Shown here: piece after piece, positions 1 to 64,000 of the stretch
Layout of the letters: each line of letters opens with the position of its first letter
Numbering within the stretch: the first letter of the stretch is position 1
From: Eledone cirrhosa
Lineage: Eukaryota
Direction: 5' to 3'
NCBI GenBank assembly: GCA_964016885.1
Contig: OZ024766.1
Span: 15,500,001-15,564,000 of the forward strand
Length of the DNA stretch: 64,000 nt
The notes under the pieces: generated by a model
What the model saw: only the letters and a program-made list of their open reading frames with translations
The model's database searches: none
What the model was told of the DNA's origin: nothing
Made by a program: the position numbers and the translations under genes

Positions 1-10
1 TATATTGTAA

Positions 11-345
11 GCACATAGCTTAGAAGTTAGAGCATTGGCCTTGCAATCGAAAGGTTGTGAGTTCAATTCTCAGACCGGGTGATGTGTTGTTTCCTTGAGC
101 AAGACACTTTATTTCACATTGCTCCAGTTTACTCAGCTGTAGAAATGAGATGATAGGGACTGGGGTCAATATCATTCCACTGCAAAGTGGTCCTGGAGGT
201 GCCACGGCAAAAAACACCCAATACTCACTGTAAATGAGGCTGGTGTTAGGAAGGGCATCCAGCTGTAGAAATCAAGCCAGAATCAGTTTCCGTCCCACCC
301 TTGTAAGCAGGGAAAAGCAGACGTAAAATGATGATGATGATGATT
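11..345 (+). mobile_element. tRNA-derived SINE, family A (CORE-like middle, RTE-type 3' tail)
   Basis: Head with A-box-like and B-box (GAGTTCAATTC) motifs; middle CCTTGAGCAAGACACTT resembles CORE; tail ends CGTAAAA(TGA)n; near-identical copies at 30801-31150 and 56098-56443. Confidence 0.85.
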
Positions 346-371
346 GTAGCTCCAAAACAGTTTAAATCTAC

Positions 372-480
372 CTGTCTCACAGGTGTTACCTTCATAACCA
401 GCACTACACTTTCCACTAAAACACACACCTGTCTCTGTGTTACACCTAGCTGTGTGTTACACCTACTGTCATCTTGACTC
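372..480 (-). pseudogene. Partial/degenerate EGF-like exon duplicate
   Basis: Minus strand encodes RCNTETGVCFSGKCSAGYEGNTCET followed by GT; similar to exon 522-659, but the 5' part has an internal duplication and no clear acceptor. Confidence 0.6.
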
Positions 481-521
481 AATATATCATGTTAGAAACA
501 AAGCTATACTACACCACTTAC

Positions 522-659
522 CTGTCTGACAGTTGCTACCTTCATAACCAGCAGTACATCCTCCACTAGAACACATACCTGTCTGTTTGTTACACCTGTT
601 ATTATCAGCACAGTGGCATGTGTGTTTACAGTTAGCTCCAAATTTACCAATGTGACAGG
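522..659 (-). CDS. Internal phase 1-1 exon encoding an EGF/laminin-EGF-like repeat (MEGF/SREC-like protein)
   Basis: tacag|...|gtaagt, 138 nt, translates as CHIGKFGANCKHTCHCADNNRCNKQTGMCSSGGCTAGYEGSNCQT. Confidence 0.85.
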
Positions 660-732
660 CTGTAATATGAAATGTAATGTAAACAGTTTGAACAATTTCA
701 AGATATAATATTTAGAATTATTAACCTTTTTG

Positions 733-1868
733 ATTAAGTAGAAATATGGTAATGAAAGGGTTAATGATATAGACAGTGTCTTTAAGTAGAGATATGTAAT
801 GAAAGGGTTAATAACATAGACAGTGTCTTTAAGTAGAGATATGTAATGAAAATGTTAATGACATAGACAGTGTCTTTAAGTAGAAATATGTAATGAAAGG
901 TTTAATTACATAGACAGTGTCTTTAAGTAGAAATATATAATGAAAGGTTTAATGACATAGACAGTGTCTTTAAGTAGGAACTTGGTAATGAAAGGTTTAA
1001 TGACATAGACAGTGTCTTTAAGTAGAAATATGGTAATGAAAGGTTTAATGACATAGACAGTGTCTTTAAGTAGAAATATGGTAATGAAAGGTTTAATGAC
1101 ATAGACAGTGTCTTTAAGTAGAGATATGTAATGAAAGGGTTAATGACATAGACAGTGTCTTTAAGTAGAAATATGTAATGAAAGGTTTAATGACATAGAC
1201 AGTGTCTTTAAGTAGAAATATGTAATGAAAGGTTTAATGACATAGACAGTGTCTTTAAGTAGGAACTTGGTAATGAAAGGTTTAATGACATAGACAGTGT
1301 CTTCAAGTAGAAATATGGTAATGAAAGGTTTAATGACATAGACAGTGTCTTTAAGTAGAAATATGGTAATGAAAGGTTTAATCACATAGACAGTGTCTTT
1401 AAGTAGAAATATGTAATGAAAGGTTTAATGACATAGACAGTGTCTTTAAGTAGGAACTTGGTAATGAAAGGTTTAATGACATAGACAGTGTCTTCAAGTA
1501 GAAATATGGTAATGAAAGGTTTAATGACATAGACAGTGTCTTTAAGTAGAAATATGGTAATGAAAGGGTTAATGACATAGACAGTGTCTTTAAGTAGAGA
1601 TATGGTAATGAAAGGTTTAATGACATAGACAGTGTGTTTAAGTAGAAATATGGTAATGAAAGGTTTAATGACATAGACAGTGTCTTTCAGTAGAAATATG
1701 GTAATGAAAGGATTAATGACATAGACAGTGTCTTTAAGTAGAAATATGGTAAAGAAAGATTAAATGATATAGACAGTGTCTTTAAGTAGAGATATGGTAA
1801 TGAAAGGGTTAATGACAGAGACAGTGTCTTTAAGTAGAAACTTGGTAATGAAAGGTTTAATGACATAG
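733..1868. repeat. Minisatellite, 47-48 bp unit, about 24 copies
   Basis: Unit TTAAGTAGAAATATGGTAATGAAAGGTTTAATGACATAGACAGTGTCT. Confidence 0.95.
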
Positions 1869-2257
1869 TCTATGTCATTAAACCTTAATCCAAATATTCA
1901 ATTACTTTCAAGCAAGAAACAAATGCAAATATCCGACTAACTTGAATTTTCCATCGGATTTTAAAATTATTTTACGTATTTTTGCTATATTAGTTTTTTT
2001 AACTTAATATTATTATTTTTCTATTGTATTTCTTTATAATTATGTGAATACAAAAATATTTTATGTTGTAACTTTTTATGTTAAATAATAAATGACTATA
2101 AAACTATACAAAAACTATAATAATTTCACAAAAGTCGCATTTATAGGTATATCATGAAATACTCAGACACATTATAATATAAGATGGGTTCTACATGTAT
2201 TTCAAAGGAAAGCCATGTCATACGTCTCGCTGAATCTCCCTGAGAACTACGTATATA

Positions 2258-2518
2258 CTAGTGACTATCAGACATAGTGTATTTAGTACTACATTATCTA
2301 ATGTAGAGTACAGTAGTTAGTATTAGTGGCTATCAGACATAGTATATCTAGGACTACATTATCTAATGTACAGTAAAGAAATTAGTATTAATGGCTCTCA
2401 GACATAGTGTATCTAGGACTACATTATCTAATGTACAGTATAGTGGCTATCAGACATAGTTTACCTAGGACTACATTATCTAATATATAGTAAAGCAGTT
2501 CGTATTTGTGGCTATCAT
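2258..2518. repeat. Degenerate tandem repeat, about 50-66 bp, 4-5 copies
   Basis: Recurring GGCTATCAGACATAGTGTATCTAGGACTACATTATCTAATGTA. Confidence 0.85.
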
Positions 2519-2526
2519 TATTATAG

Positions 2527-2646
2527 ACTGAGTTCAAATCCCGCCGAGGTTAACTTTGCCTTTCATCCTTACGGGGTCGATAAAATAAAGTACCAGTAAT
2601 GTACTGAGTAATTGCTGGCCTTGTGCCTAAAGTAGAAACAATTATT
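2527..2646 (+). mobile_element. SINE family B, 5'-truncated
   Basis: B box GAGTTCAAATC plus GCCTTTCATCCTTACGGGGTCGATAAAATAAAGTACCAG; other copies near 17117, 17385, 38155, 45660, 47200, 58546 and 58755. Confidence 0.8.
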
Positions 2647-3047
2647 ATAGACTTCAAGTAAATCTTTGTCAACTTATCAATAGATATGACAGTGTAAGAC
2701 TGATGTCGGCGAGAGAAAATTGTGTATATATATATAATTGTTACACAAGATGTAATTAGATTAATTAAAGTTATAATGAAGACAGCAGGTACGCGGTATC
2801 GTTATGAATGTTTCAACTGTCGTACCGGTGTCATACGTTAAAAGTCCCTGATATAATTTAATACCTTCAGACACAATTCCAATCGTATTTAATTGATTGT
2901 AGATCAGAAAATATCACTCAATATTAACATATCAATTATATATCAATAAGAAAACCTCTACGCACTCTCTCTAACTGCTAGAAATAGCAGTGATATTATC
3001 CATTAGAACTTACATCTATCTATATACACTCATAACATATATTTCAG

Positions 3048-3659
3048 CAGTGTCATGGTATTAGCTGTCAGAAGTGAAAGTAGAAGGTGACGTCATTCGT
3101 CAACCTTCTCAATCCTTTATTTCCGTATCACTATTCCCTTTATTTATGTTTAGGATTTTCTAAGAGATACGTTTACGATGAGATACACTTATTAAAAAAT
3201 ATATGGGGACCAAATAACCCCGTAATTTGAGAGAGAAACGATAATATACAATCTTATTTAACATGTGTATTAAAAACTACACTAGCTGTTACAATTGTAA
3301 TTAACGTGTAAGAATTTAAATGAAAATATAGGTGGCCCTTAAAAGGGCTGGTGTTGAACTTAAATTTGTTTTCTAATTTGATAACCATGACTTGTTTCAA
3401 CACCGGCCCTTTTAAGGGCCACCTATATTTTCATTTAAGTTCTTACACGTTAATTACAATTGTAACAGCTAGTGTAGTTTTTAATGCACATGTTAAATAA
3501 GATTGCATATTATCGTTTCTCTCGAAAATTACGGGGTTATTTGGTCCCCATAAATAAAATCATAAACGTAAATAAACGGAATAGAGATATGGAAATAAAG
3601 GATTGAGAAGGTTGACGACTGATGTCACCTTCTTTCTGACAGCTAATACCACGACAGTG
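3048..3659. mobile_element. Fold-back element with long imperfect inverted arms
   Basis: 3048-3359 is largely the reverse complement of 3395-3659; absent at the paralogous site near 14335; interrupted copy at 36572-41595. Confidence 0.8.
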
Positions 3660-4006
3660 CCCTTTATTTCGATATCTTACATTAAAATGTTGACTGAGGG
3701 TGTGGCAACTGTTTCTTGTTTGAGGTTGTTCCAGTGGTTGGAAGGTATATTAAATAATAAAGACAGTCATGATAACAATATATTTTATATCACATGTAAC
3801 AGTGGAATCTGATGATTGAAAAATATCACATCAACATTTCAGTTGGGAAGTGTTTTTTCTATATATAAAAGTGGAGGAAGAAATATATTTTTCTAATGTT
3901 ATATATATTTTCACTTGTATATAATTACTGGGTCGTTGTAGGGTTCACATAATTATATTATTTACATACATTAATATAGACATTAAGTAAATCTTTGTCA
4001 ACTTAC

Positions 4007-4205
4007 CTCCTTCAGATATAATCAATGTGTTGTGTTGTTAGTTGTTACTAAACAACCAAAGAAATAATCTCTTTGTTATCAAATTAGAAGTTTCAATGTT
4101 ATCAGCTTTATTTCACGACATTAACGTTGGTGTATCTTCTTCATCTTTAGTCATAAATTGATATCTTGTCAGAATGAAGTAGTGAGGCTGACTTTATGTC
4201 TTTAG
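4007..4205 (-). other. Putative non-coding 5' exon (module copy 1)
   Basis: Acceptor aaatctgtag and donor GAG|gtaagt are both conserved in three paralogous copies; no long ORF. Confidence 0.5.
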
Positions 4206-4407
4206 CTACAGATTTGATAGGAAATATATATATATTAGGTTGATATGTGGTCTAAAATATATATATATTGTCTATAAATGACTGATAGCAGATGTTCTGG
4301 TGAAATAGTAGCTTTACTACTACAGATTGTAATGGAACTCTTAGTAGACACAATTGTAAAGTAAGAATAGATATGACAGTGTAAGACTGATGTCGGGGAA
4401 TTAAAAT

Positions 4408-4460
<53 letters not shown>

Positions 4461-5839
4461 GTTACACAAGATATAATTAGATTAATTAAAGTTATAATAA
4501 AGACAGCAGGTACGCGGTATCGTTGGGAATGTTTCAACTGTCGTACCGGTCTCATACGTTAAAAGTCCCTGATATAATTTAATACCTTCAGACACAGTTC
4601 CAATCGTATTTAATTTATTGTAAATCAGAAAGTATCACTCAATGAAATATCAATTATATATCAATAAGAAAGCCTCTACGTAGTCTCACTGACTGCTAGA
4701 AATAGCAGCGATATTATACAATACAACTGCTCTCTCTCTAAATATATATACACATATATGTACGTATGTATGTATATGGGTATGAATGAGTGTGTAAGTG
4801 TGTATATGTGTACATAGGGTTTTGGTATATGTACGTTTGGTGAACATATGTGTATTTACCTGTAGGTTTGTGTGAGTGTGCGTTCTATACGCATTTATGC
4901 GTGAATATTTATATATAATTAGATGTATACACACAAACATATATTTATATGTGTATTTGGTGTATATGTCCGTACGTGTGCGGGTATATGTGTCGCACCG
5001 GTTTACGTCTGTGTGTGCGTGTTTATGTGTACGTGCATGCATGCCGTGTGTTTTCGCATATACACGTGTATAAATGTGTGTATGCATATATTTAATTATT
5101 ATTACTTTTATGATTTTAATAACCTCTGTCATTTTCGTTCAACTAATTTATTTTCATTATTCTGAACTCCGAAGCCGAGAATCATTCAGTTTCCTAAATA
5201 GTATATTAGTCTACGACTCTATTTATACCATAAACGTGGTTTTGTCTTTACGTGAAATCGTTCTTCGTTCCACATAACGACGTATTATCTTCGCTTTTTT
5301 CCGTTCATTGCCAGGAAACGTCTTCACGAACCAAAGTATCGTCTTCCTGTTTTCCTTCGGTTGCAAAGTTTTTCGAAATATTTACTTTTTCGGTCATGGA
5401 TTGATTTTTTTTCAGTTTCAGAAGATCCTGTTAAGGGGGAAAGCAGCGATTATTTGCTTAAACTTTAATCTGTTATTTTAATATATATATATATATAATT
5501 GGTTTTGGATGCTAAAAGCGTCCATATGCAGTAGGCCGTTTGAGCACTCGATTCTCTCATAGAGCAGAGTATATCACAAAAAAAGAGAGAATCAGTGTTG
5601 CGATGAATGGAATTTAGTGGACATATTACAATCGTTTCTCTGGGGACCAACTCTGGGTACAATCGATGTGATGATCGAACCTGAAAATCTCAAGGCCCTC
5701 AGATATGTCTTGATTCTATGATATATATACATATATCTGAAGGGCAGTGCACCAGCATGGCCTCAGCCAGATAGCTGGAACACGTAAAAGAGTAAAAGAA
5801 TATCATACGTGTATATTCATATATTGTATTTATCCTCAT

Positions 5840-6335
5840 CACAATTTAAACTCCAATTTACATGCTAGCATGGGTCAGACGAGTTGTCCTTATTGTGTGA
5901 AAACTTAGATCAAATAACCCTGCCTTGCTCATGCAAGAACCATTTCTGGTTGGATTGTACGGCTGGATGCCCTTCCTAACTCCAACCACATTTACAGGGT
6001 GGACTTGGTATTTATTGTTGTGTTGCTAACATGACCAACCTACAGGGTGGACTGGGTGCTTTTTGCTGCTCTTTGTCATGTCACCAATTTGAAGGGTGGT
6101 TCGGGTCCCTTCAGTCTTGCCACTAGCATGACCACTTTACAGGGTGGGCTAGAGGCCTCCTGTCATGTCGACATCACTGGGTGAACTGGGTGCTTATTTG
6201 TCATGTTACCAGCATGACTACCTTGCAGGGAGGGTTAGGTACTCTTTTGTCATATTACCTAACAGAGAGGACTCTGTGTTCTTTTGTCATGACACTTGCA
6301 TGACCACCTTACAGGTGTGTCTGAGGGCTTTTAGC
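5840..6335 (-). mobile_element. RTE/SINE-type 3' tail followed by degenerate repeats of about 48 bp
   Basis: GGATGCCCTTCCTAAC motif and repeated TTACAGGGTGGACTGGGTGC units. Confidence 0.55.
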
Positions 6336-6539
6336 CATTTAAGCAGCATTGGGGGAGAGCATGTTAAGCTTTCCATACTTGTATACATGGGTTGGTCAAG
6401 AAAGGTGTATCAGATGTGAAAGTGGGGGTGGGGCTGTGTGTATGTAGGGTGGAGATTGGAGAGGTAGGTCAGGGTTGAGTACTTAGCTGGTAAGGGGGTG
6501 GAGTGTTAAGATGTGGGGAGGAGGAAAATTAGAGCATAC

Positions 6540-7300
6540 TTCAAACCACTAAATGTTGTGTCAACCCGTGGACATGGGAATGCAGGTCTCCTGCAGTACT
6601 GTATAATGCCAGAGATTTCAATCCTGTGTCATCACCTTTGTGAGGTACAATGGTGTCAGGTCAGTTTTTACCTCCTCATCCCAAGCTTTCCTAGGTCTTC
6701 TTCTTCCATCAATTTTCAAGCAGTCAACCTTTTATACAGCATCTCTACCTTCATACACATCACATGCCCATACCACAGCAATCTCCTCTCCTGCATACTG
6801 TATCTTATCCCTCTTATCCCCAGGTTCTCTCTCAGTTTATTTGTTCTTCATGTATATTAATATTACACATCCATCGGAGATTCAAGCTTCATTTCTATCT
6901 AATCTTGAGGTCATCACTGCAATGCAGCATTGCTGTTAATATACACACATAAAATTGATGAAACAACCTTGTGTAGCGAGTAGCAGTAATAACACCATAA
7001 ACCTCTGCCACCTTGTTCTTACTCTTGTTACTGTACTTTCAGAACACCTACCTCCACTGCTAATTTGGTCACCCAGGTAACAGAAACTGTCAACCAGCTA
7101 CTTCTATGGAACCCTTTAAATATTTGATAGAGCTTATCTCCTAAAAGCGATTGCTTTTTACAGTTCCAGTGCAATGACCCCATGTAAAACATACTTTCTT
7201 AGCTACCTTACTTTATCTCCTACTAAATCTCTGGTGTACCCATAGTCTATTTAGAGTAAATAATGTTTCATACACATAACATGTGTGTGACCATTGGTTT
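6540..7300 (-). mobile_element. Degenerate RTE LINE 3' fragment
   Basis: Similar to the C-terminal coding region of the RTE at 52342-53100; many stops. Confidence 0.7.
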
Positions 7301-7504
7301 CCTATTCCACTTATGGCCACCACTGTTTAATGGGGGGGGGGGGGACATTTCCAAACAGACCCTTCGTTAGGCATGCTGACAAATATATTAAAAGGAAGTT
7401 CTTTCCTCCAACAATTTTCACACCAAACAGAGGAGAGTTTCTTATTGTCAAAAAGGGAGGTAAATCTTTAGCAGCATAATTGTCAGGCTTAATTAAATAT
7501 GTAA

Positions 7505-8150
7505 TTAGATACACATAGAAGTGGTTGATAGCTTTTGCAATATAGGTGACTTAATTAGCAGTGGAGGACGCTGCTCTGAAAGATGAATAGCTAGAATAAG
7601 GAAAGGATGGAAACAGTTTAGAGAGCTACTGCAACAGTTGACCACAAAAGGTTTCTCTCTCTGTACAAAAGGACGACTGTATGACACATGTGGGTGATGT
7701 GCAATGATGCATGGTAACGAAACTAGGGTGTGACTGCAGAGGATATGTAGACAGGAGAGAAATGGAACAACCATGCTTTGTAGGATATGTTATGTAAGTG
7801 TAAGAGAAAGGCAGAGCTTGGACGAGTTCAAGAAGAAGCTGGGTTTCAGAGTGATCTGAAGTGGTGTGTAAGAGAGAAGACTGTGTTTGTACAGACATGG
7901 GATGCACATGGATAATGACCGATGGGTGATGAAGTGCCAGGAAATCCCAGTAGAAGGAAACCATAGTAGAGGAAGACCAAGAAAGACCTGGACAGAGGCT
8001 GTGTGAACTGACTTCAAATAACTGACTCTCACAGAGGAGATGACAAAGGAACACTTCAAGTGGAAAGATGCCATGTTGAAAAGGACCTGTCCAACCAAGC
8101 AAGCATGGAAAAACCGACATAAAAACAGTGATGATGTTGATGAAGATGAC
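7505..8150 (+). mobile_element. Degenerate RTE LINE 3' fragment
   Basis: Similar to 30170-30790 (GWKQFRELL, GRPRKTW motifs); (GAT)n tail. Confidence 0.8.
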
Positions 8151-8797
8151 GTACATATACACACATACATACACAAATAAATCAAACACAGATATGCACA
8201 TACGTATATACAAACATAGATACAACATATACATGGACACAAATTTCTACACACATACATTCACATATATATAACATGTGTAAATTCTGAACAATACAGT
8301 TTTGTCGGCAAAACTCTTGGTTACAACTTCTACAAATAAAATTAAAGGAGAAGAATTTCTTAGTAAAACAGTTTTATTCAAAATATTAACAACATTGGTG
8401 GCACTATTTTGGGTTAGTGACATGGTTTTCATCTTGTCTAATTGTGTTGCATTAAGTAATCTTTAGAAGAGAACAATTTATCACAGACATCACAGTGATA
8501 TGGTTCCTCTCCTGTAGATGTTAGTGTCTAATGAAGTCACAGAATTTAGAGAAGCATTTACCACATACATCATAGTGATATGGTTCCTCTCCTGTAGATG
8601 TTAGTGTCTAGTGAAGTCACAACATTTAGAGAAAGATTTACCAAATATATCAAAGTGATATGGCTTCCCAGCTTTATGTATATGTTTGTGTGTAACATTC
8701 AAAGAGAATGGTTTCTCTCAGATGTCACAATGATATGTATTTGTATTCTCATTAATTCACAAATTTGAGGGAATGATTTATTTCTGATGTCAATGCA

Positions 8798-10653
<1,856 letters not shown>

Positions 10654-10764
10654 CTGAAATAAGAAAGAAACAGTATGAGATAATACAGAATAATTTAGAA
10701 GCAGAGATAGATTTAACAGTGGAAATTTTATATTTCTATATTGGTAAATTGTAGACTACCTTGA

Positions 10765-11270
10765 GTAGAAGATTATGGAAGTTAAAGGACCCCATAGCCA
10801 GTGACAAATTTAAAAGCCTATTACTTGATGCCTTTGACAATAAGGAAGATCAATTAGAGACATGCAATATAGAGGAACAGTGGCAAACCTTGAAAGTGAA
10901 CCTGCTGAAAGCAACAGTCAGTAGGCACCTCTAACAAAATATACCCCCGTCCCACTACCCCCACCCCCTTAAATGTGAAGTTATGTTGGAACCACAACAT
11001 CCAGTCTGAAACAAATGAGGTCGTGTAGGTGTCACGATAAAAAAAAAAACACACACAGTCCACGCTGTAATGTGGCCGTGTAGGTTACACGGTAAAAACC
11101 TCCCAGTCCACACTAAACGTGGTTGGTGTTAGGAAGGGCATCCAGCCGTAGAAAACCCACCAGACAGTCCTATGCGAGCAAGATAACCTTCCTTGCCTCA
11201 AGTGGGAAAACTCCCGTCCAAACCCATGCTAGCATGGAAGATGGAACGTTAAACGATGATGATGATGATG
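10765..11270 (+). mobile_element. Internally deleted RTE piece (coding fragment joined to 3' UTR)
   Basis: 10765-10920 matches the RTE LWKLKDP region; 10920-11270 matches the 3' UTR at 51940-52320 in reverse. Confidence 0.7.
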
Positions 11271-11588
11271 TATATATACACTGTGTACGGTATATATAAT
11301 ACCCTATATATGTTGTCCAAGAGAAAGGCTATGGCTGATACAGCTTGGCACTTGTGACATCACAACATATATATACACTATATATATTATACAGTATATA
11401 TACACTATATATATGTCCAAGGGAAAGGTAATGGCTGACACAGCTTGGCACCAGTGACATCACAACATATATATACACTATATATATATATACACTGTGT
11501 ACAATATCTATCATACACTATATATATGTCCAAGGGAAATGTAATGGCTGATACAGCTTGGCACCAGTGACATCACAACATGTATATA

Positions 11589-11636
<48 letters not shown>

Positions 11637-11730
11637 TGTGTACAATATATATTATACACTATATATGTTGTTCAAGGGAAAGGCAATGGCTGATACAGCT
11701 TGACACTAGTGACATCACAACATATATATA
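11270..11730. repeat. Composite tandem repeat (GATACAGCTTGGCACCAGT core plus AT-rich spacer)
   Basis: About 100-130 bp units; same family at 13130-13560 and 35285-35822. Confidence 0.8.
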
Positions 11731-12179
11731 TATAACTTATATCCAAGACATCCATAGATTATTTCTATTCTACAGCTATCTCTCTTCCCCAGTTTCAAAA
11801 TGTTCTGTTTACATTATTATTATCATTCACTTGTTTCCACAACGTATATACTTCGACCATGTTTTTTATATAAACCATGTTGGACATTGTGTCTTTCTCT
11901 ACAAACTCATCCCTAACCCCCTCCATTACCTCCCTCATTCATTTCGGTGTTTCTCTCACTCATTCATTTCGGTGTTTACGAAGCTAGGTGACCATCTTCG
12001 AAGTTCTTGCATATTTGCCTTGTGTAATATGTCTACTTATATCTGCTTATTTCCCCCGAATCTCCTGTGATGATATATGTCATGATGGCTACCTATCTCA
12101 CAATTTCCCACCCCTCACCATAGGCTATTTGACCAATCAAACCTCAGCAACATGTCCTTACACATTACCAGCCCCAACT

Positions 12180-13120
12180 CTGCCAGAACTCCTATATGCG
12201 GATGATCTTACACTTATAGCTGAATCTATGGCAGAACTAAAGAAACAAGCACCACCAAACTCTGGGAGAGCTCTGTAGAAACAATAGACAGCTTTTGCTA
12301 CCTAGATGACCGAATAAGCAGGAGGTGGGTGTTCTGAAAGTACAGTAACCAGGCTAACGACGGGATTGAAGAAGTTCAGGGAGCTACTGCCACTGCTAGC
12401 TACAAAAGGCTTTTCCCTCAAAATGAAAGACAGACACTATGATGCGTGCATACGAACAGCAATGTTACATGGTAGTGAGACCTGGGCGCTGTGTGTAGAA
12501 GACTTGCATAGATTAGAAAGAAACGAAGCTTGCATGCTCCGATGGATGTGTAATATTAATATACGCGAACGGCAAAGCATTAACAAATTGAGAGAGAGAC
12601 TGAGCATAAGAGGAATCAAATACTGTGTGAAGGGGAGGAGGTTGTGTTGGTATGGACATGTGATGTGTATGAAGGATGAAAGCTACATAAACAGATGCAG
12701 AGCACTAGAAGTCGATGGAAGCCATGAAGTGGGGGGACCCAAGAAGACCTGGGATGAGGTGATGAAAGCTGACCTCACCCAATTGCACCACCCGAAGGCG
12801 ATGACACCGGACCGTGACCTCTGGCTTCACACAGTAATATAGAAGACCAGACTTCCCACGAGTACAAGCCGAAGCTGAAGCATATAGACAACATGGCCCC
12901 ACCCCCTCCCACTGTAAAGTGGCCATGGAGGTGTCACAACAAAATAGCACCCATCACTCAGTGAGGTTGGTGTTAGGAAGGGTATCCAGCTGTAGAAATC
13001 AAGCCAAAATCGGTTCCCATCTGAGCAAGACAAGGTCACCCTACCTGGCACTGCCCACAACAGGACAACCTGTCTAACCCATACTACCGTGGAAGAAGGG
13101 ACGTAAAACAGTGATGATGA
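12180..13120 (+). mobile_element. Degenerate RTE 3' fragment with tail
   Basis: ELLYADDLTLIAESMAEL and KKFRELLPLLATKGFSLK...GGPKKTWDE match the intact RTE. Confidence 0.85.
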
Positions 13121-13129
13121 TATACATAT

Positions 13130-13560
13130 ATACACTGTGTACAGTATATATACACTATATACAGTATATATATACACTATATATGAGGTCCAAGAGAAAA
13201 GCAATGGCCAATACAGCTTGGCACCAGTGACGTCACAACGTATATATACTATATATATACTATATATATACACTATGTATATATTATATATACACTGTGT
13301 ACAGTATCTATACACTATATATATGTCCAAGAGAAAGGCTTTGGCCGATACAGCTTGGGACTAGTAACATCACAACATATATATATACAATATATATTAT
13401 ACAGTATATATACACTATATATATTATACAATATATATACACTATATATATATATTATACAGTATATATACACTATATATATTATACAGAATATATACAC
13501 TATATATATGTCCAAGAGAAAGGTTATGGCCGATACAGTTTGGCACCAGTAACATCACAA
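13130..13560. repeat. Composite tandem repeat, continued
   Basis: Same unit as 11270-11730; runs into a SINE A 5' half (13560-13695, minus strand). Confidence 0.75.
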
Positions 13561-13699
13561 CTCATTTCTACAGCTGAGTAAACTGGAGCAACGTAAAATA
13601 GAGTGTCTTGCTCAAGGAAACAACACATCACCCGGCCCGAGAAACGAACTCACCACCTTTTAATTGTAAGCCCAATCCTCTAACCACTAAGCCAGGATA

Positions 13700-14281
13700 C
13701 GTTCCAGAAAAACTACCGTGATGTAGAGAGACCATAAAGACAACCGTTGTTTTCATAGTTTAAGCCTTAAAATACCTCTCATACATGCTTTAAGTACATA
13801 TAAACTCATTAAAACACACTTTTGTATTTAAACACCAAAAACAGCCAGTAACGATCGTATAGAAACTACCACCAACCATCATACCACTAGTTACCAATGA
13901 GGACTATTGCCAGCTACGGTAGCCACTTGGTAATACACTGCACATCTCCCGTCAATCTATGAAGGGTTTGTAGTAGATTAGAGCAACACAATCAGTAAAA
14001 CAGTAATGGAATGAAAAATAAAAACATTTGTTTATAATTAACGCCTTAAGATGTCCCTTCCTTACGATATACACTTTAATAACATTGAAACTTATTTAAT
14101 ATGTTTAAAATTTAAACATTTTTTATTCAGACGTACCGCGATAAGAAACTAGATATGTTCTAACGAATAATCCGCGATGTGGCGAGGATTACCGCGATAG
14201 GAAATTAGATACGTTCCAAAGAAATATCCGCGATGTAACAGGACCGCGAAAAGTGAACCGCGATATAGCGGGGGATTACTG
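13700..14281. mobile_element. Tc1/mariner (pogo/Tigger-like) non-autonomous fragment
   Basis: Ends in CGCGATATAGCGGGGGATTACTG-TA with subterminal CCGCGAT repeats; copy at 35960-36523; only one TIR seen. Confidence 0.6.
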
Positions 14282-14724
14282 TATATATACACACACAACA
14301 TACATCTATCTATATACACTCATAACATATATTTCGATATCTTACATTAAAATGTTGACTGAGGGTGTGACAACTGTTTCTTGTTTGAGGTTGTTCCAGT
14401 GGTTGAAATATAGACGGAGGTAAGTTAAATAATAAAGACAGTCATGATAACAATATATTTTATTGGCGCCTCCCCCCTATTGGAGATTTCGATTGTTGAA
14501 ATTGTTTGTTTTTATATTTTTTACACGACTGTATGTAAAATCCCCGGCATGTCTTTGTATTGTCCCCTTTCTTGTTGCGCCCTTGTGGCTAATAAAGAAA
14601 TCAATATATTTTATATCACATGTAACAGTGGAATCTGGTTAATTACTCGATCGTTGTAGCGTTCACATAATTATATTATTTACGTACATTAATATAGACA
14701 TTAAGTAAATCTTTGTCAACTTAC

Positions 14725-14926
14725 CTCCTTCACATATAATCAATGTGTTGTGTTGTTAGTTTTTACTAAACAACCAAAGAAATAATCTCTTTGTTATCAA
14801 ATTAGAAGTTTCAAAGATGTTATCAGCTTTATTTCACGACATTAATGTTGGTGTATCTTCTTCATCTTTCGTCATAAATTGATATCTTGTCAGAATGGAG
14901 TAGTGAGGCTGACTTTATGTCTTTAG
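14725..14926 (-). other. Putative non-coding 5' exon (module copy 2, upstream of ZNF 8798-10653)
   Basis: Paralog of 4007-4205 with conserved AG/GT. Confidence 0.5.
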
Positions 14927-15126
14927 CTACAGATTAGATAGGAAATATATATATATTAGGTTGATATGTGGTCTAAAATATATATATTGTCTATAAATGA
15001 CTGATAGCAGATGTTCTGGTGAAATAGTAGTTTTACTACTACAGATTGTAATGGAACTCTTAGTAGACACAATTGTAAAGTAAGAATAGATATGACAGTG
15101 TAAGACTGATGTCGGGGAATTAAAAT

Positions 15127-15181
<55 letters not shown>

Positions 15182-17384
15182 GTAACACAAGATATATTTA
15201 GATTAATTAAAGTTATAATGAAGACAGCAGGTACCCGGTGTCGTTGGAAATGATTTAACTCCCTTACCGGTGTCATACGCTAAAATTCCCTGATATAATT
15301 TAATACATTCAGACAGTTCCAATCGTATTTAATCGATGGTAAATCAGAAAGTATCACTCAGTAAAATATCAATTATATATCTACGTAGTCTCTCACTCTG
15401 CTAGAAATAGCAGTGAAATTATCCATTAAGGATTTTTCTTTCTTTAAACTCTTACGTTTAGTTAAACAATCAACACAGCAAGTCTTTTGTACAGACTTCA
15501 GAATAAGCTCGAAAACCGCCAGAATATCATTCTCCTTCTTGCTATATATATATACACACGCACACATATAATATATATACAGTGAAATTCCGTTATAACG
15601 AAATTCAGGTGGTATAAACATAATTCGTTGTAACGACAAATTCTTTATAATTGAAACAAATCGTTTGTTTGTTGTTCAATTGTATTCTAGTTATGGTGTT
15701 TCACATGGAACCATATATATATAACACAGAGAAGTATAAAGTCCAAGTGAAAATATAAGACAAAATCTAATCTAATAAGAAGGTTAAAGAAAAGAAGGAG
15801 AAACAAGTGAAATGAAAGAGAAAGTTGAAAGGAAAAGTTAGAAAAGAATCATTGAAATAATTATTCTACAAAGTGTTCTGTCTCATTTAGAAAGTGTTTT
15901 CTATGTTGGCCACCTAAAATCTTCCCTCACTCAATTGTATCAAGTTCATTAGTTAATCCTAACTATCCTGTAAAAAATTACTGACAACTTTTTGGCTAAA
16001 ACCACCAACAATGACAAATATGTTTGTTTCGAGAGAAAGAGTGAATACCTCTATGTGGTTACTTGACCTGTTGGAAATAGCAGCCAAATTTCTTTCAGGT
16101 CACACACCTTCTTGAATTAGAAAGGGACTGTTTGGTGGGCTGCTTTAAGCCCCAGTTTAAAGACAATAGGGTACTAAACGAGGGTTAGTTCCCTAATGAA
16201 ATATATATCAGGATTGAGTGACTCAAGTTTCATTTTGACATTTTATTCGTAATTACGTGTAACACGTGTTTCGTGAATGTATTATATTTATTTCTCCTCC
16301 TGTCTAGGCAGCCGTCCCTGCCGGACGGGTTTTTCAGGGCTCCACTTAAGTCAACATAAGCAACGCATACAACCACGTGCGACTACCCACCAAAAACAAG
16401 AAATCAATCACTGAAATATTGACTTAAATAGCCGTGCAAACCTAAGCTAACACAGCAAAAAGCCTACTTAGCCTTACCTGGACGAAAGCTAGGAAATTCC
16501 ACAATTTATTATTCATCTGAACGTTATCTCCATAATTATGTGGTTGGTACCAGTACATCTCTCAACAAGATTTCTACTGTTAACCTGGTTTCCACACACT
16601 GAAGCATTAACACTGCAGTAACTCAACCACTCTTACAACACGTGGGTTGTATTTACAAGCAAAAGAAAAGAAAACACGTAAAGATTAATTCAAACACAAA
16701 CAAAAAGAAAGATCTATCGCCTTGCTTCTCCATATTTTTTATTGAAGATTCTCATCCAACATCTGCTAACACAATAAGTTAGTTTCAGAAGCCCCAAGTT
16801 GGAGCTGTGTTTCGGTAATCTTGGTAAAGTTAAACCTACATAAATATATATAATTCAGACTAAGGGTCAGACCTGTAGTAACTGAATGAATTTCTCCAAC
16901 ATTTAGCTGTTCATATTATAGATCATCTTGCCTGTGTTGAAATATGAAATCACCGAAGCATCACTATCGCAGCCTTGATCGTGGTTCAGTGACACTACAT
17001 GCTCAACCCATCGGCCAACAGCTCCTACCCAACGACCAACACAACACCCCACCTACCTTACAGTTAGCAGCTCGACTCCCTCTCTTTTTATTTGTAATAT
17101 TATGACGATGGTATGATCTGAGTTCAAATCCCTCCGAGGTTAACTTTGCCTTTTATCCTTACTGGGTCGATAAAATAAAGTACCAGTAATGCACTGGAAT
17201 GATTTAATCTACTTTCCCCTCCCCCAAAATTGTTGGTCTATTGCCTATATAAGAAACCAATATTATCACGACGGTTCTGTTGACAAATAAACTGTTTATT
17301 TAGATTTTTAAAAATTTATTTTAACATTAATTTAGATCAATTATAATAATTTTCTTTCATAGACATTATAATCAAACATAATGA

Positions 17385-17565
17385 ATTGGCAGTATCGGTA
17401 GAGGGTCGGACGCCATGCTTTCCAGCATAGTTACGTCCCTTTACGATCTGAGTTCAAATCCCGCAGAGGTTTACTTTGCCTTTCATCCTTACGGGGTCGA
17501 TAAAATAAAGTACCAGTAATGTACTGGGTAATTGCTGGCCTTGTGCCAATAGTAGAAACAATAAT
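17385..17565 (+). mobile_element. SINE family B, near full length
   Basis: A box TGGCAGTATCGG, B box GAGTTCAAATC, conserved middle domain. Confidence 0.8.
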
Positions 17566-18027
17566 TTAATCATACATTGTAGTTTTTAATAAGTTAATAA
17601 TTCATTGTTTGTATATAAATAAATAAAATATTTTATGTGCATAACTGTCCATCTATATGTATACATGTATGTATAAAAATATATTTACATACAAATATAC
17701 ATTTTCAGACGTATACACATAAGAGTATATATATATATTCATATAAATATATATATATACACGTGTAGAATATTTAATGGAATACATAAGAGTATATATT
17801 TATAAATATATGTGCGTATATATATATATATATATATAGATAATTTAATATATCAACTAACATAAGCGCACAGATGCACGCCTATGCCAGCAAATACACA
17901 GGTTATGTCATAGTACCTAGGTGGTTCAATGCAGGAGGATGCAGAACAATAATATAAAAGACGTAAAATAAGAAAATCATTTTCAAAAAATTTAAAAAAA
18001 ATTTTTTCCTTACTTACTTAAATTTTC

Positions 18028-18109
18028 ACTCCAACTAATTAGTTTCTGCAATGGGATAAAGACAGTTACGTAATCTAACTGTCGAGAATTCATTGCGTCA
18101 TCAGGGAGT
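18028..18109 (-). ncRNA. Type I hammerhead ribozyme motif (long stem II)
   Basis: Exact reverse complement of 18283-18364. Confidence 0.7.
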
Positions 18110-18282
18110 CTATTCTCAGCTAAGTCTCCAGGCAATGCGCGGACACTGGCGGCTCATATAAAAATAATAATAACTCGGTAGATAGAACAGCTGGCGAGGA
18201 CTGAATTCCATGTACTGAAATTCTCACTGCTTCTAGTCAAATGGCCGATTCTAAAGAATCAATCACGTGACACAGAGGCTAG

Positions 18283-18364
18283 ACTCCCTGATGACGCAAT
18301 GAATTCTCGACAGTTAGATTACGTAACTGTCTTTATCCCATTGCAGAAACTAATTAGTTGGAGT
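18283..18364 (+). ncRNA. Type I hammerhead ribozyme motif (long stem II)
   Basis: ACTCC-CTGATGA-c[GCAATG..GACAGTTA/TAACTGTC..CATTGC]a-GAAA-CTAATTAG-TT-GGAGT; stem I 5 bp, palindromic stem III, C.A mismatch closing stem II. Confidence 0.7.
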
Positions 18365-18430
18365 GAAAATTTAAGTAAGTAAGTAAAAAATTTTTTTAAA
18401 ATTTTTTTAAATAGATTTTCTTATTTTACG

Positions 18431-18471
<41 letters not shown>

Positions 18472-18525
18472 TATATTTATATATCAATCATCTTTTAACA
18501 TATATATGTGTATATAAAATATATA

Positions 18526-18601
18526 CAGGGTCTCTCCAAAAATGTATACACACGTCAACTACAGTCTATGTAAGTGTGTATACATTTTGGGGGGGACACT
18601 G
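18526..18601. mobile_element. Very short mariner-like MITE
   Basis: TA-CAGGGTCTCTCCAAAAATGTATACAC...GTGTATACATTTTGGGGGGGACACTG-TA. Confidence 0.65.
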
Positions 18602-19426
18602 TAATATACATATCATGTAAGGTGACTCCTACATGTGTATAAATAAATATACATGTATTTTATTAACAATTTTGTGTAGATTCTGTTCTGTGTCCCAGGT
18701 TCATGTAGCTGTTGGGCATAAGTTCTATATCACCAAAAACTGCCTTTAAACACATGTCAGATGGATTACAATATTCATTATTACAAATACTTTGACTGTT
18801 CCCTGACAACTAGTACCAGTTTCAACATAGAATTATTTTAACAAAGTACATTTGATTTGATTTTATTTTCGCCAACAAACCACGTGTGGACATGGACGGG
18901 GGAAATAAACAACAAATCACTACATCCCTGAGGGATCGCAGTAAGTACTTCACAAAATCTATAAACAACAATATACACACAGATTTATATACAGATATAT
19001 ACCACATGCATATACACACAGATATATACCACATGCATATACACACAAGTGAAAAGAAACCACACTATTTCGTGTGAGACACTATACCGGCCAATCTTAC
19101 GTTCATTGGTAAAATATCTCTGGACATTGACTTCGCTTCTAACCCACATACACCTTTTAATTATATATATATATATATAATTATATATTCGTGTGCAGAT
19201 CTTGTTGCATACACACACACATAATACATAGGAACACAGAAACAGAAATACAAAAACAAAACATAAACAAACATTTATCTCATTAACTTACGCAGCATAT
19301 TTATTTGTTTCATGCACAGACTCTTCTGTTAACACATCATTTAGGAAAACGGAAACAAAATACACAAAAAAACAAACAGAAAACAGACATTTTATTTCTA
19401 TCGTAATCAAGTGCGCTAAACCTATA

Positions 19427-19996
19427 TTGTTTACATTCTGTGTTTTTCTACGGATGGATAGAAATAACAAAATTGCCATGGTGATATCGATGGATGAAGC
19501 ATGCGACAAAACTGGTCGATGTTCCAAAATAGAACATTGCCCAGAAAACCACATTTGCCATATTTGTACGGAACCCGAAAACTCGTTCCGTAATCGCTGG
19601 GTCGAATGTGGAACCTGGCACATCTATGTCTGCCTTCAATGCGCCACAGGCTTCCGGAGGATCCCAGGCCCCCAAAAGAGACATCATAATGCTATGATGG
19701 ATTGAATCTGGGAGATGGTCCAGCTAAAATCTTGGTCCGTTAGTGCCTGGCCTGTGCGCCTGCCTCCACTAATGTTATTGAAAAACAACAACAACAACAA
19801 CAAAAACCAATGACTGTATCTCCCTCCACCATTGTTATTGAACAACGGCAAAAACCTATGACACTGGCTTCTGCTGCTATTCCCGTGGGAGAACATCAGA
19901 AACAACAACAACCCATGTCTTCCGCTCCCAGTACATCTCGACACCAACAACTGGTGACTGTGTCTTCCCCTACCATTCCCGTGGAGGAGGAGGAGG

Positions 19997-20045
<49 letters not shown>

Positions 20046-20714
20046 GCAGCAGCAGCAGCGGCAGCGGCAGCAGCAGCAGCAGCAACCGACCAGTACAGAT
20101 TTTGCAGAATTGCAACTATTGATTTCTGCTTTAAAAAGGGAAGTAACAGGAATAAAGGCAAGCATTCGGGTAGGACCCCACAATGAGGGGTCTTATCGGA
20201 ATGCCTTGCTAAAGAATCTCCCTGTACCTCTTGCCATATCTGGGTACACTGAGAAGACTGCAGAATCTGCTACCCATGAAGTAATTACCATTGGGGTACC
20301 AGAGGACAAGGCTGATCTTCAGGCATTTGCTGCCAGCTCAGCCAAAGACCTAGGCTGTGTTCCCCCAAAGAGTGCTCTCCGCCTTGGTCAACCTGGTCCA
20401 AAACCCAGACTCATCAGGCTGTCTTTTTCGGACCCCGCTGAGGCAATCTCATACCATCTAGCCTCTGTTAAAGCTGGGCGTGAAAATCTGATTACCTTCT
20501 GAACACGCCCAGGCCTACCACCCCAAAGCTACGTGCTGCAGCTTCCTTGAATCGGAACTCAGCACAGCATGAAAGTTTTAGTCTGCGTGATGATGGACAG
20601 ATCTGGAGGTTTGTTAAGGCTGGTGAAACGTGGAAGAGAGATACCAGCTGGTCTGAGTGTGCTCTACCCACAATAACTGGCAATGAAAAAACTGCAACAA
20701 CTCTGGGAAACTAA
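19427..20714 (+). pseudogene. LINE ORF1 (PHD-like finger, polyQ, RRM-like C-terminus), disrupted
   Basis: ORFs 19427-19705 and 19810-20502; (CAA)n(CAG)n at about 19999-20085. Confidence 0.7.
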
Positions 20715-20752
20715 ACTAGAACAACCTGCCACCCTCTACACACCATCATAAA

Positions 20753-23512
20753 TTGCAAGCAGGGTACAAATTGTTGTCCTTAAATGCTCGCAGTTTATGC
20801 AACAAGATACATCTGTTTGACTCCTACGTCAGAAGCATCGACCCTGATTTCATCACAGTCACGAAAACATGGGCACATTCCTTACTCTGTGATGGGGTTT
20901 TCAGCATTACCGGGTACAACTTTTTCCGCAAGGACCGCATTAATCGCCGTGGTGGTGGTGTGATGGTCTACGTTCGTTCAAACATTTCGGTAATTCCTTG
21001 CGTTGATTTGAACGAATCACAAGAAGAAGTTTTTTTTATGACATACGTATGACCATGTCAATACTTCTGCTAGGTCTTGTTTATCGCCCCCCAAACTACC
21101 ATCAGGACACACAGCTTTGCGATATCCTCAGAGTTGCTGCCAAGAAAACAGCCACTTATGTGTTTATTGCAGGTGACTTCAATCATCCTGAGATCGATTG
21201 GGAAACCTTTCGTTCGCCACAAGGTGCAAACGATTTCCTTGAACTAGTGCTGGACTCAAACTGGTCACAAGAGGTGACAACACTTTGGACCTGATCTTCA
21301 CCACTACTCCTGAAGTAGTTATCAGTTGTACTACTGAGGAACCTCTAGGCGACTCTGATCATGCTATGATCATTGCCAATCTGGCTCTTGCGGGCAGCAA
21401 CAAAAACCAGAGCCATCTCCAATCTACTTGCTTTGATTGGAAGAGAGCAGATTGGAACTTGTACTGCACTGAGCTACAGCGCCCAAACTGGCATGAGATG
21501 TATAACTCTGGAGATATGAACACTATACTCCAGAGCATCCTGGACTCAATATGGATAGCGTGTGCAGCATCGATGCCACGTAAGCAGAAAAAAAACCACC
21601 CCAAAAGTGCAATTTGGGAAACTTCAGCGGTCCGACTTGCCAGGAAAGAACGTTGGAACGCTGAACGGGAATATAAACTGCATAAATCAGATGCCAACAG
21701 AAAAAAGCGGAATAAATCTTCTAACCATCTCAAGCAAGTGACAAAGAAGGCAGTGCTTGAATTTGAACAGTGCATAGCAACCAATCCTGCCAGTAAGGTG
21801 TTCTGTAAATATGTTCATTCAAAGCAGAGACCTCACTCTCCAGTTGGTCCTCTTCACAATCCCCACACAAGCCAGATCACTGACGATCCCAAAGAATGCG
21901 CAGAACTCATTGCTGAGTGCTATGCAAGTATTTTTACTGTTGAAAACCAGAATGTACCATCTCCACCATCTCTAACATCAAATTCCATAACAACTATGGA
22001 ATTTACACCTGCAATGTTGCGACGTCACCTTAAGAATAAGCGCAACTATGCCTCCCTTGGTCTTGATGGTGTTACATATCCTGCTTCTCAAATGTGGCGG
22101 GTATTTCCTTTTGCACCAGCTTTCTTTCTTCTTTCAATACTGTCTCAACAATGGTGCTACTCCGGAGCAGTGGAAAACTGCCAGTGTCATTCCCCTGTTC
22201 AAAAAGGGCAACCGCATGTCACCTGTCAACTATCGTCCAGTCAGTCTTACTAGCTGTATGGCCAAACTGATGGAATCCTGTGTCAGAGAAACACTTTGGA
22301 ACTTCTGGAGCTCTCACAGCCTCATCCGGCCCTCACAGTTTGGATTTATCCCTAACTCCAGCTGCTGTGATCAGCTTATCGAGTTCCTTGAAGACATGAC
22401 TCGGATCACTGACGGCGGCTCATGGGTGGATGTTGTTTACCTTGACTTTGCTAAGGCTTTTAATTCTGTGCCACACAAAAGACTTATGGCAAAACTCTCT
22501 GCAATGGGTGTGAAGGATGATCTTTTCAACTGGTTGAAATCCTTCATTCTCACCCGAAAAGAGGTAGTCATGGTCCTAGGACAGCATTCTTCACCATATG
22601 AGATGTCATCTGGTGTACCACAGGGATCTGTTCTTGGTCCCCTTTTGTTTGTGGCATATATTAATGACATAGATGCCAACTTACAGAATGCCACGGTACT
22701 GAAATATGCAGATGACATCAAGCTGTACCTTGAAATCAAAGGACTGATCCTGAAATCTACAACTTTTTCCTACAATCAGACCTGGACACAATGTAGCAAT
22801 GGATCACAGACTGGCAACTGAAGCTGGCTCTGGACAACTGCACCACCATGCATTTTGGGAGGAAAAATCCAGCGTCCACATACTCCCTCCACAACACTGA
22901 TATCAAGAAGTCCTCTTGTGAATGTGACCTGGGCATTACCATCAGCAGCGATTTGCGTTGGACAAAGTACATCTCTAAAATTGTCAAGAAGGCCGAGGGT
23001 GTCTTGGCATCACTCAGCAAGACCTTTGTTAGCCGCTCTCCAGCCATCTATTTAAAGCTGTATACAGCTACGGTACGACCACACTTGGAATTCGCATCAG
23101 CAGTCTGGAACCCCTATCTAGCTCAGAACATTGACCGCGTGGAAACTGTTCAGAGACGTGCAACCAAGCGCATACCCTCCATCAGACACCTACCATACTC
23201 TGACGCCTTGCTTCCCTGGGTATGGATTCATTGAAGCTCCGACATCTGGCAATGGACTTGGTAAACACCCACAAAGTTATTAACCATCTCGCCAACAACA
23301 ACCCTGAGCACCTTTTTGATCTCCATGTGTCTAACACACTTGGAAATGCCTACAAAATCAGAAAACAGCACAGCTCCCATGACTTTCGGAAATATTTTTT
23401 CACGCTCAGAGTTGCTGAAGCATGGAACAAATTGCCTGCGTCAGTTGTTAGCTGCCGAGACACTACATCCTTTAAAACCTCCATGGAACAAACTGCCTGC
23501 GTCACTTGTTAG
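20753..23512 (+). pseudogene. LINE ORF2 endonuclease/reverse transcriptase, several frameshifts
   Basis: Consecutive ORFs 20753, 21049, 21285, 22048, 22848 and 23222 carry the EN and RT motifs. Confidence 0.9.
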
Positions 23513-23742
23513 CTGTTGAGACACTGCATCCTTTAAAACCCTCATGCTTCCCAAAATTCGCCAAAACTACACCTGATATACCCCTTCCATACACATGCAG
23601 ACATGTGAATATGATGACTCATGCACTGTTCATTTCCCTGACGTTTGTACATTACCCTATGTACTATACATACACTTTTTGATGAGTTGTAGTGCACCTG
23701 AGCAATGTACACAATATTTCATTATTATTATTATTTAAACAC

Positions 23743-24012
23743 TTTACTGTGAAAATACAATAGTATATATAGAGTAATGTAAATGTTATGTGAGATATTA
23801 TGTGAGGTAAAGTCTTTACTGTGAAAATACAATAGTATATATAGAGTAATGTAAATGTTATGTGAGATATTATGTGAGGTAAAGCCTTTACTGTGACAAT
23901 ACAATAGTATATATAGAGTAATGTAAATGTTATGTGAGATATTATGTGAGGTAAAGTCTTTACTGTGAAAATACAATAGTATATATAGAGTAATGTAAAT
24001 GTTATGTGAGCT
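23743..24012. repeat. Tandem repeat, about 72 bp, 3.7 copies
   Basis: Unit TTTACTGTGAAAATACAATAGTATATATAGAGTAATGTAAATGTTATGTGAGATATTATGTGAGGTAAAGTC. Confidence 0.9.
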
Positions 24013-24199
24013 AAAGCTTCTTCTTCTCTCTCTCAAGCACTTTCTCTTCCTCTCTCTCTAGAAAGCCAGATCCTTTCTCAACCATGGAACCATGTATTAC
24101 TTGATGTCCTGTTTAGGGATCACAAAATGTCAGATTTCTCTGACCCTATACTTTTGCTCATCAGCAAGGTAAAGTCTCCCTTTATTTATATCCTTGCTT

Positions 24200-24612
24200 T
24201 GTGTGGTTGGTGTTAGGAAGGGCCTCCAATTATAAAATACCTAACAGTCCTCACCAGAGCAAAGCGCAATGGGGCCAACTATGGCCAGACTTGACCCAGA
24301 CTCTGCCTCCTTCACTATGTTTATCACCAGAACTATCATCATCATCATCATTTTACGTCCGCTTTTCCCTGCTTGCACCCAGCCCACACTATAAAGTGTA
24401 CGTGTAGGCACCACGGAAAAAAGCACCCAGCACTCACTGTAAATGAGGTTGGTGTTAGGAAGGGCATCCAGCTGTAGAAATCAAGCCCAAATCAGTTCCT
24501 GTATGAGCAAGGCATGGTCAGCCGACCAGGTATTGCCCACAACAGGACAACCTGTATAACCCATGCTAGCATGAAAGAACGGACGTAAAACGGTGATGAT
24601 GATGATGATGAT
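24200..24612. mobile_element. Cluster of SINE/RTE 3' tail fragments in both orientations
   Basis: GGTGTTAGGAAGGGCATCC motifs and (GAT)n/(ATC)n tails. Confidence 0.65.
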
Positions 24613-24639
24613 ATACATAAAAGATAAAAAAAAGATGGT

Positions 24640-24930
24640 ATGTTCACACACTCTATGAAGAACCGTAAACAACGCTGGCCAATAAAATCTGGCAGCTTAA
24701 GGACACGAACCAGGAATATGGGATTAGCTGGTCGAAATTTAATTACTGCCCACCTCCACATCTTGTGTATATAACATAGCCATTTGTTTCTCTATATATG
24801 CCTGTGTCTACCGTTCCTTCATAAACCAGTTCCTAAATCATGATCACAACACCGTTATCCTGAAATACCACATCCACCAGATGCTGAAGAATGCACACGT
24901 CATGTTAAAAGCTGGTCAAACCTAATCAGA
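24640..24930 (+). mobile_element. Penelope-like GIY-YIG C-terminal remnant
   Basis: 24669-24734 encodes TTLANKIWQLKDTNQEYGISWS, resembling the LSKYIWxLK..Y.I.W motif of PLE endonucleases. Confidence 0.5.
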
Positions 24931-25299
24931 TTAAGTCCTCATAAAGAGTCTGTTGCACAAGGTAAATAGTATGTGTGTGTATATATATATATATGTGTGT
25001 GTGTATTTGTGTGTGTGTCTGTGTGTATATGTGTGTGTATATATATATGTGTGTGTGTCTGTGTGTATGTATATATATATATAGTTAGAGAGGTGTGTAT
25101 ATAATAAATAATGTATATAATCTACACCTAATCGTGATTAAAACTTCTACTTTGCAGCTTACAACTGTAGCTGGCAGCTGTGATGTTGACAAGAATGTAG
25201 TACTCAATACAGGGTGCATGATAGAGAGAAGCATTGAGGAAGGGGAAAATACATAATGAAAAACACACCAATATATATATAGTATATATACATACTATA

Positions 25300-25531
25300 T
25301 ATATATATAAAAGGTAAACAGAAATAACAACACAATCGGTACAGTATATGGAAGGTATATATTAGGTAAACGATTGATATAACAGGAAGAGGGTCTTAAC
25401 GTTTCAGACGCTAGTCCTTCATCAGAAGAAAGAATGAGAAATAAAATAGATTGAGGGGATGGGCGGGATGGAATTGGAAAAATGTCTTTAGATAAAAATA
25501 ACAGGTCCATTCATGTTGACATCACTTGCAA

Positions 25532-25535
<4 letters not shown>
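25300..25535 (-). mobile_element. Penelope-like terminal repeat fragment
   Basis: Reverse-complement copy of 35050-35285. Confidence 0.7.
25394..25429 (-). ncRNA. Minimal type I hammerhead motif
   Basis: TCTT-CTGATGA-a-GGAC-TAGC-GTCT-GAAA-CG-TT-AAGA; loopless palindromic stem III (ACGT). Confidence 0.7.
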
Positions 25536-25573
<38 letters not shown>

Positions 25574-26008
25574 GAGATGATATTAATAAATGGAATCTAT
25601 ATTTATAAAAACATATTTATTCTATTATACATATTTCAAGGGTACCAAACCTTTTGTACGCTCTATCAGATAAAATAGAAAGTTTGTTTTATAAATAGTG
25701 ACATATCCAGGAATGATACCTTAACGGTTCAAGTTTCTCCTGGATAGTGAAAGGAAAGAGAGAAAAAGGGAAGAAAGGAAAAACAAATATTTCAAATTAT
25801 TTTGATGAATATGCAGATGATATTTTACCACAAATATTACAGTGATATGGCTTTTCTCCAGTATATATATATGTTTCTATGTAGTTAATGTAGCAATGAA
25901 GGAGAATAATTTCACCCCAACATCACAGTGGTATGTCTTCTCACTCATATAAATGTATTTGTGTTTAATTAATTCACCATTTTGAAATAATGAGATATGA
26001 CTTTGTTA

Positions 26009-26347
<339 letters not shown>

Positions 26348-27334
26348 CTAGTCTCCTGTATGGTTACGTTTGTGACTAGTTAAGTTACTACTTACAGAGA
26401 ATGATTTACCACAGATATCACAGTGATATGGCTTGTCTCCTGTATGGGTACGTTTGTGGCTAGTTAAGTTACTACTTACAGAGAATGATTTACCACAGAT
26501 AACACAGTGGTATGGCTTGTCTCCTGTATGGGTACGTTTGTGGCTAGTTAAGGTACTGCTTACAGAGAATGATTTACCACAGATATCACAGGGATATGGC
26601 TTGTCTCCTGTATGTACACGTTTGTGACCAGTTAAGTGACTACTTCGAGAGAATGATTTACCACAGATATCACAGTGATATGGCTTGTCTCCTGTATGTA
26701 TAAGGTTATGTGTAGTTAAGTTACTACTTGCAGAGAATGATTTACCACAGATATCACAGTGGTATGGCTTGTCTCCTGTATGGGTACGTTTGTGTCTAGT
26801 TAAGGTACTATTATCAGAGAATGATTTACCACAGATATCACAGTGATATGGCTTGTCTCCTGTATGTATAAGGTTATGTGTAGTTAAGTTACTACTTGCA
26901 GAGAATGATTTACCACAGATATCACAGTGGTATGGCTTGTCTCCTGTATGTGTACGTATGTGTCTAGTTAAGTTACTACTTAGAGAGAATGATTTACCAC
27001 AGATATCACAGTGATATGGCTTCTCTCCTGTATGTATATGTTTGTGGCTAGTTAAGTGATTACTTTCAGAGAATGATATACCACAGATATCACAGTGGTA
27101 TGGCTTGTCTCCTGTATGTGTATGTTTGTGACTAGTTAAGGTGTTACTATCAGAGAATGATTTACCACAGATATCACAGTGATATGGCTTGTCTCCTGTA
27201 TGTATATGTTTGTGGCTGGTTAAGGTAGTACTTACTGAGAATGATTTACCACAGATATCACAGTGATATGGTTTCTCTTCTCTAACCTTCGTCATCTCAC
27301 CAGGAATACTAAACACTTTAGATTGTGTTCCCAT
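26348..27334 (-). CDS. C2H2 zinc-finger protein, 11 tandem fingers, no effector domain seen
   Basis: 328-aa ORF of 28-aa repeats; exon acceptor tttcag at 27707; four more in-frame fingers follow the TAG, to TAA at 26006-26008. Confidence 0.85.
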
Positions 27335-28048
27335 TTAATCTTCTCAGTCAATTTATTTGGCATAAATATATTTTCTTCAACAGAATATACAAATGTTTTA
27401 CTTGTAATATTTCATATTCCTAAAAATATTTCTTCTTCTATATTTCCCTCAACTGTGATTTCAGTTAATATCTGAAGATAATATAAACTTATGTTTTATC
27501 CAAGTTTAGTTAAAATACAAAACCATCTCATAGTGATGAAAATAAACTCAGTTCGGAGGAAATATTTCACAGTAATTGAACTATAGATTTATATAAACAG
27601 TGTTATATAAGTTCTGTTTAAAATGTTTTAGTCTTCAAATGATGATAAATATAGGTGATGTATCCAAGATTGAAAATAATAATTTATCCCAATGTCATCT
27701 GGTATTCTGAAATGAAAAAGAAACAGTATGAGATAATAGAGAATACTTAAGAAACAGAGATAGATTTAACAGTGGAAATTTTATATTTCTATATTGGTAA
27801 ACTATAGATATCAACTTTCCTATCCGGAGCAATTCTCTCCAATGTAAGCTGGTATTCAAGCAAGCTCTGTAAATTATATCCTTCTATCTCTAGAGAGGTC
27901 TGCTCTATGGCAGTTTAGCAAAAAATTCATTCTGATGGGACTTTCTAACGTAGCTATCATCTCCTCTCCTGGTGACATGTCAACACCGGTTTAACATATA
28001 CATATATAAATATATATTATCACACACATATACACATATATATATACA

Positions 28049-28088
<40 letters not shown>

Positions 28089-28107
28089 TATATGTATTTA
28101 TATATAT

Positions 28108-30791
28108 GCAACTTTTACAAACAACTGCAATGACAGAGGACGGAGACATCGTTATGCTAGCAGGGGACTTAAATAGTCATGTTGGACAGCTCCAGGATGG
28201 TTACACTGGGGTACATGGTGCGCACGGTTATGGCTCAAGAAATGAAGAAGGAGTGAGACTTCTTGAATTTTGTGATGCAAGTGCACTGACTGTTTGCAAC
28301 ACAAACTTCCAGAAACCTGCCAACCACCTAATAACCTACAAATCAGGCGAGCACATAAGCCAGATTGACTTCTTACTGGTTAGGCAGCGGCACAGGCAGA
28401 TGGTGTCAAATACCAAGGCATACCCTGAGGAAGAATGTACCCCAGAGCATAGGTTAGTCGTTAGTGATATCTCAGTAAGCAAGAGATGGAATGAGACATA
28501 CAGGAAGGTGTGTAAAAGAAAGGTCTGGAAGCTAAAAGACCTTTCACTATAAAACAAATTTAGGAAAGCCCTTCAAGATGTGTGTGACGAAAAAGAAGAC
28601 AATTTAGAGACGTATGACATAGATAATAACTGGAAGTTCTTACATGACAACTTGCTGCAGGCTACTGATGAAACTTGTGGCGGGAGCAGAGCTCCAACCA
28701 GACAGAGAGTGACCTGGTGGTGGAACAGCACAGTAGTTAAAGCCATCAGAGACAAAAGACTAGCATGGAAGGCTTGGAAAAAGGGTGGGAGTAGGGAAGA
28801 ATACACAGCCGCTAAGAGAGAAGCTAGACGTCAGGTGTACTTAGCACGCAGGGAGGCTGAGAGTAGGAGGTTTGCCAATGTTCTGTGACAGGAAGATCAG
28901 AGGCGTGCGGTGTTCCACATTGCAAGGCAGTGTGTCAATGCAAATCAGGATGTTGCTGGAGTTAAATGTGTCTGGAATGATGACGGTGTACTTAGTGTTA
29001 CGACTTATCAAAAATAGGAGGCCTGGAAATGTCATTATGAGAGGCTGATGAATGTGGAGAATGAATGGGAGAGAGAGAAATTACCCTCAATAGGTCCAAC
29101 AGAGGGACCAGCTATTGAGATTGACGAATATAGGGTACAAGAGGCGACTAAGGAAATGAAAAATGGTAAGGCTTCTGGAGCGTCGGGCATAGTTGCTGAG
29201 ATGCTGAAGGCATCAGGGGATGTAGGCACTAAACTGGTTGCACGCATCATCAATCAGGCTATATATGGTGGTGTCATACCCAAAGACTGGTGCAGCAGTA
29301 TTCTCATAAATTGCTACAAAGGTAAAGAGGATGCTCTGGAGATGAGCAATTATAGGGGTATAAAACTGATGGATCAGGTTATGAAAGTGACAGAAAGGAT
29401 ATTAGTACAACTAATTAGAGAAAGGGTCAAACTAGATGAGATGCAGTTTGGTTTTGTGCCTGGGAAGAGTACAACAGATGCGCTTTTCTTGGTGAGACAA
29501 TTACAAGAGAGGTTCTTAGAGAAGAATAAGCCACTATACTTAGCCTTTGTTGCTTTAAAGAAGGCCATTGATAGGGTACCCCAATCTGTCATCTGGTGTT
29601 CCCTAAGGAAGCTAGGTGTTGAGGAATGGCTTGTGAGTACAGTGCAAACTTTGTACAGAGGTGCTGTCAGTAAAGTCATGGTAGGAATGGAGTTTAGTGA
29701 GGAATTCCAGATACAAGTTGGTGTACATCAAGGTTTGGTCCACAGCCCGCTCTTGTTCATTATAGTCCTCCAAGCCATAACAGAGGAGTTTAAGACTGGC
29801 TGTCCATGCGAACTTCTGTATGCTGATGATCTGGTTCTTATAGCAGAATCAGTAGAGGAGCTAGAGAATAAATTCTGGCTATGGAAACAGCAGTTGGAAT
29901 TAAGAGGACTGAGAGTGAACCTAGCTAAGACAAAAGTGTTGATGAGTAGAAAAGAGGACAAAACTCCGATTCCATCAGGGAAATGGCCATGTTCGATATG
30001 CAGAAAAGGAACTGGCATAAATTCTATAAAATGCACACAATGCAGATCCTGGGTACACAAGAGATGTAGCAAGCAAACTAACAGGTAGGGAGAAATATGT
30101 ATGCAGTAGATGTACAGGGAAATTAGACAGTAGAAGTCGCAGTGATAGACACATTTTTCAAATGCAGGAGGGCGCTATAGAAGTGGTGAATAGCTTCCGG
30201 TACCTAGATTAGATTAGCATGGGAGGGGGTGTTCCGAGGCCATAGTATCTAGAATAAGGTCGGGTTGGAAGAAGTTTAGGGAGCTGCTTCCTCTGCTGAC
30301 GAAGAAGGGTTTCTCCCTGCGTACGAAAGGCCGGTTATATGATGCCTGTGTGAGGAGCGCGATGCTGCATGGTAGTGAGACATGAGCAGCAACTGCAGAG
30401 GATATGCGACAGCTGGAGAGAAATGAGGCAAGCATGCTCCGTTGGATGTGCGTGAACGACCCAGCATGAATGTGTTGAGAGAGAAACTGTGTCTGAGAGG
30501 GATAGAATGTAGTGTACGGGAGAGGAGACTGAGGTGGTATGGACATGTGATGCGTATGGAGGATGACAGATGGGTGAAGAAGTGCCAGGAAATGCCAGTT
30601 GAAGGAAGACGTAGTAGAGATAGACCACAAAAAACATGGGCGGAGGTGGTGATAACAGACCTCAGATCGCTGAAGCTCACGGTGGAGATGACGAAGGACC
30701 GTGACAAGTGGAGAGATGCTGTGCTGAATAAGACCCGTCCCACCCTTGCAAGCAGGGAAGAGCAGACATAAAATGATGATGATGATGATGA
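28108..30791 (+). mobile_element. 5'-truncated, degenerate RTE LINE
   Basis: GDLNSHVG, NYRGIKL, QFGF, LLYADDL and WYGHVMRM motifs with stops; (GAT)n tail. Confidence 0.92.
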
Positions 30792-30800
30792 TATACACGT

Positions 30801-31150
30801 GGAGGCACATGGCTTCGTGGTTAGAGCATTGGCCTTGCAATCGAAACGTTGTGAGTTCAATTCTCAGACCAGGTGATGTGTTGTTTCCTTGAGCAAGACA
30901 CTTTATTTCACATTGCTCCAGTTTACTCAGCTGTAGAAATGAGATGATAGGGACTGGGGTCCATATCACTCCACTGCAAAGTGGTCGTGGAGGTGCCACG
31001 GAAAAAAAGCACCCAGCACTCACTGTAAATGAGGTTGGTGTTAGGAAGGGCATCCAGCTGTAGAAATCAAGCCAGAATCAGTTGCCGTCCCACCCTTGCA
31101 AGCAGGGAAAAGTGGACGTAAAATGATGATGATGATGATGATGATGATGA
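30801..31150 (+). mobile_element. SINE family A, full length
   Basis: GGAGGCACATGGCTTCGTGGTTAG head, B box, tail shared with the adjacent RTE. Confidence 0.88.
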
Positions 31151-31914
31151 AATACATATATATATACACATATACACAAATACATATATATATATGTACA
31201 TATATACATATATATATATATACACACATTATATATATATATATATATACATATTTATATGTATCATCATCATCATTAAACGTCTGCCACGTTAACATGG
31301 GTTAGACGGGAATTGTCCCACTTCATTGATCGGGTGACCGTGTCTCACTCGTATCTGGCAGGTTTTCTACAGTTGGATGCCCTTCCTAACACCAACCACA
31401 TTTTTATCTCTATATATACATGTGAAGGCTGAAAACTCTGCTAAGAGTTTTGCAATCACTTGTCAGATTATAGAATTTGGTCCACTTTTAGGCTACGGCC
31501 AACCATACAAACTTATAACATATCCTGAACAAGCAATGCCTGTGCTTTGAAGGTTTTTTAAGTGGGGAAAAGCCTTGCACTCAATCAATCCCACTCTCTG
31601 AACATCAAAAACGCTACCAAAAAAGGAGAACTGATCAACATCATCGGATGTTTCCTAAGCCGCAGGTTTTCTTTCAGAGATTCCTTCTCCTAGAAGGTTG
31701 TGACAACAACTGGAGGCCTTTCACTCCCAGGTGTAAAAGAAGAAAAATAATTCATATACATAAATATATCGTTCTCATTTAACAGCCATTTTCCAAGGTA
31801 GCATGGGTTTGACGGGTTGTCCCATTTGAAGCAATTTCAGTCAGGTGACCATGTTTTGCTCATACAGAACTGTTTCTGTCTTTGTTTACACGGAGGGATG
31901 CCCTTCCTAATGTC

Positions 31915-32135
31915 AACCATATTTACAGTGTATGCTGGGCACTTTTTGTTCTGACACCTACATGACCACTTTACAGTGTGGACTGGGCACTTTTTGTTCT
32001 GACACCTACACAACCACTTTACAATGTAGACTGGGTGCTTTTTGTTCTGACACCTACACAACCACTTTACAATGTAGACTGGGTGCTTTTTGTCTGACAC
32101 CTACACAACCACTTTACAATGTAGACTGGGTGCGT
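31915..32135. repeat. Tandem repeat of 47-48 bp within an RTE/SINE-type tail (minus strand)
   Basis: Unit TTACAATGTAGACTGGGTGCTTTTTGTTCTGACACCTACACAACCACT, about 4.5 copies. Confidence 0.85.
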
Positions 32136-32446
32136 TTTGCTTTATTAAATACATCGACCGAGAAAGAAACGTGAGGTGTGTGGAAAATCGGTAAAACTTC
32201 ACCAGAGATAAAAATCCAGAATTAGTCATTTAGTTTACATAATGTGACCCCAACCCATCTTATTTATTTTATAACATATGGCATTTCTAGTAATGTACTT
32301 TTAATGCCATGTAAAATGTTTTTTAATGTCTAAAGAAAATTGTCGCAGGAATGCGACCACTTTGAATAATATTTCACCAGAGATAAGAAAAATTTAATAA
32401 ACAGAGGGTAGGGTGAATCAAGAGTGGGGTGGAAAATAAATAAGTG

Positions 32447-32598
32447 AGGGTGGGGGAAGATTATTTGAGATGAAAGCGAGGGTGGGGGAAGATTATTTGA
32501 GATGAAAGCAAGGGTGGGGGAAGATTATTTGAGATGAAAGCAAGGGTGGGGTACAATTATTTGAGAACAAAGTGAGGATGGGGGACCACTATTTGAGT
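32447..32598. repeat. G-rich 32-bp tandem repeat
   Basis: Unit AGGGTGGGGGAAGATTATTTGAGATGAAAGCA, about 4.5 copies. Confidence 0.85.
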
Positions 32599-32614
32599 TA
32601 CATACACATATTCT

Positions 32615-33095
32615 AGTATGTAGAAAGGAAAATGGCCATGTTCAGTGTGTAGCAAAGGAGTAGGTAGAAATTTCATTTTATGTCCCAAATGCAAACTATG
32701 GGTACATAAAAGATGTAGTGGGATTAGAGGTAAGCTATCTAAGAACGTAGATTTTGTATGTGGCGATGCTCAGGTGCAATAAGTAGCAAGTGGACACAGG
32801 ACACCAGCTCCTTCTATTGCCTAGATGGTTCTATAATGTTACTCAATATTCAATGTAGCAACAAGTGAATATTGTTACTGTAAAATAAACATTGTCAACA
32901 TAACAATTCTGGCATTATTCTTTTGATCATTCATCCACAAAAGAATACATTTATCCACTACATATGCAACAAACAAAAGGGGTCCAAGAACAGATCCCTG
33001 TGGTACACCAGATGACATCTCATACAGTGAAGAATGCTGTCCTAGAACCGTGACTACCTCTCTTCAACTGAGAGTGAAGGATTTCAACCAGTTAA
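32615..33095. mobile_element. RTE fragment (+) abutting a CR1 fragment (-)
   Basis: 32615-32830 matches the RTE Cys-rich region; 32950-33095 is the reverse of 22530-22670 (GVPQGSVLGP). Confidence 0.7.
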
Positions 33096-33097
33096 AA

Positions 33098-34237
33098 ACT
33101 ATACACTATATACAGTATATATACACTATATATATATTATATATACACTATGTACAGTATATATACAGTATATATATATTATATATACACTATGTACAAT
33201 ATATATACACTATATATTTATTATATATACACTATGTACAGTATATATACAGTATATATATATTATATATACACTATATACAGTATATATACACTATATA
33301 TATATTATATATACACTATGTACAGTATATATATATTATATATACACTATATACAGTATATATACACTATATATATATTATATATACACTGTGTACAGTA
33401 TATATGCACTATATATATATTATATATACACTGTGTACAGTATATATACACTATATATATATTATATATACATATATACAGTATATATACACTATATATA
33501 TATTATATATAAACTATGTACAGTATATATACAGTATATATATATTATATATACACTATGTACAGTATATATACACTATATATATATTATATATACACTA
33601 TGTACAGTATATATACACTATATATATATTATATATACACTATGTACAGTATATATATACACTATATATATATTATATATACACTATGTACAGTATATAT
33701 ACACTATATATATATTATATATACACTATGTACAGTATATATACACTATATATATATTATATACACACTGTGTACAGTATATATGCACTATATATATATT
33801 ATATATACACTGTGTACAGTATATATACACTATATATATATTATATATACACTGTGTACAGTATATATACACTATATATATATTATATATACACTGTGTA
33901 CAGTATATATGCACTATATATATATTATATATACACTGTGTACAGTATATATACACTATATATATATTATATATACACTATGTACAGTATATATACACTA
34001 TATATATATTATATATACACTATGTACAGTATATATTATACACTATATATATATTATATATACACTATGTACATACACTATATATATATTATATATACAC
34101 TATGTACAGTATATATACACTATATATATATTATATATACACTATGTACAGTATATATTATACACTATATATATATTATATATTATATATACACTATATA
34201 TATATTATATATACACTATGTACAGTATATATACACT
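33098..34237. repeat. AT-rich minisatellite, about 42 bp unit
   Basis: TATATACACTATATATATATTATATATACACTATGTACAG repeated; source of spurious Y/I-rich ORFs. Confidence 0.92.
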
Positions 34238-34576
34238 GTCACCCGTCATTTCTGTTCTCCTGGTCATTCTTCCCTACAGCTGGATGCCCTTCCTAACACC
34301 AACCTCATTTACAGTGAGTGATGGGTGCTGTTTTCCGTGGCACCTACTTTATATATACTAGTTATATACACTATATATATATATATTATATATACATTAC
34401 ATATACACTATATATATTACATATACACTGTGTACAACATATATGACGATGGGAAAGGCAATGGCTGATACAACTTGGCACCAGTGACATCAACATATAT
34501 ACTATGTATATACACTATGTACAGTATATATACACTGTCACCCGTCATTTCTGTTCTCCTGGTCATTCTTCCCTAC

Positions 34577-35285
34577 ATGTTTCAGTCCTGGGTGTCCTTT
34601 TACATCATGGATCACAGGCTTCACGCACCAGGACTGGACAAAGTCTGATTCACCGCCTTGGGTCCTATTCCCCTCTTGGACTCAACTCACCTCCCCAATT
34701 TCTCTAATACTCCGTCCATTATCACACCCCTAGATTCCTATCACTTTCTCTTCATCATTAACGTCTTCTCTTCAAACTAATACAGGCCAACTATATATGC
34801 TCACTCAACTTTTCCCTTCACTGCTCTCTATACATACACACCCTTATATTAACATACTGTTGCACATAGCTTTGTACTTACATGCACACATACTCTTTTA
34901 CTCACATATACACACACATTTCTTCTTAGCTTCATCGGACATATAATAACACACACACACACACACTTACACATGTGCACAAGTGTAGATACGTGCTCCA
35001 TCATCCACTTTTCTAAAAAATAAATCATTCACAAAACGCCAGCACCAACAGTTTTGCAAGAGATGTCAACATGAATGGACCTGTTATTTTTATCTAAAGA
35101 CATGTCTTCCAATCCCATCCCGCCCGTCTCCTCAATCTATCTTATTTCTCATTCTTTCTTCTGATGAAGGACTAGCATCTGAAACGTTAAGACACTCTTC
35201 CTGCTATATCAAGAGTTAACCTAATATATCCCTTCCATATACTGTACCGATTGTGTTGTTATTTCTGTTTACCTTTTACATAAAT
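34577..35285 (+). mobile_element. Penelope-like element 3' end (GIY-YIG C-terminus plus UTR with hammerhead)
   Basis: SRTRTGQSLIHRLGSYSPLGLN resembles the PLE R..E..I.RLGTL.P.GLN terminus; hammerhead downstream. Confidence 0.7.
35157..35192 (+). ncRNA. Minimal type I hammerhead motif (weakened stem II)
   Basis: TCTT-CTGATGA-a-GGAC-TAGC-ATCT-GAAA-CG-TT-AAGA. Confidence 0.6.
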
Positions 35286-35950
35286 ATATTATATATACAC
35301 TGTGTACAGTATATATTATACACTATATATATATTATATATACACTATGTACAGTATATATACACAATATATATATATTATATATACACTGTGTACAGTA
35401 TATATTATACACTATATATGATGTTGTCCAAGAGAAAGATAATGGCTGATACAGCTTGGCACCAGTATCACAACATATATACACTATATATATATTATAT
35501 ATACACTGTGTACAGTATATATTATACACTATATATGATGTTGTCCAAGAGAAAGGCTATGGTTGATACAGCTTGGCACCAGTATCACAACATATATACT
35601 ATATATATATTATATATACACTGTGTACAGTATATATTATACACTATATATAATGTTATACAAGAGAAAGGCAATGGCTGATACAGCTTGGCACCAGTAT
35701 CACAACATATATATACTATATATATATTATATATACACTGTGTACAGTATATATTATACACTATATATGATGTTGTCCAAGAGAAAGGCTATGGTTGATA
35801 CAGCTTGGCACCAGTATCACAACTCATTTCTACAGCTGAGTAAACAATGTGAAATAAAGTGTCTTGCTCAAGGAAACAACACATCATACGGTGCGATAAT
35901 CGAACTCACAACCATACGATTGCAAGCCAAATGCTCTAACCACTAAGCCA
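35285..35950. repeat. Composite tandem repeat plus SINE A 5' half (minus strand)
   Basis: Paralog of 13130-13695. Confidence 0.75.
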
Positions 35951-36884
35951 TGTTACGTTCCAGAACCGACGGTGATATAGAGAGACCATAAAGACAACCG
36001 TTGTTTTCATAGTTTAAGCCTTAAAATACCTCTCATACATGCTTTAAGTACATATAAACTCATTAAAACACACTTTTGTATTTAAACACCAAAAACAGCC
36101 AGAAACGGTCGTATAGAAACTACCACCAACTATCATACCACTAGTTACCAATGAGGACCATTGCCAGCCACGGTAGCCACTTGGTAATACACTGAACATC
36201 TCCCGTCAATCTATGAAGGGTTTGTAGTAGATTGGAGAAAAACACAATCAGTAAAACAGTAATGGAATGAAAAATATAAATATTTGTTCATAATTAAAGC
36301 CTTAAGATGTCCCTTCCTTACGATATACACTTTAATAACATTGAAACTTATTTAATAAGTTTAAATTTTAAACACTTTTTATTCAGACGTACCGCGATAA
36401 GAAACGAGATATGTTCTAACGAATAATCCGCGATGTGGCGAGGATTACCGCGATAGGAAATTAGATACGTTCCAAAGAAATATCCGCGATGTAACGGAAC
36501 CGCGATATAGCGGGGGATTACTGTATACACACAACATACATCTATCTATATACACTCATAACATATATTTCGGCAGTGTCATGGTATTAGCTGTCAGAAG
36601 TGAAAGTAGATTCCCTTTATTTATGTTTAGGATTTTCTAAGAGATACGTTTACGATGAGATACACTTATTAAAAAATATATGGGGACCAAATAACCCCGT
36701 AATTTTCGAGAGAAACGATAATATACAATCTTATCTGTTAGAACACGAAAAGTGTGAAACAACAGAATGTTCACTTTTGGTGTTCTAACATATATGCGTA
36801 ACTTCTTCATAAATTTTCCGGGGATAGCCGTGGTGGTGGTGATCGTATGTCATTGGCTAATTTTCAACCAATCAGAGTAAGTGT

Positions 36885-36915
<31 letters not shown>

Positions 36916-37379
36916 CTATTCCCCCTCTCTCTATTTATATCTTACGCTTTCGCTTTACACTCCTCCCCTTCAATAACACATTTCCCCCTCTCTATATATC
37001 TCTTATACTGTTACACTTATATTTCCATTTATTTATTACCCCCTCTCTCTATATCTCTTCCACTGTTACTTACGCCTGTTTCTCTCTATCTGTTCCGTCT
37101 CTATATATATATCTCTTACTCTTTCGCTTTGCACTCCTCCCCTTCAATACCATCTCTCCCCCTCTCTATATATTTGTTACTCTATCGCTGCACGCTCCTC
37201 TCCTTCAATATATCAATTACACTCCTTTATCCCCAGCGCCCCTATATATACCCCCCCCCCCGCTTCTATATTTTAATGTTCCGTTGCACCGTGAATATAT
37301 GTGTCTATATATATATACATATATATTGTATATACACTGGTTTTATGTGTGTATTGTAAATTTGTACTGTTAAAACACG

Positions 37380-37684
37380 AAACAACACAGCTCCCATGAC
37401 TTTAGGAAATATTTCTTCATGCTCAGAGTTGCTGAAGGATGGAACAAACTTCCTGCATCAGTTGTTAGCTGATGACACACTGCATCCTTTAAAACCATCA
37501 TACATTCCGAAATACACCAAAACTACACCTGATGTCCCCCTTCCATACACATATGTGTATATCATGACTCATGCACTGTTCTTTTTTCCTGACGTTTTTA
37601 TATTACCCTATGTATTATATATGCACTTTTGATGAGTTGTAGTGCACCTCAGCATTGTACACAATATTTTCATTATTATTATTA
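37380..37684 (+). mobile_element. CR1-group LINE 3' end
   Basis: Matches 23362-23735 including the (ATT)n tail. Confidence 0.85.
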
Positions 37685-38875
37685 CACTCATTGATCCATT
37701 TTGCACTAACTCTGCATCAAGCACCCTCACCTAAATATTAACCAATCAAGGATCCAATACAGCTATCTGTTGGATGAGTATTGTATAGTGCCAAAAACGA
37801 AACCAATCAGTTTAGCAGAAAGTTTCCAGACAAGAAACACGCATATTTTGCTATCCTCAAACACGTTTACACATGGCATGAAATATAACTAATCCGAGAT
37901 GGCTAGGTTTCATCTTCTAACTGGATATACGAAATCCATTATGTCTTGACAACAACATGAGGTAACATTATGTTATTCACAGACACACTTTGTACACTGT
38001 TCCATATCAGAATGTATTTCCTTCGTCACATTCACAAACAGTATTGAAAATATGTTCTTCGGCAAATAAAAATGTTTTGTTCATAATATTTCAACTAGCG
38101 ATTGCTCTACTCCACGCACGACCACCATAAATTAATGACCAGCTCAACACAAGTATTGATAGAGCGTCAGACACCATGCTTTGCAGTATTGTTATGGTCC
38201 TTTGCATTCTAAGTTCAAATCCTGCCGAGGTTAACTTCGACTTTCATACTTACTAATTCGATAAAATAAAGTACCAGTAATGGACTGCCGTAATGGATTT
38301 GTGCCGAAAAATAGAAACACTATTAATGTGCAATAAGAGCAAAATATAACGACATTGCTCAATTATTTTATCTAATGTTGTAATAACACAAGGAAATGTT
38401 GTTTGTGTATTTTTTTTTATATTTGCTCATAGGCTTTTACAATTTCGCTCAGCCAACAACTATTAAAAAGTGAGTTGCTTAAGATAACAATTTAATCACA
38501 AATTGTTGCTATCTTTTAATACACTCCAACAAGTCATCAAACTATGTACAATAAAAACAAATCTTATTAATTTGCTCAGGGAATATAAAGAAAATGTATA
38601 TACACTGATAATTGCAATTGTATGTAAATATTTTGTTTTTGTATTGTTTATTTTATGTTTTCTATTATGTATAATATATTGATTTAATATTGATTGTTTT
38701 TTGTAGTTGTTTATATTAAAAGTCTGAAAATATTTTTATACATCTTACACTAATATTTATAAGATAATTTATAATAACAATTACATAATCTAATTACATT
38801 ACAACGATAATTTATTATTAATATATATCCTGTTTAACTAGAGTTATTACAAGCGTTGCCTTAAAAAAATATTAA

Positions 38876-39832
38876 ACTAGACATGAAAAATGCGCAAGCT
38901 CAAAAGTGCCACAGAATGTTATAATAAACCTTCAAAAGTGTGGGACTAGAGTTGTTGCTAAAAAATATTGTAATCATTATATATCGTACATTCTGTGGCA
39001 TCCTTTATAAAAATAGCTTAAACCAACGAAGCCTTTATTTTTACGCTATTTCACTTAGTTAATTCTTAGAGTGTAACATATAAAAATAAATACATCTATG
39101 TTTAATGTAATAACAGCTATAAATAATTACGTAATATTATTATCATATACTCAAAGTAATAAAATAATTGTGTTGAAAATTAATATGATGCTTATATGAA
39201 CGATCAAATCTATAATGATAATTTCTTAAATATACTAATAGTAAAATAATTTAGTTATCTATTGTTACATTTTCATAGAATTATAATATTAACAATCGTA
39301 TTGCATTATCAAATTTTTATCACTACAAACTTTCATATTGGAATTACCTTAAGCCACTTATTATTACTTCGCTTTCATACTTTTACAGCTGTAGATATTG
39401 CGCTGTATCTTATATCTAATATCAATATCTCATGGTAATTTGCATGCAGTGTAAAATAGGTTTATTAATAACTTTAATATGAAATGTATTATACAGGGCT
39501 GCGGAGTCGGCCAAAAATTGACTGGCTCCAACTCAGGATCCGATACTCTATTATTTCCTAAATTTCAGCTCCGCAGCTCTGTTATTATATTAATTAATTT
39601 ATTTTATAGTTGTAAATCATATTTTTATATGTTACACTCTAAGAATTAACTAAGTGAAATAGCGTAAAAATAAAGGCTTCGTTGGTTTAAGCTATTTTTA
39701 TAAAGGATGCCACAGAATGTACGATATATAATGATTACAATATTTTTTAGCAACAACTCTAGTCCCACACTTTTGAAGGTTTATTATAACATTCTGTGGC
39801 ACTTTTGAGCTTGCGCATTTTTCATGTCTAGT
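38876..39832. mobile_element. Fold-back/MITE-like element with 213-bp TIRs
   Basis: 38876-39088 is the reverse complement of 39620-39832; no mismatch seen by eye. Confidence 0.9.
39494..39581. mobile_element. Small hAT-like MITE nested in the fold-back spacer
   Basis: TIR CAGGGCTGCGGAG/CTCCGCAGCTCTG; 8-bp flanks GTATTATA and TTATTATA. Confidence 0.65.
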
Positions 39833-39834
39833 AC

Positions 39835-39853
39835 ATATATGTATAGATAAATA

Positions 39854-39895
<42 letters not shown>

Positions 39896-40131
39896 CATGT
39901 ATAGATAAATACATATATATGTATATATATATACATACATGTATAGATAATACATATATATATATATATATGCATACATGCATAGATAAATACATATATA
40001 TATATATATTTTATATATGTATATACATGCATAGATAAATACATACATATATATATATATATATATTTTATATATTCATACATGCATAGATAAATATATA
40101 TATATATATATATATCCATGCATATAGATAA

Positions 40132-40163
<32 letters not shown>

Positions 40164-40370
40164 TTTATATATATATACATGCATAGATAAATACATACAT
40201 ATATATATATATATATATATTATATATTCATACATGCATAGATAAATACATACATATATATATATATATATTTTATATATATATACATGCATAGATAAAT
40301 ACATACATATATATATATATATATTATATATTCATACATGCATAGATAAATACATACATATATATATATA

Positions 40371-40410
<40 letters not shown>

Positions 40411-40730
40411 ATGCATAGGTAAATACATAGATAAATACATAGATAAATACATATATATATATATACATGCATAGATAAATACATACACATATATATGTGA
40501 GCATTTGAAGTTTTTCCAAATCAAACGGTGAGTATTTTAAACTTTATTTTATCAGGAGTTAAGGCTTTATTGATTCTTCCCTGGATTTCACTAAATTCTG
40601 TGGAGGAACCATTATTTTCAATTATTTTTCCCACATCTTACGTTAACTATTTTTCCCATCTTGACTCTATAGTCACTTATATATTATGGAATACTGTTGG
40701 CTTCTTGCTACAATGTTTTCTATACCTTTC

Positions 40731-40774
<44 letters not shown>

Positions 40775-40823
40775 TATACTTACGTATATATATATATATA
40801 TATATAATATATATATACTTACG

Positions 40824-40883
<60 letters not shown>

Positions 40884-40892
40884 TATACTTAC

Positions 40893-40944
<52 letters not shown>

Positions 40945-40960
40945 TATATATATAATATAT

Positions 40961-40992
<32 letters not shown>

Positions 40993-41021
40993 ATATATAT
41001 ATATAATATATATATACTTAC

Positions 41022-41073
<52 letters not shown>

Positions 41074-41092
41074 TATAATATATATATATAAT

Positions 41093-41139
<47 letters not shown>

Positions 41140-41150
41140 TATATACATAT

Positions 41151-41206
<56 letters not shown>

Positions 41207-41225
41207 TATATATATATATAGTTAC
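39835..41225. repeat. (TA)n-derived satellites with an embedded LINE-like fragment (40500-40730)
   Basis: ACATGCATAGATAAATAC-(TA)n units, then (TA)n; part of 40615-40735 recurs inverted at 46288-46403. Confidence 0.85.
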
Positions 41226-41941
41226 GTATATAATTAACGTGTAAGAACTTAAATGAAAATATAGGTGGCCCTTAAAAGGGCATGTGTTGAACTTAAATTT
41301 GTTTTCTAATTTGATAACCATGACTTGTTTCAACACCGGCCCTTTTAAGGGCCACCTATATTTTCATCTAAGTTCTTACACATTAATTACAATTGTAACA
41401 GCTAGTGTAGTTTTTAATGCACATGTTAAATAAGATTGTATATTATCGTTTCGCTCGAAAATTACGGGGTTATTTGGTCCCCATAAATAAAATCATAAAC
41501 GTAAATAAACGGAATAGTGATACGGAAATAAAGGATTGAGAAGGTTGACGACTGACGTCACCTTCTTTCTGACAGCTAATACCACGACAGTGCCCTTTAT
41601 TTCGATATCTTACATTAAAATGTTGACTGAGGGTGTGACAACTGTTTCTTGTTTGAGGTTGTTCCAGTGGTTGAAATATAGACGGAGGTATATTAAATAA
41701 TAAAGACAGTCATGATAACAATATATTTTATATCACATGTAACAGTGAAATCTGATGATTGAAAAATATCACATCAACATTTCAGTTTGGAAGTGTTTTT
41801 TCTATATATAAAAGTGGAGGAAGAAATATATTTTTCTAATGTTGTTATATATATTTTCACTTGTATATAATTACTGGGTTCACATAATTATATTATTTAC
41901 ACACATTAATATAGACATTAAGTAAATCTTTGTCAACTTAC

Positions 41942-42095
41942 CTCCTTCAGATATAATCAATGTATTGTGTTAATTAGAAGTTTCAAAGATGTTATCAGCT
42001 TTATTTCACGACATTAACGTTGGTGTATCTTCATCTTTAGTCATAAATTGATATCTTGTCAGAATGAAGTAGTGAGGCTGACTTTATGTCTTTAG
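41942..42095 (-). other. Putative non-coding 5' exon (module copy 3, upstream of ZNF 26006-27706)
   Basis: Paralog of 4007-4205 with an internal deletion; splice sites retained. Confidence 0.5.
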
Positions 42096-42609
42096 CTACA
42101 GATTTGATAGGAAATATATATATATTAGGTTGATATGTGGTTTAAAATATATATATTGTCTATAAATGACTGATAGCAGATGTTCTGGTGAAATAGTGGT
42201 TTTACTACTACAGATTGTAATGGAACTCTTAGTAGACACAATTGTAAAGTAAGAATAGATATGACAGTGTAAGACTGATGTCGGGGAATTAAAATTGTGT
42301 GTATATATATATATATAATTGTTACACAAGATATAATTAGATTAATTAATATTATAATGAAGACAGCAGGTACTCGGTGTCGTTGGAATGATTCAACTCT
42401 CGTTCCGGTGTCATACGTTAAAGGTCCCTGATATAATTTAATACCTTCAGACATAGTTACAATAGTATTTAATTGATTGTAAATCAGAAATTATCACTCA
42501 GTAAAATATCAATTATATATCAATAAGAGAACCTCTACGTAGTCTCTCCAACTGTTAGAAATAGCAGCGATATTATCCATTACAACTGCTCTCTCTCTAT
42601 ATATACGAG

Positions 42610-42661
<52 letters not shown>

Positions 42662-43103
42662 TGTATGTATGTATGTATGTATGTATGTATGTATGTATGT
42701 ATGTATGTATGTATGTATGTATGTATGTATGTATGTGTATATATGGGTATGTATGTGTGTTTGCACGTATGTATGGTGTGTATATGTGTACATAGGGTTT
42801 TGGTATATGTATGTTTGTTGAACATATGTGTATTTACCTGTAGGTATGTGTGAGTGTGCGTTCTATACGCATTTATGCGTGTATATTTATATATGTGTAT
42901 ATAATTATATATATATACACACACACAAACATATATTTATATATGTATTTGGTGTATACGTTCGTACGTGTGCAGGTGTATGTGTCGCCCCGGTTTACGT
43001 CCGTGTGCGCGTGTTTATGTGTACGTGCATGTATATGCATGCATGGCGTGAGTTTTCGCATATGTACGTGTATAAATGTGTGTATGCATATATTTAATTA
43101 TTA

Positions 43104-44243
43104 CTAGCAGCAGGACCCGGCGTAGCACGGAGTAGGAAACATGAAATAGCAACACGCATATGCAAAAATTGAGGAACGTAGCTGTGTACTTTTTGAATTC
43201 CCTTATTCTCAGGGAATGATTGTTCATCTACTGGAAACGTAGAACACCAGCAGGCAGAATCCAGTAGTAGCGGTGTCAGTGGGCTGATTGCGGAAATCCT
43301 GTATGCCAAAGGAGTAAGTAAGTGTTGTGGGGCGATGTATGCCGTAAGTCTGTTCACAAATTACGTCACAGTTGGGGAACACACGTCAGTCTGAAGGAGC
43401 GACGTAGTCAATTGTGTGAAAACCAAGTAGGGATGTACATTTAAGTAGGGATATTGAGATGACGAAATCAGCGTGGCAACGCAGCTGCAGCAGAAGGGGG
43501 TCATAGTGCAATTAGCACAAACACTGGGCGGCACTGGTTTACACAGCAACAAAGGTGCGACAAAAGGGGTCACTGTGGAATTAGCACAACCGCTGTTCAG
43601 CGTACTTGCGCAGGACGTTCATACTGCAGTGTAGGTGCAACAAAAGGGGTATTAGTAGAAGTAGCACAGGCGTGAGTTTTACGGTGTCAATAACACGTCA
43701 ACGTACACAGGGCCTGGATTTGTGCGTGATGAAAGTACGAAGCGTCAACAGGGTGCTGACAAATATTTTAAGGTCCTCCTCATTTCCTCAACCCCAGGAA
43801 AATGATCCTGCTTAAAAGTAAGTAAGTATTGTGTCCTCTGTTAAATAAACCAAATTTTTTAACGAAATATTATACGTTATTTACGATGTTTAAGTAGTGT
43901 TTATATTGAAAATGAAAAAGGCAAATAATGCCCAATGCTAATTCGTAAATTTCCTAGAAACCATTAATGGAATCGGAAATCTTTTTGTCCACAGCAATGT
44001 GAGGGGACTAACGAATGTGTGCTGCAAATTTAGAGGAAATCGGTTGGATTATATTTAAGTAACGCCTCAAAAAAGACTAAAAATGCCTAAAAAATGCGGT
44101 TTTTCGCCTAATGCGGACCATAGGGCAGAAAAGTTGACATTATTTTAGCCCATTGCACTTCAAGAAATATAAGTAACGTATGTGTAATGTTTGAAAAAGT
44201 CGGTTGGGTACTTCTAGAGTTTTAGGGATTTACACAGACATTC

Positions 44244-44250
<7 letters not shown>
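43104..44250 (-). mobile_element. Non-autonomous Helitron-like element
   Basis: 3' end is CCGTGCTACGCCGG hairpin plus CTAG|T; 5' end ATATATAAAACAGAATGTCTGT; absent at the paralogous site near 5100. Confidence 0.65.
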
Positions 44251-44283
<33 letters not shown>

Positions 44284-44362
44284 GTCCAATTCTTGCTAGC
44301 AGGGAAAGTGGACATTTAAAACAACAACCTGCAAAATTTTATATAGACTTAGTCTATTTCCA

Positions 44363-44448
44363 TGCCAGTATGGATTGAATGTGTGTCACTGATGAAAGAT
44401 TAACAAATCTTGAAACAACACTGTCTGGCATCCATGAGTGGACTGGCA
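44363..44448 (+). ncRNA. Extended type I hammerhead ribozyme, GUC cleavage site
   Basis: GTGTCA-CTGATGA-AAGAT-taacaa-ATCTT-GAAA-CA-acac-TG-TC-TGGCAT; stem I extends through ATGGA/TCCAT and TGCCAGT/ACTGGCA. Confidence 0.8.
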
Positions 44449-45281
44449 ACTTTGTTATATATTATTAGAAGATTATCGAGACAAATAAATTGCTTTGTTA
44501 CGAAAAAATAATTTTCTTTGATAGCAAGTCTACTAAAATGACATGTTTTCATCTGCACCCCTATAAGGCGTAAGATAGAAATCTGATTTGATTTTATTGC
44601 ATCTCTCCCTCTCTCTTTCTTGCTGACTCTCTCTCCCACTTCTACTCAATGAATTCCTATACAAGGTTCTCTTATTCCATTGTTTACTTTCAACTACTCC
44701 CAGTATGTCAGTGGCCAGAAGTAAATAAAAGTTTGAGAAACTTGTTGAAACTATAAAACGAATGAAATGGTAAAAATGCATTACATAATGGAGTTGTGAA
44801 ACAAAAACTATATTTTAAACGACACTTAAAACATTTTAAACATCAAAATATTAAAACTTCATAAATATATTTAATACTCATGAGTATTTCAAAACCATAC
44901 AATCTAAACATAATGTGTTGATTAGCTACCTCAGCTTATAAACGGGTTTTCGATTTTTGCCCATTTCTCAGGCATAAAATAGGAGTTTAGATTATATTTA
45001 GATCAGTTGATATTTGAGTATATATGGTAATGTCTCTGTTATGTCTAATTTAGGGAAAAGAGAAAAAAAATAGATAGGATAACAAAATATCAAATTCTGG
45101 ATATCACTATATATGATTACCACATTGCTCTTGATTCAGCAACCCTAGGAAAAAGATGTACCATTATATTAATGACTTTCTGTTTCTATTTCAAATGACA
45201 TAAACTCATTAAGCTCGAAATTATACACACACACACACACACAGACAAAATAAAATAAAATATGGTTAAAAAAGTTCCATA

Positions 45282-45351
45282 TACTTTATTATGCGCATTT
45301 CGAAAACAACATCATCCTGCGACAAAAATTGTGTTCTCATCAGATAAAATA
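45282..45351 (-). ncRNA. Type I hammerhead motif, same family as 60216 and 60357
   Basis: TATTTTAT-CTGATGA-G..stem II..C-GAAA-TGCGCA-TA-ATAAAGTA. Confidence 0.72.
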
Positions 45352-45509
45352 AGGTAACATGGTATGAGGCCTAAACACACTTGTCAACAGGAAAGTGTCA
45401 AGTCTACATATGACAGAAATATAAGAGTAAGAAAAAGATAGGAAAATAGAAGGAAAGAAGGAGAAAAAGGAAAAAGAAAGACAGGAGAGGAAAAAAAGAG
45501 GAAAACGAA

Positions 45510-45551
<42 letters not shown>

Positions 45552-46484
45552 GAGAGAAAGAGAGAGTGAGAGAGACTTTTGATCAGGAATGCTGTCAAAA
45601 TGAAACAAGCTGTAAATAACGGTTAAACAGTAAATTGATGAGGTGTATGTGCGATAAAATAAAGGGGTCGATAAAATAAAGTACCAGTAATGCACTGGTT
45701 AATTGCTGGCCTTGTGCCAAAACGTAGAAACAATTATAGATGGTATTCAAATATTAGAGGTCTAAAATATAGAAACTGGGTATATTATTTTATATTGGGT
45801 TTAAATACTAAAAATTGGATTAAGAAGTGTAAAAATGTATTAATAAAATAAAATTTAAAAAAATAAAATTAAATTAAAATAAGTATAAAAAAGATTTTTT
45901 TATAAAATAACATTAAATTAAAAAATAAAAATAGTCTATCTATGTCAAAACTAAAAATTTCTATAAAAATCTATATATGTGGGGTATTTAATTATTATTT
46001 TATATCAACAAGTAAAGGAAATTGCTAGAATGATTTATAAAGGGAGAAAGACATATGACGTCATCGAATGTTTGAACGAAAATCTAAGGCTATCGAAAAA
46101 AGGTGAAAGGCTTAAAATATGCTGAGAAACTGAATTAATACATTGTAGAATATATTGAAATATGTGTAAACAAAATATGTGTAAAAAATTAACCGTTATT
46201 CGTGGAATATGTTATAGGACATTAGCTATATACTTTGTGAAAGTGTATATATATATATATTGTGAATATATATATATATATATATATAAATGAAAAGTAT
46301 AGAAATTATTGTAGCAAGAAGCCAACAGTATTCCAAAATATATAAGTGACTATAATGTCAAAATGGAAAAATAGTTAACGTAAGATGTGGGAAAATAATT
46401 CAAACTCAATGCATATATATATATATTATATATATATGCATATATATATATATTATATATATATGCATATATATATATTATATA

Positions 46485-47018
46485 CTAGCAGAGGTTCCGG
46501 GCGTTGCTCGGGTATTAAATAGCAGTTGTGTATACCATTTATGTCAATACTTCAGTGCTGCTTCGAAAAGTATACTTTTACAAAATCATCGGCTTTTTCC
46601 AAAAGGGGGCTCTTGCCCCAGGGGTCCCCTACTCAACATGTGCCAATTCTGAGAGTTCATATTCATCTGTAGGACAAACGTAGCCCATGTGTCAAGTTTT
46701 GTGAAAATCGGTTGCGAACTCCGGAAGTTATGATGTTTTGTTGCATTGCACTGCAGTGCTTCGGTCGACTCCAAGGAAGTAGCTAAAGGGAGTTATCTGC
46801 CGGGAGGCCCTATAATAAAAATCTGTAAAAATGAAAGTGCCCATGACCATCCGGAGTACATAAGTAACCTATATCTTAAGTTTGGTGAAAATACTGTAGA
46901 AATGCATAAGGTTTACAAATGGATGAACCTTCTTGAACTGGTTTCACAGAAATTCATCCATCATGTTGTACATATACACACACAGACATGTCTCTCTGTA
47001 TTTGTGTGTGTGTGTGAG

Positions 47019-47089
<71 letters not shown>

Positions 47090-47795
47090 TGTGTGTGTAT
47101 GTATTTGAGTGTGCGTATGTACATGTATGTGTATGTCCGTCGGCGCATACGTATGTACTGGCCTAAATCTTCACTATTTACTTTTACTATTTTAAGGCAA
47201 AGTTCAAATCCCGTCGAGGTTAACTTTGCCTTTCATCCTTACGGGGTCGATAAAATAAAGTACCAGTAATGTATTGGGTATTTGCTGGCCTTGTTCCGAA
47301 AGTAGAAACAACTATTTTAATAACCTCTGTCATTTTCGTTTACAATTTTATTTACATCATTCTTAAACTCCGGGGCTGGAAATCATTCGGTTATTTTAAA
47401 TAGAATATTAGTCTAACGACTCCATTTACACCATAAACTTGGTCTTGTCTTTGCATGAAATTGTTCTTCGGTCCACCGAGTCGTTTATAACGTAACATAA
47501 AGAGATAAGAAAGTGAAAGCCATAAAAGGGAAATAACTCGTCTCTCATCTCTATTTATACATTTGAACTGAAAAATCAATACATTACAAATTCGATTTTT
47601 GCACTTGGCGTGAGTCGATTTGAATATTTTTTTGACCGAAGTTTCCGCTGAACCTTCATCTATGAGTGTAGCAATTTCACCGAAATTTGAACGTATGGTT
47701 TAAGAGGAGATGTGTGCCGACGGATTTAGTAGACAGACACACAGACAGACGGACAGGCAGACAGACACACAGACAGACAACCTCAGTTTTATATA
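46485..47795 (-). mobile_element. Helitron-like element(s) with nested (GT)n and SINE B
   Basis: 3' CCCGAGCAACGCCCGG plus CTAG at 46485; 5' ATATAAAACTGAGGTTGTCTGTCTG near 47790; may be two pieces. Confidence 0.5.
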
Positions 47796-47819
47796 TATAT
47801 ATATGCATATATATATATA

Positions 47820-48494
47820 CTAGCAGTAAAGCCCGGCGTTGCTCGGGGTCGCTCAGTAGCTGTGTTAAAGTTACAATGTTAAGTTTCTTTTTTGGCTTAA
47901 AAACTGTAGTGTCTACTGTGCAGACTTGCATGTGGTGTTTTTGATTAATATTCCCTCAACCAACAATATGCCTTATGAAGTTAAGAAAACATAACGATAA
48001 CCCGAATGTTATAAAAAAAGAGGAAATATTTGCTTGTTTTACGTAGTCTTTAAATAGACTTGTTTTCAAGTAAAAATATTGTTTTAAAAGGCTTTTAAAT
48101 GGAAATGAAGCAAAACGGAAGTTTAGTGTTCGAACTGATGAATTTTGCAGGTCAAAATTTTGCTGGCTCGACAACTGTTCGTGTATTGTGTTAATGTCAT
48201 TTTAAACGCTGAGAAAGCCAGCATAATTTTTTTAATTTTTGCACGCAGAAAATGTAAACAGAACGTAAGACGCTCAATGTAAACAGAACAAAGGGAAATA
48301 ACTCGTCACTTACGCTCAAAAATCGATACATTAGATTCGATTTCGTCACATAGGGTGGGTCAATTTGAAATATTTTTTTCCGATGTCTTCGCTAGGGCTC
48401 AATGTACAAGTATAGCAATTTCGGTGCAATTCCGTCAGAGATTCTAAGAGGAGATGTGTGCCAAAAATCGATAGACAGACAGACAACCACAGCT

Positions 48495-48500
<6 letters not shown>
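47820..48500 (-). mobile_element. Non-autonomous Helitron-like element
   Basis: 3' CCCGAGCAACGCCGGG plus CTAG|T; 5' ATATAAAGCTGTGGTTGTCTGTCTG; similar to 47525-47795. Confidence 0.65.
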
Positions 48501-50690
<2,190 letters not shown>

Positions 50691-50788
50691 ATACTTTGGG
50701 AGGGTCATGTTGCCAATAAGAAACACACGCACCAGTTGCTTTCACTTCAATTTATTATATATTTATAAATTTATAAATTTACAAACTT

Positions 50789-51135
50789 CATGTATAGATA
50801 AGAAATGTATAACCTGTAAAATAAGCCTCCATATTAACTGTAAAACTAGAAATGTAGTGTATAGCATAAGATGTACTGAAGGACAATGTAGAAACAAAAA
50901 TATAGTGTACATAGGTGAGACAGCTCATAGTATAGGGGAACGAATAAATGAACACTGGCGAGACCTCCAAGATAATAAAGAATCATCTGTGCTCTACCAA
51001 CATGCTAAGATAGAACACAGGGGTAGATTAGAGAACATAGAAATAAAAATAGAATCCACACACAGAAAAGACGCAATGTTTAGGCAAATTACAGAGGCAG
51101 TAAGCATAAAAGAATTAAAACCCAAAATTAAATAG
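50789..51135 (+). pseudogene. PLE GIY-YIG endonuclease fragment
   Basis: CITC...NCKTRNVVYSIRC...YIGET...ERINEH...LYQH...RQITEAVSIKELKPKI. Confidence 0.88.
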
Positions 51136-51482
51136 AAAATATGAGTGGAACAGCAACATCACAACTTACAATTAAGGACAAAATGAAAACACACACAAGA
51201 CAAAATGAAAACACACACACACATAGAACAAACAACTTACAATTAAGGACAAAATGAAAATACACACAGGACAAAATGAAAACACACACACGCATAGAAC
51301 AAACAACCAACCAACAATAAATAAATAAATAAATAAACAAATAGATAAATGAACACAAACACACACAGACACCCGGATGTGGCGCATGCGCAAACTGAGC
51401 ACACAACAGACACACACACACAGAAACAAAATGGCGTAGGATAGAAGAAAGGAAAGGCAAAGAAACAAAGAAAGGAATCCCC

Positions 51483-51527
51483 AGTCACTGAAGAGGTCAC
51501 AGAGTGTGTGACGAAAGGACTATGATT
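51483..51527 (+). ncRNA. Minimal type I hammerhead motif
   Basis: AGTCA-CTGAAGA-g-GTCACA-gagtg-TGTGAC-GAAA-GGAC-TA-TGATT. Confidence 0.7.
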
Positions 51528-51939
51528 ATATATAAACAACTATCTGGTTGTGGAACCAACCAACCAACCAGAAATTTATAAGTTTGTAAATTTATAAATT
51601 TATAAATATATAATAAATTGAAGTGAAAGCAACTGGTGCGTGTGTCTCTTATTGGCAACATGACCCTCCCAAAGTATAACAATATCGGTTTCAACACACG
51701 ATTTCAGATAAAGAATCTTGCTAAACAAATTCAGAAACGAAATATATATATATGCATATATATATATGCATATATATTTATATATGCATATATATATATA
51801 TATATATATATGCATATATATTTATATATGCATATATATATATATATATGTATATATATATGCATATATATGCATATATATGCATATATATATATATGCA
51901 TATATATATATATGCATATATATATATATATGCATATAT

Positions 51940-54900
51940 ATCATCATCATCATCATCATCATCAACGTTTAACGTCCGTGTTCCACGCTTGCATGGGTTT
52001 GGACGGGGGTAGTCCCACTTGAGGCAAGAGTGATTGTCTTGCTCGCATAGGACTGTCTGGCAGGTTTTCTACAGTTGGATGCCCTTCCTAACACCAACCA
52101 CATTTACAGTGTGGGTCTGGGAGGTTTTTACCGTGTTGCCTACACGGCCACATTACAGCGTGGACTGTGTGTTTTTTTGTCGTGACACCTACACGATCTC
52201 ATTTGTTTCGGCCTCGATGGCGCGGCACCAACATAACTTTACATAGAACGGGGTGGTGTGGATGGGGTGGGGGTGGGGGTGGTGGGACGGGGTGTATTTT
52301 GTTAGAGATGCCTACTGGCTGGAGTAGGTTTTACTATATATTTAGGTAAGGCGGGTCTTCTCTGTTACTGAGTACCGCCAAAGGTCTCGGTCCAGTGACA
52401 TTGTCTTGGAGAGGTGTAAGTGTGTGATGTCGGAGTTTATCAGCTCGTCCCAGGTTTTTCTAGGTCTGCCTATTCCGTGACTACCGTCTATCTTTATTGC
52501 CCTGCACTTTGTTATACAGCTATCGACTTTCATGCGCATCACGTGTCCATACCAACGTAGCCTTCTCTCGAGTAAACAACATCTGATCCCTCTTATCTCT
52601 AATTTTTTCCTTAGTTCGTTTATGCTTTGCCGTTCACGTATATTACTGTTACACATCCAGCGGAGCATGCAAGCTTCGTTCCTCTCTAGTCTGCGTATAT
52701 CCTCTGCACACAATGCCCAGGTCTCACTGCCATGCAGCATTGCTGTTCGTATGCAGACATCGTACAACCTGCCTTTCATTTTTAGTGAGAACCCTTTAGC
52801 AGCTAATAGTGGTATAAGCTCTCTGAACTTTTTCCAACCAGTTCTGACTCTAGCTACAGTACTTTCAGAGCACCCTCCCCCACTGCTGATTTTATCGCCC
52901 AGGTAACGGAAGCTGTCCACTATTTCTATAGAACCCTCTGCGCAATTGAAAGAGCTAGTAGTTTGTGGGCACTTGCTGCTACTTATTGCACCAGAGCACC
53001 GGCCACATGTAAAATCTATGTTCTTAGTTAGCTTACCTGTGATCCCACTACATCTTTTATGCACCCATACTTTGCATTTAAGACATAAAATGGAGTTTCT
53101 ACCTACGCCTTTCCTACACACCGAGCACGACCATTTCCCAGAAGGGACCGCCGCCTTGTTTTCTTTCCTACAAACTAGTACTTTGGTCTTAGCCAGGTTA
53201 ATTTTAAGTCCTTTTGACTCTAGGCCGTGCTTCCATGTTTGGAATTTCTTCTCTAGCTCGGCCATTGATTCCGCTATGAGTGTCAGGTCGTCTGCGTATA
53301 GGAGTTCCCATGGGCAGCCTGTCTTGAACTCCTCTGTTATAGCCTGAAGGGCAATAATAAATAGTAGTGGGCTGAGAACAGAGCCCTGATGGACGCCAAC
53401 TTTTACGCTAAACTCTTCACTATATTCGTTGTTAATTCTAACCTTGCTGACTGTTTCTTTATACATGGCTTGTATAGCCCTCACAAGCCATTCGTCAACG
53501 CCTAGTTTTCTAAGAGCCCACCAGATAATGGAGCGGGGGACTCTGTCGAAGGCTTTCTCCAAGTCGACAAAAGCTAAGTAGAGGGGTTTACCTTTAGCTA
53601 GGTACTTGTCCTGTAGTTGTCGTACTATGAAAAGAGCGTCTGTGGTACTTTTGCCTGACACAAACCCGAACTGCATTTCATCTAGGTCAATTCTCTCTCT
53701 GATTAGTTGCGCTATTACTTTTTCCGTGACCTTCATGACCTGGTCGATTAATTTAATGCCTCTATAGTTACTCCTATCTAGGGCGTCTCCTTTACCCTTA
53801 TAACAGTTAACGATGATGCTGCTATGCCAGTCCTTCGGAACAACCCCATTCTGTACGACTTGGTTAACTATGCGGGTGACCATGGTGTGTCCCACCGTGC
53901 CAGATGCCTTCAGCATCTCAGCAACTATTTCCGAAGGCCCAGCCGCCTTACCCGTCTTCATATCCTTGATTGCCTTACTTATTATACTCCCCTCGACTAA
54001 CACTGCTGGTCCCTCTATTGGGTCGATATGGGGGAGACTGCCTTTCTCCCAATTATTCTCCTCATTTAGTAGCCTTTCATAGTGACACTTCCAAGCTACC
54101 TTCTTATCAGCGTCGCTGATGGCAAGTGTGCCATCGTCGTTTAGTACCCACTTCTCCCCGACAATATCACGGTTTTCCTTGACGCATTGCCTAGCAATCC
54201 TGAACACCTCACGTTTTTGGTCATCGCGTTGTAGAACATGCTTGAACTTTCTTTCCTCAGCTTCCCTTCTTGCTAAGTACACTTGTCTCCTAGCTTCCCT
54301 CCTGGCCACTTGATAGTCCTCTCTACTTCCCCCATCCCGCCATACTTTCCAAGCCTGCTTTTTGGCCTTAATTGACCCCTGCACCTTACTGTTCCACCAC
54401 CATGTTACTCTCCTCCTGCCTACAGGCCTGCTCCAGCCACAGACTTCGTCTGTCGCCAACAGCAGGTTTGCTTTCAGAAATTCCCACTCTCCCTCTATAT
54501 TGTCCGACTCTAAATGTTCTTCCTTACTGTCGAAAGCATCAAGTAATATGCTTTGAAATTTATTCCTGGCTGTGGGGTCCTTTAGCTTCCATATTTTCCT
54601 CCTGAGGATAGTCCTCTTCTGTTGTCGAGTACGTCTCGTCCTGACTATGAGGTCGCTAATTATCAGTCTATGTTGGGAGGTGCATTCTTCATGGGGGAGG
54701 GATTTAGTGTTTACAACAGACACTCTGTCACGTCTTCTGGTAAGGATATAATCTACCTGGCTTGTGTGTTCCCCGGATCTATAGGTGATCAGGTGATTGT
54801 CACGTTTTTTGAAGTTAGTGTTACAGATAGTTAGGTTATTTGCATCACAGAATTCCAGGATTCTGGAGCCTTCCTCATTTCTAGTACCAAACCCATAGCC

Positions 54901-55768
54901 TCCATGGATTTCGTCGTAGCCGTCACAATGTTGTCCAACGTGACCATTTAGGTCGCCTGCGATAATTATATAGTCACTGTCGGATATTTGGGAGGTAGTT
55001 AGCATCAGTGTCTCATAGAATCTGTCTTTTATAGTGCCGGGCAGTCCGGATTGGGGTGCGTACGCAGATATTACTGTCACCGTAGTTCTATTGAGGACAA
55101 GTCGTATTTTAATTATTCTGTCGTTCACTCTATTTACGTCTATTATCTTATCTGCCCACTTTTCTGCTACCATGATTCCTACTCCACCCAGCCCATCGTC
55201 GTTTCCCACCCAGAAAAGCTTATAACATCGTTTTTTACCCTCAATGAACCTAGCAGACCCACCCCTCCACCTGGTCTCTTGAATACAACAAACATCGACC
55301 TCCTTACGTTCAAGCATTTCTACAACCTCGTTAGCGCGACCCTTTAGGGTGCCTACATTTATGGTACCAACTCTGAAGTTTTGGATTGCGTTTGGGGGTT
55401 GGGGGCGGTGGGGGGCGGGGGGCGATGGGGTTATGTTAGCCGTCCGCGGTCGAAACAATGAGGAGTGCTCGCATTCTCGTCCAAGAGGTGAATTTGTCTT
55501 TATCTTTGGCATTGTCGCTGAGCGTCCAGATTTTTCTCTCTCTCACCTCCACTCTCCAGGATTCCGCAGTCCATCCATCCATCATATATCGAAAGGCAAC
55601 CAGGCAAGCGATAGTATAGGCCTCTGGTTTCTGATTGGTCCGCGTAATAATACTGGTGATGCGTGGGGGCTCTGTTTTATGATTGGTCCACGTAATAGCA
55701 ATGGTGGTGCGTGTGGGTGTTGGGTAGCTAGCAAGAAGGTAATGATTGAATGGGGTCCTTGCATTTAA
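51940..55768 (-). mobile_element. Full-length RTE-clade LINE
   Basis: About 250-nt 5' UTR, single EN-RT ORF, 400-nt 3' UTR ending in (GAT)n. Confidence 0.95.
52342..55512 (-). CDS. RTE polyprotein: APE endonuclease, reverse transcriptase and Cys-rich finger
   Basis: Uninterrupted 1056 aa; TINVGTL, IQETRW, GDLNGHVG, VDLEKAFDRV, QGSVLSPLLF, YADD, FRYLG. Confidence 0.95.
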   Translation of the reverse strand: MPKIKTNSPLGRECEHSSLFRPRTANITPSPPAPHRPQPPNAIQNFRVGTINVGTLKGRANEVVEMLERKEVDVCCIQETRWRGGSARFIEGKKRCYKLFWVGNDDGLGGVGIMVAEKWADKIIDVNRVNDRIIKIRLVLNRTTVTVISAYAPQSGLPGTIKDRFYETLMLTTSQISDSDYIIIAGDLNGHVGQHCDGYDEIHGGYGFGTRNEEGSRILEFCDANNLTICNTNFKKRDNHLITYRSGEHTSQVDYILTRRRDRVSVVNTKSLPHEECTSQHRLIISDLIVRTRRTRQQKRTILRRKIWKLKDPTARNKFQSILLDAFDSKEEHLESDNIEGEWEFLKANLLLATDEVCGWSRPVGRRRVTWWWNSKVQGSIKAKKQAWKVWRDGGSREDYQVARREARRQVYLARREAEERKFKHVLQRDDQKREVFRIARQCVKENRDIVGEKWVLNDDGTLAISDADKKVAWKCHYERLLNEENNWEKGSLPHIDPIEGPAVLVEGSIISKAIKDMKTGKAAGPSEIVAEMLKASGTVGHTMVTRIVNQVVQNGVVPKDWHSSIIVNCYKGKGDALDRSNYRGIKLIDQVMKVTEKVIAQLIRERIDLDEMQFGFVSGKSTTDALFIVRQLQDKYLAKGKPLYLAFVDLEKAFDRVPRSIIWWALRKLGVDEWLVRAIQAMYKETVSKVRINNEYSEEFSVKVGVHQGSVLSPLLFIIALQAITEEFKTGCPWELLYADDLTLIAESMAELEKKFQTWKHGLESKGLKINLAKTKVLVCRKENKAAVPSGKWSCSVCRKGVGRNSILCLKCKVWVHKRCSGITGKLTKNIDFTCGRCSGAISSSKCPQTTSSFNCAEGSIEIVDSFRYLGDKISSGGGCSESTVARVRTGWKKFRELIPLLAAKGFSLKMKGRLYDVCIRTAMLHGSETWALCAEDIRRLERNEACMLRWMCNSNIRERQSINELRKKLEIRGIRCCLLERRLRWYGHVMRMKVDSCITKCRAIKIDGSHGIGRPRKTWDELINSDITHLHLSKTMSLDRDLWRYSVTEKTRLT

Positions 55769-56021
55769 CAAGCGATTAACAAAAATACAAAATTTGTTCT
55801 GTTAAATACGCCCAAAAACTTTCGTATTTAACAATTAATAGAAACAGAAAATGTAGTTTGTTTTAGCGATAGATTGGCTTATTTGGACTTGATACGAAAT
55901 ATGGATTGTTTTGAAAATACGCTAGAATTAAGATTTGTGGAGGGAGAGAAATGAAATCCGTACATTACGTTTACATGAATATATATATATATATGCAAAT
56001 ATATATATATATATATATATA

Positions 56022-56097
<76 letters not shown>

Positions 56098-56100
<3 letters not shown>

Positions 56101-56443
56101 TCATCATCATCATCATTTCATTTTACGTCCACTTTTCCCTGCTTGCAAGGGTGGGACAGGAACTGATTCTGGCTTGATTTCTACAGCTGGATGCCCTTCC
56201 TAACACCAACCTCATTTACAGTGAGTGCTGGGTGCTTTTTTGCCGTGGCACCTCCACGACCACTTCGTAGTGGAATGATAGGGACCCCAGTCCCTATCAT
56301 CTCATTTCTACAGCTGAGTAAACTGGAGCAATGTGAAATAAAGTGTCTTGCTCAAAGAAACAACACATCACCCGATCTGAGAATTGAACTCACAACCTTT
56401 CGATTGCAAGGCCAATGCTCTAACCACTAAGCCATGTGCCTCC
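56098..56443 (-). mobile_element. SINE family A, full length
   Basis: Reverse complement of 30801-31150. Confidence 0.88.
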
Positions 56444-56504
56444 ATATATATGCATATATATATCTGGTGTGTAACTTAGAAAACTAGGGGTGTATGAGTG
56501 GCTT

Positions 56505-58150
56505 GTGAGAGCAGTAAAAGCCATGTATGGAGGAGCAGTCAGTAAGTTTAAAAGTAATGATGGCTATAGTGAGGAGTTGAGTGAGCAAGTCTATCAGGAC
56601 TCTGTTATTATCCCTCTTCTGTTTATTTTCATCCTGCAGGCTATTACATAAGAGTTTAAGACTGGCTATCCATGGGAACTCCTGTATGCACATGATTGAA
56701 TTAGAGGAGAAATTCCAAACGTGGAAGCATGGCCTCGAATGAAAATGTCTTAAAGTTAACTTGGCAAAATAGAAAAGAAAATAGGGCCTAGATACCCCCA
56801 AGAAAATGGCTTTGCTCAATCTAAAGGAAAGGGGTAGGTAGAAATTCCAAACTATGGATAAACAAGAGATGTAGTTGGATCTCAGTGAGGTTAGCAAAAG
56901 AATGTAAGTTGTGTGTGTTCTTGACGCACAAAAGCAATAAGAAGCAAGAGCTCACAAAATAATAAGCTACTTTAGCATTTACATTACTCTATATATACTA
57001 TTGAATTTTTGTGGTAAAGGCTTTATCTTACATAATTATCTCACATAATATCGAATCTATGAGATTTTGATATTATTTATATTGAGAACAATACTTTAAT
57101 GTCAGTATGAGTGGCCAGTTATGGCCGGTTTGAACAGAAAGATGTGAGAGTATTCTGGCTAGGTATGGCTGGTTTAAATGCTAAAGGGTTAAATCTCCAG
57201 AAGGCTCTGTAGAAACCGGTTCATAATTTCTGTTAACTTAATTAACCAAATTAACAGTGGAGGTGGGTGTTCCGAAGGTACAGTAGCCTGAGTGAGAATG
57301 GGATGGAAACAGTTTAGGGAGCTACTACTACTGCTGCCTACAAAATGATTTCCCCTGAAAGTGAAAGGCAGATTGTATGAAGTCTGTGTAAGAACAGCAA
57401 TGTTACATTGAAGTGAGACGAGGGCAATATATTCAGAGGACCTATAAAGACTGGAAAGCAATGAAGTTTACATGATCTGATAGATGTGTAATAGTGTGCA
57501 TGAACAACAAGCATTAATAAACTGAGAGAGAAACTAGGTATAAGAGAGGTCAGATGCAGTGTAGAGGAGAGGAGATTGTGGTGGTTTGGACATGTGATGT
57601 ATATGGAAGGTGACAGCTGTATAACAAGGTGCAGGGTTGTCAAAGTCGATGTTAACTATGAAATAGGAAGACCTAGGAAAGCTTGGGATGAAATAATAAA
57701 AGCTCACCTTGCCCAATTAAACCTCTCAATGGAAATGTCACAGGATCGAGACCTCTGGCGCGTCATGCTGTTCTGTAGAAGACCCCCCCTTCCCATGTGC
57801 TGAAAATGAAATAATACAAACATGTAGAGAACTCACTAGTCTTCACCAATCTTCTCTTCACCCCTCCCCATTCATAAGACCCTGCCCTCACCTGCTAAAT
57901 ATCCCTCACACCTTGTTGATGCTACAACAATAAAAACACCCAGTTCATCCTGTAAGGTGGTCATACAAAAGTGTGCAGTCCACATTGTAACGTGATCCGT
58001 GTTAAGAAGGGCAGCCTGCCTTAGAAACCATACCAAAATACACCTCCATATGAGACCTGGTCTCTACACCTGACATGTCTCATAACGTGACAACCTATTG
58101 AACCCATGCATGTGTGATAAAAATGAACGTTAAATGATAATGTTGAAGAT
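56505..58150 (+). mobile_element. Old, fragmented RTE with 3' UTR
   Basis: Decayed RT (56505-56940) and C-terminus (57195-57810, WFGHVM..GRPRKAWDE). Confidence 0.75.
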
Positions 58151-58460
58151 GATGATGATGATATATATAAACAAACGTAGCGTAGTAAAGTACCAAGGGA
58201 GACAACTCCAACTTTGCTCAATTTAAATCCAATGTTAGTATGATTGAGCAGACCTATAATTAAAGTTGTTCCAGCCGTGACTATCATGTTTATATACATA
58301 TATATATATATATATATGAATAAAGTTAGTCCTTCATCAGTGATCTTCCAACCATCATTGGTATTTCATCGCTTTAAAGACCATATACCTCCGGTTGGTG
58401 CGATCAACGGCTAAAAAAAGTCGTTGGGACACGTAAATAAAGGGGACACGAGTGTAAACA

Positions 58461-58545
<85 letters not shown>

Positions 58546-58546
<1 letters not shown>

Positions 58547-58950
58547 TCAAATAATTGTTTCTACTTTTGGCACAAGGCCATCAAATACCCAGTGTCTTAC
58601 TGGTACTTTATTTTATCGACCCCGTAAGGATGAAAGGCAAAGTTGACCTCGGCGGGATTTGAACTCAGAATGGAAAGGGCCGTAACTCTATGCGTCAAAG
58701 CATGGCGTCCGACCCTCTACCGATACTGCCAATCCACATTTGAGTATATAATAGGGCGGTGGATTGGCAGTATTGGTAGAGGGTCGGACGCCATCCTTTG
58801 ACGCATAGAGTTACGGCCCTTGCCATTCTGAGTTCAAATCCTGCCGAGGTTAACTTTGCCTTTCATCCTTACAGGGTCGATAAAATAAAGTACCAGTAAT
58901 GTACTGGGTAATTGCTGGCCTTGTACCAAAAGTAGAAATAATTATTTGAG
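58546..58950. mobile_element. Head-to-head inverted pair of SINE B
   Basis: 58546-58737 (-) and 58755-58950 (+), separated by about 20 bp. Confidence 0.88.
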
Positions 58951-59075
58951 TATATAACACATCAAATATGTTTAGAATTTTGTGTTTCTCAATAAGGAAG
59001 CTCAATAGACTTTATCTAGAGCCATAACAACCATACACAAAGATATATGTATATACATAACAACCAAATACAAAG

Positions 59076-59169
<94 letters not shown>

Positions 59170-59220
59170 ACAACCAAATGCAAATATATATATATATTTA
59201 TATAATATATATATATATAC

Positions 59221-60102
59221 TCAATACATTAACAGAGAAAGCTTTAAGCTATACCCTGACTGGCTACCAACTCACTCAACAAACATTAGGATATACCTTA
59301 GTATAATCCCAATTTTACGTTTGGGGTGCTAACTATATGTATTTTGCGGAAAGCCAGTTGTATTATTTTATATGAGACATAATTAAAATATATCTCCTTT
59401 TCCAAACAATTGCTTCATTATAAGTTATCTACAAGTTGGGAGAATGTGTCCGGGTTATGTAGAAGCCTTCACACATTCGTAGGAATATATGCAGGTGGGC
59501 ACTTATAAATCATCAGTGGATGCCCTTCAAACATCGATATAAAAAAACTCTCTTACCGATGCTTAATCCCATGTCAGCGATGGTCTCTCTCCGTATCAGA
59601 ATGACCGCCAAATTTGAAATTCCAGCAGTCTCAGAATGAGGAATCTCACAGCGCCATGAAGCGGAAAGGGGAGGTCATCGCGAAACACAAGAAAGTAAAA
59701 TAATTTACACGCGGGTCAATTAATTTTTTCAACAATTTTAATCCTGCGTGTGAAGAACTCAATTAGATTTTAAAAAAAATAAATGTATGCATGTATTATT
59801 TATACACGCATATAGGTATTTTCTTAGGCTAATAACAGAGATATGATACCAGAATAACGATCAATATTTCATAGTAATAATAAATACGGAAAGTTACGCT
59901 TAAAAGGTATCTGGAAATATTCATCTCAGGCCATAATATTCAATACATTAACAGAGAAAGCTTTAAGCTATACTCTGACTGGCTACCAACTATCTCAACA
60001 AACATTAGTTTATACCTTAGTATAATTCCAATTTTACGTTTCGGTGCTAACTATATGTATTTTGCGGAAAGCCAGTTGTATTATTTTATATGAGACATAA
60101 TT

Positions 60103-60110
<8 letters not shown>
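59221..60110. repeat. 170-bp direct repeats flanking about 550 bp of unique DNA
   Basis: 59221-59392 is similar to 59940-60110. Confidence 0.85.
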
Positions 60111-60183
<73 letters not shown>

Positions 60184-60215
60184 TAAGATCAAAAGATGGT
60201 TAAAAGAGTACCATG

Positions 60216-60286
60216 TATTTTATTATGCGCATTTCAAAAACAAATATCATCATGCGATAACATTTGTGTTTTCGTCAGATAAAATA
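60216..60286 (-). ncRNA. Type I hammerhead motif
   Basis: TATTTTAT-CTGACGA-16-bp stem II-GAAA-TGCGCA-TA-ATAAAATA. Confidence 0.75.
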
Positions 60287-60356
60287 GGGAGACATGATAT
60301 GAAGGTTAAAAAACACTTGTGAATAGTGCAGTTTTAAATCAACATATCATGTCTCC

Positions 60357-60429
60357 CTATTTTATCTGATGAAAACGCAAATGTTATCGCATGTTGATGT
60401 TTGTTTTTGAAATGCGCATAATAAAATAG
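60357..60429 (+). ncRNA. Type I hammerhead motif
   Basis: CTATTTTAT-CTGATGA-stem II-GAAA-TGCGCA-TA-ATAAAATAG; 9-bp stem I. Confidence 0.75.
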
Positions 60430-60551
60430 ATGGAACTCTTTTAACCATTGTTTGATCTTATATATTATTTATACTCCAGTCCTACAAACTGTAGAGTGCT
60501 ACTTATCCGATATCTGCATTGCTTTATTGTACTACAATAAAACTCACCTCC

Positions 60552-60597
<46 letters not shown>

Positions 60598-60635
60598 ATA
60601 TAGTATATATATATATATATAGAGAGAGAGAGAAG

Positions 60636-60694
<59 letters not shown>

Positions 60695-60784
60695 ACAACC
60701 AAATACAAAGATATATATATATATATGTATATAATATATAAAAATTAGAATTGGTGCTCTGAAATAGCTATATATATATGAATC

Positions 60785-61028
60785 TATATATAGTGTATTT
60801 TGCAATACACTGTATGCTTAATTAAAAGCATTTCGAAGACCTTATGCTATTGTTTTAGAGTAGTGACAGACTCACTTTAATTTCAGCAAACAAGGCCTTG
60901 TCAGCTTTATCTCCCCCTGTTTGCTGAAATTAAAGTAAGTGAGTCTGTCACTACTCTAAAACAATAGCATAAGGACTTCGAAATGTTTTTAATTAAGCAT
61001 ACAGTGTATTGCAAAATACACTATATAT
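60785..61028. repeat. Fold-back with arms of about 108 bp
   Basis: 60785-60892 is the reverse complement of 60918-61028 with a 4-bp indel. Confidence 0.88.
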
Positions 61029-61136
61029 ACATTTGTATATATATATAAATATATATATAGAGAGAGAGACATAACAACCAAATACAAAGATATATATATA
61101 TAATAGAAGAGAGAGAGACATAACAACCAAATACAG

Positions 61137-61209
<73 letters not shown>

Positions 61210-61415
61210 GAGAGAGACATAACAACCAAATACAAAGATATATATATAGAGAGAGAGAGAAAGATCCATATATCATATATCTTACACGATATTTGGCTCT
61301 TTCTCTCTCTATATATATAACCAAGTGAAAAGATATATGTATATAGCTTTCCACTTGGTTATATATATATTATAAGAACAGATTAAAGTTTAAGCAACGA
61401 ATCACTGCTTTCACC

Positions 61416-61745
61416 TCTGGAGAGGTTGTGGGGAGTATGTGTGTGTTTTTGTAGGATGTTAGTCATGGTAAGTTTTAACTGTGAGAGTTTATTCTTGAGA
61501 TCCTACAAAAACACACCCATACTCACCACAAGCTCTCCAGACCACAACTCACTACCCTAAGTTAACCTCAGATCTAAGAACCTTGTATACCTCTTATCGG
61601 ACAAGGGAAAATAGTTTTGTTTTATTACCAGAGAGGCCTACAACAACCGAGCCCACCAACATCTCAACTACGACAGTCTCTACTCGGACGTCACTGGAAT
61701 TACACCCACACTGATAGAGAACCAGATCAACACTGCCTCGACCAA
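61416..61745 (+). mobile_element. Penelope-like RT N-terminal remnant preceded by a 42-bp inverted repeat
   Basis: LRSKNLVYLLSDKG..ITREAYNNRAHQHLNYDSLY..TPTLIENQIN (DKG motif); IR 61416-61457 / 61500-61541. Confidence 0.6.
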
Positions 61746-62270
61746 CATCTCGAAGGCTCCTGAAGAGATTCTGGTAGAATTACATAACAAGAAACAGCAG
61801 ACTGCCCAACTTCTGCCATCTGATCATTTTACAGGACAGGAAAATATTATTTTAATCAGAAATCAGAAATAATTAGATTTACTAAATTTTTTTGACTTTA
61901 TTTGAAAACTAAAGTACGTATTATTTCATTTTCCATCATAACACAAACATTGTGAACTTTTCTATCTTAAGTGAAATATCTTGATTTATTACAACACTTA
62001 CACACATATTTCTACACACACACACACGTCTACATCTCTCTCTCTCTCATACGTACACACTGTATGTCTGTATATATATATGTGTATATATATTAACATT
62101 TGTCTTTTAAAATTATGGATATTAATTCTCTTGTCACCTGAACTGTCCTCAATAACAAGAACCTTAACTATAGAAGGCTTATTCGTTTGTTTTATGAGCT
62201 GAGGATGTTATTGTGAATAAAGTTTCTCTCACTTTAACAAAAATAATAGTGGAATACTCCACAATAATCA

Positions 62271-62312
<42 letters not shown>

Positions 62313-62315
<3 letters not shown>

Positions 62316-62515
62316 CACCCAGCACTCACTGTAAATGAGGTTGGTGTTAGGAAGGGCATCCAGCTGTAGAAATCAAGCCAGAATCAGTTCCCGTATGAGC
62401 AAGACAAGGTCAGCTGACCGGACACTGCCCATAACAGGACAACCCGTCTAACCTATGCTAGCGTGAAGGAATGGAGGTTAAAACAGTGATGATGATGATG
62501 ATGATGATGATGATA
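62313..62515 (+). mobile_element. SINE/RTE 3' tail fragment
   Basis: Matches 24420-24612. Confidence 0.75.
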
Positions 62516-62772
62516 TCATCATCATCATAATCATATATATAAGCACTTGCTTTTTCTTCATCCAAGATCAGTCTTACGCTGGCATATGTCTTATTACTTG
62601 TACCAACTAAATGCTACATTACAATTTTGTAGAAGAAGAAAGTGGAGTTCTGCAGTCTTTTATGGACCCTTTGTATATTAGACTAAATGGTAACTATTAA
62701 CCATATCTATATTTCTTAATGTATGAGTAGAAGTGGTGAGAATCCTGTATGTAAAGATAACTAGCTAGAAAT

Positions 62773-63050
62773 ATGTCTGAATATAGCTGTGAGATTTGTA
62801 GGAAAACTTTCTCTTCAAGACTGAATCTATACTCACGTGGGAAAATACACATGGGAGAAAAACACTTCCACTGTGAATTATGTGGGAAATCTTTCACTTA
62901 TAATTCTAAACATGTCATCCACATACGGAGTCACACTGGAGAAAAACCCTTCCGTTGTGAAATATGTGAGAAATCTTTCACATGAAATTTTTCGCTGCTT
63001 GTTCACAAATGTAGTCAACTCTCGTGATAAACCCCATCACTGTGAAATCT
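62773..63050 (+). pseudogene. Degenerate C2H2 zinc-finger remnant
   Basis: CEICRKTF..HMGEKHFHCELCGKSF..HIRSHTGEKPFRCEICEKSFT-stop; first finger lacks a His. Confidence 0.7.
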
Positions 63051-63115
63051 GAAACACACAAATATACAAACACACTCTGGAAAGAAGAAAATAAATATAT
63101 ATATGTGTGTCTGTC

Positions 63116-63184
<69 letters not shown>

Positions 63185-63844
63185 CAGCATCAACACCATT
63201 GTCTGCAGCAACAGCAGCAGTGAAATGAAGGACAACAACAACAGCAACAACGACAACAACTACAATAACAACTACAGCACCAACAACTGCCACCACCATC
63301 ACTGACCATCCACCACCACCACGCTGATACCATCCACCACCACCGCACTGGCACCATCCACCACCGCCATTACCAGCGTAAAGCAAACAATTATTATTGT
63401 TGTTATTATTATATACAAGTCGAACTGGACTGGGAAAGGTCAACAGTTGACATGATAGTGATTTTGACGATTTTGATTTTGATTTTGATTTTGTATCAGT
63501 ACTGTCGGTAATATATGTATATATATATGTGTTTGTGAGTGGTGTGTGTGATTGTATGCATGAATGAGTGTTGGTATGTGTGGTTGTGGTTTGTATGCAT
63601 GAGTATTGGTGTGTGAGTCGTGTCAATAAGTTTTTTTTTTTGTTTTTTTTTAATGACCATGCTGTAAAATGGAGGGGTAGAGAGGGCCCTTGAGTCTAGT
63701 AAGACATCCTCTCTAGTGCTGGTGGCACAAATAAAAGCACCCAGTCCATGCTGTAAAGTGGCGCTGGTGTTAGGAAGGGCATCCAACTAGTGTATCAATG
63801 CCAAAAAGCTTATCAGCACAGCAACAAAACAGCATAGAAAAATA

Positions 63845-64000
63845 TGAAGACGTCGCATCTCAGAGTTGCAACACTTAATGTTGGCACTCTCAGAGGTAGA
63901 TCTGCTGAAATAGCGGAGATGCTGGAGAGAAGGCAGGTGGATGTGTGCTGCGTGCAAGAGGTGAGATGGAGAGGTGCCTCTGCGAGACTAGTCGTAGGCA
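63845..64000 (+). mobile_element. Start of another RTE endonuclease domain (runs off the window)
   Basis: RVATLNVGTLRGRSAEIAEMLERRQVDVCCVQEVRWRGASARL. Confidence 0.85.

Follow-up and report, generated by a model that had tools for sequence, protein, structure and literature searches.

A hammerhead motif of Eledone cirrhosa as a probable neutral passenger in a multicopy Helitron

Does a lone hammerhead motif with an intact core mark a working ribozyme, or the residue of something that moved? This question is raised by an 86-nt segment in a 64,000-nt stretch of Eledone cirrhosa DNA (contig OZ024766.1, positions 15,500,001 to 15,564,000, forward strand), hereafter called the window. A sequence-only reading had described this segment as a stand-alone, textbook extended hammerhead, as either a retrozyme monomer or a domesticated ribozyme, and as the best candidate for an active ribozyme in the region. 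Our analysis makes it very likely that the hammerhead is a neutral passenger, sitting in an antisense half-monomer of an old repeat within a multicopy Helitron, with at most reduced predicted cleavage.

Sequence and fold of the motif

The elements of the motif are as follows; apart from the first entry, which rests on motif match, folding and family alignment, all were read directly from the sequence.

44363–44448, plus strand: type I hammerhead motif with intact core and decayed periphery
44383–44388/44426–44431, plus strand: stem I, 6 bp including two G-U pairs
44389–44395, plus strand: core CUGAUGA (C3–A9)
44396–44400/44407–44411, plus strand: stem II AAGAU/AUCUU, 5 bp, loop UAACAA
44412–44415, plus strand: GAAA
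44415–44417/44422–44424, plus strand: stem III, 3 bp, loop ACAC
44423–44425, plus strand: GUC, with predicted cleavage after C44425

The earlier description of a perfect core, a 5-bp stem II with a UAACAA loop, a 3-bp stem III with a 4-nt loop and a GUC triplet is confirmed by the sequence. All 12 core positions are intact, and CUGANGA, GAAA and UH are arranged around three helices of which helix I is open, as in a type I hammerhead. The generic core pattern occurs twice in the window, where 0.07 matches are expected from 100 shuffles. Because an Rfam scan gave no hammerhead match at the gathering score or at E ≤ 10, membership in the hammerhead class rests on the motif and on the family alignment described below.

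Folding z-scores are uninformative in this case. The 86-nt stretch folds no better than its shuffles (z −0.90), a 101-nt region is likewise at shuffle level (z −0.14), and four relatives gave z-scores from −0.55 to −2.56. The MFE structure of the window copy is not a hammerhead. When constrained, the hammerhead fold lies 1.8 kcal/mol above the MFE, and relative to the ensemble the gap is 3.2 kcal/mol; the window copy is nearer to its hammerhead fold than most of the parent-family copies tested.

Helitron termini around the motif

The label "stand-alone" applies to the window, in which we also found no second copy of this family, but not to the genome: a search for genomic copies shows that the motif is multicopy rather than unique, with 31 exact matches to the core pattern against none for the control. 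When 200 nt around the motif were compared with the 3.0-Gb genome, 634 candidates were returned and all 40 that were scored matched. Most of the 29 other core-pattern loci share large parts of window positions 43100–46000, so the most recently copied unit is kilobases long. Its parts in the window are listed here with the evidence for each.

43104 to about 47800, minus strand: composite non-autonomous Helitron carrying the half-unit (shared ends at other loci)
43104–43140, minus strand: Helitron 3′ hairpin and CTAG (sequence, other loci)
45250–45400, minus strand: second minimal hammerhead within the Helitron, unrelated to the first; its loop III is palindromic and its core begins at 45343 (pattern match)
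46485–47520, minus strand: additional Helitron piece that has a 3′ end of its own at 46485 (locus comparison)
about 47520–47800, minus strand: Helitron 5′ segment; its 5′ boundary is approximate, as it disappears into (TA)n, and another Helitron end adjoins it at 47820

The ends were established by comparison of twenty 10-kb loci. The same 3′ end (window position 43104) is present at 15 of them, and at 14 of these 15 a GC hairpin on the minus strand is followed by CTAG and then by a T, exactly as in the window. At 12 of the 15 loci the 3′ flank is unlike that of the window and unlike the others; the remaining three share the flank of the window and are segmental duplicates. Beyond the ribozyme, 10 of the 20 loci carry a segment that matches 47520–47750 and ends in TC(TA)n. 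Among nine 5′ junctions printed in the comparison, TC is preceded by A in six and by C in one, and another Helitron end abuts in two; the 5′ junction of the window itself is masked by (TA)n. For the piece at 46485–47520, 20 other copies were compared, and most of them had no match to it between the flanking segments. A neighbouring Helitron segment that does not include the ribozyme gave 35 matches of at least 92% identity among the 40 scored. From these matches we estimate that the Helitron-borne fragment exists in about 35 copies, some of which would be later segmental duplicates. The retrozyme half-unit lies antisense to the Helitron.

This anatomy resembles that of the non-autonomous Helitrons described in PMC4778049, which have TC at the 5′ end and a hairpin plus CTAG at the 3′ end, insert between A and T, occur with tandem ends and hold captured interior sequence. 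According to the same source, Helraiser has termini like those seen here, and bypass of its 3′ end captures flanking DNA. Unlike the Helitrons described there, the present element carries a fragment of a ribozyme-bearing retroelement rather than a piece of a gene. We found no report of hammerhead or self-cleaving ribozyme capture by a Helitron in the titles and abstracts of the papers examined, while supplementary family lists might already include this repeat; the portions of PMC6431247 considered here do not link Helitron and self-cleaving ribozymes.

Sequencing reads (three runs from one sample, possibly the source of the assembly) yielded a collapsed contig with T at 44434 and a depth of 338–370, together with minor contigs at a depth of about 5–12, a pattern that fits a few dozen copies but does not count as independent support and gives no copy number. 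The genome is rich in Helitron Rep domains (150 of 150 scored, from 3,704 candidates). Within 5 kb of the minus strand, three Helitron 3′ ends lie in tandem, at window positions 43103, 46484 and 47819. At G000:C27 (13.0–15.5 Mb) and G000:C20 (3.5–5.2 Mb), high Helitron Rep matches of similar score recur about every 100–170 kb, a spacing that suggests large tandem segmental arrays adjoining the window.

The parent repeat and the decay of the window copy

The cargo itself is part of a repeat unit of about 380 nt.

44334–44531, plus strand: about half of a ~380-nt retrozyme-like monomer (unit positions 98–297 of a 396-nt model, 75% identity)

The parent family was retrieved through one core-pattern match outside the Helitron, such matches being few. 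A search with it returned 869 candidates, and the best non-self identity among the 40 scored was 81–82%. Exact 20-mer matches place the unit at at least 148 sites in the genome, Helitron copies included (control 0). Our working unit of 396 nt includes a TA run of about 10 nt. Many family copies have direct repeats beside them at offsets of 317–419 nt, and two loci carry tandem hammerheads, 333 nt apart at L080 and 365 nt apart at L107. We then describe 71 loci, all chosen through the hammerhead region and with L107 counted twice (also as L175). At 16 of these, at least 396 nt of the unit are present and the sequence runs beyond one unit back into the unit; 17 of the 71 contain both orientations. 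Sampled copies are circularly permuted, partly tandem and often next to inverted pieces. One end site is shared by 22 of 70 loci, mostly just before (TA)n, a count that the TA run in the model may inflate. Identity to the family majority has a median of 82% and a maximum of 90%. When young copies were sought with the 3′ part of the unit, none appeared among the 40 scored (best non-self 84%), and no long tandem arrays of the unit were seen in the loci examined. With an identity near 82%, the parent family looks old. Beside one family copy (L179:1817–3014), a 28/52-nt piece of the unit has expanded to a long minisatellite.

A short non-coding unit within the 150–400 nt range, a type I hammerhead, and tandem or more-than-unit copies support the assignment of the parent family to the non-LTR retrozymes by anatomy. 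In metazoan retrozymes, too, a type I hammerhead resides in a short, low-GC, non-coding unit (PMC7229834; 10.64898/2026.07.22.740005), which in mussel measures 350–390 bp (PMC7229834), near the ~380 nt of the present unit, and dispersed monomer derivatives are described as common (PMC7229834; 10.64898/2026.07.22.740005). Unlike in the metazoan families described in these sources, no long arrays were seen here, and the window copy was re-amplified by a DNA transposon. Active retrozymes as a rule consist of two consecutive units, each with a hammerhead; in contrast, the window holds one hammerhead, and only 44334–44531 matches the unit. Since this is only about half a monomer, no retrozyme circle can be released from this locus. 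The suggested retrozyme monomer is supported as to ancestry but not as to "monomer".

We derived the family structure from 52 aligned copies, which allowed comparison of the window copy with 51 relatives. In the register that covaries across the family, a 6-bp stem I is followed by an unpaired U at position 1.7, which faces a UGA bulge, and then by two longer helices; 86% of the cells are paired in this register. The alignment shows 61 two-sided changes, most of them in outer stem I, compared with 27.4 in shuffles, whereas the number of pairs with a two-sided change is not in excess (12 against 11.0); relatedness between copies inflates both counts. This register displaces the one initially read for stem I, which we ruled out. 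Two further helices had been read beyond it: the outer helix, UGCCAGU/ACUGGCA, is confirmed, whereas AUGGA/UCCAU depends on A44434, which is present in 3 of 29 aligned copies.

Against this family structure the window copy is visibly altered. Position 1.7 (44432) is a U in 49 of the 51 relatives and a C in all 29 Helitron-borne copies. The bulge opposite is UGA in 40 of 51 relatives and UGU in the window copy, and the middle helix retains one Watson–Crick pair compared with a median of five in the 51 relatives. Helix III forms perfect palindromes of 8 nt in seven family copies and of 10 nt in three, with most others one or two changes away, whereas in the window copy 6 of 10 positions are self-complementary, against 10/10 or 8/8 in the palindromic forms. 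A palindromic helix III is described as a mark of dimer folding (PMC4209133, PMC3088659), and the ACAC loop III of the window copy is best read as a decayed palindrome. Four relatives have the ACAC loop as well, but the pattern by which they were selected required it. Loop II has not suffered in the same way: UAACAA is the commonest loop II of the family (17 of 51).

These changes bear on the expected activity. In the shared tertiary contact, the 5′ U of loop 1 pairs with the 3′ A of loop II (PMC2632901, PMC11875169), and in CChMVd hammerheads a U-to-C change at the 5′ base of loop 1 caused a smaller but significant loss (PMC2632901). In the window copy loop II does end in A, and the U1.7 partner is replaced by C44432 in the family register; U44431, within a 5-bp stem I, might stand in for it. 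The Schistosoma Sm-alpha hammerhead (PMC2632901, PMC11875169) is similarly of type I, with a 6-nt loop II ending in A and an internal loop beyond its 6-bp stem I. The family differs from it in having a 5-bp stem II with A-U or G-U at its base, and the window copy in having C for U in loop 1. With A-U as its 10.1–11.1 pair at the base of stem II, C at 1.7, the rare A44434, shuffle-level folding and an MFE structure other than the hammerhead, the window copy is not a textbook extended hammerhead. Its standing as the best candidate for an active ribozyme is likewise weakened by the decayed palindrome of loop III, the C at 1.7, the UGU bulge and the different stem I register. Nevertheless, activity may be appreciable, because the core is intact, loop II is the commonest of the family and the hammerhead fold is near the MFE. 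Some in vitro cleavage after C44425 is plausible.

Drift of the captured copies and alternative explanations

Whether the ribozyme is maintained can be judged from its Helitron-borne copies. The comparison drew on 33 loci, 30 from the search with the neighbouring Helitron segment and three from the twenty 10-kb loci. Of these, 11 were left out because their position and shared flanks marked them as presumed segmental or tandem duplicates, while the flank-sharing locus C12 was kept in; this left 22 loci, 19 of them with the motif aligned. Differences from the majority amount to 5/227 (2.2%) in the core and 341/14970 (2.3%) in the flanks (Fisher p = 1.0), with 12/492 in the stems. The motif as a whole (46/1630) does not depart from the flanks either (p = 0.17). 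The core is intact in 14 of the 19 non-duplicate copies. The power of this test is modest, with about five core changes expected and some mutations shared between copies. The core drifts at the rate of its flanks. This observation excludes strong family-wide constraint, which would have left the core nearly unchanged; selection on a single copy is not addressed by it.

This result weighs on the view that the captured hammerhead is a competent monomeric ribozyme which, at some of the ~35 Helitron sites, cleaves transcripts of the host or from read-through, with local effects on RNA. The intact cores in 14 of 19 copies and the proximity of the hammerhead fold to the MFE are what such a role would lead one to expect, and cleavage at about 0.1/min persisted in a mussel retrozyme hammerhead without most of the tertiary nucleotides (PMC7229834). 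However, neither core nor stems show constraint, U1.7, the UGA bulge and the middle helix are all altered, and no host exon was recognised among the long ORFs of the window, which leaves this role unlikely. The same low likelihood attaches to the related proposal that the Helitron re-dispersed a hammerhead still able to cleave in monomeric form, released from dimer control when its palindrome was lost, and so set up about 35 RNA-cutting sites. Domestication at a single locus, in the manner of the amniote intronic hammerheads, could appeal to the intact core and to the single family copy in the window. It is not supported, because the motif is multicopy and without constraint; in addition, the window copy departs from the majority of its lineage at 17 of 948 positions, including 44434, and its left flank is common to segmental duplicates. 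We regard domestication as highly improbable. Poorer still, to the point of being nearly negligible, are the prospects of a hammerhead that serves the cycle of the Helitron itself. Two hammerheads on opposite strands of one composite element could be read in this way, but Helitrons move as DNA (PMC4778049), the motif lacks constraint, and no aligned hammerhead was found at 4 of the 33 loci that hold the neighbouring segment.

A different objection concerns the origin of the parent repeat, which might be the pseudo-LTR (pLTR) of an autonomous Penelope-like element (PLE), its copies being 5′-truncated PLE ends; the Helitron step would be the same. Partial tandems, adjoining inverted pieces and microsatellite targets are hallmarks of PLEs (PMC8557442), GIY-YIG domains are abundant in this genome, and one study argues that retrozymes derive from pLTRs (10.64898/2026.07.22.740005). 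The hammerheads reported in pLTRs (PMC4209133, PMC8557442) are also of type I and share with the parent family a palindromic helix III, partial tandem or inverted arrangements and (TA)n targets. Against this origin, the upstream flanks have no common body, the few shared pairs being mostly at loci with further unit pieces upstream, and 16 of 71 loci run past one unit back into the same unit. The family hammerhead is canonical rather than minimal: an internal loop interrupts its extended stem I, in which it differs from the minimal pLTR motifs found at other positions of the window. Moreover, unlike in the reported pLTRs, we found no RT/GIY-YIG ORF linked to the family in the loci examined. Among 109 ORFs of at least 110 aa around the 71 loci none matched GIY-YIG and three matched RVT_1; conversely, 30 of 10,596 candidate GIY-YIG loci were checked and contained no clear match to the family repeat (best E 0.029, an unrelated sequence). 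A pLTR origin therefore seems very unlikely, and since no PLE carrying the family repeat was found in these small samples, we infer the mobiliser of the retrozyme-like family indirectly.

The history that best accommodates the retrozyme-derived passenger would begin with a parent element giving rise to tandem RNA cut to monomers by its own hammerheads, as anatomy and literature suggest, and these hammerheads probably used the palindromic helix III to fold as dimers. The monomers would then have been circularised, and a Penelope-like element is the likely agent of their reverse transcription and of their insertion at (TA)n. One truncated copy evidently lost the palindrome and U1.7, with its middle helix weakened, before it was amplified, as these changes are common to the Helitron-borne copies. 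A Helitron appears to have taken up this region, presumably by read-through of its terminator, and to have spread it at the DNA level to about 35 sites, as the termini and the differing flanks indicate. In these copies the ribozyme evidently mutates at the flank rate. Were the plus strand transcribed, the RNA would probably cleave slowly after C44425 and would have no selected role. Copy number and intact core at this locus stem from copying at the DNA level, not from selection on RNA, and a lone, perfect-looking animal hammerhead can thus turn out to be a relic at second hand. With its compensatory subfamilies and its palindromic helix III of two lengths, the parent family offers a natural series for comparing monomer and dimer cleavage; should the captured copies prove to cleave in vivo, Helitrons would offer a way for RNA cut sites to spread.

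Further features of the window are recorded here. The sequence-only reading had seen no PLE ORF in it; a GIY-YIG C-terminal fragment, unrelated to the present family, is nevertheless found at about 50685–51135. The interval 50685–51545 (plus strand) comprises this Penelope-type fragment, which has 79% amino-acid identity to L223, and a minimal hammerhead that follows it at 51488; together they are a PLE 3′ remnant that was missed by Pfam. Further minimal hammerhead-like motifs of at least three families lie at 45343 (minus), 60278 (minus), 60366 (plus), 35161 (plus), 25425 (minus) and 50082 (minus). The motifs at 60278 and 60366 represent a pair of copies in opposite orientation within some 200 nt of sequence, and the 50082 type also occurs at the GIY-YIG locus L238. 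A polyQ ORF at 19744–20502 is at most a possible host exon; its Pfam match is below the cut-off. An open frame of 1066 aa at 52342–55542 (minus strand) with AP endonuclease, RT and PHD domains is a near-intact LINE, with broken relatives at 28010–31077. Two arrays of one 84-nt satellite occupy 8468–10238 and 25824–27284. Rfam models identified histone 3′ stem-loops at 3400–3444 and 41333–41377, which sit in a duplicated 1.4-kb block (3298–4762 and 41231–42625, 89%). Immediately upstream of the one at 41333 is a partial copy in reverse orientation, and the sequence preceding this stem-loop shows no histone coding region.

Follow-up and report, generated by a model that had tools for sequence, protein, structure and literature searches.

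A palindrome with two hammerhead motifs in Eledone cirrhosa: a probable stub of a Hydra-clade Penelope-like element in a TA microsatellite, likely mirrored at insertion

Near one end of a 64,000-nt stretch of Eledone cirrhosa DNA (the window, at its full length) lies a palindrome that carries a hammerhead motif on each strand, and the question it raises is whether such a structure spreads as a unit or is made anew when an element inserts. An earlier note on the window described a palindromic cassette with structure-preserving variation, compared it with ambisense viroid-like RNAs, and named an inverted pLTR duplication during Penelope-type insertion as the simpler origin. Ambisense viroid-like circular RNAs have one ribozyme per polarity and a rod-like fold. 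In the palindrome studied here, unlike in those RNAs, both ribozymes go back to one sequence that was duplicated in inverted form, and the DNA copies give no sign of a circle or of unit replication. We regard it as very probable that the locus is a stub, the 3' end of a Hydra-clade Penelope-like element (PLE) in (TA)n, whose mirror image likely came from copying one RNA twice during that insertion. Taken by itself the locus is unremarkable, a short 3'-terminal piece of such an element in a TA microsatellite, and the family is a new member of the Hydra-type PLEs with an insertion type that is already known.

The features are collected in Table 1. Positions within the family are counted from 0 at 60553 of the window, negative values being upstream. 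The segments ~60172-60301 and ~60343-60464 are inverted copies with eight differences in 122 aligned positions, and the centre between them is single-copy because the other arm is shorter. The right end had earlier been placed at 60464, which is wrong: the tail goes on to ~60555, and all 30 related loci fetched with the whole palindrome as query lie in TA runs and have a tail of ~80-90 nt past 60464 (degraded in one). The locus (L001, on C27) is duplicated on another chromosome (L002, on C1) together with kilobases of flank at ~91% identity, microsatellites included; the two are a single insertion that was later duplicated, and L134 of the position-ordered set described below is a duplicate of the studied locus. 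Four of the eight arm differences lie outside the ribozyme and two are transitions at CpG; since the duplicate locus lacks one of these two, that one must be a late point mutation. A small bulged hairpin (60473-60499) starts exactly at the inner of the two reverse transcription starts proposed below, and a similar one follows the outer start in the parent (L163:2615-2640).

Table 1. Features of the studied locus and of the third hammerhead copy, in window coordinates (values with a minus sign are on the family scale)
Feature	Position	Strand	Remarks
Tail-less truncated copy of sister Hydra family	45249..46243	-	ORF end, 3' UTR, hammerhead 45282-45351; blastn
(TA)n target microsatellite, left	60105..60183	.	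inverted arm's outer end merges into it; from sequence
Tail-less arm, longer of the two	60172..60347	-	parent 3' end, ~-255 to ~-80
Type I hammerhead motif, CUGACGA core	60216..60286	-	predicted cut 60224/60223
Unpaired centre	60302..60342	-	ordinary parent sequence upstream of the hammerhead; runs into upstream sequence in long copies
5-nt microhomology at head-to-head junction	60343..60347	.	end of long arm = start of short arm
Tail-bearing arm	60343..60473	+	parent 3' end from ~-209; 90-92% identity to ends of intact coding copies L163-L165
Type I hammerhead motif, CUGAUGA core	60358..60428	+	predicted cut 60420/60421
One-sided tail, ~80 nt	60474..60555	+	continues into ORF leader in tandem parents
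(TA)n target microsatellite, right	60556..60620	.	from sequence

That each arm holds a full hammerhead motif was borne out by pattern scan and stem pairing. A loose hammerhead pattern gave four matches on both strands of the 64 kb, three of them the motif (60361-60425, + strand, CUGAUGA; 60219-60283, - strand, CUGACGA; 45285-45348, - strand, CUGAUGA with G-C closing stem II); the fourth, at 44384, was discarded as unrelated and wobble-paired. In all three, stem I is 8 bp long, stem II has 14 columns with a single C-U mismatch, the stretches CUGANGA and GAAA and an AUA cleavage triplet are present, and stem III is a self-complementary octamer. The type I features (conserved core, three stems, NUH site) are present, with stem III of only 2-3 bp in the monomer and A-U at 10.1/11.1. 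No hammerhead was among the 91 Rfam matches at E<=0.1, and single-arm folds barely beat shuffled sequences (z -1.1, -2.4 and +0.6); the hammerhead call is putative and draws on pattern, pairing and family conservation rather than on Rfam. For a single arm the active fold (-7.5 kcal/mol) is predicted not to be favoured over the minimum free energy fold (-12.6 kcal/mol), and the stem III octamer duplex is predicted at -10.5 kcal/mol. A predicted weak monomer with such a duplex fits the dimer-type metazoan PLE hammerheads in the available part of Cervera and de la Pena (2014, PMC4209133), and the motif in the source elements would probably cut as a dimer via the palindromic stem III, or with the aid of a protein. 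For the full-element transcript, folding predicts a rod (-190 kcal/mol) in which the motif would lie buried, in agreement with the rod-like RNA and sequestered ribozyme that the earlier note supposed.

The element behind the stub is seen in longer copies, where the centre is followed, going upstream, by a 3' UTR and then an ORF. Three fetched regions (L163-L165) carry 821-aa open frames, and 60343-60553 is 90-92% identical to their ends; two of them are flanked on both sides by the repeat, 3.85-3.9 kb apart, with the tail entering the ORF leader. Intact 821-aa frames number in the dozens among the best 150 scored matches. The single ORF encodes RT followed by a C-terminal GIY-YIG endonuclease (YRDD at 378, LIY..YFG at 699-716), with RWT at 58 (a variant of RWK), DKT at 144, CNCRIKNKC (the CxCx5C linker) at 680, CNLC (CxxC) at 780 and CLH (CxH) at 808, and by eye its CCHH is incomplete, the second C and the last H being missing. 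Pfam returned no match for the parent protein. A hammerhead in the pLTR and insertion in (TA)n, both traits of the Hydra clade, are present, and by its motifs and by-eye comparison the parent appears to be a Hydra-clade PLE. The Penelope-like fragment at 50686-51740 was considered as the parent and rejected, since its hammerhead and endonuclease type differ.

The Hydra clade in the available part of Craig et al. (2021, PMC8557442) shares with this family the single ORF with RT and C-terminal GIY-YIG, DKT, CxCx5C, CxxC, CxH and the incomplete CCHH, as well as a hammerhead near the 3' end, (TA)n targets, an inverted 5'-truncated copy and a one-sided tail. It differs in having RWK instead of RWT, a unit of <3 kb instead of ~3.85 kb and a tail of 30-40 nt instead of ~80 nt; compared with that clade, the studied hammerhead has a 14-column stem II closed by A-U. 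From the part of the record at hand, the Hydra-1_Obim protein resembles that of the parent in a comparison by eye, and it represents a separate family with a different hammerhead.

To see how the palindrome is distributed we turn to the species' own genome (G000, 3.0 Gb), in which exact patterns matched the tail 10,817 times and the studied junction 17 times; the exact count misses diverged copies of the junction, so at least 40 loci share it. With the whole palindrome as query, the best 40 of 2,047 candidates were all near full length at 91-100% identity. These matches, the very stable predicted rod and the inherited stem variants that preserve pairing would suit a 281-bp palindrome that propagates itself as a viroid- or retrozyme-like cassette, with an ambisense rod RNA and selection on both ribozymes. 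However, the whole-palindrome query favours junction-bearing copies, that is, the search itself selects for the junction, and the fixed cassette suggested by 40 of 40 scored copies near full length was dismissed as a query effect once junction-free searches had shown it to be one. Among loci from a query of arm plus tail (best 40 of 943 scored, 30 fetched), 11 of the 30 have a strong inverted arm, at spacings of 1, 87, 87, 96, 113, 120, 122, 143, 151, 714 and 961, one has a weak inverted arm, and 18 have none within 1.5 kb; the studied spacing was limited to the locus and its segmental duplicate, plus one more with a short insertion. No tandem repeat of the palindrome unit was seen in the 30 palindrome-query loci, and the direct repeats observed are the 3.85-kb coding units. 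Relative to the tail, the centre of these 30 loci runs one way in 23 and the opposite way in seven; a parvovirus-like flip-flop of the centre was rejected as an explanation, the simpler one being which arm is longer.

A sample not drawn by similarity to the junction, the first 100 tail matches along contig C1 in order of position, gives the proportions. TA runs follow 90 of the 100 tails, five tails run on into the ORF leader, and 46 have an adjacent inverted tail-less arm. The outer end of this arm is at -80 in 39 of the 46 and between -79 and -90 in all 46. Inner ends are spread widely except for a cluster between -251 and -260, which takes in 25 of the 100 tail arms and 30 of the 46 inverted ones. 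Among the 40 pairs that could be parsed cleanly (six of the 46 were badly parsed and omitted), the -255/-209 form occurs in three, namely the locus's own duplicate and two of mirror form, and in 19 both arms reach ~-255, leaving a small loop or none. The tail-less arm exceeds the other in length in 17 of the 40 and in 23 of the 30 junction-sharing loci; the arm-length ratio of 17:2 leaves out the six badly parsed pairs and copies with a tail arm of more than ~520 nt. Breakpoints vary among copies, the outcome that the earlier note had named as refuting its cassette reading, and exact matches to the junction are few (17) beside those to the tail (10,817). The palindrome is not a unit with fixed ends, and the origin that the earlier note held to be simpler, an inverted pLTR from Penelope-type insertion, is the one supported. 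Long inverted arms within TA runs would also be expected of a MITE of a TA-targeting DNA transposon with a captured hammerhead; the ends are asymmetric (one tail), the inner breakpoints are not constant and the sequence comes from the 3' end of an element that encodes RT, and we hold this origin to be the least credible of those considered.

Whether the mirror image is inherited or remade can be read from the arms. Over 31 two-armed copies, arms of one copy differ on average by 1.35 sites and arms of different copies by 6.07 (none of 2000 permutations gave a within-copy value so low). Of 20 private substitutions, four recur on the other arm, and a copy's own arm is the nearest or tied in only 21 of the 31. 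The arms of the studied copy, at 8/122, differ more than the family mean, which fits either age or two template molecules. A tree was built from 123 arm-plus-tail rows, 28 of them junction copies, leaving out the duplicates L002, L108-110 and L114 as well as one junction locus and 29 position-ordered loci with short or gapped arms. The 28 junction copies split 20 and 8 across a 100/95 branch (several subfamilies), one of them has the very sequence of a copy without the junction, and no letter is found only in junction copies. The junction label changes 18 times on the tree, at least three of the changes being forced by strong branches, against 24.7 in shuffles; the clustering beyond shuffles is as expected for copies chosen by similarity to one query. 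Since junction copies occur in several subfamilies and the arms are matched copy by copy, the mirror image would be remade at insertion. Arms re-matched per copy, no junction clade and no junction-only letter also speak against the cassette, which does not spread as a lineage and to which we give very little credence.

The variation in the hammerhead points the same way. The differences listed by the earlier note (U7/C7, A-U/G-U swaps, A-U vs G-C closing stem II) are present as claimed; its view of them as structure-preserving holds for inherited variants, which come from the coding parent, but not for private changes, which are indifferent to structure. In 71 tail arms the common variants (in three or more copies) comprise six in stems, three in loop II, six in flanks and none in the core, and all six in stems retain a pair through one-sided change, whereas rare or private variants break 13 stem pairs, keep seven and change four core positions, which tells against selection on the ribozymes of a cassette. 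Common variants keep pairing and rare ones break it more often than not, so selection would act on source elements, not on stubs. Only one change alters both sides of a pair, A-U being replaced by G-C at the stem II base; it distinguishes two families, and the second of these accounts for the third hammerhead. The earlier note had taken the copy at 45282-45351 as solo; a hammerhead is there, but it ends a ~1-kb tail-less stub of a sister family. The stub matches L065, L073, L080, L087 and L089 at 79-98% (blastn), and 156 of 276 aa of the sister endonuclease region are identical to the parent's. Breakpoints vary in the sister family as well, and three of 13 listed arm copies, in a sample not ordered by position, end at the word of the -255 hotspot.

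How the mirror image would arise is suggested by what is observed: the stub matches the ends of coding copies, the outer ends in the family are fixed at two points separated by 80 nt while the inner ends vary, the two arms of a copy match each other, the arms are joined at a microhomology, and the targets are TA runs. We propose that the RT/GIY-YIG protein would nick both (TA)n strands and that two cDNAs would be primed, one at an outer start (with the tail) and one at an inner start (without it). Both would head for the 5' end of the RNA, whose likely position is -255, at a distance of 69 nt from the hammerhead core on its upstream side, and the two cDNA ends would then be joined head to head through microhomology. 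At the studied locus the tail-less cDNA would have reached -255 and met the other at -209; the junction recurs because the five letters at the -255 end are also present at -209. Both cDNAs cross the cut site, so the template would have been uncut, and the hammerheads would be passengers of the pLTR that decay neutrally in stubs like this one. There is precedent in the available part of Frangieh et al. (2024, PMC11167929) on the Poseidon element PAc of Anolis, in which both target strands are nicked and extended, two internal RT starts delimit the tail and the main RNA template is uncut; PAc differs in belonging to another clade and in having, in that part, no RNA-seq reads ending at the cut site, where in the present family genomic joins are in slight excess. 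According to the available parts of PMC8557442 and PMC3846280, PLE insertions typically have an inverted 5' copy and a tail on one side.

Another way to make a mirror image from the parent is snap-back, in which a single cDNA or antisense RNA self-primes on the -255/-209 imperfect hairpin and the tail is kept on either side after resolution. The centre does form an imperfect hairpin closed by the 5-nt microhomology, short templated insertions occur at the junctions of L006, L015, L020 and L027, the centre may point either way with respect to the tail (23 and 7 of the 30 loci), and self-priming has been proposed in the part of Arkhipova et al. (2013, PMC3846280) at hand. Against it stand the 19 of 40 pairs in which a loop is small or lacking at ~-255, and the inverted arm, which always ends near -80 without the tail ever being copied; nor can simple snap-back of a tail-primed cDNA yield a tail-less arm that is often the longer one (17 of 40 pairs). 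We think snap-back improbable here. The Adineta Penelope pLTRs of that paper, as far as its available part goes, share with this family the inverted pLTR with a short overlap, the optional tail, palindromic junctions, microhomology joins and an Inr-like sequence in the pLTR; they differ in that self-priming is invoked there, while the arm lengths here favour two cDNAs.

Copying of one RNA from two starts would also make the junctions informative about the ends of that RNA. Head-to-head joins at -255/-255 were found at 1,761 loci with varied filler, which suggests that the RNA starts there; read from genomic DNA junctions, this is a likely 5' end. An untemplated G from cap copying at -255 was considered and rejected: of 40 ends not belonging to perfect-overlap joins, 17 have a G before the start, but many of these can be templated by microhomology, and as a sign of cap copying the G is only a hint. 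Joins at the predicted cleavage site were found at 30 loci (~2% of the -255 class). The shortest form makes up 16 of the 30, and in no case does the gap hold a G or C taken from the sequence upstream. Equally broad control patterns ~15 and 58 nt upstream gave six and three joins, the 58-nt control having comparable AT microhomology. The excess is suggestive only, because the site is AT-rich, the controls are just two and flank polymorphism differs; read from genomic joins, it suggests occasional cleavage by the hammerhead in vivo. We are inclined, with little more than even confidence, to think that the stubs record the PLE cycle: one RT complex with two fixed starts and run-off either at the pLTR transcription start or, in ~2%, at an end made by the hammerhead.

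Metazoan PLE hammerheads and retrozymes, in the available parts of PMC4209133 and bioRxiv 10.64898/2026.07.22.740005, have the same type I motif with a long stem II and a short palindromic stem III suited to dimers. The non-LTR retrozymes described there differ in being non-coding direct tandem repeats with a hammerhead per unit, where the studied locus is an inverted stub of a coding element. A full-text literature search, with most subscription journals outside its reach, turned up no paper that deals with the family or with genomic joins at the cut site of a PLE hammerhead.

Several other repeats were noted in the window and in related loci. The copy at 50686-51740 is a 5'-truncated Penelope-like element of another clade with a GIY-YIG frame, a CxxxxCxxC linker, a hammerhead near 51487, an inverted arm and a one-sided tail; by its motif we take it to be Neptune-like. 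Its family is very abundant (31,153 candidates), with open frames to ~1,240 aa among the best 150 scored. A third hammerhead family with an arm-plus-tail layout, different stems II and III and a related tail was seen at L009:1820-2580 and L030:440-1270. More hairpin insertions lie within TA runs at 58540-58956, 60769-61045, 61243-61319 and 61416-61541, none of which has a hammerhead core by pattern; the first of them is presumably two head-to-head copies of a tRNA-derived SINE. Another hairpin repeat family, at 3047-3660 and 41231-41553, matches the histone 3' stem-loop on the + strand (40.5 and 39.5 bits, gathering 34) and has no hammerhead core by pattern in these two copies; the best 40 of 826 candidates are mostly on C18, C27, C28 and small contigs. 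Two arrays of 84-bp C2H2 zinc-finger repeats lie on the minus strand at 8700-10170 and 25900-27400, and an intact 1,066-aa LINE frame with endonuclease and RT, which we assume from its motifs to be RTE-like, is found at 52342-55542 (- strand).

If the stubs do record the PLE cycle, they would speak for a PLE hammerhead active in living cells, with a 5'-OH product still open to reverse transcription and insertion. From the junctions of the family one can predict where the RNA would start (-255), where RT would start (two sites, 0 and -80) and where cleavage would leave an end (-131). The family is young, has more than 10,000 ends, and offers a test bed for two questions left open in the available part of PMC8557442, the origin of the inverted and tandem structures of PLEs and the role of the PLE hammerhead. 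For the host, thousands of such hairpins could be a supply of double-stranded RNA.
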